A stretch of DNA of 64,000 nt from Podarcis erhardii. Taxonomy: Eukaryota. Position 1 is the first letter of the stretch. The number at the start of each line of letters is the position of its first letter. The stretch is from assembly GCA_964252035.1 (NCBI GenBank), contig OZ176216.1, one strand, 5' to 3'. The translations under genes and the position numbers were made by a program. Shown here one piece after another: positions 1 to 64,000 of this stretch. A model generated the notes under the pieces. That model was not told the origin of the DNA. It saw nothing but the letters and a program-made list of their open reading frames with translations, and searched no databases.

Positions 1-164
1 GGTTACTTCTGGGTTTGGGGGGTCATGCATGCACATGCATGCTAAATCACGCTTTGTGCATGCACAGAAACAGCAAACCACAACCCGCACGTACGCAGAC
101 GTGCTGCTGCAGGTTGTGAATGTGCATCCCGCATGGATCACATTCACAACCCAAGCATCCATTG
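1..164. mobile_element. Truncated, decayed Tc1/mariner-pogo type MITE, same family as 35552-35810
   Basis: gttacttctgggttt and catgcagacgtg-like motifs are shared with the 35552 copy; ends ccattg|ta (decayed ccactg TIR plus TA). Confidence 0.6.
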
Positions 165-720
165 TAGTCTGTTGATGGCTGCATGCTGGCAGTAGGTAGG
201 GCCAGAACCATAAGTGGGTGGAGTTTGCAGCAATAATGGGGGAGGTACTCTGATGATTGATTGAACAGCTACAGAAGGAAAGGAGAGCTTGAAAGAGAAA
301 TATAGGTGGATTTGTGACCTTGGGGTTGTAGCCAACTTTCTCCAGCTGCTAGCTCAAGGGCTAATGTGCAACGGACAGGTGAGTTTTAATATTGTGCAAC
401 AGAGACATTCAATGCAACAGTTCCACTAGTGGAAACTCAGTCAATGGGCAACAGATTGTGCAAAAAAGTTCCAGTAACCTGCTTGTGCATTCTGTTGTGG
501 AACAATGTTCCACAAGTGCAAAAAAATTCACCAGCACAACATGTCTACCACTGAGCAATTTTCACTTAACACTGCAATGGATTCAATGCTTTTCCCCCTC
601 AACTTGCCACCCCTTCACTCTGCAGTGAAGGAAAGTATCCCTCTCTTACCCACCTCCTCAAAATTCTCATTATGGATGAAGTTCTGGATGGGGCTTGAAG
701 CATGATGGTGATTATCTTTG

Positions 721-1234
721 TGTCAGGAGGCAGATGTTCCATGCAGCGTTTTGGATGTTGCCGTTCCTCATCCCAGCACTTGATCAAGTGGATTTGGATT
801 GATGATGCCCTGCCTGGAGCAGGGAAAAGAAGAGCAGGTTGTCAATGGGAGTTTTAGCAAGATAGGGAGACTGCATCCAATGGCCATGATACAAGCTGCG
901 AGGCCGGCGGGGGGGAATCCAATGGTGGCAGTGCAAACAAAAAACTGCCACCGATCTGCAGAAATGCCGAACATATGGAGGAGCAGCCGACAACTGTCCG
1001 GAAGCAAATGGAGCCGGGAAGCAGAGTTTGCAGTATGGATGGCAGCCATATACTATTATCTCTTAGTTCTTGCAAGCAGAATTGCTGGATTGGCAAAGGG
1101 GGCTAAAAATATAGGTTTGGAGTGGGACTTTGTGTGGATTAAATCTGTATATGAATAAAAGAGCCGTTCTGAAGCAAAAACAAAAGACCCCCATTCTTAA
1201 TAATTCTTCTTTTTAAATGCATCTTCATGTCACA
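721..1234 (+). mobile_element. Possible solo LTR
   Basis: Starts TGTCAGG like the LTRs at 12786 and 40646, has AATAAA near 1154 and ends TGTCACA. No TSD found, so boundaries are uncertain. Confidence 0.3.
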
Positions 1235-2049
1235 GCAGCTTCCAGCTTAGAGGAGATATTCCCTCTTGCCTCTTCTAAGATGGGGCTTTCCAACCAGGGA
1301 CTCTGTAACTATTTGCATTGAACATAATTGACCATTTTGGAAACTAAACCTACTGCCGAATAAATTAGTACATGTCTACCAATCAAAAGTGGGTCTTTTA
1401 AATGAATTAAATGAATTGATTAAACTTTGCAGCCCTAAGTTTAGGATGATCAAGAGTGAAGGTGTTTTTGTTTTATTTAGCCTTCCCAATAGAATAAATT
1501 GAAATGTCTTACACCAGTCCTGTGGCCATGGAATTGAGACATATAAGATTTGAAACAAATGTTCATTTCCTCTGTGTTGCCAACATCCTGCCCCACTTTA
1601 GCCAGTCATCATTTTAGAGAGCAGTTTTGCATCAATGAACTAGCTTTGCCAGCATGTCTGGGGTGTTCTGCCAGAGTATCTGCTGGATCAGACCAATAAC
1701 CCTTCTAGTCTAGCATCCTGTTGCGTGACCAGGTGGTGACAGCTCCAGCCCCCAGGGATCATAAACAGGAAGAAAAAGTGAACCCGCAAACAAGAAACGT
1801 TAAACAAAGGGAGGCTAGGGAGAGTGAATCTCCAGAGCCGACTGCCTGTCTTTGGTTGGCTCCACCCTCTGTTTACAAATGGGGCTGGCCCCACTTCCCA
1901 GCGAGAAACTTGATTACTGAGGCTGGGCGTGACCCTCCAAAAATTAACACTGAGAGGCAAGCCAGCCCCTGTTTGCCAGTAAGCTCCCTGGGAACTGTAG
2001 CACCATGTGCAAAGGGCACCCACAATGTAAAGTGTGAGTGCTCATTCTC

Positions 2050-2907
2050 TCTCTTTTTTTAATGAATATTTATTAGGATTTTCAGTAAGAAAACAAAAAC
2101 AAAAATAGACAAAAAAATGACAAAAATACAAAAATACAAAACTTAAAAACAATTAAAAACACATAAAATTTCAATTGCTTATTTTCCTTTAACTTGTTTC
2201 TCAGACCTCCTCACACCTCTCCTTCTTGTATTCCAATTTAAATTATTAGCTCAGCAAATCCTTATTACTTATTTCTCAACTTTACTTAATAATTTATTTT
2301 AACATATTATTATTTTACTTTTTCTCTTTCTTCCATTTCCTTAATTTATTTTTGCAAACCTTATCTTCATTTAGTTTAAACCATTTTAGAGACCAGTTTT
2401 AACTTATCCAAACTTAAACATCAATACTTATACATCAGTACTCATTCTTAAACATTTTTCCTAATGTCGACCAAACTTCCCTTCCACGACTTTCCCAGTT
2501 TTCATACCAATAGCAAAACAATATAAAAACAAAACAAATTATAATTGTATACCCTTTGGATTCCCAAACTCCACCCACCCCCTTCCCGGTTTCAGTCCCC
2601 AGCAAGTGCCCATCAGTCTCAATATAGTATTAGCCTGGAGATCTCACATCTGAGGCTCTTAAATCTCTCTCAGTTCCTCTCTGCCAGTCTTTTTGATAGT
2701 CCTTAATGTTAAACCCCAAATCTCGGAGAGGCTCCGGCCCAACAGGATCCATGTTTCTTCCAGCCAGACCTCCATACTTAAAAATGAAGCCTATGGGGTA
2801 TTCCAAATCTTGTTTCATACTCCTTTCAAGTCCAAATGTCCCCAAAGCTCCTGCTTCCACCTTAATCAAATTTATAATCCTTCGGTCTTCAGATCTCCAC
2901 ATAAGGA
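2050..2907 (-). mobile_element. 5'-truncated L1-tailed non-LTR retroposon
   Basis: 14-bp TSD GAGTGCTCATTCTC (2036-2049 and 2908-2921). Poly(T) and tttatt at the left end. The terminal ~220 nt are homologous to the 3' UTR of the L1 at 4810-5456. Inserted into a CR1 3' fragment. Confidence 0.85.
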
Positions 2908-4582
2908 GAGTGCTCATTCTCACAGTGGCTGCCCAGATGCCTGTGGGAAATGCCCAAGCAGGACCCAAGCACAAGAGCCCTCCTGTGATTTCCAGCAAAG
3001 GGTGTTCAGAAATGTTACTGCCTCTCACAGTGGAGGCAGAAAATAGCCATTGTGGCTAGTAGCCTCTGGCTTAACAAGGTTTCTGCCAAATCCTATGGCC
3101 CCTCAGCTGGCAGATCCTGAATACAGAATTGTGCCCAAACCATGCTCAACTGCCCCACACCTGATGTCATATGTTCACTGTGGGGAATTTGATTGTGCAG
3201 TTCACCTTTGCAGAAAGCAGGCATGAAGTCACCCTGCTGATCAGGCCCTAAGTAATATGACTTTCATCCCAAAAATCTGATTCTCCCAAGGTTTACTGTT
3301 GCAGAATGATAAACTTTGGAATGCATGGATATAACAATGGCTGGGATCTGAATCACTGGTCCTGTAGAATCCATGCGTGTGTTCCTCTGCCCTCCTCATA
3401 TGTAAAATGGATACAGTAACTCAGAAAGAGGGGTTTGTTTAGGACAAAGTGCTCCATTGGAAGATCAATGAAAAAGAGAAACTTGTGTGAATCTTATTCC
3501 TGGAAAGCTCATTTATCAAACCAACCCTAGGCTGAAATTGTATTATCTGCCCTTGAAATAGCATGCTATGAAATTCTGAATGAAACCTGATGTGATATGT
3601 TTTATATTTTACGTATCTGTCTAGACACAACCGTTGAAGCCAACAATGATGAACAGATGCTATTTGTTTTCTGTTTTGTTTTCTTTTCTTAAAAATGAGG
3701 CAATAAAAGGCTGTTATTCATGTTGCAGCCTCTGTTAGTCGATTGCTAGTGTAACAATGTTCAGAGCCATTGATTTTGGGTCTGTGTGTTTGGAATCAAC
3801 AATGCCCAAGAATTTGGGCATATGGCAGAAGTTCTCAGACGCCCTTCCTTGAGGCAACCTTTCCATGTTGATTCCTTTGCTAAGGAATCTTTGGGTGGCT
3901 AGTAGCACTGAGATGAGATGAGGGTGGTGAAATCAGGGAAGATGACTCACCTTGAAAATAGGCAATGGGTCTTCTCTTTTTACTTCCTTTTTCTTCTAAG
4001 ATTATAAAGCATGCCGCTTCAGGCATGACCTTATGGAACCTAAAGGAAACCGCAAAACGGTGCTCCCCACAGACACATTCAAAAGCGACTTTCTTATACT
4101 GTTGAGTATCACCTTTGCTTGGCAGGGCTGCCTTTTTAATAAAGAAAAATCACACTGATACGTTCCAGTGCCCATGACAGAGCCCTAGCCGCTATTCTGA
4201 ACCGTAGAGGTCACCATTTTTTAAAATAAGCAATATATATTCAAGGCTGTAATTAAATACATGCAGGAAATAAAATTACAAGCATTACACCTGCTCAGCA
4301 GCAAGCTATTTCCGTGAAAACTGCTGGAGGAGCAGAGATCTATCAGAGCATCAGTGAAGTGCTGGCACCCACTGGGAAGATGGCATTTCAGGTTCCACGT
4401 TTGTGAGCTTGTGAGATGTCCAGGGCAGAATGACATCCAGCCTTTTGTGATGGCTGAAGCACAGGGGGTTGGGGTTGCTAGGTTTGTTTATTTTTATGCA
4501 ATGATTTTTCCCCAGAATAAAATAATTTATAGGCCACCTTTTGAATTTTGCATTTGTGTGATTTTCTATGGGGTTTTATGTA

Positions 4583-5487
4583 CCGTATTTTTCGCTCTAT
4601 AAGACGCACCTAGTTTTTGGAGGAGGAAAACAAGAAAAAAAATATTCTGAATCTCAGAAGCCAGAACAGCAAGAGGGATCGCTGCACAGTGAAAGCAGCA
4701 ATCCCTCTTGCTATTCTGGCTCCTGGGATAGCTGCGCAGCCTGCATTCGCTCCATAAGATGCACACACATTTCCCCTTACTTTTTAGGAGGGGAAAAGTG
4801 AGTCTTATATATACCTTTGGTGGACGTGCCCAAGGATCAAGGCTTTCTGGGAAATTATCTATAATGAAATGAAAAAGGTATTTAAATATACCTTCCTGAA
4901 GAAACCAGAGGCCTTTCTCCTGGGCATGGTTGGCCAATTGGTGTCAAAGAAGGACAGAACTTTTTTTATGTATGCGACAACAGCAGCAAGAATACTGCTG
5001 GAAGAATGGCAGATGAAGATGATGGACTATATGGGACTGGCAGAAATGACCGGCAGAATCCGAGACCAGGGAAAAGAGTCGGTGGAAGAAGACTGGAAGA
5101 AGTTTAAAGACTATTTACAGAAATATTGCAAAATTAATGAATGTTAGAACGATGTTGGACAGAAATTAAGGGGTTTCCAGCTGTAATGCTTAAGAGATAT
5201 GAAAAATAAGGTTTAGAAATAAGTAAAAACTAAATGGTGAGGATTTGCTGAATTAACAATTTGAATTGGAATACAAGAAAGGGAGGTAGGAGGAGGTCTG
5301 GAAAATAAGTTATAAGAAAATAAGTAATGGAAATTCTATATGTTTTAAATTATTTTTGTATTTTTATATTTTTGTATTTATGTTACTTTTTTCTTTTTTC
5401 TTTATTATTTCACATTGTATTATTTTTGGAAAACTTTAATAAATATTCTATAAAAAAAAAGTGAGTCTTATAGAGCAAAAAATACGG
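4583..5487. mobile_element. pogo/Tigger-like MITE interrupted by an L1
   Basis: TIRs ccgtatttttcgctctataagac / gtcttatagagcaaaaaatacgg; TA duplications at 4581-4582 and 5488-5489. Confidence 0.9.
4810..5456 (+). mobile_element. 5'-truncated L1 (ORF2 C-terminus plus 3' UTR)
   Basis: Encodes LWWTCPRIKAFWEIIYNEMKKVFKYTFLKKPEAFLLG...EEDWKKFKDYLQKYC, an L1 ORF2 C-terminal motif set. AATAAA at 5438 then an A tail. 16-bp TSD AAAAGTGAGTCTTATA (4794-4809 and 5457-5472). Confidence 0.92.
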
Positions 5488-6318
5488 TATGTCACTTTGA
5501 CTGCATATGTAAGTAAGCTTGACATTCTGCTAGGCCCTATCCAAAATCCACCAAACTTGCCCTGGGTTCTCATCTTTGTTTTGCCTTCCAAGTCCAGCAA
5601 GTTTTTAAATCAAAGGTTGGGCAACAGCATCTCCAGAATACAAATCTGATTTCCCTGCTCCCTACCCCCAGGAGATCTGAACATGCCTGTGATAAGTCCT
5701 CTCCTTGCAGGCCAAACCAAAGAATTATTGAAATGAATAAGGCTGTGGAGTTTACTTTGACTCCAGAGAAATGCTCTACTATGTGCTGATGAGCAAACCT
5801 TGAGGATTTACAGGCCTTTTTCCTGATCAGAGCCATTGAAGCAAGGCTGTAATATGCCAACTGGGCTTTGATGGAAGAATGGCGCTGTAATCCTGCTCAG
5901 AGCCTGCCTTACACATCCAAAACACCAGATTCACTTGCAATCTGTGCCAGCCAGCACCAGCAGCCTTTGGTTGGCATCTGTTTTGGGGTAAACTTTGCAG
6001 AGAGATACAGATAAAGACAGGTTTGCTGGATGTAGTTTGGACCCTCAGGCCTTGTCAAAGTTTACAAAAGAACTGTGCTTGCCTGTTTTTGTAGGCCACC
6101 AAGTGAAACCATGGGTCTATCTTATGAGAAATTGATCTTTTTGTGTAGTAGCACCTATTGTCTGAAACTCCTTGCCTTTTGATCTCAGGCAGCCACTTTT
6201 CTTGCATTGTTTTCAATGACTTATAAAAAATTTGTTTTTAGGCAAACCTACCCAGCCATGGAATGTTGTTATGTACTAGCAATCTTGTATCCAGCAGTGC
6301 TCAGGAATTCTGAGAAGC

Positions 6319-6321
<3 letters not shown>

Positions 6322-6355
<34 letters not shown>
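6322..6355. repeat. (AC)17 microsatellite
   Basis: Seen directly. Confidence 0.95.
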
Positions 6356-6359
<4 letters not shown>

Positions 6360-6670
6360 TCAATTTTGAAATCAGTGGTTAAAATCAGTACAGTTTTGAA
6401 AGGTTCAGGTCACCATTAGTGATGCCCAGTCATATCCAAACGCGGGCTAAAAACCTGCTCCTTGATCTCAAAAACTATCATGCAAATTTTGATTAAAATC
6501 AGCACAGTTTTGAGAGGCTCAGTCTGCCATCTTGATTCACAATGGCATCTGATTATATCCAAACGTGGGCGAAAACCTGCTCTTTGATCCTGGGAACCGC
6601 TATGCTAAATTTGGTTATGATACCATTATAGGTGCCCAAATGCATAGAGAACAAACAACTTGCTGAAATA
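6356..6670. repeat. Degenerate element with two diverged ~120-bp direct repeats
   Basis: aaaatcag(t/c)acagttttga...atatccaaacg(c/t)gggc(t/g)aaaacctgctc(c/t)ttgatc occurs twice (about 6381 and 6496). Family not identified. Confidence 0.5.
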
Positions 6671-8489
6671 TGTAGTGGATGTTTGTTTTAAAAACTGTTG
6701 ATTTCATCTACGTTTTGATACTTTTGCTATGTTCATTATGTGTGTTTTTAATTGATATTTTCTTATTAATATTTTATATTAATGCTTAAAGAGTTTTTCC
6801 TAATACAAATCTTGTTAAATAAAAAACAAGATAAACAGCCAGGTCTGCACACAGTAGGCAGTTGCTCTCCAGGAATCCATAGAGGGGCTTTTCCTGGACT
6901 GATGTGAAGATGCAAATGATTCAGCATTTATGACGCAAAGCACATGCTCTGCCCCTGAAGAATATCCCCAGAGGCGATCTGTGGTTCTTGGGCTGGACCC
7001 TTATTCTGGCCATTGCTTTCCCTTCATGCAGTTCAAGAAGAGTCAGTTTAAAAACAAGCAAACCCCTGAATAGGGATTGTGTGAATGGCAGAAGTGTACT
7101 TCCTCCCTTTCCAGGAGGCAAAACAGCCTTTCCCAGTTGGTCTTGGCTGCCGTCTAAAGCCCATAAATATTGGTCATCTCCAAAGAATGAGCAGTGATAG
7201 TGGCAGTTCAGGAATGGCTGAACTGCCATTGGACATCTGGACCTTCTGAGCAATTTTCCATTTAGAAAATGAGCCACTCTGTGGGTGCCTTACAGTGTTA
7301 GCACTTAATAGCCATACTAATTGATTTAAAGCTTTTCCAGCCTGTGCCAGGTTAGGTGAACTACAGAATGTGGCTTGATTGGTTCAGAGCCTAGCACTGC
7401 ATTAGGAAGAGGGCAATATGAGAATATCAGGTTCTTGATTTCTCTTTTTCCTTTCAGATGCAACAAATACTGTAAATTTGCCAAAACTTAAGAGTTTTGC
7501 CAGTCCAATTTCAAACATTCAGTTTCTACCTCGATGTTTGAATTTGCATTTTGACTAGGAATTGTCATTTTTTAATCTCAAATTTTAAATACTTCAGGCT
7601 TTGTTGGCATTTCTGCCTTGTTTTGGCTGGCATCAAATTATGGAAGCTAAAAAGAACTGCTGAACTCTGTCAACTACTAAATGCCATTGCATATCAATTA
7701 CCAGATTGTTTGGTTAATAGATTTACATCCCAACAAATGGCCCAGTGGATTCTCTTAGCAATTTACAAGATCACAATGACAAGAAGCCTATTAAAAACAA
7801 ATAAATGCTATTTCATGGCAAACCACCAGGTAGTGTCAAATAAGTAACGCTGCTGCATGTCTGCTATGAAATGCTTCCTAATATGTCACATACTGAAATC
7901 AAATATCTTCAGATTTCAAAAACAGATAGCAAACATTTGCTGAATGCTTGAGTATATTTGAAGATCAAAAAATTTTGAAGGGGAAAATCATTTCATCTTG
8001 TCTTTCCCAAGGGGTTGTCAATGACTTTTTTCATGGATTGTTCATTTATATATATATATATATATTGCAACATCCTCTATGGGTTCCTTTGCTGGACCTA
8101 TCACATCTCAAGATGACTGCTTCTGTGATCATGTGGAGTCGTGTTCCTTCCCATGCTGGTTAAATTGGTCAGCTGGAGTAGAAAATAATTACAAATTCCA
8201 GGCACTTTCCCCATCAGAACTTCATATGTTAATCAAGTGGCATGGGCTCAGACCATGGCGAATTGGTTTTTGGGAGGATGCTGCAGAACCACATTGATTG
8301 TTGCTTTTGTTGTGAGTCACTCTGAAGGCTTTTAATTAGAAAGACAACCCTGAATGAATGAATCAATCAGTCAGTCTCTGGTAATATTGATTAAACCTTA
8401 GCTGGCTGAAGAAGAGAAGAGAAACTGGGTGGGTTGTAACTAGGTAAGATGGGAAGGTCCAGACACTAATTCAGGAGTGGAATGCCTTT

Positions 8490-8610
8490 GGATCTTTGGC
8501 TGTTGCTGAACTACAATTCCCATCAGACCTGGCAAGCATGGCCAGTGACCTAGAATGATGGGAGCTGTAGTTCAGCAACCAATGGAGGGCCCAAGGTTCT
8601 CCACACCTGC
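8490..8610. mobile_element. Hairpin MITE fragment (hAT-like), related to 37065-37200
   Basis: Internal inverted repeat gttgctgaactacaattcccatca / tgatgggagctgtagttcagcaac. Confidence 0.65.
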
Positions 8611-9161
8611 ACGACTTTCAGAGATGCACAGGAGGGAAAAGAAAACTAGCAGTGTCTTTTCCTGCCATTGATGCAACCACGGTGGAACAAATTGTACCTG
8701 GCAATATTCTCTCCCCCTATGCAATATATTCAAGCCTATTTTGGTTTTATAATTGTTTGAATTTGATATCCTCCCCCACACAAAAGTAATTCTGTCAATG
8801 GCTGTTTGGTGCAGGAGCTGAGAATTATCGCAGGGTAGGATGTCCCAGGATTCGCTGGGGAAAGGGAATAATTGTAAAACCATTTTAAAACTGTAGGGTG
8901 GATGGCCTTTGAAGGCACAGGGTCCGGGTCCGAGTAGCTCTATGACTGGGAAAGCGAGCAAGACTCATCTGACTATCAATTTGTTGGGCACAGACACCTG
9001 GCACACTGATTTCAGTGATTCTGTTCCCTCATTAGATATTTAATCAGGGACAACAAGCTTATGGCCAAACATTTTGCAAACTCAGGTTGGATTTTGATAA
9101 AGTGGAACAGCTTAGCAGAAACATGTTCCAAAGAGACCAAATAATGGAACTGGCAGGGTTT

Positions 9162-9164
<3 letters not shown>

Positions 9165-9206
<42 letters not shown>
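9165..9206. repeat. (AT)21 microsatellite
   Basis: Seen directly. Confidence 0.95.
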
Positions 9207-9209
<3 letters not shown>

Positions 9210-9942
9210 CAGATGCGAAATGAATGAGAAAGGGGGGTGTAATATTATATTCCTGGATCTGGAATCCATAGCTTGGGAGCTCAGCAGAAGCTGAGAGAGG
9301 AACAAAGTAGTTCTGATTTCTTGCCAAAGTGCCTCTGCTGCCATCGATTCAGCACTCTAAGCAGCAGGAGAAAAGAAGAAGATTGTAAATCACCGATTCA
9401 TCCATCTAATAACACCTGATGGCAAAGAGCCACCAGCTTTCTCGAGACCATCTACTTTATAAGTGCTGCATGGGGGAAGGACAATTGGAACCCAGAAGAG
9501 GCCATCCTCGGAAAATTCAAGGGAGCGCTCATACACACTTGTTTCCCAATTTGCGCCTGCGGCCTCAAGTGAAGACATGCAAGGGTGTTGGAGAGAGTTT
9601 TTGTATTTCCACCAACACAACTGCTTTTCAGGGCTGGCATTTCACACATTCAGATGCAAATCACTGAAGAATATTCATCCACATATGAATCAGCTCCAGA
9701 CATTCCATTACTTTAGTTAGCTGCAGTGCATTGGCTCTCTGCTGCTTCTTTTCAAACTCCAGGCAAAATAATTATTCACTCTATACAGTCCTCTTCCTTT
9801 CTGGTGTATGTTATCAATAGCACACATTCCTCTGCCTCCAGCCACGCAGGCATCAGGGATGGGTCAGATCCATTTTGGTCAAGCCACAGATGACTTAGCA
9901 GGTGATCTGAAGTGGATCCATTGGGGGGGGGTATGAAATCTG

Positions 9943-10307
9943 TAGGGTTGCCAGGAGCATCCCAGACCCAGAGATTTCAGGGCCCAAACCTGAGACAGGA
10001 GAAGCCCCTGGTGATGTCTTGGGGTGACCCCCATGATTCTTCCTGTGTGCTCCCTCTCTCCACTGAGCCCTGGAGATGGAGATTAATTGGGAGAGGGGCA
10101 GAAGGAGAAGAGGAGAGTCTATGCAATTATTTGCAGTCAGCTCCTGCCCAGCTGAAATTTGCAAGGTGTGCACATAGTCTACTTAATTTTAAAAATAAAA
10201 TAAAATCACATTCGCCCACCTGGAATTTTAAGCCCCCAACCTGTCACCTGGAGCGGGTCAGGCAAACCTGGAGACTTCAGGTGAGCCCTGGAGGTCTGGC
10301 AACTCTA
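9943..10307. mobile_element. Non-autonomous DNA transposon
   Basis: TIRs tagggttgccag / ctggcaactcta; no TSD recognised. Confidence 0.65.
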
Positions 10308-12785
10308 TCTATTTGGCACTTCTCACAATTATTTGCAAACAGTTGTGAAAAACATGGAGCATGGTTGCCGCCTCTCCTTTTAATTACAGCCTCAAATATC
10401 TAAATGTCCCCAGATATTTCAGCCATGGCTGTTTTCAGTCAAACAGGTCAGCTCCATCTGAATGAACCAAATTGATCTAGAATTATAATTGTTTTGGCAT
10501 TTCTATGAATAGTTCAATATTTTCTTCAGGTTTTCTTTTCTTTTTTTAAGGTCTCTGCTTTGACAGAAATGGTTGCTCAGATGTGATCTGTCTATGAAGA
10601 GTCTTGCTTTATTTGTTTGATTTATTAAAGCGATGTCAGGCCTCTTGTAACTAATTGTTTTCCTAGTAATTATTGGCTATTCCCCAAAGAACCATTAATT
10701 AGAGTTTTTGAGGATGGCTTTTCAGCCAATATGCTCAATAGCGTGCCAGGATGTCAACAAGGTGAATGCTGAAGGGCTATTGTCTGATCCGCTTTTTGTC
10801 TGAAAGGTCTGCATTTCTGTCAGCTCACAGTTAAGTCAAGATTGGAAGAGACACAGACAAAATGTTTAGTTGCTTCCTGAGGTTTTGTGACAGATGTTGC
10901 AGGAACCATAGTCACTTGGCAATGTTTTTTTATTATTATTATTCACTTCTGTAAACACTTTGTAGCAATCAGCAGCTCTTGAAGGTCAGCCATTAATCTG
11001 TCATCCTAGAGAGGTCTGTGTCACATGGGTTTGGGCCAGCCCTCAGCACTTGGGGCATAGAGACCTGCCTATCTGTAATCTACAATATGCTAGATATAGG
11101 AAGTGATTGAGTCATCCGAGTACAAATGGTTCAGTCTTCCTCTCTAGGAATATGCTCTCTTGTTTCACCTTGTTGAAATACTTGTTTGGAACCCTTGTCA
11201 GCAAAACTGGCTGTGTCATTTTCATAGGGGTTGTGTTTTCAAAATGGTTGCTTTGCATCCTAGCATGAGCTTCAACTGTTTCCTTTCAGACCCCCTTTCA
11301 GTTTGCTATGGTATATAGTTCTGAATAGTAGTTTGAAGACTGTCAACCAATTGTGGCTGTCAACCATCCTTTCTCACTCTGCGCAACTGAGTTAATGGTA
11401 TGGTGCCTTGCATGATCCCACTGGTTTTCATGTTTTGGAAATCTCTTTGTATATGTGGCTTACAACTCCAGAATAGGACGATCATGAATATTGGATTCAT
11501 AGCATCCCTATTCCTTTCCCATTTGTCTCCTCCTAACAGAAGGAGAGAGTGTGGTGGAAAAGGGCAAGAATTTTATGTCCCCCTACAGAATGGGCACAGG
11601 GTAAGTTGGGGTCATTGTTCTATTGGCTGCTCTTGCTATAGCAGCCCTTGACTCTGCTTGGACCAGGGCTTATTTACACTGCTCCTCTAAGCAAAACAGG
11701 ATCTGAGTCTCAGCACCATCAAATGGAGCAATGTGGATGGGCAGGCCTAAGAGTGACTGTAGGGAATTTGGGGGTTTGTAGGAGGAAAAGGGAAATGGGA
11801 AGTATTGTGCTTAAGTGAATACTTTATTGCTTTAAAATACGTATATACTCACACATTGTAAGAGCATCACTCAGAATCCGAGTGAAAAATGAAATTTCAG
11901 GAATTCAGATTTGTGTGCCATTTGTGCGCCATTTTGGTCCTGGTCTACTTCAAGTCCTCCACCCCCAAAACACTAATTTGTACATGCCCGTGGGGCTGAA
12001 ATGCTCTCCTTGAAGGCATAGTTTGCTCAGATCTTATCTTGTCTTCTCTGTATGACGGTGAAACCCTTTGAATATTAGAATGTTCTGTTTACACAAAGCC
12101 TGTCTATGTTCTATCTCTTTTTGCAAACTAGAACTAGGACAATTATTCTTAATCTGTGAGAGACCTGCTAAAGCAGCAGGAATATTTGAATTCTGTTGTG
12201 TGACCCAGCTTGCTATAGCTAGAACACGGAATATTCAGACATGAAAAGTGTAGAACTGGGAGGGACATGATTCGTCTATTGGCTGCCCAGAGAGATCCTT
12301 TTACTTACTGCTATTCTCATGGGGGGGTGACATGTGGAGGGGCTTTCTCCCAGGTGAAAAATCCTAAAGCAGTATTTTTTTTCTCCCTGATCCAAATAAA
12401 TCTGCCATCCCCAGTAATGTTTTAGCTTCAAATAAATTACAGCTCTAGGAAGCTTATGGCATCCTAGAATGGGGGAAGATTTTCAGTCTGGGAATCCTTG
12501 CCCTGATTCCCAACCCCCCTCCCCTTCAAGGGTTCAAGCACAAGTTTCATCCACAAATTTCATCCTCCCCAAAGTGAGCTTCAGCTGCTATTGACATGGT
12601 TCTTTAAAGGCAAAAATATATATTCAGTTCCGGTCAAACTGGGAGGGCTAGGAAGCCTTTTCTTGTTCCAGATTTACAAACAAGCATTTCATGCATAACC
12701 AGGGGGTTCTCTGCATACTCAGATGCACCCTTCTTGTCTGTGAGGGGGACTGTTTCACCACCTGGTTGACAAGAACCAGACTACC

Positions 12786-13273
12786 TGTCAGGCTTTAGGG
12801 AATCAGTTTCCTTCCCTGTGACAGTAAATAAGAAGATCAAATGAAAGGATTATTAAACGTCTTTAATAATCACAGTGAGAGAAAAAAGAACATGTCTCCC
12901 TAGAATGGTGGTGCTCCCAATTAAGGCTCACTCCCCCCCCCCCATTGATCTATGTCACTCCTACGTTTTGTAATCTGAGTTTGTACCATCTGCACTTTCT
13001 GTTCTAACACTTTCTGAGCTCTCTGTGTCTTTGGAGAAGAGGGGGTTAATGCTGTCCAGAGACTGTGACTCTGTTAACCCTCTCTCTTCTAGTGTTTCTT
13101 CTCCTAGCTGTTCCCCATCCAGTATTTCCCAGCTTCTGCCTTCTGAACTATGCCCCTCTGCAAGCCACCGTTCCAAATCTATACTGTCCTCCTGGGAAGA
13201 TTCAGGATCAGGGGGAGGGAGTGGCTCCCACCATTCTTCCTCAGTGCAGCCCTCCTCAGCACGGTCCCTGACA
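12786..13273 (-). mobile_element. Solo LTR (Gypsy-like), 488 bp
   Basis: Ends TGTCAGG...CCTGACA with 5-bp TSD CTACC/CCACC (4/5). Its minus-strand start resembles the start of the LTR at 40646. Confidence 0.75.
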
Positions 13274-13424
13274 CCACCACATTTCCTTTTTAGTATTCAG
13301 TGATGGTGATAAAATGGAGGTGAACGCTGCTCTTTCCTATAAAACTGCCCCCAAGACAGAAATGTTAAAAGCAAATGAAATACAAGACAAATGGCAATAA
13401 AACACCAGAGTCCTGAATCTCAGA

Positions 13425-14210
13425 AGTTCATAAGATGCGCTTGCTGGATCAAGGGCCCATTTAGTTCAGCATACTGTTCTCGCCATGGTCAGCCAGATGC
13501 ATAGATGTCAACTGTCCCTCATTTGGTGGGAAAATCCCTTATCCCAGCGCTGTGTCCCACAGCTGTCCCTTATTGATGATGTCCCTTAAATTTCCAGGGT
13601 TTCAAAGGAAGCAGCTCCTCTCCCTCCCTCCCTGCTGGCCAGGGAGGAGGGAGGCTCCAACTGTGTTGCTTGGCTGCGTTGCTCTAAGAATGACTGGGGG
13701 GTGGAGCTTGCATGCCTTGTGCGCGTTGCCTGGGGACTCGCCTTTGCTCAGCGCTTCTCAGTGGAGAGGTGATGGTGGTTTTCCTTGCTGCATCCCCTTT
13801 GCTGGGTTGCTGCTCTGTGGGAACCACCACTTGAGGCTTTGTTTGGCTGCTGGCTGGGCTTTCTGCCTTTGGCTCAGGAGCTGGTTGACTAAAATCCCTT
13901 ATTTTGGCTGCTGATCCCTTATTTTCAAGGCTGCTGGTCCCTTATTTTCAAATCTGTAAGTTGACAACTATGGCCAGATGCCTGTGGGAAACCCCCAAGC
14001 AGGGCCCAAGCCCAAGAGCCCTCTCCCCTTCTGTCGCTTCCAGGACCTGGTATTCAAAAGCATTACTGCTTCTGACCACAGATGCAGAGTCTATCCACTA
14101 TGGCTAATAGCTATGGATAGCCTTCTCCTCTGAGAATTTGCCCAATCCTATTTTCAAGCTATCCAAGTTGGTGGTTATTCCTGTCTCCAGCAGGAGTGAG
14201 TTCCATAGTT
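13425..14210 (-). mobile_element. CR1-like LINE 3' fragment interrupted by a hAT MITE
   Basis: gctggatca...gccagatg|cctgtgggaaac...tagccttctcc...ttccatagttta matches the CR1-type 3' ends at 24245, 48485 and 53590. Confidence 0.7.
13500..13972. mobile_element. hAT non-autonomous element
   Basis: TIRs catagatgtcaact / agttgacaactatg; perfect 8-bp TSD GCCAGATG (13492-13499 and 13973-13980). Confidence 0.88.
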
Positions 14211-15148
14211 TATGTGCTTTGTTTTATCTCTCCTGAATCTTCCAGCATTTGGCTCCATATACATCCATTCTTTCTTTTAAATACTTTGTAAACAGCTTGG
14301 AAAATAACGTTAGTATCATCCTGTCTCTGACTCGCTGCCTCCTCCCCACACCCTGACTGATTTGTCACAGGACTGATGCAGGTATTCAAAATTCTTGGGG
14401 AGAAAGACGGGGTGGGAGGAGGCAGGAGTGGAAGGGAAAGTGTTACAGAGGAGCTGGAAGCCAAGAAGCCCGGAATAAATGACATACGTTTAAAGACACG
14501 TTAGAAGATTAATTGTGGAAGTTCGAGCACACAGCAACAAGACTTAAATGTAATATTAACGGCACCTATTTTTGTTGCCTTCTCCTGCAGGAGCACTTTG
14601 GAAGTAGAGAGCAGGAGATGGGAGGGGGGACCACTTTGCAGTAATAGGTGTTATTTATATCAGAGAGCAGCACTGGGTATCGCAAAATGTGAGGTTTCAA
14701 GGTAATAGCTGGACCCACACAATCATCATTACCCAGTTAAAGGGCAATTTCTAGGATACCAAATGCGGTGAGAAAACAGCAGGCGGGCAGTAAATATAAT
14801 TCATTTCTCTCTCCCCCTCCCGCCTTATTATTCATTTTCTAATCTGATTGTGTTAAAGGAACACAAAAGGCTTGGCTGAGCAGAGAGAGTGAAACCGATA
14901 ATCATCATAGGAGCAATTGATGATGAGAAACTGTGTTGATGCCTTTCAGGGGCATCGGCAGGCCTGTTCCTTTTCCTTCTTCTTCTTCTTGCCAAAGTCA
15001 CAACTCCCTCTTCTGCGGGACTTTCATTTCCCTTCCCAACGTGCTTGTGGAAAGACAAGCATGACGAAACATCTCACAGAGATCCAGGCCACAGAACACA
15101 CAGTACTCAGTAGGGGCAGTGTGGGCCCCTGGCGAAATGTGCATAAAA

Positions 15149-15271
15149 TTGGAGGTTTTTAAGCAGAGGTTGGGTGGCCATCTGTTGGGGATGCTTTTGC
15201 TGAGATTCCTGCATTGCTGGGGCTTGGAAAAGAGGGACCTGAGGATCCATTCCAACTCTACAATTCTCTGA
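15149..15271 (+). mobile_element. CR1 3' tail fragment (similar pieces near 17230, 29030, 34191-34320, 45130 and 55201-55335)
   Basis: ggaggtttttaagcagaggttgg...ccttccaactcta motif, as at the end of the CR1 at 42761-43312. Confidence 0.75.
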
Positions 15272-15471
15272 TCCTCAAAAGACAGAGTTGTTCCGCCTGG
15301 CCTTTGGCCTGGAGCCAATTTGATTCCCTCCCCCTCTTTCTTGTTTCTTTTTCCTTTCTCCTCCTGTGATGAGGCTGCATTTTAATATTTTAATGTTTCA
15401 ATATTTTAATTGTTGTATCTTGTTTAATCTTGTTTTTTAAGTTGTATTCATTCAACTTGTTTTTATTATTG

Positions 15472-15544
15472 CTTGTTAGCCGCCCTGAGCCCGGCCTTGG
15501 CTGGGGAGGGCGGGGTATAAATAAAAATTATTATTATTATTATT
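15472..15544 (+). mobile_element. L2 3' terminus with (ATT)n tail
   Basis: Near-identical in reverse complement to the tail of the L2 at 51754-52771 (ttagccgccctgagcccggc...gggcgggg...ataaataaaa). Confidence 0.85.
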
Positions 15545-17042
15545 AAAGGTATTTTCTTTTATCCAGAATTTTCTAGCATTCAGATTCATTGGACATCTCT
15601 GAGTTCCTGAGTATTTTTTTGGGGGGGAGGGGTTCTTCTCTCTCTACCGGCAGAACTTTCAGCAGTAGCAGTGCCCCCCTCCCTCCAATGCCTGAAACCA
15701 TCATTCCACTTCTTGCCCTTCTGCTTTAATCAGCCCTGGCAGCTGAATGTTTGGGATCATCTCTCTGATAGGTGGGAGTCTTATCGGGGGCGGGGAGGGA
15801 TTTAATGATCTGAACCATGACTTTATTCTGCTAATCAACGTAAACGTGGGATTATTTACAACGCAAAGAACAGCCTTGTGGATCTTGTTTAATTAAGCTT
15901 ATCGCGGCAAACCTGATCCAGTTCCCCAATGGATTAATGTAACTAATTCAATATCCTCTTTTAAGAAGCATCACAATAAATGCCGTGGGATGTAATTCAC
16001 TCACAAGAACCTCCACTCAACCTCCACTTTATGAGACAAGTAGGACTGCAGGGGAGGGGCTGCTGTGCTGTGTTTTTTTTAAAAAAAAAAACCACAAACC
16101 TAACCCAGAGAGAGAAAGAGAGGGAGAGAGTTGGCTTCCCATCTAATCCTGCCACCCTCTTCTGCATTACAATTGCTGTTATCTGCTCTGTGCTTGCCTG
16201 CACTTAATTCTGGGATCCTTCCATTTCTAGCATCATGTGTCCCCCGCTTCCCTTTCATCTTGTTTGCTAACACTTTGAGTTGTGCTGTTCCTAATATCCT
16301 TGGTGTCACTAGGATTTCAGTTCAGGGCTTGAAAAAAAGTGCCCTCTTTTTTTTTTTTTTGCTTTTTAGCTGTGTTCTTCTCTGCTTTGTACCTCAGTTT
16401 GTTTGTTAAAAGAGCAAGGCGGGCCGATGTGACACGCTTGTTCTTGTTTCCTGCAGAAATCAAAGACAGTATGGCAGCAACTTGAAGCATAGCTCTATGA
16501 TACTGGGGGGGGGGGTGGCAGATGGGAGGGTAAGCCCTAAGGGGCTTGTGCCTATTATACCTGAAAGGACCCTGAAGTGTTCTTCCAAAATATAAGGGGC
16601 TGTCACACATAAGAGGGCAAAAACTTGGGGTTGTGTAGCCAACAAAGTCATCTGCTTTGGACTTCCTCTCCTTCTTCTCACACTCCAAGACCCCCAGATC
16701 CATAGCTGTCCCTTTTTTTAAGGGAAATTCCCTTATTCCGAATAGGATTGCTCGCAAGAAAAGGGAAAAGTTGACAGCTATGCCCAGATCTGTCCTGAAA
16801 AGTTGGGGAAAGCCTGCTAATAGATTGGGGGGGGGGTGCACAGGGAGAGAAATCCCATTGTGCAGGTGGACATCCTGCTAATGGTATGATGTTGCTGGAT
16901 ACAGCCCTTGTTCACTCTTGTTCCTGAGGGCAGGAATAGATGCTTAAGTTATATGCTTAATTTTCAGGAGAGTAGCCTTTGGTTGGTCCTTAGGAGAAAC
17001 CACTGGATGGGAAGAGCAACTTGACAGTGGAATCAGCTGACT

Positions 17043-17220
17043 AGGGTCACATCCACACTGTGCATTTAAAACTCCTCTAAAGCGCATGGCTTCCCACAAA
17101 GAATTCTGGGAACTGCGGTGTACCCTTCACAGAGCTACAATTCCCAGCACCCTCAAATGACTTTCTAGGATGCTTTGGGGGAAGCCACATGCTTCAAATG
17201 TACTATTTGTATGTGAGCTA
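17043..17220. mobile_element. Palindromic MITE (other copies 39375-39685, 44570-45090, about 61105-61240)
   Basis: Shared cacagagctacaattccc and ctttgggggaagcc motifs and internal dyad symmetry. Confidence 0.6.
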
Positions 17221-17923
17221 GAAGAGCAGTAGGCTCTTCTGGAGTCTTCAACCAGAAGTTGGATAGGCATCTGTTGGGGTGCGTGGTAGCTCTGGATTTC
17301 CTACTAGAAGGACCCCATCTCAACTCTGTGGTTCTACACACACACTTTTCATTTTAAACCATGGTTATTAAGATTGAGCAGGGACACTCCTGTAAAATTA
17401 ATATTCACTGAGTCAGAATTGCAAGTATATGCAGAAGGTGACGTTCTCATTGATTTTGCATCAGCACTGGAATTCTCTTCCTCCAAAGACTCACTAAATG
17501 CATCCTCCAAAAAACATTGTAAGACTTAAATTCCAAACTTTTGGTAGCTAAGGGAAAGAGCATAGAAAAATTAACATATAGTATTTCCATCCACCACTGT
17601 CTGGATATTCTCATGCTATAGATCAGAGGATGCTGATTTACTAAATGTATATCCTCCCGTTGTCAGAAGACCACTAGGCAGATTCTAACATGCAACCGAA
17701 AGGTCAATGCATGACCTAATACATATGCATCCTAAAAACTGAAACAATTATATACATACAAGTCTAAAAATAATTGCATAATAAAATACAGATTCTTGTA
17801 ACAGTAATAGCATACAAATGAATGGGGAGAAAATCAGCAGCAGTGTATCTAAAATAAAAAAACAGAAAGGCACAAAGAGTCTTCACACAGAATCTTCTCT
17901 CAAGTGTAGCTCTTAATCCTGGC

Positions 17924-18803
17924 CAGTGGCGTAGCGTGGGGGGTGCAAGGGGTGCCGGCCGCACCGGGCGCAACATCTGGGGGGGCACACTCGCTGCCTC
18001 CAGAGTCGCCGAAGAGCCTCGGGGCTCAGCTCCTTTGGGAGGAGGGGTCAGGCTGGGCGACCAGGGGGAGCAGCAGGCGCCAGCAAGGAGGTCCGGAGCC
18101 GGAGCCGGAGCCTGGCCAGGATCGCGCGCAGGACGGGGCGCAAGAGGGAGGGGAGAGTCGAGCCTGTCCCCCCCGCGAGGACTGCTGCGAAGAGGCGGGA
18201 GGGAGAGGAGGCCCCTTGGGAGGAGCGCGCAGGTGCTGGGGCGGCAGCGCTGGGCGGGGGCCGAGGGGTGGGCGCCCCCCTGCGCAGGCATCGCCGCGCC
18301 GCCGCCGCGGGCTTGGCTGGGCCGCCGGCCGAGGGGAAGCACCAAACAAGGCCAGGATCCAGGCCCGCCCCGCTCCCCTTATTTGGCGCCCGGTTCCGGC
18401 TCCCGGGTGGCCTCCTCCCACCCCCTCTCGCTACCAGTGGAAAGAGAGACGGAGCCGCAGCGGAACCCGCAGCCTTTGCAGGCGCCGGCCGGGGGAGGGG
18501 AGCGCGGAGGAGCCCCGCGGGGCCTGGGCCCGGCCAGCCGAGCCTCCCGAATTGCGCCCCGCAGCCAGGATCTTGTGGCGAGGAAGGAGCCCAGTCTGCG
18601 CCCTCCTTCCCCACAGAGCTGCAGAGGGAAATCAAGGTTCTCCTGCTAGTTTCTCTTCTTCTCTTCCCCACACTGCGTTGCAACCGTGCCCCCAGCGGCG
18701 GCAGGTTAGGGGTTAGGGGCGCAAATTACTTGCCTTGCCCCGGGTTATGGGGCGCAAATTACTTGCCTTGCCCCGGGTGCTGACAACCCACGCTACGCCG
18801 CTG
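17924..18803 (+). mobile_element. Young hAT non-autonomous element (880 bp) with GC/CpG-rich interior
   Basis: TIRs CAGTGGCGTAGCGTGG / CCACGCTACGCCGCTG; perfect 8-bp TSD ATCCTGGC (17916-17923 and 18804-18811); two subterminal direct repeats ggggcgcaaattacttgccttgccccgggt. Confidence 0.93.
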
Positions 18804-20412
18804 ATCCTGGCCACCCACAGAAAATGACAGACCTTCCCAGCTTTCACCTGGGAGCTTCCCTTTCTTCTCCCAGTCTTGCATCCTGGGAGATCTTCACTTT
18901 CCTGCCTCCCAGGGTCCCTTCCACCATCTACCTGCCACTTTCATGTGGATGCAGTTCTTGGCACCCACTGACATCCCAGAAAGGGTGGCACGGGACTTAG
19001 TTGAACCTGGATGGAGTCAGGGGTTTTCTGTTGCTGAAAGACAGCAACCTTGTCTGGCTTCCTGGCTGGTATGTCCTCTAAGCCTCCCATAACAAATAAA
19101 TCAGGCATGTGGCTCTAATCCTTCTGGTAAAGGGAGAATATTCACAAGTTATCTGGCCCGATGAAAACAAGCTTGTTCAAAATGTGCCTGATTCCATTGT
19201 TGTTGTTTTTTCCCCTTTCCACTGAGTCCCTGCAAACGTGCCCAAAATTTTGCTCCATATAAATGGAATTAACCAATTAGCAATGTGCTGGCAGCCTTGG
19301 AATCTCAACCTGGCAGCTCTGAATGCTTTGCCCCTCACTCCACACATCACATGCTTTGCGGCGAACTCTTGAGCAGGGGCTACCAACCAGTACAATTCAG
19401 TACGGATGCTGCAGTGAGGCCAGGCGAAGACATTAGCATCCTTCAAACCAGTAGAATTGGCACAGAAACAGCTTCTACTTCTCTGTAGGCCAGATCAGGA
19501 ATATGTGCTTTCTGCAGGGCTTGGTAAAGATGCCAAACCTGATGTTTGCAGTTTTAAATTTCATTTCAGCACCTCTTCATATGTTCTCTTTTGTGCATAC
19601 AGTACCAGGGCTTGCAAACCTTTGGGTACACATTTTCCATGGACACCCTCCACCCTCCACCCCCCACATCCACACACTCATGCATTCACACACACAGCAA
19701 ACACAACTCTCTCTCACTTCCTCTCTTATCAGCAGTTAGGTTTGAAAATTTGTTTTCCTCGCAAACCTAATGGAGAGTGGTGGGGTGATCTTCCCAATGA
19801 GTGAGTCGAGGGAAGCAAGAACTAACTTTCCACCTTCAGGTGCAATTTCCAGAAAGTGTGCCCCACCACCATAATGCTTGGGACACAACAACAACCTTCT
19901 ACTGGAACCCTATGTGGCGATACCAAAGATTGGACTTGGGATCTTCTACATACCAGGACAAAACAAGTTTCCTCACAGCCATAATCTCCATGCCTGGAAA
20001 CTCCTGGTTAATTATTGACTTTATGTTATTAAGAATGAATGGATTGTTTCTTGATACAAAACTTCCAAAGTGGTGTGACAATAATTTTTTTTTTACAAAA
20101 AAATTAAAACAATAAAGCCACAAAGATCGATAAAATGAACAAGAAGCAGGAGACAGAATTAATAAAACAGCAGTCCATAAAATCCATGAAACGAAGCAGA
20201 AACAATTCTGCTAAAAGCCTCGGTGAATGAAGAAGCCTTAACCTGGCACAGGAAGGATAGTAGTGCAAACCTGGCGCCTGAAGGATAATAATGTTTTACT
20301 TTTTAAACAAGCTTCTGTTGCTGCTTAATGTATTGATTGATGGTGCAGCTCTCTGCGTTTTCCAGTGTTGTAAGCTTGGCAATCTGATAGATGGGTGTCT
20401 GCTTTTTATTTA

Positions 20413-20543
20413 CAAGTAGGTAGCCGTGTTGGTCTGCCATAGTCGAAACAAAATAAAAAAATTCCTTCCAGTAGCACCTTAGAGACCAACTAAGTTTGTT
20501 ATTGGTAGGAGCTTTCGTGTGCATGCACTCTTCTTCAGATACC
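20413..20543. mobile_element. Penelope-like terminal repeat fragment
   Basis: ccagtagcaccttagagacc...tgtgcatgcactcttcttcagatac matches 48006-48078 of the GIY-YIG-bearing copy. Confidence 0.8.
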
Positions 20544-20605
20544 ACTTTTTATTTGTAAGCTGCTTTAAGCAATTCCTTAGTGGAGGAGAAAAGCAGGAAA
20601 TGAGA

Positions 20606-20610
<5 letters not shown>

Positions 20611-20650
<40 letters not shown>
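20611..20650. repeat. (AG)20 microsatellite
   Basis: Seen directly. Confidence 0.95.
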
Positions 20651-20651
<1 letters not shown>

Positions 20652-20654
<3 letters not shown>

Positions 20655-20788
20655 TTAGAGCATGGTGCTGACAACAACAAGGTTGCAGGTTCAGTCCCCA
20701 TAAGGGACAGCTGAATATTCCTGCCCTGCAGAGCATTGGACTAGAATGATTGATCCTCAGGGTCATTTCTAACTCTATGATTCTATGA
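20652..20788 (+). mobile_element. SINE with tRNA-Ile-derived head and CR1 tail
   Basis: tggttagagcatggtgctgacaacaacaaggttgcaggttcagtcccc resembles tRNA-Ile, followed by the CR1 3' end ...aactctatgattctatga. Confidence 0.7.
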
Positions 20789-23700
20789 GACATTGCAGTC
20801 TATGAGCTTCTTGCAATGAGATAGAATATGAGGATATATATGCACTTCACAGATCTCTCAAGGGAGGCCGTTCTAAAGGCTGTGCTCCTCTCTCTCCTGT
20901 GATCACCCATCAATTTGCAGAAGGAAAGGACCCCCAAGAACTCCCTCAGAAGTATAGATCACAAATTAGGTCGAGGTTCATATGGGAGGAGGAGGTCCTT
21001 CAAGCTACAACAGGAATCTTACTCTGTGTCAGCAATGGAGGCACATTTCTGGCCCCACAGGCTAGATCCTTACCTGGCTCCACCTTGTAGGCCAGCTTTG
21101 ACAGGTGGGCAGTGCAACCCACCTGTCATTCACCTGACAGCATTATTTCAAGTGATGGACAGGTGGGTTTTCCTGCCTATCTGTCAAAGTCTCTTCCGAA
21201 GCACTTTTCAAGTGCCTGGCAGCCAGCTGGTTGTTGGGTGCTTGGGAATTACAGTGCAAGGGGCTTTGCTGCTCTAGTGTCACTAAGTGGTTTGCATGTA
21301 AACCACTGCAAAATTTGAGCTTTCCCCTCTCCATTTTAGCAGCAGTTTCAGTGCTTGGTGCTATTGGAGCAACACATATCCCACCATCAGCAGATGAGAG
21401 GCGGGGGCACCTTGCTCCAACATAGAAACAGTCAGGAGCTCACTTGAAGCTCCAGATTGTTCTTTCATAGCCACGTTGGTGCCCACCCCACACTTAACAT
21501 CATGCAGGTGAGCATGGTTTAAAGACAAAGACCTTGCAGGCCAAATGGAGAGGCTTCACAGGCCAGGTTTTGCCCATTGGCTAGAAGTTCCCCACCCCAG
21601 CCTTACACTTTAGTTTAGCTAGCATGCCAGTTAATCTGGACCACAGAGGTATTGCTGTATCTACCAGTAAATTGCAGCAAGCTCATTTCTTAATAAAATA
21701 AAAGCCTGTTATTGAGCTGGTACAAGGAGGTTCTCCATTTCAGGAAGGAAACAAGAGATGCAGATCATATGATGCTGCGAAATTCAAGGGCATATAGAGA
21801 AGCAGGAGTGCAATTATGTGATTTAATTAAATGATTACGATAGGGGTGAAGTCCTTCGCAAGAAGCAAGACTGGGATTGTTTACTTTTGGAAGGAAGGTG
21901 GATGAGAGAAAGAGTACATTATTAAAAGTACACTGAGAAGACTTATTTGGCTCGCCTCAGAGAAGAAAGAAGGCACCCAGTGATAGAAGGTAGTAAATTC
22001 AAAACTGATAAGTGAAAATAATGAAAGCGTTTGTTTGCAAATCAAAGGTGTGTGCGCATGTAAAAATCTTGTTTATAGTCTCTCCTACAATTCTGGCCTC
22101 CGTACTTTTTGCCCACCCCTCAACTAAGACCTCAGAAGAGATTTAGCTAGTGAAACTGAAGTATTAGTCCTGACTTTTGCTCCACAGATGGATCTGCACT
22201 TGTTTTGGGCCCTGATAGGCAAATAAAGAGGCAGGCACATAAGCTGGGGTTTAACTGGGCCTCTTTTATTTAGACTTTAACTTATAATAAGCGGGGGGGT
22301 GACTATGGAGCAGGAACTGACTTAGCTGTATAACTATAGCCATTGGGCAACCTGCCTTGGTCACACCCTGAAGGTGAGAAGGGAGGCCTTGGCTTGTCGC
22401 CAGGACCACAAAACCCCAGGTGAATGGGGGAGTTTGGCCTCAAAGGACCTTGATTTTGGCCCCTGTCTCAAAACTGCCTCTTTACCTCCACTGTCCTCTA
22501 TTGGGGTGCTTTGAAAAATTGCAAGGCTTCTTCTCTCCAACCCTAACATTGTAGCTCCCCTGCCTGCAAGGGCCTTGGCATCCTCCTCATCCTTGCTTAG
22601 TGTGTCTCATCCAGACAGAGTGAGCTGCTAAGTGTCATGCGTGCAGGGTGCTCTGCTAATGCTGGCCTCTTTCCTTCTTTTGCTTTATTCACTGGTGACA
22701 GTTTCATAAAACCCAGCCACCACTCACTATCCATCAAATCTCAGAATCCAAAGTCCAGAACGCCTTGCATCTCTCCACTCCATCATCGCCGCTATAAATC
22801 CTGACAGGTATCTTTTCGCCCAAATTCCCAGTGCCTCGTGTTTCTACATATCATTTCCTCCTTCCTGGTTTTGGTTGGCCAAGTACATTTTATTACTTAT
22901 CACCCCTTCCCCCCCAGTGCTAAAAATTTCTACTGGGTTTAATTAAATCTCCTGTTCATCTGATGCACATGCCAAGTGACTTTGCCCTGGAAGGCTCCCC
23001 CCCCCCCTCTCTCTCTCTCTCGGGGCCAAGTTAGATTTGACAGCAGAATAGATGTGCATTGAAACCCTGATCTGCCACCATCCGGCAGAAAGCAGCTAGT
23101 CCTTGGCTTTAATGAGCAGAAGGTCCAGTAAGGTAGGGTAGGTAGGGAAAGCTCAGTCCTGCGCCACTGTCCTTCTCTGTTGCCCCTTTCACTCACTTCC
23201 AGAATCAGACTCAGGAATGGTTGGAACAAGGGGTTTGTAAAGAGGCACGCCTAGGGTGGAATGAGAGGGTTTAAACACCCTGATCTGCTGCTACTGCAAA
23301 GAAAAGAATAAACCATGCACCTTAAGTCCAATCAGACACATATCAAACAAGAAGTTTCACAGTTTGTGATTCCATTGAGTGATATGCAACTTACCAGCTA
23401 TGAATCAGACTATGGCAGGTCCTAGAGACCCTCCAAAAGCCTGCTTTTGGATCTCCCAAGCAAGCATATGTGATTTATTGAGACCCTGATAGGGCACCAC
23501 ACATGGCTAATAATGGTCTCCTGCATTTCAGCTCAGTGGGCCACAGGGCTTGCAGGCCTAAACAAAAGACATGTGGGAAGCTCCAGGTTAGGTTTTTCTA
23601 ACTTCTGTCATTTACAGAATGGACATGTTGTATATTAACTGTTTATTGCAACAGCCAGGGATGATGCATGAATGTGAATAGGTGAAAGGCATATCTAACT

Positions 23701-24244
23701 CTATAACAAGCCTGCTCATGCCATCCTCACACGATCTCAGAACACAGGGCGTCTTTAAGAGAGTCAGTTCAGACATTCAAATGCAAGTCATTGAGCTACG
23801 TATGTGCCATATTTGAACTGGCCCTTTTGACTACAACTGATTTCTTGTAAATATCTGACCACATGTTGAAATCAGAACAGAGCCACAAGAAATGCTGTGC
23901 TTCTGGTGGTTTGTTTTCATCTAATCAAGTGAAGTTATATTTCTGTGCAAAACAAGCAAATGCATAACAATTACAGGGAACGCACAACAATTACAGGGAA
24001 AGGTCATGCTAGCAGTCGTTTTCTAAAATTACACATGGGGTGTTAAATGGTGTAGCTAGAGTTCGCATTAGGTGCCACTCATGACCCTCTGACAAAAGGA
24101 GGAGTTTGGAGGGCAGCTTACTGTACTCTTAACCCACCAGGTTCCCACAGTTCATGAGTGGTCTGCTAGGGCCAGTTAGCAATTGGTGACTTTTACCTGT
24201 TCAGATCAGATTTTCCTCAGAACTAATCTCTTGTGCTTGGGTCA

Positions 24245-24346
24245 TGCTGGCTGGTTTCTCACAGCCATCTGGTTGGCCACTGTGAGAACAGGATACTGGA
24301 CCAGATAGTCCATGGGCCTGATCCAGCAGGCTCTTCTTATGTCCTT
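24245..24346 (+). mobile_element. CR1-type LINE 3' end
   Basis: ggttggccactgtgagaacaggat...cctgatccagcaggctcttcttatg; reverse copies near 1680, 29890, 31850 and 53600. Confidence 0.7.
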
Positions 24347-26094
24347 AGGCTTATCCTGAGTCCAAATAATAGAGAAATCACCCAGCTTATTTCTAGGACA
24401 ATATGAACTGGAACCCTCTCCTTCCCCTCCACCATCCTTGTGAGCCTCCAATCCTTCTTGCTTCCACCCCATGCATAACCACCACCTCTACTGACATTGA
24501 AGTAACCCTTGGGGAAACTACATTTCCCATGGGCTATTTGCAGGTGAGGAGATGAGACCTACCTCCCTGTCTTTCAGTTACTTGCCATGGCTTGCCACCA
24601 CTTTCCACATCCTTTCCACAACTGGACTAGGAGATAGCGCAGGTGAGAGCTTTTGAAGGAGCGACGCAGGGGATGGGATGGGAATTCTTCTCTGACTCAG
24701 GTTGAAATCTAATTCAGAGAAGAATTCAGAAAAGAACAGTTAGGAGCCCCTTGGACTTGTATTTCTGAGCCTGGAGCTATGGTCACTGTGACATTATTAT
24801 CAATGGTCAAGATGTTCCCTGCTTGCCTCTTCTTCTAAAGTCCTCACTGCAGTCTTTGATCACTCTGATGCTTTTCTTTCCCTGTGGTTTTTAGCACCTT
24901 TGGGGAGTCAAAGGCAGCATGTGCATGCAGACAGCTCTTGTTCCTTTCCAGCATCTTTCTGGATGCTGTTGCTAGGTGAGAAGCTGGAAGTTCTTCTAGC
25001 TGCAGCTACTGCTATGCCTTTACTTTTGATTGAAGAGATCACACTCCCTGCTATGCCTGTCTCCCCATCAGCCTCCGCCGCCACCCACCCGCCCAGCCAG
25101 GGGTTTTCATTACAAAGGCATTAACTGCCATCTGGTGACAAGGTTTGCAGTCCGGATGGCAAATGATGAACTCAGCTGAAAGAGGAGTTGGTGCATGTGA
25201 AGCAAAGGCAAAAGAGACAACATCCTCCAGACACCCAGCTTCAGAATGACAGCCGGACTGTCTTCCTCTCTTTGCAACATGAAGGTCCTCTTTCCTCCCC
25301 TCTCTTGCTTTGTTTGTTCAGTCAAGTCAGACAAGGCATGACTCACTTGAGCCCACTCTCCTGCTCTCCTCTTGGCTGCCTCTAAAAAAACTCACCCTTT
25401 TTTTATTCTGCAAAATCAAACCACCCCCTCCTTCAAGATCTGGTGGCCCATGAATGTCACACGGTTATGGCAGGTGTTTTGAGCTTATGGGAGAAAGATA
25501 GCTGCACTCCTGTAGTTCTTGCAAGGAGAGAGCCGTTATACCTGAGATCACAAAAGGAGGGAGCAGCAGACAGTAACCTGGCAACACACTTCCTTGGGTG
25601 TACCAAATAGGACCATTTTTACCTGGACCGAGAGATAAGCTTTTGGCAGGGAAATGACATTCTGAGTATTAACAAACCTCCTCTATAGCCCAGCATCCTT
25701 CAATGATGTCCCTGGACATTAAAATAGAGCCAATACCTTATTGTCTTCCCTCCGAGGCAATTTTGAAGAAGCTGATTATTATATTTTTAAAAAATATGCT
25801 TGATACACACAAAACAATGATTAAGAGAAGGAAAAATAGACCCTATTATTAAGGAGTGGAATTGCAGAGCTCCAGGCTATTTTGCCTTTCCTCTTCCTAC
25901 CCTCACCCCTCCTTCTTCACCTGAATTCATTCTCGCTCTGTTTCTTAAAAAGGGGGGGAGGAGAGAGAGTCAATTTAAATGTAGCTCTCAGGCCCTGTCC
26001 AAAAGCAATAAGAGTCAGAATGGCATGATCAGCTAAACATTATCAAGCCCCTTTGTCTGTCCAGGAGAGAGGTTAAAATTTAAGTAATCCTGTG

Positions 26095-26129
<35 letters not shown>

Positions 26130-26446
26130 GCTCTCTCTTCAGTGCAACTTTCCTCCTCCCCTTCCTTTCTAGAGTAATAGTGGGTATTTTTAAATCCACT
26201 GGCAGCAGGGTCCATCACAGAAACAGAAACAGAAACCCTCCTGCCTCTCCACTGGAGCTCCACTTGACAGCCCCATAATGAGGGACTTTGCAAATTCCTC
26301 ACAGTTTACTGAATTGACAGCCTGAAGGGTTGAGACTGTCTCCAGCAGAGGGGAAATTTACACACAAACAAACCCAACAACAAGACGCAAACCTTGCAAA
26401 CATCTTTAACCCAGCCGAAATACCAAAGAAAAGACAAATTGCATGC

Positions 26447-26484
26447 ATCTATCTATCTATCTATCTATCTAGATCTATCTATCT
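26447..26484. repeat. (ATCT)n tetranucleotide repeat, one interruption
   Basis: Seen directly. Confidence 0.9.
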
Positions 26485-28231
26485 CCAAATGTGTTAAATA
26501 TTCTGATTAGATTTCAGTTGGGCAGCTCAACTTGAGGTAGTAAGAGAAGCCCAAGAGGCTCGTGGCTGAATGTTCAAATTGTAGCTATCACTGAATAATG
26601 GGGAAGGGAGAAGAATTTTGGAGATGTATATATGGGGGTCAGGAGATGCTTTCTTGAGCAGATATTTGATACCAGTGCTGCATCAGCTTAGTCTTTGAGT
26701 CCTTCCCTTGCTTGAGTTGTCTGGAACCATCAGTTGTGAACGCAACATGTTGCTCAACTCGACCATGCTGTCAGCTCCCTGTTTGTGGCTAGGTATGGTT
26801 CATCCCTATCAGCCAGTTGAGGCCAATCATGTAGGACAAATGCGGCCCTGCCCAGTCAAGCTCTGTTTGCACTCCCTCCCAACTGCTTACTTTGCTGTCT
26901 ACAACCTCTCAAAGAGAGTGACACTGGCCGTCAGTCTCCTCCTTCTCCTTGGTCTCAGTGTTGCCTTTGAGAGAAATGGGGAGCCTTTCAAAATTATCCT
27001 TCAGAATAATGTATTCCAGTGATATATAAGAGGTATCCGTAGACAGCAGTTTAAACATTTATATTAAGTTTGACCTAGCAAAGTCAGAGAAACCCAATGA
27101 TAGTTTGGCAGTTCGGAGACCATGCAGTCATCGCCATTCACTGCTTAAAGTGTGACTGTGCTTAGAACATGAATTATGAATTGATGTACAATACAAACTT
27201 AGCAATCATATTGGTGCTGCCAGCATGTTCATGTTATAAATATAAGAAAAACAACTATTTTATTACGTCTGAGAGATTGAATATAGAGGTCTCGTTTTCT
27301 GTTGTCAAACCTGTAGGATTTCCTAAATGGTTTCGGAAATTTGGTTTCTATTAAATAAACCTGTCACACACCCGTTTGCCCATGAGGAACAGTTTTCCAA
27401 ATTGGTTTCAGTAAGTCTATCTGCAGTTTCGAGAAAAATACAAAAGAGCAACACACACACCGAATCGTTACAAGTTTGGTATTCAGAAGAAGAAAAGCCC
27501 TCTGATTTCTGTTTATTTGTTTATTTTGCCTTTTGAAGTCAATGTAGCCTTTGATAGTAGGCAGTGGAGATATCAGATAGTCTGTTGCAAATAGATTAGT
27601 TGATTCTAATGTCCCCAGATGAAACAGATGACCATGACATCGATGCCTATGTCTTTATAAAGGACAAGAACTGCTTTTGTTTGTTTGTTCGTTCATTTCT
27701 TAAGGGATTTAATGAAAATGTGACACCTTCCACTGGGAATACCACCCTGCTGAGAGCCTGAGGGCTCTGCTCCTGCCTCTCTCCACCTGGCCCAGGGCAG
27801 GGCCTGGCAGGTTTTAAAAGGACTGCTGCTGCTCAGCAGAGAGGGCTTCTTCCTTTAAATTGATTTTTTAATATCATTTTAAATTGTTTTCTTAGTGTTT
27901 TAACTGTTTTTATCTGAGTTGTAAGGGCATTTTGTAGGGTGTGCCTGGGAGGAGAGGAGTGGGGGAGAGCAGGGGGAGGCCCAATGACAGTGGTTCTGGG
28001 TAGGGGGAGGTATGGCATGGGAGGGGGATCAGACAGGGTAAGAGGCACACGGCACAGGCAGTTAGGGTGGTCATTTCTAGAGGGTGTTGCTTGGGGAATG
28101 CTTTTCAGCCCTGTGGAGCCTTCAGTGTGGGGTTCCGCAGGGCTGGATCCTATCTCCCACGTTGTTTAACATCTACATGAAACTGCTGGGTGGTGTTTTC
28201 TGGAGGCTTGGAGATGTTGGCTGTGCCTAAG

Positions 28232-28697
28232 TGTTATGCTTCCAAACTGAGTCTTTGGACTCCCAGTCCCTGAGTAGTGATAGCTCTGAGCAGGACACAA
28301 ACCCACTTCCTGGCCCATCCCAAGTGGACCTATCAGCACCAGATCCTTTACAGACCCCCCTGAGCCCAAATGTTGTACCTTTGACTATGCCACGGAGGAA
28401 TGGATTATGGACTCCTCTGACCATAAAGAAAGTTTTGCAGAGCTTTCTGCTGCCAAACCTAGAAGGAGTTTCACCAAAGGACAATGGTCCTTTGATGTGT
28501 TGCAGCCTATAGAAAGTGAAGCTCCAGCTCCAGCCCAAAATATAAAGGTCTTGCAATTGAAACATCCAGTCAGTGAGACAACTTGTCTATCCTGCTCTGG
28601 ACTGCAAGGTTGGCACTTGTGATCGTGAACTTCTTTCTGCTGAATTCTTTGACCCATCACACTTGTTTCTGTCCAGGGTTCTGACTTCACTCCAACA
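28232..28697 (+). mobile_element. Probable solo LTR
   Basis: TGTTA...AACA ends, TATA-like atataaag near 28540, LTR-like length. No TSD confirmed. Confidence 0.4.
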
Positions 28698-29368
28698 CAA
28701 TGCCAAATGAGACGATCCTGGGCCTCCCTCCCACCTTATGTATCAAGACACTCAGAATGCCCCTAAAGGAAGGCTTGTATTTGAAATGTCAACATACTCT
28801 ATTGCACATGGAGGTTGCTTCCTTTCTTTTCAAGCTGGTACATCTTGCCTTATGACTTGCCCCATTAATATTTGCACTGTCTACAGCCTTGGGAAGAGTA
28901 TAGAAATTCTCAATGAGATGAGGACAAGTCACATGGTGAGAAGTTGTGCAAAATTGATGAGCCAGTCAGGGATTACTTGCAAGCAGAGGCTGTTCTCTGG
29001 AGGCTGTCGCCCTTAATCTTAGTATCATAAAGTTGAAGGGGTCTTGTGGACCATCAAGTCCAACTCCCTGCTGAATGAAGGAAATCCAGAAATATTATCA
29101 TGGATGTAGTGGGGGCTTTGTGTGGTGGGCATAATGTGGACTCTGAGCTTGCATTTTGCAGCTAAAATTGTATCCATTGGCTTTGACATTATTAATTTAT
29201 ATTTATTTAGCTATCTGGATAAGGAAATTATATTGAGCTCTTCCATGGTTTAAGAACAGTGGCACAAAACTTGCACTTTAAAAAGAAATATGGCTCTCCT
29301 AATTTATGTGTTAGTTGAATATTAATATGTAGAATTGTATTTACCACTATTGTATATGCATCTCTTTG

Positions 29369-29431
29369 ATGACTTTCCATGCTTTTGTATTGAATATACA
29401 GTATATTCAATACAAAAGCATGGAAAGTCAT
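29369..29431. repeat. Perfect inverted repeat, 31-bp arms with 1-nt spacer
   Basis: atgactttccatgcttttgtattgaatatac-a-gtatattcaatacaaaagcatggaaagtcat. The ORF track shows nearly the same peptide on both strands here. Confidence 0.97.
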
Positions 29432-29466
29432 AAAAAAGTCATCAATGATGGAAGTTGTCCTGAATG

Positions 29467-29467
<1 letters not shown>

Positions 29468-29501
<34 letters not shown>
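29468..29501. repeat. (TG)17 microsatellite
   Basis: Seen directly. Confidence 0.95.
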
Positions 29502-29502
<1 letters not shown>

Positions 29503-31013
29503 CAACACTGAGAGTAAGGAGGAGGAAGCTGCTATGAAGTGCCACTCGCTGGACTTGTAAGTAATAAGACAGACAGCTGGGGTTATCTAAAGGCAGGCTG
29601 AGGTTTCTAGGACAGTACCCTACTGGAGCAACCTCCACTGCCCAATTCCTTGCCAACCAGATGGGATTTCCAAAAAGTGGTGCTTTGTCCTGGATCTTTG
29701 GCAAGTCAATAGAAAAATCACGCTTTTTGGCTCAGCAACTTTGGTGTTTGTCTAAAACAAAACTCAACGACTTTTGGAGTCTTCCTTAAAAAAACTAAAC
29801 ATCTTTTGGGTGGTCCTCGTTTTTTTCCTTTTTGAAATATGGCAACCCTAATAGGGCTGGCTCATGCTACAGAAATGGCCTTCTTGTGTGTCCTGACCAA
29901 TCTAGTCCAGCATCCTGTTCCCACAATGGCCAATCTGATGTCTGTGGGAGACATGAAAGCAGCACCCAAGTTTAATAGCACTGTCTTCTCCTGTGGTTTC
30001 TAGCAACTGGTCCTCAGAAGCATAGCCATCATGACTAGCAGCCACTTAGAACCTTATCCTCTGTGAATTTTTCAATTCTCTTTTAAAGTCACCCATCACA
30101 GCCTCCTGACACCAGTGTCACAGGCCCATAACAGCAGAATGTAACAGTGCTGTCATTGCATGGGTGCCTATGTATCTTGCAAGGAACTCCAATCAAAGGA
30201 ACCATTTCCCCCACTCACGTCCCATCACAGGGAAGCCAAGAAAATTAAGGAATTTAAAGAAAATAGGACAATCGAGCCCACAGAGCCATTTTGTGGCTAA
30301 CACAGTTCAAAGGTTTTCCTGCAAATTTGGAAGGATTAAAGACTTATTTAATGCATGTCTCCATACTTTACTGACAAGAATAGATGAAAGTGAATTTAAA
30401 TAAAGATTTTATTCGCTTCTTAATTATGCTGTTATTATGCCAGTTTTGGCAAAGTATTCCCCAGACGTAAAGTTTTCAAAATCAACCTTTTAAAACATTA
30501 AATTACCCTTTTAGTCTGCCAGTGATAATGATAAATACAGCTCAGTTCAATCTCATTACCCACTCTGATTCACTGGCTGGATTAATATTTGGTAAAAACT
30601 AACTGCCCTCGCAATAATCCTGTGGATATGTAAAAGAAATATTAATGGCACACAATTACAAAATAAATCTTCAGGGAATTGGGTTTCTGCATAATTAAAA
30701 AATAGGTAATGAGGGAGTTATTTTATGCAGATGTGGTGGCTATCTACTAGGTGGAACCGGGAGTTCCTTGCCAAGTTTCCAAACTTTTACCTTCAGCTTA
30801 CCTGACCTTGCCTTCATAACAATTTCTCTGCTGAGGAGTCGCAAACAAACAGAGGAAGAGCCTACTGGATCAGGCCCATCTAGTCTCATTAGACGGATGG
30901 GCACAGCAGCCATTTTAATATCCCATAATGCTTGTGGGCCCTAATGAGGTGTCACTTAGTGTGTTTGGCTGCAATTCAAGTCATGAGAACAGGCCTGGAA
31001 AAAATATGTGGTA

Positions 31014-31240
31014 CAGTGGTACCTCAGGTTACAGACGCTTCAGGTTACAGACTCCACTAACCCAGAAATAGTACCTCGGGTTAAGAACTTTGCTTCAGGA
31101 TGAGAACAGAAATCGCGTGGTGGTGGCAAGGCGGTGGAGGGAGGCCACCATTAGCTAAAGTGGTACTTCAGGTTAAGAACAGTTTCAGCTTAAGAACGGA
31201 CCTCCAGAACGAATTAAGTTCTTAACCCAAGGTACCACTG
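31014..31240. mobile_element. Tc1/mariner-pogo MITE
   Basis: TIRs cagtggtacct / aggtaccactg with TA duplications; close to the copy at 37821-38047. Confidence 0.92.
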
Positions 31241-32006
31241 TATTCCTGGTGCTGGGTGGTAACTACATTGCCACCTTTATTGTTTTACAGACAGAGACTC
31301 TGTGCCTTTAACAGCAACGGGCAAGCCTCTTCTCACCGCTTTATCTCTATGCCTGGAGAAGCTTCGCCGGTTGCTTTCTGCTTCTGTTAACTGTACAGAA
31401 CTTGCATCCATAAAATGGTTCCAACTCTACCTGGCGTTCCTCCCTGCCCCACACACCTTCCTTCATTTTCTTATTAAATGTAGTCTCCATGCTTGTTAAC
31501 TTCTTAAAATCCAGAGATCTACATTCATGGCCTTAGAGGAAAGCTCAACCTTTTCTCAATTTCATAACGAGCCAAAGATTAACCGCACGTGCTTTGCACT
31601 TAATGATAGCACTTGTGTGCAAACAGAGTGGAAAAAAGACGGCATTGCCTCCAGGATGGAGGATGCCTGCCAAGGCATCTGCATGGCGAAGCCCTTCCAT
31701 ATACTTCCTTAGCTGCTTCTGGTCAGATTTAAACACTCATTAAAAGAGAAAGTCAAAGCAGGCTGGGGAGCTTTGGAATTTACCTGGCCTGGTTCTCCAA
31801 AGGAATTCTGCATTGCTGTGGTCCTATCTGCTAGTTGAGATAGTCAGAACATAAAGAAGAGCCTGGCCACTGGGTCAGGCCAGTAGTGGCTCATCTGTTT
31901 CCGCTTCATGTTCTCACAGTGGCCAACCAGATGCCCATGGGAAACTCACATCAGGACCTGAGCACTTGTGATTCCCAGCCACTGGCATTCAGAGGTACCT
32001 GAAGTA

Positions 32007-32521
32007 CAGTGGTACCTTGGTTCTCAAACTTAATCCGTTCTGGAAGTCCGTTCCAAAACCAAAACGTTCCAAAACCAAGGCACACTTTCCCCTAGAAAGT
32101 AATGCAAAATGGATTAATCCATTCCAGACCTTTTAAAACAACCCCTAAAACAGCAATTTAACATGAATTTTACTATCTAATGAGACCATTGATCCATAAA
32201 ATGAAAGCAATAAACAATGTACTGCAGTCACACAATCAATCAATCAATCAATCAGTAGCTGAACTGGGTTCCACACAGTCACAAAAACAAAACAAAAAAG
32301 CCACAAAAACAAAAAGGCAAAATAAATAGCAAAAACAGACAGACCTCAGCGTAACACTCAAAACGGAAGCGTGGCACTCAAATCGGAAGCGTAACCCCCA
32401 AAATGGAGCAAGTTCAGCTTCCGAAAAAAGTTGGCAAACCAGAACATTTACTTCCGTGTTTGCAGTGTTTGGGTTCCAAGTTGTTTGAGTACCAAGGCAT
32501 TTGTGAACCAAGGTACCACTG
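32007..32521. mobile_element. Tigger-like MITE, 515 bp
   Basis: TIRs cagtggtaccttggttc / gaaccaaggtaccactg with TA duplications. Confidence 0.9.
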
Positions 32522-32607
32522 TAATCATTGTGTTTACTAGTGAATAATGTATCTAATACAGAAGTATCTGTGAGTTGGTCCTTGCATCACTCTAAATCCC
32601 TAAATGT

Positions 32608-32610
<3 letters not shown>

Positions 32611-32653
<43 letters not shown>
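32611..32653. repeat. (AT)n microsatellite
   Basis: Seen directly. Confidence 0.95.
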
Positions 32654-32656
<3 letters not shown>

Positions 32657-32699
32657 CATTTCTTTCTCACCTTTTCTCCAAAGAGATCAAAGTAGCATA

Positions 32700-32870
32700 T
32701 GCACCCCCCCCCTTTTATCCTCACAGCAACCTTGTGAGGTAGGCTTGGCTGAGAGAGACTGGCAGGCACAAGGTGACAGCCAGTGGGCTCCATGGCTGAG
32801 TGGGGATTTGAACCCTGGTCTCCCAGGGCCAGGGCCAGCACTCTAGCCACTGACTCACAATGGCCTGAGA
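32700..32870 (-). mobile_element. tRNA-derived MIR-like SINE fragment (similar at about 44405-44510 and 59270-59410)
   Basis: ttatcctcacagcaaccttgtgaggtagg...catggctgagtggggatttgaaccctggtctcc motif. Confidence 0.7.
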
Positions 32871-34372
32871 GCCCGCATCTCTCGCATGCTTCTTTTTGAA
32901 GGTGAGGCTCAGAGCAGGGACGTCTTGTCAGTTGCACCAGCAATCTGGAGTCCCCTGCCCAGGAAACCCTGTATTACATAATCCTTCATCCCATGAAGGC
33001 TTTGACAGACCCCCTTATTGTAGGCCTCATATCCCACAGCAGCCTTTGCCAACCTGCTGTGCTCCAGATGTCTGGAATTGGGAGATATTATAGCCTACAA
33101 CATCCTGAGGAGGACACCAAGTTGGCCAAGACTTCATAGAGTAACAAGCCATAAGCATACACCACTGAAACTAATGCATAGGCTTCCTGATTTCTTCCTT
33201 TCCATTTCCATTTCCATTTCTACTGTTATCTTTCCCATGCCAAAGTTTAGGCTGTCCTCTTTGTAAAGCATAATGTGTATTGATGGTGGCACTGTGTCAA
33301 AATAGTAAATAACCACCACCACAACAATCTTTTCGTCACTTAATTTAAAAGCAGCTGGTTTGACAGAGAGAATTTTCCCTGGGGTTGTCAAACTAAGTTG
33401 TTGTTGTTGCCGCTGCTGCCGCTGCCGCTGCTGTGATATGTTTCCTTTTGTTTTTGGATCATTGGTTTTGTTTGTTTGACTTTATTGTCCAGCGTTTTTT
33501 GTACTTTTGAGTAGAGAAGCTTGATAATAGTCACCAGATTCCTCTAAATTACTGCACAGTTTATGACTTGCTAGTTGAATGGATGCTGCTGGCTCACTCA
33601 AAAAGTATATCAGGAGGCATTCAGCTAAGTTTTACTCAGAGTAGAACCATTGTCATTAATGTGCGTAACTGAGGACTTGTCATTGCGCATCTTCCGTAAC
33701 ACTAGTCATCCAATGAAGCACGATGGTGGGAGATTCATAGGCACAAATTTATTCACCCTGTACAATCCAGATGTTGTTGAACTACAACTCCCACCAACCC
33801 AAGCCATTAGATATAGGGGCTGGTAGGAGCTGATGGGAATTGTACTGCAACAACATAATATGGGGTGCGCCACAATATCTGCCCCTGTGGTACATAGTTA
33901 AACTATGAGATTTGTTGCCACAAGATGTGATGATAGCTACAGGCTTAGATGATGTTAACAGGATGTGTGTGACATGTTCATGAAAGGTCTGTTGTGGCTA
34001 TTAGCTATAACAGCTACCTAGAAACCTCTGTGTTTGTAGGCAGTATATATCTGAATGCCAGTTGCTGGGGTGGCTGTCTTGTCATGGTTGTGGGCTTCCT
34101 AGAGTATCTGGTGTGTGATGCAGAACTAGATTTAAGTATTTCTAAGTAGGAAGTACCAGGTGCTGCTCAGGAATTCGAGGAAAACAAAAGTCCTTTGGAG
34201 GTTTTTAAGCAGGGGTTGGATGGCCATCTGTCATGGATGCTTTAGTTGAGATTCCTGCTTTGCAGAGGATTGGACTAGATGAATCTTGGGGTCCCTTCCA
34301 ACTCCACAATTCCATGATCTCCAGTGCCAGAGGCAGCATGACTCTGAGACTGTGTGCACACCATACTTCAAG

Positions 34373-34950
34373 CAGTGGCGTAGCGTGGGTTGTCAGCACC
34401 CGGGGCAAGGCAAGTAATTTGCGCCCCCTAACCCGGGGCAAGGCAAGTAATTTGCGCCCCTAACCCCTAACCTGCCACCGCTGCCAGCTTCTTCTTGCTG
34501 CTGCCTGGGCTGGGGTATTTATGGTAAGGTAGCCACGGCGGCGGCAGCAGGTCCGTGTCAGGTGATCTGACGCAAGTTGCCACTGGCACTGCCGCCCAAA
34601 CGACGCCGCTTGCCCGGAGGAGGAGGGCATAGAGGCAAGGAAAATGCAACAAGGCCCAGCAGCTGCAGCAGCAGCGGCGGCGGCGGCGGCGGGGCTGTGA
34701 GGAGGGGCTGCCTGGCACGCCCTCCGCGGCCCTGACACGCGGGGACTGCGGCGAGCGCTGAGAGCCGCTGCCTGCCAGACGCCTTCAGCCCGGATGCGCA
34801 CACAGCTCGTCGGTTCCGCGAGACATGGAGCTCTGCTACAGCCTGCACCCGAGGCTCTTCGGTGACTCCGGAGGCGGCGAGCGCGCCCCCCCCCCAGATG
34901 TTGCACCCGGTGCGGCCGGCCCCCCCTGCACCCCCCACGCTACGCCACTG
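34373..34950 (-). mobile_element. hAT non-autonomous element (578 bp), same ends as 17924-18803, inverted, different interior
   Basis: TIRs CAGTGGCGTAGCGTGG / CCACGCTACGCCACTG; TSD ACTTCAAG/ACTTTAAG (7/8); about 100-110 bp at each end align to the 17924 copy. Confidence 0.93.
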
Positions 34951-35222
34951 ACTTTAAGGCACATTTCAAGTATGCACGCACTACAAGAATCCTGGGAACT
35001 GAAGGATGCTTGAAAATGCCGCTCTGATGTGTAAACTACAGTTAACAGGCTTGTTTTTTGATGGGCGGGTGCTTCAGAAGTCCTTTAAACATTTGGTGTG
35101 TATGCAGCCAGAATGTGAGTTACTGGGGAATGACAGAGAGAGGGCTATGGTGCTCATGTCCTGCACAAGGGCTTCCCATAAACATCTGGGATGGTCACTT
35201 AGGAACTGAATGCTTGACTAGA

Positions 35223-35474
35223 GAGCCAGTGTGGTGTAGTGGTTAAGAGTGTTGGACTCATAATCTGGTGAAGCGGGTTCGCTTCCCCGCTCCTCCACAT
35301 GCAGCTGCTGGGTGACCTTGGGCTAGTCACACTTCTCTGAAGTCTCTCAGCCCCACTCACCTCACAGAGTGTTTGTTGTGGGGGAGGAAGGGAAAGGAGA
35401 ATGTTAGCCGCTTTGAGACTCCTTTGGGTAGTGATAAAGCGGGATATCAAATCCAAACTCTTTTTCTTCTTCTT
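35223..35474 (+). mobile_element. Full-length young tRNA-derived SINE (Squam2-like, name tentative)
   Basis: A-box gtggtgtagtggtt, B-box-like gggttcgcttccc, (TTC)n tail, 10-bp TSD CTTGACTAGA (35213-35222 and 35475-35484). Confidence 0.88.
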
Positions 35475-35551
35475 CTTGACTAGATGGGCTCTTAGTATGA
35501 TGCTGCAGAGCTCTTCCTGAGTGATGATATCCCATAATTCTTCTTGACATA

Positions 35552-35810
35552 CAGTCATACCTTGGGTTGAAGTAGCTTCAGGTTAAGCTTTTCGGGTTGC
35601 GCTCCACAGCGACCCGGAAGTAATGAAGCACGTTACTTCTGGGTTTCACCGCTCGCGCATGCACAGCCGCTCAAAATGATGTCACGTGCATGCACGGAAG
35701 CGGCGAATAGCAATCTGCACACATGCAGACATGCAGACGTGGGTTGCGTTCACTTCAGGATGCGAACAGGGCTCCGGAACAGATCCCATTCGCATCCAGA
35801 GGTACCACTG
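35552..35810. mobile_element. Tc1/mariner-pogo MITE
   Basis: ta|cagtcatacct ... aggtaccactg|ta. Confidence 0.85.
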
Positions 35811-36741
35811 TATAAGCATTGTTTTTATGTGAACAGGGAAACATTACTGGTGGTTCTTTTCCTCAATACTGTGAATGAGGTACACCACGAGGTGCCCGGC
35901 TTCGCTCAGTTGCAGACGCCGATGCCTCGGGCTGGTTTGTTGCCCTGGGCTGTGCTGGGGTGGGCGCCAGGCAGATCTTTGCATCCCAGCGCCGCATAAA
36001 CTTAAGACAGCCCTGCCTGAGACCTTCTGCATGCAAAGCAGATGCTCTGCAGCTGAACTACAGCCTTTCCCCCTATTCTATTTTAGCCAGTGGAAATACA
36101 AATGTTTTTCATGCCCAGAACTTAATGCAGCAATTGATTTAATAGCTATGGGGCCTTCTTTCTTAACCTTCATTCCAGGCATTAATTGTAACGAGGCCAG
36201 AAATTATTATTTTTTGAGACCTTAAGAAGGTGGGGGGGGGGGGAGAGGACTGACTGGAAACCTTAGCAGGCCCTGCCTCTCCTCTTCAATCTATCGCTTT
36301 GATTCTGGGCACTCTGTCCAAAGCAGATGGCAGCTTTTCAGAAGCTGTCCAAAAAGGCTGCCTTCCCTAGTCCAATCAAGAGCCCTCTGGCCATTTTTCT
36401 ACATGGCTGTGACAGCCCTTATGAACATACAAAGTTGCTTTATGCTGAAGGAGGCTCTCTGGCTCAGGGTTGCCCACACTATAGACAGTGGATCTCCAGA
36501 TTCTTCTCGGGCAAAGTGGGTCTCCCTACCCTGAGATTCTTTTAATGGAGATGCCAAGGATTCAGCCAGATGCCTCTGTCATCCAAAGCCTGTGCTATCA
36601 TGTGGTTTGTATCCAGCTAGGTTCTGCTCAGAATAGACTTGTTCAAATTAAAGAACCAACATTTACTGTTTTCATTAACTCCAATGGGTCTACTTTGAGT
36701 AGAGCTAGCATTGGATACAACCCAATTATGGTAGAGTCTAT

Positions 36742-37042
36742 GATGCGGGTGGCGCTGTGCTCGAATCCCTGCAATGGGGTGAGCTCCTGTTGCTCGGTCC
36801 CTGCTCCTGCCAACCTAGCAGGTTGAAAGCACATCAAAGTGCAAGTAGATAAATAGGTACCGCTCCAGTGGGAAGGTAAACGACATTTCCGTGTGCTGCT
36901 CTGGTTTCGCCAGAAGCGGCTTAGTCATGCTGGCCATATGACCTGGAAAAAACTGTGGACAAACGCTGGCTCCCTCAGCCAGTAAAGTGAGATGAGTGCC
37001 GCAACCCCAGTCGTCTGTCAGGGTCCTTTACCTTTACCTTTT
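36742..37042 (+). mobile_element. Sauria SINE with internal deletion
   Basis: ggtggcgctgtg head, gcaagtagataaataggtaccgct core, (ACCTTT)n tail. Confidence 0.9.
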
Positions 37043-37064
37043 AATGACTGCCTAGGGTGTACAG

Positions 37065-37200
37065 CAGGCTTCCTCAAACTCAGCCCTCCAGATGTTTTTG
37101 ACCTACAACTCCCATGATCCCTAGCTAGCAGGACCAGTGTTCAGGGATGATGGGAACTGTAGTCTCAAAACATCTGGAGGGCTGAGGTTGAGGAAGCCTG
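37065..37200. mobile_element. hAT hairpin MITE
   Basis: TIRs caggcttcctcaa; almost fully palindromic; decayed TSD GTGTACAG/GTATACAC (6/8). Confidence 0.85.
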
Positions 37201-37233
37201 GTATACACACTCATTTTTTGCCTCTCTTATAGA

Positions 37234-37426
37234 AGGGCTATAGCTCAGTGACAGAATATCTGCCTTGCATGCAGAAGAACCCAAGTTCAATCCCCAGCAT
37301 CTCCAGGTAGGGCTGGGAGACGCTCCCTGCATGAAACCTTGGAGTGCTGCTGCCAGTCAGTGTAGACAATACTGAGCTAGATGGATCTATGGTCTGACTC
37401 AGTAAAAGGCAGATTCCTGTGTTCCT
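37234..37426 (+). mobile_element. Squam3-like tRNA-derived SINE (also 42543-42718; decayed head near 59690)
   Basis: gctatagctcagtg...tgcatgcagaag...gttcaatcccc head and ggtctgactcag...ggcag.ttcctgtgttcct tail. Confidence 0.85.
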
Positions 37427-37820
37427 GCATATCATCTCTGGTCAAATGGAGTTTTGCAGGTTCCCAAAGTACAGTTAAGAAACTTCAGGTGCCTCCAGAC
37501 ATCCTTTTAATTGAGCAGTCATGATCGTTTGTGCTCATAATATCATCAGGGTGCATTTCTGTGATGGCATTTCTGTGTCTGCCAAAGTTCTGGGGTAGTT
37601 GTATTGTTTTCCTTGGTAAATAGGTCCACGTCCCATCATTTTTTGCTAAAATCCTGCAACTTTTCAGACCGCAAATACTCCACTGGTGTGTATGTATGTT
37701 CTGTTTTTGCTGCAGTGTTGCGCAAGGCTGCCCCTCCAAACAGCAAAGATGTGGTAACACAAGGAAAGCATGGCAGAACAACTAATAAAACAGAATGATG
37801 CACCCATTATAAATCCACTA

Positions 37821-38047
37821 CAGTGGTACCTCGGGTTACATACGCTTCAGGTTACATACGCTTCAGGTTACACAGACTCCACTAACCCAGAAATAGTACC
37901 TCGGGTTAAGAACTTTGCTTCAGGATGAGAACAGAAATCGTGCTCTGGCAGTGCAGCGGCAGCAGGAGGCCTCATTAGCTAAAGTGGTGCTTCAGGTTAA
38001 GAACAGACCTCCAGAACGAATTAAATACTTAACCCAAGGTACCACTG
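37821..38047. mobile_element. Tc1/mariner-pogo MITE
   Basis: TIRs cagtggtacct / aggtaccactg with TA duplications; sister copy of 31014-31240. Confidence 0.92.
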
Positions 38048-39689
38048 TACTATGATTGGCATGTTGCAGAAAATACCCACAAAAAGAACACCGGTCAAAC
38101 TTTTCCTGAGACTCCTCCACCTTTTCTCTGCTGCTTTTAACCACCATTAGTGTTACCAGGTGCAACTTTCTAAACACTACTTTGGGAAGCGAAAGGGTGG
38201 CAAAAACCATTCTTGGAGGAGCAAGGATTTGGTGATACACATTACACATGCAAATGATGAAAACCAGGGGAAATGAACAGCGTAATGGGAAATATTTGGG
38301 TAGTGTGCAGTACTCCATTGATTCACCCCTTAATGTTACAAGAGCCAAGTTTAACCCACACAGGCACAGGCTTAAAAAATACCATTGGGGAGGGAGAGGC
38401 TACAACAAATGGGTTAAGCACTGTCCCCGCCCGCCCCCGCCCCAATTTCTCTTCTGCAAAACAACCCCTCCCCAGGGCACTTTGCAAAGTCACGCAGCAT
38501 GAAATTTAGTCTTGAAAAGTCCTGGCGGAGACAGCAAATTTCCTCTGCATTTTTCAAAAATTACATGGCATGCCCAGGAATTGTGTGCATATGTATTAAA
38601 ATGGGTTTGAGGTTTTTCTTCTTCTGCTCATTAGTAGATAGCTGTGCATTCTTGTGCTGCCTTGAAAAGCTTTGCAAGCACGCCGGTGGCCCAGGAGCTA
38701 GCGTTCTGTGATGTTGGTGCCGGGTTTCGGAGAATGGATGTGCATGAATAGCGGCTCAGGAAACAGAGCGTGCATTATCTGTCTAATTTATCTCGCCGTC
38801 TCTCAATTCGTCCATGCCAATCCTGTTAAATTTAATGGGAGATATGTGTGTACTTGCAAGGGAAAAGATGCTATTTTATACCACCAGCTCCTCTTTCACT
38901 GTTGTGTTTATTCCTTCATGTGGAGTCCTGGCACTTTAGGGTTGGGTGGGGTTTTTTTTTACCTTTTAAGCTAGAGCGATTAAGCAGAGCTTGCTGCTGT
39001 AACCAGGGGCCAGCGGAGGCTTTCCTGCAAAAATGGTAAAAGAATTCAAAGCACCACCACTGGGCCCACCCACCTACACGAACCACTTAACTCTGCCCAC
39101 TTTCCTGCTCTGTTCTATAAGGATACTTTCAGTCAAAATCTGTAAGGGACAAAAAAAAACCCTGTTCCTCTGGTTGTTCGTTTCTGCAGAAAAGTTCAAA
39201 CCATTCATTATTTTTTTTAAAGTCACTTAGCAGAAGCTTCATGACAACTATTCTGATGTTATTTTTGCATTGCATTGAAAAACTCTACAGTCTGGTATAA
39301 AAACAGGCATGCCGGTTGCTTGATTTATCCATTCTCTCCCAGAGTAGACCTCTGGGACCTTCTCCTTCACTTGGGCTCCATCTTCAACTATACATTTAAA
39401 GCAGGTTCCCCCCCCCAAAAAAAAAAATCCCAGGAAACGTCGTTTGCTAAGGGTGCTGAGCGTTGTTAGACAATCCCTCTGCCACCTCACAGAGCTACAA
39501 TTCTCAGAGTGGTTTACCAATCTATCCCGCATCCCAGCAAAATCTGGGAGTTGTAGCTCTGGGGGGTCTCCTAACAATGCTCTGCACCCTTAACAAACTA
39601 CAATTCCCAGGATACTTTGGAGGAAACCCATGCCTGTCTAATATGGCATGATCCTGCTTTAAAAGTATAATGCTGATGTGGGCTTAATA

Positions 39690-39983
39690 TTGGGATGACA
39701 TTGTTCTGCCCAGACACTGAGGTCCAGCTCTGAGGGCCTTCTGGCAGTTTCCACACTGAGAGAAGTGAGGTTACAGGGAACCAGGCAGAGGGCCTTCTCG
39801 GTAGTGGCTCCCACCCTGTGAAACGCCCTCCCACCAGATGCCAAGGAAATAAATATCTGACTTTTAGAATACATCTGAAGGCTGTTTAGGGAAGTTTAGG
39901 GAAGTTTTTAATGTTTGGTGCTTTATTGTGTTTTTAATATGCTGTTGGAAGCTGCCCAGAGTGGCTGTGGAGGCCCGGCCAGA
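39690..39983 (+). mobile_element. L2 3' fragment running into an assembly gap
   Basis: Reverse-complement match to 53845-54134 (gaaccaggcagagggccttctcggtagtgg...gaagctgcccagagtggctg). Confidence 0.85.
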
Positions 39984-40113
39984 NNNNNNNNNNNNNNNNN
40001 NNNNNNNNNNNNNNNNNNNNNNNNNNNNNNNNNNNNNNNNNNNNNNNNNNNNNNNNNNNNNNNNNNNNNNNNNNNNNNNNNNNNNNNNNNNNNNNNNNNN
40101 NNNNNNNNNNNNN
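39984..40113. other. Assembly gap (130 N)
   Basis: Run of N. Confidence 1.
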
Positions 40114-40223
40114 TCAGATGATTCTTCATCCTCTAAAATTTTTAAAGTGGTGGGAGGAGCATTTTGGAACATGTCTTAGGACAGGAGTTCATCACCTCTT
40201 CCCTACACTTCTAAGTCTATGAG

Positions 40224-40265
40224 ATGAATGAATGAATGAATGAATGAATGAATGAATGAATGAAT
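40224..40265. repeat. (ATGA)n tetranucleotide repeat
   Basis: Seen directly. Confidence 0.95.
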
Positions 40266-40645
40266 TGGGAAGGGGTAGCTTCTTGCAGGCTCTGTCTCAC
40301 AGAGTCAGATGGGCCCAAAGCAAAGGCACCTGCTGAGTGAGCAAGATGCAGGTGATTGTCCTTTCCTGTAATGGCTGTGATGTTCACAGACTTCAGAAGC
40401 TGCTCTCTGCAGGGAAAGGCGTTTCTATGTGGCTGGCTGGGTGCGAAAAGCCTCCTGTATCTAACTGATGGTTTCCAATTTACGAGGAAGGACCATAGCT
40501 CAGTGACAGAGTGCATGCTTTGCATGCAGACAGCCCAAGGTTCAATCCCTAGTATCTCCAGGTAGGGCTTTGTGTGTGTGTATTCCTCTCTGAAGCCATC
40601 AAGAGCTTCTGCCAGTCAGTGCCGGTGATACTGAACTAGATGGAC

Positions 40646-42473
40646 TGTCAGGAACCAGCTGGATGAGGAAGAGCGGTGGGAGCTGCCCACCCAAGAGCTC
40701 CCCAGGGAGGAAACAGAAGACGATGTGTTGAGATCCCAGATCCTGGTGATGGGACACTGAAGAGCAGTCTGCAGAAGGGATGAGCTGGGAGGTGCTAGAA
40801 GCAAGGGGTTTGAGCAATCAAGGGGTTGTTCAGGAGAAAGAGGGCCTTTCAGGAGAGGGTTAGAGGCTAAGAGTCACAGTGTGAATGCAGATTCAGGCTG
40901 AGAGGAGTCAGAGGTTGTCTTTGCTACCCAGAAGCAGGACAGCCCCAGTCCTGGTGACTCTTGTCCCCCTCTGACACCCCAATCAAGGAGAGTCCTGCAC
41001 ATTGCTGAGCAGTGGGTCAGATAGGCCCAGAGGAGGAGCCCAACCCCTCTTTGCAGCCTTTGGAGGGATCCAGAGGTAGACACAAGAGGGGCAAGTGGTC
41101 AGTTTCAGACTAAAGTCATGGTGTTTTCAAGGAACTATAGGGACCATAGATGATATATGGATAATCAGTTGACTGAACAAGTTAAAGTCTTTAAATAACC
41201 TTATTTTTCAGTCAACAGGGTCATGGAGAGCACATCAGAAATATGCAAAGGAAAAAGCATCTCACAGTGCCAAAATTCTGACATGCTTTTTCCATATGAA
41301 AGGTGGCAGTCATATCTCATCAGCACCTGAAGTGTGTAAAGCTAAACCCCTAGCACAGTTATTATATGGGGCTCAGATTTGGACAGGCGCTCACCTTGGA
41401 ACTACAGAAGCTGTTTAATCTTAAGTTCCTAAGGCAATTTTTTCCTGTTCCATCCAGTGTTCCAAATGCTTAAGTTCCTAAGGCAATTTTTTCCTGTTCC
41501 ATCCAGTGTTCCAAATGCTTCATTGCGCTTGGAATCTAATCTCCCCTCTGTTAAATTACAGATTTGGTGTAGGACATTTAATTATTGGCTTCAGCTAAAT
41601 TTAAACCCCACCGGTCTGCTACCCTTAGTACCGCAAGATTGCCATGAGAGCACTTGGACTAAAATTGTCAACCAAAAGTTTTACTTTTCTGGTTTACCAT
41701 CACGACAGTTATTAACACTGGACTTCAGTAAAGCAAATAATTTAATTAGACAGTGCCTATATGATATTGAGAGACAGAATAATTTGGCCATGATGAGGAA
41801 ATTTTGTACATGGAATGATTATTTTCCACCTAGTTATTTTGACACGTTGGCAACCACTTTGCAAAATTTAACAATTCCAAAATACAGACGTGCTTTCACT
41901 TGTGCGAGATTGAATATCCTGCCTTCAGCTGTACTTGAGGGTCGATTTTAAAAAATTCTGCTGGAAAAACAGTCATGTCCATGTGGAGATGGCTGTATTG
42001 AGTCAGTGGTTCATGTGCTTCTAGCTTGCACTCTTTATAAAGATTTGAGGGGTGAGGTTATTACCCTTCTATTACTATCCATACCAGGTCATTCAACCAT
42101 TGCTACTGTGTCATTTCTTCTAGCAGATCAAGATAATCAGCTGACAGCAAAAACTGCAATTTTTTTAGCAGGAACAATTAAAATAAGATCTATTATTTAT
42201 TGATGCAAACCTCCAGAATGTATTTTGTATAGTTAAGCTTTTACCTCTGTCTCCAGTATATTTTATTTTATTTTATTGCTATGGCTAGTGGCTAGTGGCT
42301 GATGCAAATAAAGATTCTTCTTCTGGTCAGTTTCAGCAGTGTCTCAGCTGGATTAAGGGGAGCCAGAGGACTCTGCTCTGTTGTTATTTTCTGCTAATAA
42401 AAAGCTAATTCCCTGCCTCCCATGTGCGTACCTGCCCTGTGGTTGACCTGGCTCACTTGTAAGCTCCTTCACA
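40646..42473 (+). mobile_element. Solo LTR (Gypsy-like) interrupted by a LINE
   Basis: TGTCAGG...TTCACA ends, 5-bp TSD TGGAC (40641-40645 and 42474-42478), AATAAA at 42396. Confidence 0.85.
41109..42323 (+). mobile_element. 5'-truncated LINE, RTE-X-like (clade tentative), decayed ORF2 C-terminus
   Basis: AQLLYGAQIW, KFLRQ, RRAFTCARLN...GR and C-x-C...HVLLAC..YKDLR (CCHC-like) motifs; AATAAA plus (TTC)n tail; 13-bp TSD TGGTCAGTTTCAG (41096-41108 and 42324-42336). Confidence 0.85.
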
Positions 42474-42760
42474 TGGACTGATGGTCTTACTTGGTATCAG
42501 GCAGCTTCCTATAAGATGTGAACTTTATCCTTCCATACCTCTGGGGAAGGGTTGTAGCCCTATGGTAGAACACCTGCTTTTCATGCAGAAGGTCCCAGGT
42601 TCAGTTCCCAGCATCTCCTGCCATCTCTTCTCTCTGAAATCTTGGAGTCCCACTGCCAGTTGAAGCTAGATGGAACCATTGGTATGACTCAGAATAAGGC
42701 AGTTCCCTGTGTTCCTGTACCACTGTAGTCCCTTGTCCAAATAATTCTTCCTTCCAATTC

Positions 42761-43312
42761 TTAAGCCACAAGTTTAACATGTGTCAACAATGTGATACAG
42801 AAGGAAGGAAAAGCTAATGCTGTTCTAGGATGCCTCAACAGAAGTGTAGTGTCCAGCTCAAGAGAATTAATAGTGCCACTCTGTTCCGCCTTGATCAGAA
42901 GTACTGTGTCCGGTTTGGGGGGCAGCACAATTTAAGAAGGATGTTGACAAGCTGGAATGTGTTCAGAGGAGGGCAACCAAGATGATCAAGAGTCTGGAAA
43001 CCAAGGATTATAAGGAACAGTTGTGGGAGCTGAGTATGGCCAGCCTGGAGAAGAGAAGACTGAGAGGTGATATGATATCCATATCTGAAGACCTGTCAAG
43101 AAATGTGATTCCAACTAAACATTAGGAAGAATTTTCTGAGAGTAAGAGTTGTTTGACAGTGGAACAGGCTGCCTCAGAAGGTGGTGGACTCTCCTTCCTT
43201 GGAGGTTTTTAAAGAGAGGTTGGATGGTTATCAGGGGTTCTTTAGCTGTGATTCCTGTATTGTAGGGGTTTGGATTGGATGATCCTCAGGGTCCCTTGCA
43301 ACTCTACAAGTC
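42761..43312 (+). mobile_element. CR1 LINE 3' fragment (ORF2 C-terminus plus tail)
   Basis: Decayed KANAVLGCLNRSVVS...KKDVDKLECVQERATKMIKSLE, followed by the CR1 tail. Confidence 0.9.
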
Positions 43313-44054
43313 TCTGTTTCATGTCTCTTGTTTGCTCACATTCCTCTGAGCCTTCTTGTCCAAGGCTTCATTCCTAGCCCCTTGCTATCTTATCAGGCTA
43401 CTGCCCCCTCCTTTCCTGCCTCTTCCTCGCCCCCCTTTCCCTAGGCACTTTTCAGCTGTTGTGCCCCCAGAAGCCTCAGATGGTGTAGCTACAGACCCCT
43501 TTGCTTGTTCCATTCCACCATAGGGCAACTTAGTCCTTATTAGTGCCAGAGGAAGTGAGGGTTTGAGGGCACACACAGAAAAGAATAATTCATGAATCAA
43601 AAAGGCTCTTCTTGACCCCCTTCACTTGCTAAAATTGAATAGTTAAGAGCAACATATTTTATTAACAAGAATTGACAAACAGTACTGCAGACTTCTTCCT
43701 GGCACATCGTTGAATATTGAGATTGATGTTAAACGCCTTCTGGTTTTTTTAAAAAAAGCAAAACCAAAAACAACAAAACCAAAAACCTTTCTACAAGCAA
43801 GCAAAACGCAGCATTTCTTTCTCGTCTGCTGCAATGCAACAATTTGAGTGGACAGACTGGATTTGTATAGGACCTGCCTTGAAAGCAGCCTTCTTATTCA
43901 GGCCACAGAAGAAGAAGAAGAAAAACAACCCTCCTCTCATGTTGCCATCTTGAAATGTGTAGTTACTGATCTACTTGCTTGCAGCCTCCATTTTTATGCC
44001 CTTTCCCACTCACCTTCCATCTGTTATGGGTTTTTTTCTTTGTTTGTTTTGCAG

Positions 44055-44219
44055 CCGCCATTTTGGACGACCCGATGGAGTGCAGCAGAGGCGAACGGCT
44101 CTCTATCACCCTGGCCAAGAATCGGATAAATCGAGCTCCGGAGCGGGTGGGGAAAGCCAAAGTGGAGGTGGACATTTTCGAGCTGCTGAGAGACAGCGAA
44201 TATGAAACAGCCGAGACCA
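44055..44219 (+). CDS. GRIK4: Internal coding exon of glutamate receptor ionotropic kainate 4 (GluK4/KA1), start of amino-terminal domain
   Basis: Translates (A)[54 protein letters not shown](M). From recall this matches mammalian GRIK4 and not GRIK5 (AAILDDQTVCGRGERLAL). Acceptor tttgtttgttttgcag ends 44054; donor gtatgt starts 44220. 165 nt, phase 1/1. Confidence 0.97.
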
Positions 44220-44662
44220 GTATGTATGTCTCTTTGACCTGGGTTTTGTGAGCAGTGCTCAATTTCTAAGAAGTAATAACAATAATAGTAATAACTGGAA
44301 GTGCCAGCTTCTGAACTAGAAATCCTACCTTTGTGCAGATGTCTTACTTCTGTTTCTGTGGTTTTCTGTTGCAAACTCATGGTTCTCTCCCCTCCCCCTT
44401 TCCCATTTATTCTCATGACAATCCTGCGAGGTAGGTTAGACTAAAAGGTATTGACTGGTCCAGGGTCATCCAGTGAGCTTCATGGCAGATTTGAACACCA
44501 CACCACCCTTGTTCTCAGTTCCTGCTTGGATAAAGAACTAGGAAAAAGAGTTTCATGTGGAGAGAGATTGCTAAGCACTCTGTGAATTGTAGCTCTGTGA
44601 GGAGACTTCTAACAACCTTCAGCCCCTTAAACTATAACTCCTGGAATACTTTGCAGGGAAAC

Positions 44663-45040
44663 TGAAATATACTCGGAGTCAAGAGTGGATTTCATGCTCT
44701 TTATTCAGCTCATAGTGATGAGGAGGAATGGAATTTCCCCCAAAATGTTTGCTTTATATACATTATTTACACAATGGGCCCCACGTGATTAGCTGATTCC
44801 AGGATTCTCCTGTAGGCCAATCAGGTCGTGGATTCACTTCCATCTGGAGCTGGATTGGGTGGCTCCTGTGGACCAATCAGACTGCTGCATTCTGGAGCCT
44901 ATTGTTCTAGGACCAATCAGACTGCTGCATTCTGAATCCTATTGTTCTAGGACCAATCAGACTGCTGCATTCTGAATCCTATTGTTCTCGGACCAATCAG
45001 ATTGCTGCATTTTGGATCCTATTCAACTCAGTACATAACA
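44663..45040 (-). mobile_element. Solo LTR (378 bp) inserted in a palindromic MITE
   Basis: TG...CA ends and 5-bp TSD GAAAC (44658-44662 and 45041-45045). On the minus strand: TATA (44753-44761) then AATAAA (44700-44705). Confidence 0.88.
44871..45023. repeat. 40-bp tandem repeat x3.8 in the LTR U3, each unit with a CCAAT box
   Basis: gaccaatcaga(c/t)tgctgcatt starts at 44871, 44911, 44951 and 44991. Confidence 0.95.
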
Positions 45041-46448
45041 GAAACCATGACTGTTTAGAGTGGTATCATAGTGCTTTGAATGTGTGGTGTGAATGCGGCT
45101 CAATTCTTTTCTTGTCTTGTTCCCATGGGACATTGGGGTTGGACTTGATGACCCCTGGGGTCCCTTCCAACTTTACAGTGCTATGATTCATGGTCCCTCC
45201 TATGGATTGCATTCAGAAAGAGACGTTCCTCTACATCCTTATTGCCATAAGCAATCTAATTGGAACCAACGGGATTACTCACAAATAGTAAGCGTTGTGC
45301 TTGATTGTAGGCTCCAAAAAGATCAGGACTCACATTAGTAACACTGCATGTCTCTTTAGCTGTGACAGTGCCCTCAAGACATTGGCCTGTGATAATTACC
45401 TAAAGTGTGTAATGGGGTTTGATAATGGCCTAGCAGGATGGCTGTGCTCCTGACGCTGAGCCCCTCTCTCAATTTATGAAACACACGTGAGTAAAGACCG
45501 TAAAATTTCCATCATGCTCCTGGCTTGCTGCACGGGGCACTTCCAGAGCAGGAACATTGGTTAGGGTATTAAAATACATTAGCTAGCATTTATCAATTAA
45601 CACGCTGTAAACACCACTTTGCGCCTCGTTATAAAGGCGCAAATGTTTGCAATACCTCTTGGGTCTCATGCCTTATAATCCTGGTGATTCTCTTCTTGGA
45701 ATTCCCACACATAGACTCATCACATTTACAGGATTTCTCTGGTTTTAGCACATTTAAAGCACATGAACCTCAGCTTTCGTGTTGTTGTTTAAAGTTAGCT
45801 TTTAGCATTGCCAGGTGTGAAATATATATAAAATACTGCCTGCTGTGAATCCAGAAAACAAGGATGACAGAAATCCACAGTAGTGGGCTCTAGCATCAGC
45901 TATTAGCTATGACAATTAGGTAAATACTGTACAGCTGCTCTGAATGTTTGCCCACCAACTTTGTTTGAAGGGCACATGGGGAACTTTTGTGCAGACCAAA
46001 TTGCCCCCCCCTTCAAACAGTATCTTTTGCGCTGCTATTGACGGCTGTCGCATCCCCTCTTATCTGCTGTTTTGACATTTCCCTCTCCGGTTCCTGCCCT
46101 TTTTTCTCCTTCTCCAAGAGATCCCAGCCAGTCAGGGACCACCTAACTGTGTTGATGCTACAGGGCCACATAGCTAGCAGGATCTGAATGCATAATGAAC
46201 TGTCATTAGGCCAAAGGAAATGGAAAGGGAGGGCAATGCTTCCTGCCCATATTATGATTCGCCAAACACTTTCACTTACTCCTTTTTTGCAACCTGTCCC
46301 ACCACCCCACCCCACCCACCCCCAAAAATGCCCAAAGTGGATGATTGCGCAGCTGATAAAGGTATTTGCAAAAAGTTCCCCACTTGTCTCTTAGCTCACC
46401 CTATAAATAGTAACCCTATGTTCAGAGGTTCCTTTTTAAAGCTGTCTA

Positions 46449-46820
46449 AGGACGCAGGTGGCGCTGTGGTCTAAACCACAGAGCCTAGGGCTTGCTGATC
46501 AGAAGGTCAGTAGTTCGAATCCCTGCGGCAGTGTGAGCTCCCGTTGTTCGGTCCCTGCTCCTGCCAACCTAGCAGTTCAAAAGCATGTCAAGTGCAAGTA
46601 GATAAATAGGTACCGCTCCGGCAGGAAGGTAAACAGTGTTTCTGTGCACTGCCCTGGTTCACCAGAAGCGGCTTAGTCAGACTGGCCACATGACTCGGAA
46701 GCTGTCTGCGGACAAATGCTGGCGCCCTCGGCCTATAGAGCGAGATGAGCACCGCAACCCCAGAGTCGTCTGCGACTGGACCTAATAGTCAGGGGTACCT
46801 TTACCTTTACCTTTACCTTT
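46449..46820 (+). mobile_element. Full-length Sauria SINE
   Basis: gacgcaggtggcgctgtggtctaaacc head, ggttcgaatccc-like B box, conserved core, (ACCTTT)n tail. Confidence 0.93.
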
Positions 46821-48002
46821 AAGCTCATGGATACTAGAACATATTGAGGGAGCCATCAAAGTTCATTGCACAGAGTGTGGAAGGCCATGGTTTACGGGAC
46901 CCAAATTCCCCTCAACGTTTTGGAATCAATTCATGCTGAAATCAGCTCATATTCAAAACTTCAACATTCAGAGTGTGGAACTTCAGGCAAGAAGTCCTCA
47001 AGTCCTGCAAAGTTGGCATTCAGTGGTTTGGAAACAGAAGCTTTTTTTTTTTTACGGTAGACTGTCCTGTCTGTCCCTGATGCCTGAAAGCTCCTTTCGT
47101 ACTTTAGTGACATCCTTTAGTGACATCCCAGACTTTGGAGAGGCAGTGTTACTATTTCCACTCACCAAGCAGAAGAGCACTCTAAAGATGAGGAATTGGA
47201 TAAAAGCAAGATTCCCAGACCACCCTCTGCTTGCCTCTCCCCCACCCTTCCAGCTTTTAGGTCATCTAAGAAATAGGCTCCATAAATTTAAGGATTTGCT
47301 AGTGCTCAGGTTTTGCCTGCCTTTTCACCTTTGGCTCTGTGCAATTGCTTGTTATGGCATACAATATTAATAGAAGCCATTTAGATACTTTAACCTATGG
47401 CTGCGAGGCTTTCAAACATCTCTTTAATACCATTGTCAGGTTTCGGGCATTTTGAATTACTCCTAAGTACCGCTGTTAGCTGGCTAAATCTCATATCCCC
47501 ACAATTACATGCATCTAGAATGATGATATTATGTATTCTATACTATTAGCATTTTAAAGAGGGTCCTATGAGATACACATTCATCCTTTTCTCCATCTCT
47601 TCCTGTCTTTTTTGCTTATTCCATTTCTTTCCTCCTCTCCTCTTTCCCCCTTTATTAAATCTTCAAAGATAATACATGAATATAGAAAGGCATCCATCAG
47701 CGAAAAAGAAAGGGAGGGGGGACAAGGAAGAAAAGAAACATTACATCATCTGCTCTACAATAAAATGATTGTGATGTAGTTCTTAACCAGTAAAATCTTC
47801 TCTCTCTGTCTGTCTCTCTCTCTCTCTCCCTTTGCCCCATTCCATCTCACAGATTTCCCTACTGTGCAAATTTATCTCACCATTATGATAATATCACAAA
47901 CTCCTCTGAACTGTTCTATGAGAAGCTAGAGTAGAGGGTTGAGCTCCAGATCAGCTAACTACTACAGTATTAATAGTATTAATAAATAAATAAATAAATA
48001 AA

Positions 48003-48484
48003 AAGTCCAGTAGCGCCTTAGAGACTAAGTTTGTTCTAGGTATGAGCTTTCATGTGCATGCGCACTTCTTCAGATACACTGAAACAGAAGTCACCAGACC
48101 CTTATATATAGTCGGAGGGTGGGGTGGGGTTTTCCTCAAAAGGGTAGCAGGAGATGGGTGATTGACTCAATGGGTATGGTAAACCTGCTGACGACTGTTA
48201 ATGACTGCAATTAGTCGTACAGGAAAAAGCAAGGGATAGTATGCAGATGACCAAAAACAGCTTTAGCATGTGTAATGAGACAAGAATCCCCTATCTCTAT
48301 TCAGACCAGGTCTCTCCATAGTTTTCAGTTTAGTAATAACTTGTAATTCAGCAACTTCTCTTTCAAGTCTATTTCTGAAATTCTTTTGTAATAAGACAGC
48401 TGCTTTGAGATCCTGTATTGAATGTCCTGGGAGATTGAAGTGTTCTCCTACTGGCTTCTCTGTCTTGTGATTCCTGATGTCACT
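48003..48484 (-). mobile_element. Penelope-like element 3' fragment (GIY-YIG endonuclease C-terminus plus terminal repeat)
   Basis: SDIRNHKTEKPVGEHFNLPGHSIQDLKAAVL...REVAELQVITKLKTMERPGLNRD matches the Penelope GIY-YIG end (HF...H, E..I..L.T...GLN). Confidence 0.92.
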
Positions 48485-49025
48485 TGTCCTCACAGTGGTC
48501 AGGAAAGCGGCAAGCATTACCTAGGCACAAGGGCACCCTCCCTTCCTGCAGTTTCCAGCAACTTGCACTCAAGAGCATTACTGTCCCTGACCATGGAGGC
48601 AGCGCATAGGCCATCATGGCTAGTAGCCATTGATAGCCTTCTCCCACATGAATTTTCCCAAACCCTCTTTTAAACCCACCCAAATTGGTAGCCATTACTG
48701 CCTCTAGTGGGAGAGAGTTTCATAGCTGAACTATGTGCTGCATGAAAAAGTGAATTCTTGTATCAGTCAGTCCTGAATCTCCCAACATTCAGCTTCATTG
48801 AAAGTCCAAGAGTTCTGGTCTTATGAGAGACGCAGAAAAACATTTCTCTCTTTACTCTCTCCATGCCGTGCATATTTTTTATTACGCACATCTAAGATGC
48901 TGCTTCTTTTTCTCCAGACTAAAAAGTTGCAGATTCTGTGACCTTTCCTCACAGGAAAGTCACTCCACCCCCTTGATCATTTGGGCTGCCCTTGACTGAA
49001 ACTTTCCCAACCCTACAATAGGGTC
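48485..49025 (-). mobile_element. CR1-type LINE 3' fragment abutting the Penelope piece
   Basis: catggctagtagccattgatagcc and ccccttgatcatttgggctgccctt motifs, shared with 13981-14210 and 54135-54375. Confidence 0.8.
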
Positions 49026-49554
49026 AGATATTCCCAGCTGTTCTCTGATGTCAAGAACGATCAAGCGACGTTTTTCTGTTGGATCATGGTGTCTCCTGAT
49101 ATCAGTAGTAAGAAGGAAGGCCCATTGCGCTCTAGCCTTGCAATTGACACAGATGCACCCACACACTGCTCACGGAGGACTAGGCACCCGTGTCTGCAAC
49201 ACTCTGCCCTCCTTCGCCAATTAAGCCAGATGGCGTGATTTCTCATCTTTTAAATAGGCTGTGTAGCTTTAGACGTCGCTGAAGAAACATGAAGTCAACA
49301 CAAACAGGTCACAATTGCCCTGCTGTTCAGAACTACCATTGACTCCAGGGGAGGGAGGGGGCAGAAAGAAAGACCTTTCTATAGTTTTGCACACTGTTCC
49401 AGACCCTCCAAGTGTCTACATTTTCCAGGGACAGTCCCGGATTTACAGAAGCTGTCCTGGTTTCTGATTTGATCAAGAATGAGTTACCGTACATAACCCC
49501 CAAGCCAAGGAGATAAGTAACCATGCAACCTTTAGAAGACATCAGAAGGCAGCC

Positions 49555-49665
49555 CTGTATAGGGAAGTTTTTTCATGTTTAATATTTTTTATGTTTTTAG
49601 ATATGTTGGAAGCTGCCCAGAGTGGCTGAGGCAACCCAGTTAGATGGGTGGGGTAGAAATAAGAA

Positions 49666-49711
<46 letters not shown>
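49555..49711 (+). mobile_element. L2 3' tail with (ATT)15
   Basis: tgttggaagctgcccagagtggctg...attattatt, same family as 39690. Confidence 0.85.
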
Positions 49712-51753
49712 GAGATCCCTATTTTCATCAGAGAAATGTCAAAGGGTATGACTGCTCTATAAAGCTTCTCCAAGAGACAGGAATTTGGAATCTTCTAGAA
49801 GACTCCCAAAGTATTTGTAATTGGAATAAATCTTTCTCTTCATTTATTAAAGTTCTAATAAATTATTGCTTGCAATTCTGAATTCTTATTTGACCAGCTA
49901 ATTGGCCAATGTTATATATATATAAAACACACAATTAAATCTAAAAGCTGATTGGAACCTTGCAAATTTCCAATTTTGAGTTATAATTGACTAGGCTATA
50001 AATATACAATACCGAACTGGTTCTTCATCTTTTATTTTCCTGCTCAAAAAGCTGGTTTTGAGGGAGGGGGGGAGATTTTTTTTATATTTAAAGAGGGTTT
50101 TTCAGGGTTTTAATCTCTTTCTAAACCAGAACAAATGCAGTGACTTCTTAATCGGGTTCAAGTGTGGCTTGACATGGTGTCTCTGTACCAAACAAAAGGC
50201 AACAATGTTGACTGATTCTTGCAAGAAAAAGCACAGCAAATTACTGTGTATTGGAATGAGCCAGCAGTGGAAAAAATGAAAAGAAAAAGGTTATTGAGAG
50301 GGGCACTCTTTGCAATTACAGGTAAAACCTGCCTTCCTTGTTTCTTTGACTTCCTAAATCTCTTTATAGAAGGCAATGTGGCCTATGTAATTGTAAGCCG
50401 GCTTACTCAGAAGGTCTAGAAAGGAGCTCTTCCTACTTCCCTCCCCTTCACCAGTCCGTCTCCTGCAGTCTTTTCCATTGTGACACTTCTGTAAATTTCT
50501 CTCCATTCATTATAAGGACCTACATGGAGGCTTTGCACCCAGCCAAATGAATGGGAGGATTTGGGGCTTTAATTTAAAACAGGGAAGACAATATTTCAGA
50601 GGGTTAAGCTGGTCTTCTGTCTAGGTTTAGCGGGACGTATTAGAGCAGGAAGGGAGGTTAGAACAAGTTTCTGCTCAAAGATGTTACCATGGTGTGATGA
50701 ATTGTGATCTCTGTACTGGCCTCAAAAGGCATTTAGTCTGTGTGTGACGAGCAGCAGAGGGCAGGGGAAGATTATATGAGTCAGCAAGAGAAGCTGTCAT
50801 CTCTAATTGAGCATGGTTCGGAATGAGGAGGGGCTCCTCATCTTACTGCAAAACCTGTTTAAAAAACAGGGGAAATGGGAACGGGGTAGAATTCCACAGG
50901 AATAATCTCATGCCAACATATTCAGTCCTCCTGGACCATAAAGATACAGCTAGAGGAGCTCATCACATCCTTTGGGTTCTGTATGCTATCTGTAAAAATG
51001 CAGTTGTTTGGAGAATAGTGTGTTTAAGTATATTGGGGCAGATCTGCAGCAGAGCAGACCTCCCACCTAGTCATGGGCAATTCCATTTCCATTTCTCTCT
51101 GTTTCTCATTTTTCCAGGTTTAAGTTCATTTCCACATCATTTTGAAATTATTATTTTTTTTAAAAGCCGTCATGAAAATTCCTTAGGGAATTTGCCAGAA
51201 CAACCATTAAGAAGACTCTGGAAACACAATCTGTGGTAGAGAAATCTAAAGGATCTTTAAGCAACCAATTAAACATGATTACTGTGGGCAGAGAGGTTTC
51301 CTAAGGCTCTTCCCGCTCCTGTGGCCCCCACAGCAAAGGGTTAAAAGGATTTCTTCCTCCTTGCTACAAAAACCTTGGTTGTGTGAACCTGGCAAGTGCA
51401 GCGTAGCCCCACCAGTTTGGCTATCACCCTGGTGCACATGCCTTAACTGGTATCCCTACCGACCCCTGATGCCAAAGCAGCCGGACCAAAGAGTGCCTGG
51501 TACCCAAAAACTCTTGAGGTATTCCTCTCGCCAGCTCTTAACTTGTCCTTTCCTTCCTGTCCAGATCAAAACCCACTCCACTTCCCAACAGTACAGATTA
51601 GGCAAAAGAAGAAGAGTCCCAAGGCCAAACAGGAGCTCACCCAAAAATTCCTACTCAGCCCCCAAGCAAGCAACTAGTAAAGGTCATACAGCAAAAACAG
51701 GTTAAGAGGTCGCTTTGAAGATACGAGTGATGAGTTTGGGGAGGAGTCTGCTT

Positions 51754-52771
51754 ATAATAATAATAATAATAAATTTTATTTATATCCCGCCCTCCCCAGC
51801 CGAAGCCGGGCTCAGGGCGGCTAACAATAATCAAATAATCAAATAATCACACATTCAAAATATTCATTATAAAAATTAAAATCAAATTAGTGGCAACCGA
51901 TTAAGCAATATTCTGTGCAGGTTGCCAGAGGAGGGAGTCAGGCTGCGCCCTGACCAAAGGCCTGGTGGAACAACTCTGTCTTGCAGGCCCTGCGGAAAGA
52001 TGTCAGGTCCCGCAGGGCCCTAGTCTCTTGTGACAGAGCGTTCCACCAGATTGGAGCCGCAGCCGAAAAGGCCCTGGCTCTAGTTGAGGCCAGCCTAACC
52101 TCTCTGAGGCCTGGGACCTTGAGGATGTTATTATTTGCAGACCGTAGGTTTCTCTGTGGGGCATACCAGGAGAGGCGGTCCCGTAGGTACGAGGGTCCTA
52201 GGCCGTATAGGGCTTTAAAGGTTAAAACCAGCACCTTAAACCTGATCCTGTACTCCACCGGGAGCCAGTGCAGCTGGTATAGTACTGGGTGAATGTGATC
52301 TCGCAGCGAAGACCCCATAAGGAGTCTCGCCGCGGCATTCTGCACCCGCTGGAGTTTCTGGGTCAGTCTCAAGGGCAGCCCCACGTAGAGCGAGTTACAA
52401 TAATCCAGTCTGGAGGTGACCGTCGCATGGATCACGGTGGCTAGGTCAGGGCGAGAGAGATAAGGGGCCAACTGCTTAGCTTGGCGGAGATGAAAAAATG
52501 CCGCCTTTGTTATAGCTGTAATCTGCACCTCCATAGAGAGGGAGGTATCGAAGATTACACCCAAACTCTTAACGGACGGTGCTGGCACTAATTGCACCCC
52601 CGCAAGAGATGGGAGTTGCCCCCTCAATCCCATATCGTCCCGGCCCAGCCAGAGGACCTCTGTCTTCAAAGGATTTAACTTCAACCGGCTCCCACGTAAC
52701 CATCCAGCCACAGCTTCCAGGCATCTCGCCAGTGTGTCCGGGGCCGAGTCAGGATGGCCATCCATCAACAG
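51754..52771 (-). mobile_element. Young 5'-truncated L2-clade LINE with open RT C-terminal frame
   Basis: RLKLNPLKTEVLW...KSLGVIFD..LSM...SRLDYCNSLYVGLP...KLQRVQNAAARL...LHWLPV..RI.FK are typical L2 motifs; (AAT)n tail at 51754; CpG retained. The first ~40 aa of the listed 319-aa ORF lie outside the element. Confidence 0.95.
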
Positions 52772-53589
52772 TCTAGCTTCATTCCTGTCTTGATTGGCCC
52801 CTTGGCCCACCTGACCATATTCCAGCTCATCCGGGGGGGATGGGACAATTCTGAGTCTTCTTTCAGGGGTGTTGGAATGTGGCAGATTCACCCCCATGCA
52901 AGAATGGGAGCATCATTCTCCCAATAGGCACATTCCTGCGTGCAATTTTACATAATATACACATTTTTTTCAAAGCAATTCCCCCCAATGTATTGAATCT
53001 TTGTATGCTATTTTTAACTAATTAATGCATTTTTATGCACTGTTTACCCTAGTGTATGTTATATTTGAGTACATTACTTGACTGGAAAACTGTGTTGCAA
53101 AATTGGCAAAGTGAGGCTCTCAAAGGAGGGTTCTGTTTTGGTTCATGGATTGTTTCAGAAAGTATGAATTGCATGGGTTTCTCTGTAAAGGAGGAGTAAA
53201 ATCAAATTTCTTCCCGATGCGTATCCAGACCTTCCCTCTTACTTTTCAGCTTTCTTTCTCTCCCCCCACCCTTTTTTTTTTTTTTTAAAAAAAAAAAGAT
53301 AACACAGCATCACATCTCTAACTTTCATCTCTAACTTTTTCTTGTGCAGATATAAAGTGTGCAGGCATCATTCTACCCAGCTGGGTACCAAAAAGCTAAG
53401 CTGCTTTCACTCTGTTCCCTTGCCACAGAATGTCTGTCTATGGGACCACATTGAAAACCTCTGAATTTCCCCTTTCATCTGCTCTTTTGATCCTCTCCCA
53501 CTGCACTAGAGTCAACTTTTCCAGGGGGACAAGGGGCTGCAATGTAAAAGAGATCCTAGAAACCTTGGAACTCCATTGCAAGCATAAAA

Positions 53590-54375
53590 GATAAGAGCAT
53601 AAGAGGAGCCTGCTGGATGAGGCCAATGGCCCATGTAGTCTAGCATCCTGTTCTCACAGTGGTCAACTAGATGTCTGTGGGAAACCCACAAGCAGGACAT
53701 GAGTGCAACAGCACCCTCCTCACTTTGAGATAGAGATAGAGAGTTTAGCCTGGCTCTCATTGGACGAAATCTGTATGCATCGCCTAAGAGACGGTTGGCA
53801 TTGTCGAACTCAAGGAATGGTGACCACTTGTTGGAAGTATGATAACAACAACAACAATTTATTATTTATACCCCGCCCATCTGGCTGGCCTTCCCCAGTC
53901 ACTCTGGGCGGCTTCCACAAAATATTAAAATACAGTAATGCATCAAACATTAAAAGCTTCCCTAAACAGGGCTGCCTTCAGATGTCTTCTAAAAGTCTGG
54001 GAGTTGTTGTTCTCTTTGACATCTGGTAGGAGGGCGTTCCACAGGGAGGGCGCCACTACCGAGAAGGCCCTCTGCCTGGTTCCCTGTAACTTGGATTCTC
54101 GCAGTGAGGGAACCGCCAGAAGGCCCTTGGCGCTTCTGTATGAAACTGAATCCAGCTTCATACAGCAACTCTCCCTTCCTGTAGTTTCCAGAAGAAAAAA
54201 CAACGTCCTTTTCTCTATCCACTTTCTCCCTGCCATGCATAATTGTATAGATTTCTATCATGTCACTCCTTACTCACCTTTTCTCTAAACCTGTCCTCAG
54301 ACTGCAGTCACTCCATCCCCTTGATCATTTGGGTTGCCTTTTGCTGAACCTTTTCTGACTCTGCAGCATCCTTTT
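53590..54375 (-). mobile_element. CR1-type fragment containing an L2 3' insertion (53845-54134)
   Basis: CR1 motifs on both sides of an L2 tail that begins (AAC)n-tttattatttataccccgccc. Confidence 0.75.
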
Positions 54376-54682
54376 CTGAGGTTTGATCTCTCTAGGGCTA
54401 TTGATTCCATCTAGGAATTCAGCTGGATATTGTAATACTGGTGTGGACAGGCATTTAATGTTCTCTTTAGCAAGCGGAAGGCTGAACGAGCTTCTAACTG
54501 CACGTGACAGCTGTGTTTTGTTTTGCTTTGCTTAATTTGAAACACTGGTTGTCTGCTTTAGAGAATTCGGATCTTAGCAGGATGGGATTTGAGAAATGAA
54601 TTGTTAACTGCTTCATGGTTCGTGAGCCATCGATGTTGAGCAGTGTGCCCAGGCACCCAGAACACTTAGCCTGTTCTTTGTC

Positions 54683-55070
54683 ATATCATCATCACCATCA
54701 TCAAATTTATTGCCAGCCCTTCACCAGCGCATCCCAGGGCAAATTGCAACAATGTGAAATTCAGAATTTAAAACAGTTAAAACAGGCTACTTTCACAGGA
54801 ATAGGGTGGGCTCTGAAGACACATATCTCTTAGGAGCCGAAGGCCAGATAAAGAGGTGCCTCTGCAGCATTCGCTGAAAGCTGTTTAGTGAAGATGGCAG
54901 ATATACCTCTGTTGGGAAGAACTTTCATGATTTAGGGGCTGTTGCAGAGAAGGCCCTCTCCTGGGCCATCACCACCTGAAACCTCTGAGGGTGAAGGAAA
55001 TACCAAGAGCACCCCTTCTGCTGATCTTGGCACCCAGTAGGGTCTGTAGAAAAGGAGGCAGTTACTTAAA
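54683..55070 (-). mobile_element. Older L2 3' fragment with (CAT)n tail
   Basis: gagaaggccctctcctgggccatcaccacc-type L2 3' motif; a similar piece lies near 58960-59100. Confidence 0.65.
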
Positions 55071-56504
55071 TATTAATATCAAAGAGGTTCAGTAAACACC
55101 CCCAACGAGGAGATTACAAGTGACCAAAAAGGTTGTATCTGAGGAGACATCTTTTGTAATCATGCAAGGCTGGGAGAACTATGAGGATGAGGAGGCTGGT
55201 CATAAAATAATAGAATTGTGGAGCTGGAAGGAATCCCAAGGGCCATCTAGTCCAACCCCCTACAATGCAGGAATCTCAACTAAAGCATCCATGACAGATG
55301 ACCACCCAACCTCTGCTTAAGAACCTCCAATGAGGTTTAAAAGCACAACTTCTGAGGCGTACTTGCTACTCACTGCCTCTGGGGAAAATAGTACCCTGGC
55401 ATTCTAACGACAGGTGAGTGGTCCTTCCAACCTGTAAAAGTTGTGTCATGTGAGAGGGGTGGAGGAGATAGTGACTTGGTTCAATCCAGCTTTCTGCAAG
55501 ATTCAGGTGTATGAGAGAGTTTTCCACAGGGAAGCCTCTCATGCACCCAAACCAAGAGTTCAGTGCAGCTTACTGCAGGGGTCAGCTGCATGGGCAGCAA
55601 ATCCTGTCACATCAAATCTTGGGCAGGTGGCCATGTTTTGGGGGAAATGGTCTCATGGGCCTAATGGAGAGGTTTGGTGGGCTCAGTCTAGCCTGTGAGC
55701 CAGAGGTTCCCAACTTCTGTTCTACATGGACCAATCCATTGCCATCTTCACTTCACTTCAGCTCCTAATTCCACTGGACGTTTTCACCTTGAAATACTAA
55801 GTTTGTTCTCTCTCACACACACACCCATCACTTTTCTTTTTCCTGTGGAGGTTGTTCGAGTTCTGTTGTTATAACAACTTAGCCCCTTCTCCTGGCCTTT
55901 TCTCCTCAGCTACCTGCAAGACAAAGGGTGACAAAGCATTCAACTAAATTTCCCTCTTTACATGTGTGACAAAAACCAACAAACAAACCCACAACACCAT
56001 CCCCACCCACTGAAGACTTTTGACTCCTTCACACACACATACCTCACATGCACACAAAGATGGTTTCTTTTTAGTGCTTGATACTCTAAAGCATAATTGA
56101 AAGCCTCAGCTTTTGTGAGGGACCAATGAAGGCTTCTTGAATAGAAGGTACTTCCTGCAAAGTGCTTATATTCTTATCTATAAAGAGTGAGTTAAGGCAG
56201 GGGACAATTGCCAGGCAGCTGCTTTGTAAAGAAGAAAGAAGGCAAGTGTGGAAGATTTCCAAATAAGTTTGGAAGGGGGCATAATAGACATGCCAGGGAG
56301 GTAAATGGGTTTAAGATAAGGTTCTGCATGTCAGGTTAGACCCATGGAGAGAGAAATTCAAGGTGCTCTTCTCCTGTTTCCTGGTGGCACAAATCACAGG
56401 ATCATAGATCTATACCAAGTGCAATTGACATTTCTGCAATAATAGTGAGGTAGACTCTGAACCAAGTGCTTCACTGGTGTTCTTCAGAATAATAAGAAGT
56501 GGAC

Positions 56505-56860
56505 AAAAAGGCATAGTTGAGTGGTAGAACATCTGTTTTGCATGCAGAAGGTCCCAGTTTCAATCCTCAGCATCTTTTTTTAAAGTTAATTTTTATTGAA
56601 GTTTTTCTTGTGCTACAAAATAAACAAAGGAAAGTACATATCTCATCTCTACTTTTGATTCATAGAGTCTTTTTCACAGTTCGTTAATGTTCAGTATGAT
56701 ACACTAATGTCACAGACATCTTACGGTTGGGGGAAGAGATGGAAGAAAGAAAAAGAGTGGGGAAGAGATGGGGTATTGTTCTATCAATCCCCGGCATCTT
56801 CAGGTAGGAGTGGAATGAGACCCCCTGCCTGAAACCCTGGAGACCATCTGCCAATTGTCT
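56505..56860 (+). mobile_element. Squam3-like SINE interrupted by a reverse poly(A)-tailed retro-insert (56576-56783)
   Basis: 16-bp TSD tcaatcc(t/c)c(a/g)gcatct (56560-56575 and 56784-56799, 2 mismatches); the insert starts with a T run and tttattg. Confidence 0.8.
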
Positions 56861-58875
56861 GATTCAGCGTGAGGCAGCACCCTCTGTTCCAGATTGCAGA
56901 GGTTGGCAGTCAGCCACCTTTGGTGCCATCACAGATGTACAGGCACAAACACAGACCCTAACTGTTGATCAATAAAGATGGCATCACCAAAACACATGCG
57001 GTTTCAACATAGTGTTATATTCCTGCGCAGTAATCCCAGCTGTGCACACACCCCTTAAGGAGTCCCACTGGACTATAAAAAGTCCCTGTTGCAAGTCTGG
57101 ATTAAGAGCCCTACCCAGAGTTTTGTATAGAGTCCTATTCTCAGGCTGAGTAAGATTAGAGATGGGCTGACTCACTTCTGATTGACCGTAGAAATAGCTT
57201 GGTACATTTTTTAAACCAATCTGAGGTTCATAAATCATCTGGCCAGAGTCCCCAAGACTCTCCCACTTTTTAATTTCCATATAGTGTGCCCTTATGGGGC
57301 AGCAGAAATGGCAAGAGGTCATATTGTCCTTGTTCCCTTTCATATTGCATTTGATGCGTTGCCACTTAAGTTGGGTACAGTGTTGGAAAAGAGGTTGGGA
57401 GATTGGGGGGCTGGGTTGGTTGGAGGAATCTTGGGAGTGATGATGATTTATTAGACTTGTTAGTCACTTGTTCCACAGAGGTCACAGCATGTTTAAAAAC
57501 AGAAATGCATTATAATTTTAATACCTTCATTCAAAAACACAAGTAACTGGCATTTCCATCGATTGCCATTTGTTCCAGTTTAGCATTGAATAATGGGGTT
57601 TCGGGGGGGGGGGGACGACACACGCTCTGACCTGTGCCTAGAAAGCCTAAAGGGGCTTGCAAAGCTCATGTCTTCCTACGAGTTTTTATAAGACCTTGAG
57701 TTTGTATTGAATCTAAAGCTTGGAGAACTCCACTGACATTCCTAGTTAAGATACAAATACCTGTGAGGCAGCTGAATTAAAAGTGCAGCAGTCAACAAGG
57801 GGCGCCATCTTTAAACATGGCCTGCACACAACACAGACATTGTGTCAATATATTTTTGCAGAGGGTGCAAAGATACCTGCAGAAACCCTGGAAATCGTAG
57901 GGTTTCCCATGTCACCATTTGAAAAGCTTCGTTCTAGAGATATAATACACAGAGAGAAAGGAATGAGAAGGGAAAGAATGTGGGAGCTCTTGGGTGACTT
58001 CTCAAGAAGTCGCCACCTCACACTCTCAGGAGCTGTGTCCTTGCAAAGGAGGGATTTGGTCTGAAACCTCAGCAGCATCTACGATTTTTCTGTTAGAGAG
58101 ATGTCATCATCCCTATTATGAGAAAGGGCAGAGAAGGCCGGATATCTTAATAGGGAAAATTGAGAGTAACTCTCTGGAGTCTTGGCTCTCTGTACCATCC
58201 TCAAGCCACTACATTATGCATTCATGGTTTTTTAAATATAATAAAAAGGCTGAAAGTAACCATTATGATAATGTCCAGGTCCCTTGACAACGCAGAACCG
58301 TAGTCTTTTCTTCAAGGATTTCTCAATAATGTATGCTGAGAATGCAATAACTTTTTTTTCCAGAAAGATTTGAAATAACACAGAGGCTGCCATGTCCCTG
58401 TATAAACTATTCTGACTTCATTACTTTTGTTTTCAATTTGGCTTTGTTCCCTCTTGAAGAGATGTGGACAATTATGAGCAATCGGTAGAGAAGTACTATG
58501 ATGCCCGGTAGTTTCACTTAATTAAATTGTTACAGCAGGCAAAGAGGTTGACCACTAGGGATGGAGGAGAAATTTCATTTAAAAGCTGAATCTATCAAAT
58601 CCACACCTTCCAAAACAAAATGTGAACCAAATCACAGCTATCCTTAAAAAAAAAATGGCACTTATCTGAATTTTGCAATGCAGTACTCCAACCAAGCAGT
58701 GTTTACAAAACTGCATTTGTTGGGGGAAATTGCTTGTAAAATTGTGCACATTGGTCAAAACTGTACATAAATACATGTTTGTTAGGGGGGAAATAGCACT
58801 AAATTTGTGATTCACCATAACTTAAGCAAAAAACAAATACATACATTAAAAACAGCATTACAAAAGTGTAACAGA

Positions 58876-58877
<2 letters not shown>

Positions 58878-58941
<64 letters not shown>
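58878..58941. repeat. Compound (GT)n(GA)n microsatellite
   Basis: Seen directly. Confidence 0.95.
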
Positions 58942-58943
<2 letters not shown>

Positions 58944-59425
58944 ATCCATCCATGCAAAAAAAGTCATAAATAGCTAAAAGCCAAAGGCCTTATGAAAGAA
59001 GAGGGGGTTCGCCTGGGGCCTAAAGATATGTAACAAGGGTGCCAAGTGAGCCTCATTAGGGACAGCATTCCACAAGTGGGGAGCCACCGCTGAAAAGTAC
59101 AGTATGTTAGGTGCATCTGAATGCCCATTTTGCTACAGTCTGCTCACATTGTCCTTTCCATCACAGTTTATCTTTCTTTTCACTTATCACAGGGCTGCAG
59201 ATGGGGAAGGCGTTTGCATCTGCGAATGCTCCCTTGTAGAGAAACACCTTTCCTGAATGTGTTCATAATAGCTCAACAGAACAAGCATCCATGTGGCATA
59301 GTGATGTTGGAACAGGGAGAGCCAGGTTCAGATTGCTATTCAGCCATGAATCTCACTAGATGTCCTCAGGCCAATGACCTGCAGCCTGATCTGCTCTGTT
59401 CACTTGAGGTTACCAGTAACTCTTT

Positions 59426-59430
<5 letters not shown>

Positions 59431-59480
<50 letters not shown>
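59431..59480. repeat. (CT)25 microsatellite in the acceptor region of the 59497 exon
   Basis: Seen directly; ends 16 nt upstream of the exon. Confidence 0.97.
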
Positions 59481-59482
<2 letters not shown>

Positions 59483-59496
59483 CTGACTTTCCCCAG

Positions 59497-59594
59497 TGTG
59501 CCAGATCCTTCCAAAAGGGGTGGTTGGTGTTCTGGGACCATCTTCAAGTCCTGCTTCCAGCTCCATCATCAGCAATATCTGCGGAGAGAAAGAG
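59497..59594 (+). CDS. GRIK4: Next GRIK4 coding exon (ATD)
   Basis: The A at 44219 plus TG at 59497 makes the Met codon, then [32 protein letters not shown]. Acceptor ctttccccag ends 59496; donor gtgagt starts 59595. 98 nt, in frame with the previous exon across a 15.3-kb intron. Confidence 0.97.
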
Positions 59595-60643
59595 GTGAGT
59601 GGTGTCAATCTTGCTCTCAGTACTGCAGCTTATGAACAGAGGCTTGCAGTGCCTTCATGCAGCCAAGCAACTGGAGATTAAGGGACAGGTCACAGCTCAG
59701 TGGTAGCACACTTATTTCGCATGCAGGAGTTCTCGGGATCAATATTTGTTATCTACAGTAATCTACAGCACTCTCTCTCAAGCATCGTTCTTTAACCCTG
59801 GGTCCCTAGGTGCTGTCATGCTACGAATTCTAAGATCCCTGACATTTGGCAAAGCCATCTGGGGACCCAAGGTAGAAGGACGCTGCTCTGAAGGGTCAGA
59901 TAGCCAGGGAGGGAGGGGGGACCTCTCTGCCTGAGAACTTGGAAAGCCACTGCCAGATAATTTGCACAGTACCAGGCAGAATTGACCCATTCTGATTCTT
60001 CACTCCAAACTGGCTTTGCAGATTAACACATATTCACCCCCCCTTTTTGATGTGATCATCCAAAGATGGCCTTGAAGGGGGATTTTTGTCACTGGTGGAA
60101 AAGTTCACAAAAAGCTGGTCCCCAGATGCTGGTTTTTAGTGCATGGCAGAAATAAATCCATGTCTGATCTCCTGGCAATTATGTTAGCGCTTATGCGACT
60201 ACACCTCCCTCTCCTTCCATCCTCAGTACTCCATTCCTCTCTTTTTTGGAGTCTTACATCTAATACAAAATCCTCATGGTAGGTTTCTAACCGGTGCACT
60301 TGATTTAATGTTGGATAAGCCCCATGCTCCCTGTGCTGACCAATCCCCATTCCTAGGGAACAGAACGGAGCTCTCATAATTCACCCGCTTAACTCCTAGT
60401 CGCATCTCTCTGCCATTTAGTGGACTCTGAAACGTGTCCCTTGCCACAAGGCTTTGGGAGTGATGGAAAGTCAACAAGTCAATAAGAGGCGTTCACAAAT
60501 AAATTGCAGTAATTCGCTGCCTTCAAGTTGCATGAGTCAGGAGGTGTGAGAACTTTCTGTAGCCCAGCCTTTCTCCAAAGTTTTTAAGTTGTGTAATGGA
60601 TGCAGTTCTGCCTAGCCTCCAGCAAGGGCAGTGTAGATGCCAG

Positions 60644-60996
60644 GTAAAGGTAAAGGGACCCCTGACCATTAGGTCCAGTCATGACCGACTCTGGGGTTGC
60701 AGCGCTCATCTCACTTTATTGGCCGAGGGAGCTGGCGTACAGCTTCCGGGTCATGTGGCCAGCATAACTAAGCCACTTCTGGAGACCCAGAGCAGCGCAC
60801 GGAAACGCCGTTTACCTTCCTGCCGGAGCGGTACCTATTTATCTACTTGCACTTTGACGTGCTTTCGAACTGCTAGGTTGGCAGGAGCAGGGACCAAACA
60901 ACGGGAGCTTACCCCGTCGCGGGGATTCGAACCGCTGACCTTCTGATCGGCAAGTCCTAGGCTCTGTGGTTTAACCCACAGCGCCACTGGCATCCC
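60644..60996 (-). mobile_element. Full-length Sauria SINE
   Basis: Reverse copy of 46449-46820; 12-bp TSD TGTAGATGCCAG (60632-60643 and 60997-61008). Confidence 0.95.
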
Positions 60997-61378
60997 TGTA
61001 GATGCCAGAGAGGCGTGTAAAAAATACAAAACATGGCCACAGAATTCACTTTCCGGCTTCTGTGCTTCTAAAAAGCAAGTTACTGTCCTTTACTGTGGTT
61101 GTGCCCAAACCATATATTTAAAGTACATGATATCCCGCAGAGAATCTTGGGGAATGTAGTTTAACTCCACAGAGTTACAGTTCCCAGGATTCTTTGAGGG
61201 AAGCCGTGTCTTTTATAAATGGATGGTATGTACAGTGCCATAAATACAAATAATTAAACAAAATCATTTTTGTCTCACCCTTCTTCCTTAAGAAGATCAG
61301 AACTGAATCAATTAAAAAGAGCCCATATAAAATGCAGCATGGCATCCAAAATACCTAGGAGAGCTCAAAAGCCTGGTT

Positions 61379-61409
<31 letters not shown>

Positions 61410-61850
61410 CAGTGAGGGAGCCATACAAATTTCCTGCAGGTGGCAGTGCCAGAAGCCCAGGGGTCAATACAGAAAAGTTGCTGTCATGTTTGGCAACCCT
61501 ACAAATACCTGAGAGGACAGCAAGATGGGTGCCTTGTAGAAGATCTTGATTCTCAGGCAGGGGTATGTGAACAAAAGTCATCCTTTGGGTGACCTGGACC
61601 CAAACTGTTCAGGGCTTTATAGATTAAAAACAACACTTTGAGCTGTATTTGGAAAGGAATAGGTGGGCAGCGGGGTGGGGGAGGGGGGATAACATGAACC
61701 TTGCATCACACCTTCATGAGGGTGACCAAAAAACATGCTTGAAGTCTTCCCCATCTCTGCTCACGGGGGTATTTTCTTTCAAGTCACTTTGTTAAAATTC
61801 ATATCTGCTTCAGTGTCTATTTTCAAAAAACATCCTCAGTTTCCTTTCAT

Positions 61851-62039
61851 CAGGGTCGGCCCAAGACATGTTGGCACCTGAGGTGAACCACAAAATGGCA
61901 CCCACACACATCAGGGAAGAAAGATCCACATCAGGAAAAGGGGGGCGGGGATAAATATATACATTTGGATCTACTGCCCCTATGCATCTTGCCACCTGAG
62001 GCAGCCGCCTCACCTTGCCTCATGTGTGGGCTGGCAATG
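61851..62039. mobile_element. Decayed hAT-type MITE
   Basis: cagggtcggccc ... gggctggcaatg imperfect TIRs; TSD not convincing. Confidence 0.5.
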
Positions 62040-63039
62040 CCTCTACCTATTCTCCATGTTATCCTTACCCAGGTGCACCTATCACCTTTCGATGCCCTTT
62101 AATATCTGTCATTATAATGGGCCTATAAAGAAACAAGGCAAGAGATGTCAACCATATCTGGAGGTTATTTAGTCCTCTGTTCTTGAAACTTTGCACCAAT
62201 CATGCCCCACAGAGCAAATTTTGAGCTGGAACATTGGTTAGTGGGAGTGTACTTTCCTGGTTGAGTCTCTGACACCTTCAGTTAAAAAGGGGTCTAAGGC
62301 AGTAGAGCTAAAAACTTTCTTGCCCTAGTTGGCACTTCTGGGCTAAGAGCTCCAATGGTCTGATGACCCAGAACCATGTTTCCTAATCCATTTCCAACAG
62401 CACAGCAGCTAATTTGCAGAATCTGCCATATCTTTGGTTCAATAAAGGGACTTTCAGAAGGTCAGAACTTATGAGATCAGCCTGTAGTTTGGAGCTTTAA
62501 AAGAATTTGGCACCCATTGCAAAGGAAGCTGATTTTCAGTTCCATTGAGACCATGGGATTACGTCAATTTGCTGTCTCTCTCAAGACAGCCATTTGAAAA
62601 AAACATCTAGACTTTGATAGGACGGAGGGGCAAATCTCCTCAATGCTTCCTAAATGGTTGATGTGAAAGGTTTCACAGCAATTTATTTGAGTGAGAGAGT
62701 TGTGTTTTGTTTTGTTTTAAAAAAAAGAAGCTGTTGAAATTAGAAATACATTAAGGTTTAAATGTTTAATGATTTTCTTTGTGTCTGCTGAAATCTGTGA
62801 TAGCATCTCTGAAGTCTTAAAAACTGTAGTGCTTTATTCCTTCTCTGTTACATTATATGCGTATTTCTTACGATTATGCTCTGCTACATACCTGGCACTT
62901 CATAATCCCTGTTAAATTATATGCATCTCTGGATAGTTTGCTTTGAGGAAACACCATGAAATGAAAGATTAGAAGGGCAAGAAACACTCCCTTGTTGGCA
63001 ACTGCAGTGGGTGCACTGTTGTCTCTGAGCAGAGACACA

Positions 63040-63281
63040 CAGGGGCATAGCGTGTTTTGCTGACACCCGGGGCGGAAGGCAGGGTGGAGCACGTTTGCCC
63101 AGCTATCACTGCCCACACTGCTGGGTGGGTGCTCACACACTGGGCAGGGGTGGGTGCAGAGGGTGCTCTTCACTGCTGGAGCCAGGTAAGGCACGATGCA
63201 GGGAGCACCTGGTATGCCCCCCTCCAGATTGCGCTCCTAGTCCTGGGGCAATGCTCCCCCCGCCCCCATGCTATGCCACTG
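63040..63281. mobile_element. Older hAT MITE related to the CAGTGGCGTAGC family
   Basis: TIRs caggggcatagcgtg / catgctatgccactg (CpG-decayed); TSD GAGACACA/GAGACACG (7/8); subterminal gctgacacccggggc. Confidence 0.8.
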
Positions 63282-64000
63282 GAGACACGTGACACAATGT
63301 GACAGTGTCATGATGCCCTTCCAACTTCCCTTTCTCTGGACGCTGAGCTTCTGGCGGCTTGGGACAACTTTTCCCTCCCCTCAACTGCGCCCCAGATTAC
63401 TGTAGATATTCTTTAATCCAACAGGGCTTGATTGGGCTCGCTGAGAACAAAGCCATCCCCTTTCCACGTAGAACGTCTGCAGTACCATATAGCAAAATAG
63501 CCCAAATAATCCTCTGCAGGTGACTTTAGATAAATTATGGAGATGCTTCTCATTCAAAGGCCTGTGTGATGATTCTGCTGCACTGAACACCCACTGTGGG
63601 CAGCCTGTTCAGCCCAGACAACCTGCATTCCCCATTGTCACTTGGCTGCCCTCCCACCTGTTGTTGCCAAAATGCTAGAAAGGGTCATCCCTGCTGCTCA
63701 CTCACCACTGCTTTCTCTCTTCTTTCTCTGCCTGTATCTATTTCTGTTGCACACTGTGTGTTTGCTGGCTTGCCCCAGTTCAGATTGAGAGCATTCTTCA
63801 GTGTCAAAGCGCTGCCATTAGGAACTCCTCTTTATATTCATCCTCATTTACTTCATCTCAGTCCATTGAGCTTGGCCATTTTTCATTTCTTCAAGCATTC
63901 TCAGGGCTCATCCACACTTTCCCTCACCACATATTTTGATTGTTTTGTGTACCGATTAATTCTCCCAGGCCCGAGAGCTTTTCTCCTTCTTCCACAGCCA

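Follow-up and report, generated by a model that had tools for sequence, protein, structure and literature searches.

Unrelated CpG-island-grade interiors within a common hAT-like transposon chassis in the lizard Podarcis erhardii

Results

Three elements of one hAT-like family lie in the window. The window, a 64-kb stretch of Podarcis erhardii DNA (64,000 nucleotides of contig OZ176216.1, assembly GCA_964252035.1), contains elements A (17924-18803), B (34373-34950), and C (63040-63281). The TIR CAGTGGCGTAGCGTGG has six matches at up to three mismatches in the 64-kb window, against 0.13 expected; together these matches make up the paired ends of the three elements. The TIR is 16-17 bp long, with 0-1 mismatch in A and B. 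Element A is flanked on both sides by the TSD ATCCTGGC (17916-17923 and 18804-18811; 8/8), an 8-mer found nowhere else in the 64-kb window. The TSDs of B, ACTTCAAG (34365-34372) and ACTTTAAG (34951-34958), agree at 7/8 positions, as do those of C (GAGACACA and GAGACACG). Because the TSDs of A and B differ, each of these two elements inserted at its own site. The initial annotation had given A and B the same 16-bp TIRs and 8-bp TSDs, and both hold.

The ends are of hAT type. Hallmarks of hAT elements are an 8-bp TSD and short TIRs, about 10-25 bp long, that start with CAG or TAG. We found such a short TIR (CAGTGGCGTAGCGTGG) in A and B, and TSDs of 8 bp in A (8/8), B (7/8), C (7/8), and the related MITEs L002 and L005/L006 (8/8). 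hAT elements also have a weak target consensus, nTnnnnAn; among five TSDs (ATCCTGGC, ACTTCAAG, GAGACACA, TAAACTGC, and AAGTCACA), a small sample for so weak a consensus, none has both T2 and A7. No ORF of at least 130 amino acids in the 64-kb window has a Pfam match, and thus no hAT transposase is visible there. A and B are presumably non-autonomous hAT elements that an autonomous hAT transposase would mobilise in trans.

Exact-pattern scans with a subterminal 24-mer gave no match in metagenome and viral collections, and a TIR 21-mer was likewise absent from the viral collection. A lone match of this 21-mer in an Arthrobacter genome was discarded, as it lies at the estimated chance rate of about one per scan. 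Neither the TIR sequence nor the GNAL N-terminus was found printed in the literature. Elsewhere in the window, an Rfam tRNA match at 36003-36067 was rejected because ARAGORN did not confirm it.

Element A consists of a family-wide chassis around a CpG-island-like interior. Its left chassis (17924-17986, plus strand) comprises the 16-bp TIR and a subterminal region that aligns with C and with MITEs L002-L004 to about position 63. This is followed by a stretch common to A and B only (17987-18023, minus strand), which encodes ...PRLFGDSGG and lies within the match between positions 1 and 100 of A and B. The metagenome MITEs do not have this stretch, and C matches it ambiguously, with 12/21 bases agreeing by eye. 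The A cargo proper (669 bp; 18024-18692) is unlike the B interior, the rest of the window, and its own flanks. It has no convincing coding frame, and a protein word search with a 257-amino-acid frame of A found no match. The cargo does contain one CArG box (18377), an adjoining ETS core, and GC boxes. The right chassis (18693-18803, plus strand) is 97% identical to that of B and includes two copies of TTAGGGG, a tandem 33-bp unit (18710-18778), and the TIR (18788-18803, one mismatch); its outer ~55 bp are homologous to metagenome MITE ends. We rejected the possibility that the interior is a palindrome or internal duplication by self-comparison, and the possibility that it copies its own flanks by comparison with them.

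Element B is inverted relative to A and ends its cargo in an open frame. Its right-type chassis (34373-34483, minus strand) aligns with that of A and carries the same 33-bp tandem duplication. The B-specific cargo (364 bp; 34484-34847, plus strand) is CpG-island-like, contains a (GCG/GCA)n run, and ends in an ATG at 34825. This ATG leads an open frame of 62 codons (MELCYSLHPRLFGDSGGGER...; 34825-35013, plus strand), which crosses the TIR into the flank; at the end of the cargo the frame begins MELCYSLHPRLFG... From codon 9 onward it falls in the block common to A, which is without the ATG. The left-type block (34848-34950, minus strand) comprises an inner ~37 bp of cargo common to A and an outer ~66 bp of chassis and TIR. 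On the antisense strand, 34580-34826 matches the first 70 residues of the Podarcis muralis MDFIC model by tblastn, with 78% identity over residues 9-70 (E = 3e-25) and identity throughout residues 1-8. This match implies that the start of the P. muralis gene model lies within a further copy of B type.

A and B share their ends and little else. When A was compared with reverse-complemented B by blastn, only positions 1-100 of A (89%) and 770-880 of A (97%, 111 bp) aligned, in agreement with the ~100 bp and ~110 bp previously reported for the two ends. The interiors (669 bp in A and 364 bp in B) gave Smith-Waterman z-scores of 1.2 and 0.3 against shuffles, and are therefore unrelated; that they lack detectable similarity, as first noticed by inspection, is borne out by blastn and shuffles alike. 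Each interior occurs once in the 64-kb window, within which we found no TIR-free parental copy of either. Pfam searches with every long ORF of either element returned no family, transposases included, beyond a sub-threshold chance hit. Both elements contain the 33-bp tandem duplication and two copies of TTAGGGG, in keeping with the duplicated end motifs of the initial annotation. C and the metagenome MITEs are without both.

Cargo-free relatives delimit the chassis. Element C is an old 242-bp relative on the minus strand; its TIRs are degraded, it has a single subterminal unit, and its CpG o/e is 0.28, as expected of the decayed copy for which it had been taken. Related MITEs of 160-190 bp with 8-bp TSDs, two of them perfect (TAAACTGC and AAGTCACA), occur without cargo in metagenome contigs from another, unrelated animal. 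These cargo-free relatives limit the chassis to ~63 bp at the left end and ~55 bp at the right. Their existence indicates that the interiors of A and B are additions and not chassis. The weak and ambiguous likeness of the inner left block to C leaves the border between chassis and cargo uncertain by ~20 bp. Conserved ends of ~100 bp had been proposed for the family: such ends are indeed shared by A and B, but the inner 15-37 bp of the left end are cargo, absent from the metagenome MITEs. Since this cargo is common to A and B, an empty element cannot have captured the two interiors independently.

The interiors are CpG-rich in a CpG-depleted background. GC content and CpG o/e are 0.715 and 0.71 for A and 0.683 and 0.76 for B, against 0.445 and 0.26 for the window; the contrast noted at the outset, of GC- and CpG-rich interiors in CpG-depleted DNA, is thus one of o/e 0.71-0.76 versus 0.26. 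Only two CpG-island blocks (length of at least 200 bp, GC of at least 0.5, and o/e of at least 0.6) occur in the 64 kb, one of 850 bp (GC 0.72, o/e 0.71) and one of 600 bp (GC 0.65, o/e 0.76), and they lie at A and B. In the 211 aligned columns of the shared ends, cargos excluded, 8 of the 11 substitutions between A and B are CpG to TpG/CpA changes, which indicates that the copies are decaying and are not protected islands. At 8 of the 23 CpG sites in these shared ends, A and B differ. The shared ends thus do not show the protection from methylation-driven CpG decay that marks a functional, unmethylated island.

Discussion

The evidence supports a single hAT-like family, comprising A, B, and C, with a common chassis in which A and B hold unrelated, CpG-island-grade interiors. 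The initial annotation had proposed a candidate Pack-hAT. What stands of this is that one hAT-like family uses a common chassis for unrelated island-grade interiors, which were added to it and have no Pfam match; for the cargo itself we infer a host origin. CpG-rich, promoter-like inserts fit transposon capture of host gene starts, and island-grade CpG in a CpG-depleted genome would normally come from an unmethylated island.

The ATG-led frame at the end of the B interior looks like the beginning of a vertebrate host gene. It apparently resembles the way in which the human long GNAL isoform begins, and the cargo of B probably derives from the upstream first exon of this isoform. In mouse, a long Gnal isoform that starts from a distal CpG island exists (PMC7099774). 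A protein word search with the sense ORF of B gave no candidate, and a PDB search with the frame gave no match. Among 1.84 billion representative proteins, the sole hit of the first 30 codons was to a bacterial FG-GAP-type repeat protein, and we consider it spurious.

We propose that A derives from a B-type element, and that both are fairly young non-autonomous hAT insertions with captured island-type cargo; we give this account as a whole a probability of about 0.6. A and B would be two fairly young insertions of one family, in which the transposon part is the TIR plus ~55-65 bp per end, recognised by an autonomous hAT transposase in trans, with one subterminal unit duplicated in both elements. 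The DNA between the ends would not stem from the transposon, and its composition is that of a promoter or 5′ region with an unmethylated CpG island. B would carry a fragment of ~400 bp that ends with a start codon and ~13-19 codons, and A a different, apparently non-coding and promoter-like 669 bp. A retains the last 15-37 bp of the B cargo, including the PRLFG codons. As A holds this cargo edge together with all derived end features of B, it most likely arose from a B-type element. Nearly all of the first cargo would then have been replaced by a second, perhaps because the template was switched while a break within the element was being repaired, by a gap-filling or FoSTeS-type route as proposed for Pack-TIRs. 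We infer both the order of events and the mechanism of capture.

The cargo of A might also have been acquired in situ, if a B-type insertion was broken and repaired with foreign templates by transposition-independent gap filling, with A a single-copy element that never moved with its present cargo. Most animal Pack-TIRs are single-copy gap fillings (Tan et al. 2021, PMC8277862), and the A cargo contains three copies of GCCAGGATC, the reverse complement of the right junction of A (last TIR base plus TSD), which occurs once elsewhere in the 64 kb. In one copy the match to the junction extends over 11 nt, a length that shuffles reach in 6-8 of 1000 cases, and one copy is followed by the TIR-like CTTGTGGCG. 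However, GCCAGGATC could be the cargo's own and match the TSD by chance (~3% for a single match). Apart from it the A interior resembles neither the flanks nor anything else in the window, and both TIRs and the TSD of A are intact, as after a simple insertion. We therefore regard acquisition in situ as unlikely. It is quite improbable that the interiors are fixed subfamily sequence with no host donor, whether other GC-rich repeat pieces or horizontally transferred DNA. In favor of this reading, no donor was found in the 64-kb window, and A has neither a coding frame nor a match to any family. Termini much like these are also present in the DNA of an unrelated animal, which means that the family either is widespread or has passed from one lineage to another. 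Yet the relatives in that animal are without cargo, the ATG-led frame of B resembles a vertebrate gene start, and island composition would be hard to obtain from resident repeats at a genome CpG o/e of 0.26.

Internal deletion is a common source of non-autonomous hATs, and A and B might represent different parts of one long autonomous parent. Independent deletions, however, would not leave A and B diverging at the same points on both sides. Both interiors are of 68-72% GC with island-grade CpG, their ORFs match neither transposase nor any Pfam family, and no hAT transposase was seen among the window ORFs of at least 130 amino acids by Pfam. An origin by internal deletion is thus highly improbable, and we favor derivation of A from a B-type element by cargo replacement.

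On this preferred account, a broader one can be built, which we offer tentatively and consider doubtful. The lacertid hAT chassis might act as a serial promoter shuttle, repeatedly swapping CpG-island or first-exon cargos (GNAL-type, then A-type) and spreading them through introns, with some copies giving host genes new first exons or start sites, as P. muralis MDFIC suggests. If true, vertebrates would have an equivalent of plant Pack-MULEs on a comparable scale. More generally, there is good documentation in plants of DNA transposons that capture and spread gene starts, while in animals mostly single-copy events are known. A multi-cargo squamate hAT family in which one cargo apparently replaced another, if confirmed, would mean that DNA transposons are able to disperse promoter-like CpG islands in vertebrates, and would offer a system for asking whether scattered islands are silenced or recruited as first exons. 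It also follows that a CpG island within an intron of the P. erhardii genome may be a transposon and not a promoter.

Comparison with known systems

Ordinary hAT MITEs, here C and L002-L006, share the TIR, homologous subterminal sequence, and an 8-bp TSD with A and B. Unlike them, they are 160-242 bp long, with one subterminal unit instead of two and no CpG-island interior.

Pack-MULEs of rice and other plants are likewise TIR chassis with captured GC-rich gene fragments, and their captures are biased toward gene 5′ ends. A single element can combine fragments from different loci, and such elements can amplify (PMC8277862). They are, however, Mutator elements of plant hosts with 9-11-bp TSDs and long TIRs, whereas the lizard elements are hAT, with an 8-bp TSD and a 16-bp TIR, in an animal.

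Pack-TIRs, mostly hAT, are documented in animals, and multicopy cases, of which a survey of 100 animal genomes counted four, tend to have GC-rich cargo (PMC8277862). Its single lizard genome, anoCar2, yielded 0 Pack-TIRs and has almost no annotated TIR elements. The survey required that each flank cover 10 bp or more of the TE terminus and that there be a unique parental copy, not flanked by TIR elements, of at least 90% identity and 80-120% of the length; a multicopy case was one chimera present at several loci with distinct TSDs. In A and B, full TIRs and 55-63 bp of family-wide subterminal sequence are present on both sides. One frog hAT in the same study carries a 5′UTR fragment. Pack-hAT-N8_XT, a multicopy element of Xenopus tropicalis (PMC8277862), is likewise a hAT of the non-autonomous kind, its TIRs intact and its TSDs 8 bp long; it resembles A and B in holding a few hundred bp of GC-rich cargo of host 5′UTR/promoter type, in separate copies with separate TSDs. 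The lizard chassis differs from it in its squamate host, in that the 64 kb yielded no parental copy for A or B, and in holding two unrelated cargos, one of which seemingly replaced the other.

Terminal repeats and target-site duplications

Three elements in the window share a terminal inverted repeat (TIR). With up to three mismatches, the 16-mer CAGTGGCGTAGCGTGG occurs six times in the 64 kb, against 0.13 occurrences expected, and the six matches are the paired ends of element A (17924-18803), element B (34373-34950) and a decayed relative, C (63040-63281), where the initial annotation had placed them. Each element is flanked by an 8-bp target-site duplication (TSD): ATCCTGGC on both sides of A, ACTTCAAG/ACTTTAAG for B and GAGACACA/GAGACACG for C. 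B lies in the opposite orientation to A. A blastn comparison of A with reverse-complemented B matched only A 1-100 (89%) and A 770-880 (97%), in agreement with the shared ends of about 100 and 110 bp previously described. The rest of the 64-kb window has no further match to A or B.

Chassis and cargo-free relatives

Cargo-free relatives of these elements are present in animal DNA. We searched a metagenome collection for a 21-nt pattern of the TIR; we estimate about one chance match. Seven contigs matched (L001-L007; JGI metagenome Ga0056131_*, Ga0056123_*, Ga0056132_*, Ga0209681_*, Ga0256913_*); a bacterial genome collection of similar size gave one match. The matched contigs are animal DNA: Sec7 and IQ_SEC7_PH exons of an IQSEC-type gene lie on L005 and L006. 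They contain plain MITEs of 160-190 bp with the same 16-bp TIR as the lizard elements, and with perfect 8-bp TSDs in L002 (TAAACTGC) and L005/L006 (AAGTCACA). One of these MITEs adjoins the IQSEC-type exons.

Alignment of the MITEs with A, B and C leaves a common stretch of about 63 bp (left end) and about 55 bp (right end), which delimits the chassis, the transposon part proper. Its 8-bp TSD and short CAG-initial TIR fit a non-autonomous hAT element; no autonomous partner was found in the 64-kb window. A and B are set apart from C and the MITEs by their large interiors, a tandemly duplicated 33-bp subterminal unit and a TTAGGGG x2 motif. Either the family is ancient and broadly distributed, or it has crossed between distantly related animals.

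Composition and content of the interiors

The interiors of A (669 bp, 18024-18692) and B (364 bp, 34484-34847) are unrelated, as the initial annotation had proposed. Local alignments in the two orientations scored within the shuffled range (z = 1.2 and 0.3). Both elements are GC-rich (0.715 in A, 0.683 in B) with a high CpG observed/expected ratio (0.71 and 0.76), compared with 0.445 and 0.26 for the window and a ratio of 0.18-0.34 in the 5-kb flanks. A sliding scan of the window found exactly two blocks of CpG-island grade, A and B, which upholds the earlier description of CpG-rich interiors in CpG-depleted surroundings.

No long open frame of A or B matched a Pfam family, and a word search found no relative of A's longest frame. 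The 669-bp A cargo contains only one ATG, together with a CArG box (CCTTATTTGG) at 18377 adjoining an ETS core, and GC boxes. It looks like a promoter or 5'UTR, a resemblance that points to no particular gene. An ATG at 34825 closes the B interior, and the frame it opens (MELCYSLHPRLFGDSGGGER...) continues out through the TIR. The long ("XL") human GNAL isoform presumably starts MGLCYSLRPLLFG, on which we base a candidate GNAL reading of this frame. A word search with the frame returned no candidates, an exhaustive representative protein search only a bacterial repeat protein, and a PDB search no match. In mouse, transcription from a distal CpG island yields a minor, long Gnal isoform (PMC7099774).

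A gene model in Podarcis muralis begins with B-type sequence. The antisense 148-aa frame of the B cargo had one match among 5.8 billion proteins, UniRef A0A670JYM4 (P0001), "MyoD family inhibitor domain containing" (MDFIC). Its 70 N-terminal residues match the minus strand of the B cargo (34580-34826): residues 1-8 are identical at the ATG, and residues 9-70 share 78% identity (E = 3e-25). The protein ends in a genuine I-mfa domain (PF15316). Thus, the model begins inside another B-type copy, which could reflect either true exonisation or an annotation error. Residues after the first 70 resemble other repeats of the window (8528-8605, 33765-33806).

Three other features lie in the window. A 319-codon ATG-led open frame within a 54% GC stretch (51938-52897, minus strand) has no Pfam match; it resembles the C-terminal end of LINE ORF2 (motif ...LDYCNSLY...). 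A borderline Rfam tRNA match at 36003-36067 (minus strand; 30.8 bits, cut-off 29) was not confirmed by ARAGORN; it probably marks the head of a tRNA-derived SINE. Positions 39984-40113 consist of 130 N, a gap or mask.

Age and origin of the cargos

The ends of A and B differ by 11 substitutions in 211 aligned columns, eight of them CpG to TpG/CpA. Eight of 23 CpG sites differ, with only three substitutions elsewhere. From these counts, the two lineages are ~1.5% apart at non-CpG sites and lose CpGs fast. Such loss would be expected of methylated DNA, unlike protected islands, and youth together with origin from a CpG island is the likeliest reason for the high CpG content; both statements are drawn from the ends, not the cargos.

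The left block shared by A and B extends about 37 bp beyond the alignment with cargo-free relatives. The ATG-led frame of B reads these additional bases as codons 9 to ~20. The stretch is also found in A (PRLFGDSGG, minus strand, 17991-18023), from which the ATG and everything upstream are absent. By eye, on the alignment, C shows a weak likeness to it (12 of 21 bases), and at least the 15 bp encoding PRLFG have no counterpart in C. Together with the 33-bp duplication and the TTAGGGG motif, this suggests, as the simplest reading, that A derives from an element of the B type in which a second cargo took the place of nearly all of the first. Of the "conserved ~100-bp ends" of the initial annotation, the left one therefore passes the chassis limit and is partly shared cargo. 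On this reading, A and B did not arise by two separate captures into an empty element.

The A cargo may have been assembled at this locus. The right junction of A (last TIR base plus TSD), read as its reverse complement GCCAGGATC, recurs three times within the cargo (18115, 18351, 18564), and the first eight bases of this motif, GCCAGGAT, have a single further occurrence in the window. Copy 1 matches 11 nt of the junction, a length that shuffles reach in 6-8 of 1000 trials, and copy 3 is followed by CTTGTGGCG, which resembles a TIR start. B has nothing comparable, nothing else in the A cargo resembles the DNA flanking A, and the motif may be coincidence.

Comparison with known Pack-TIRs

The proposed Pack-hAT interpretation is partly supported: A and B share one chassis with large interiors beyond those of cargo-free relatives, but the two are probably not independent captures. 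We found no paper on cargo-carrying elements of this kind in lacertids. This analysis adds the chassis and cargo limits, the shared cargo edge that points to replacement, the CpG decay and the MDFIC gene model. By definition, a Pack-TIR has a TIR-free parental copy (PMC8277862), and A and B are candidates. Tan et al. surveyed 100 animal genomes and reported 370 young Pack-TIRs, of which 208 were hAT; the sole lizard surveyed, anoCar2, had none, but also almost no annotated TIR elements (PMC8277862). Only four were multicopy, three from frog and one from alligator, including a frog hAT with a 291-bp 5'UTR fragment (PMC8277862). Sources were GC-rich in four of the five multicopy cases plotted, these four and the fly Ssk-FB4s (PMC8277862).
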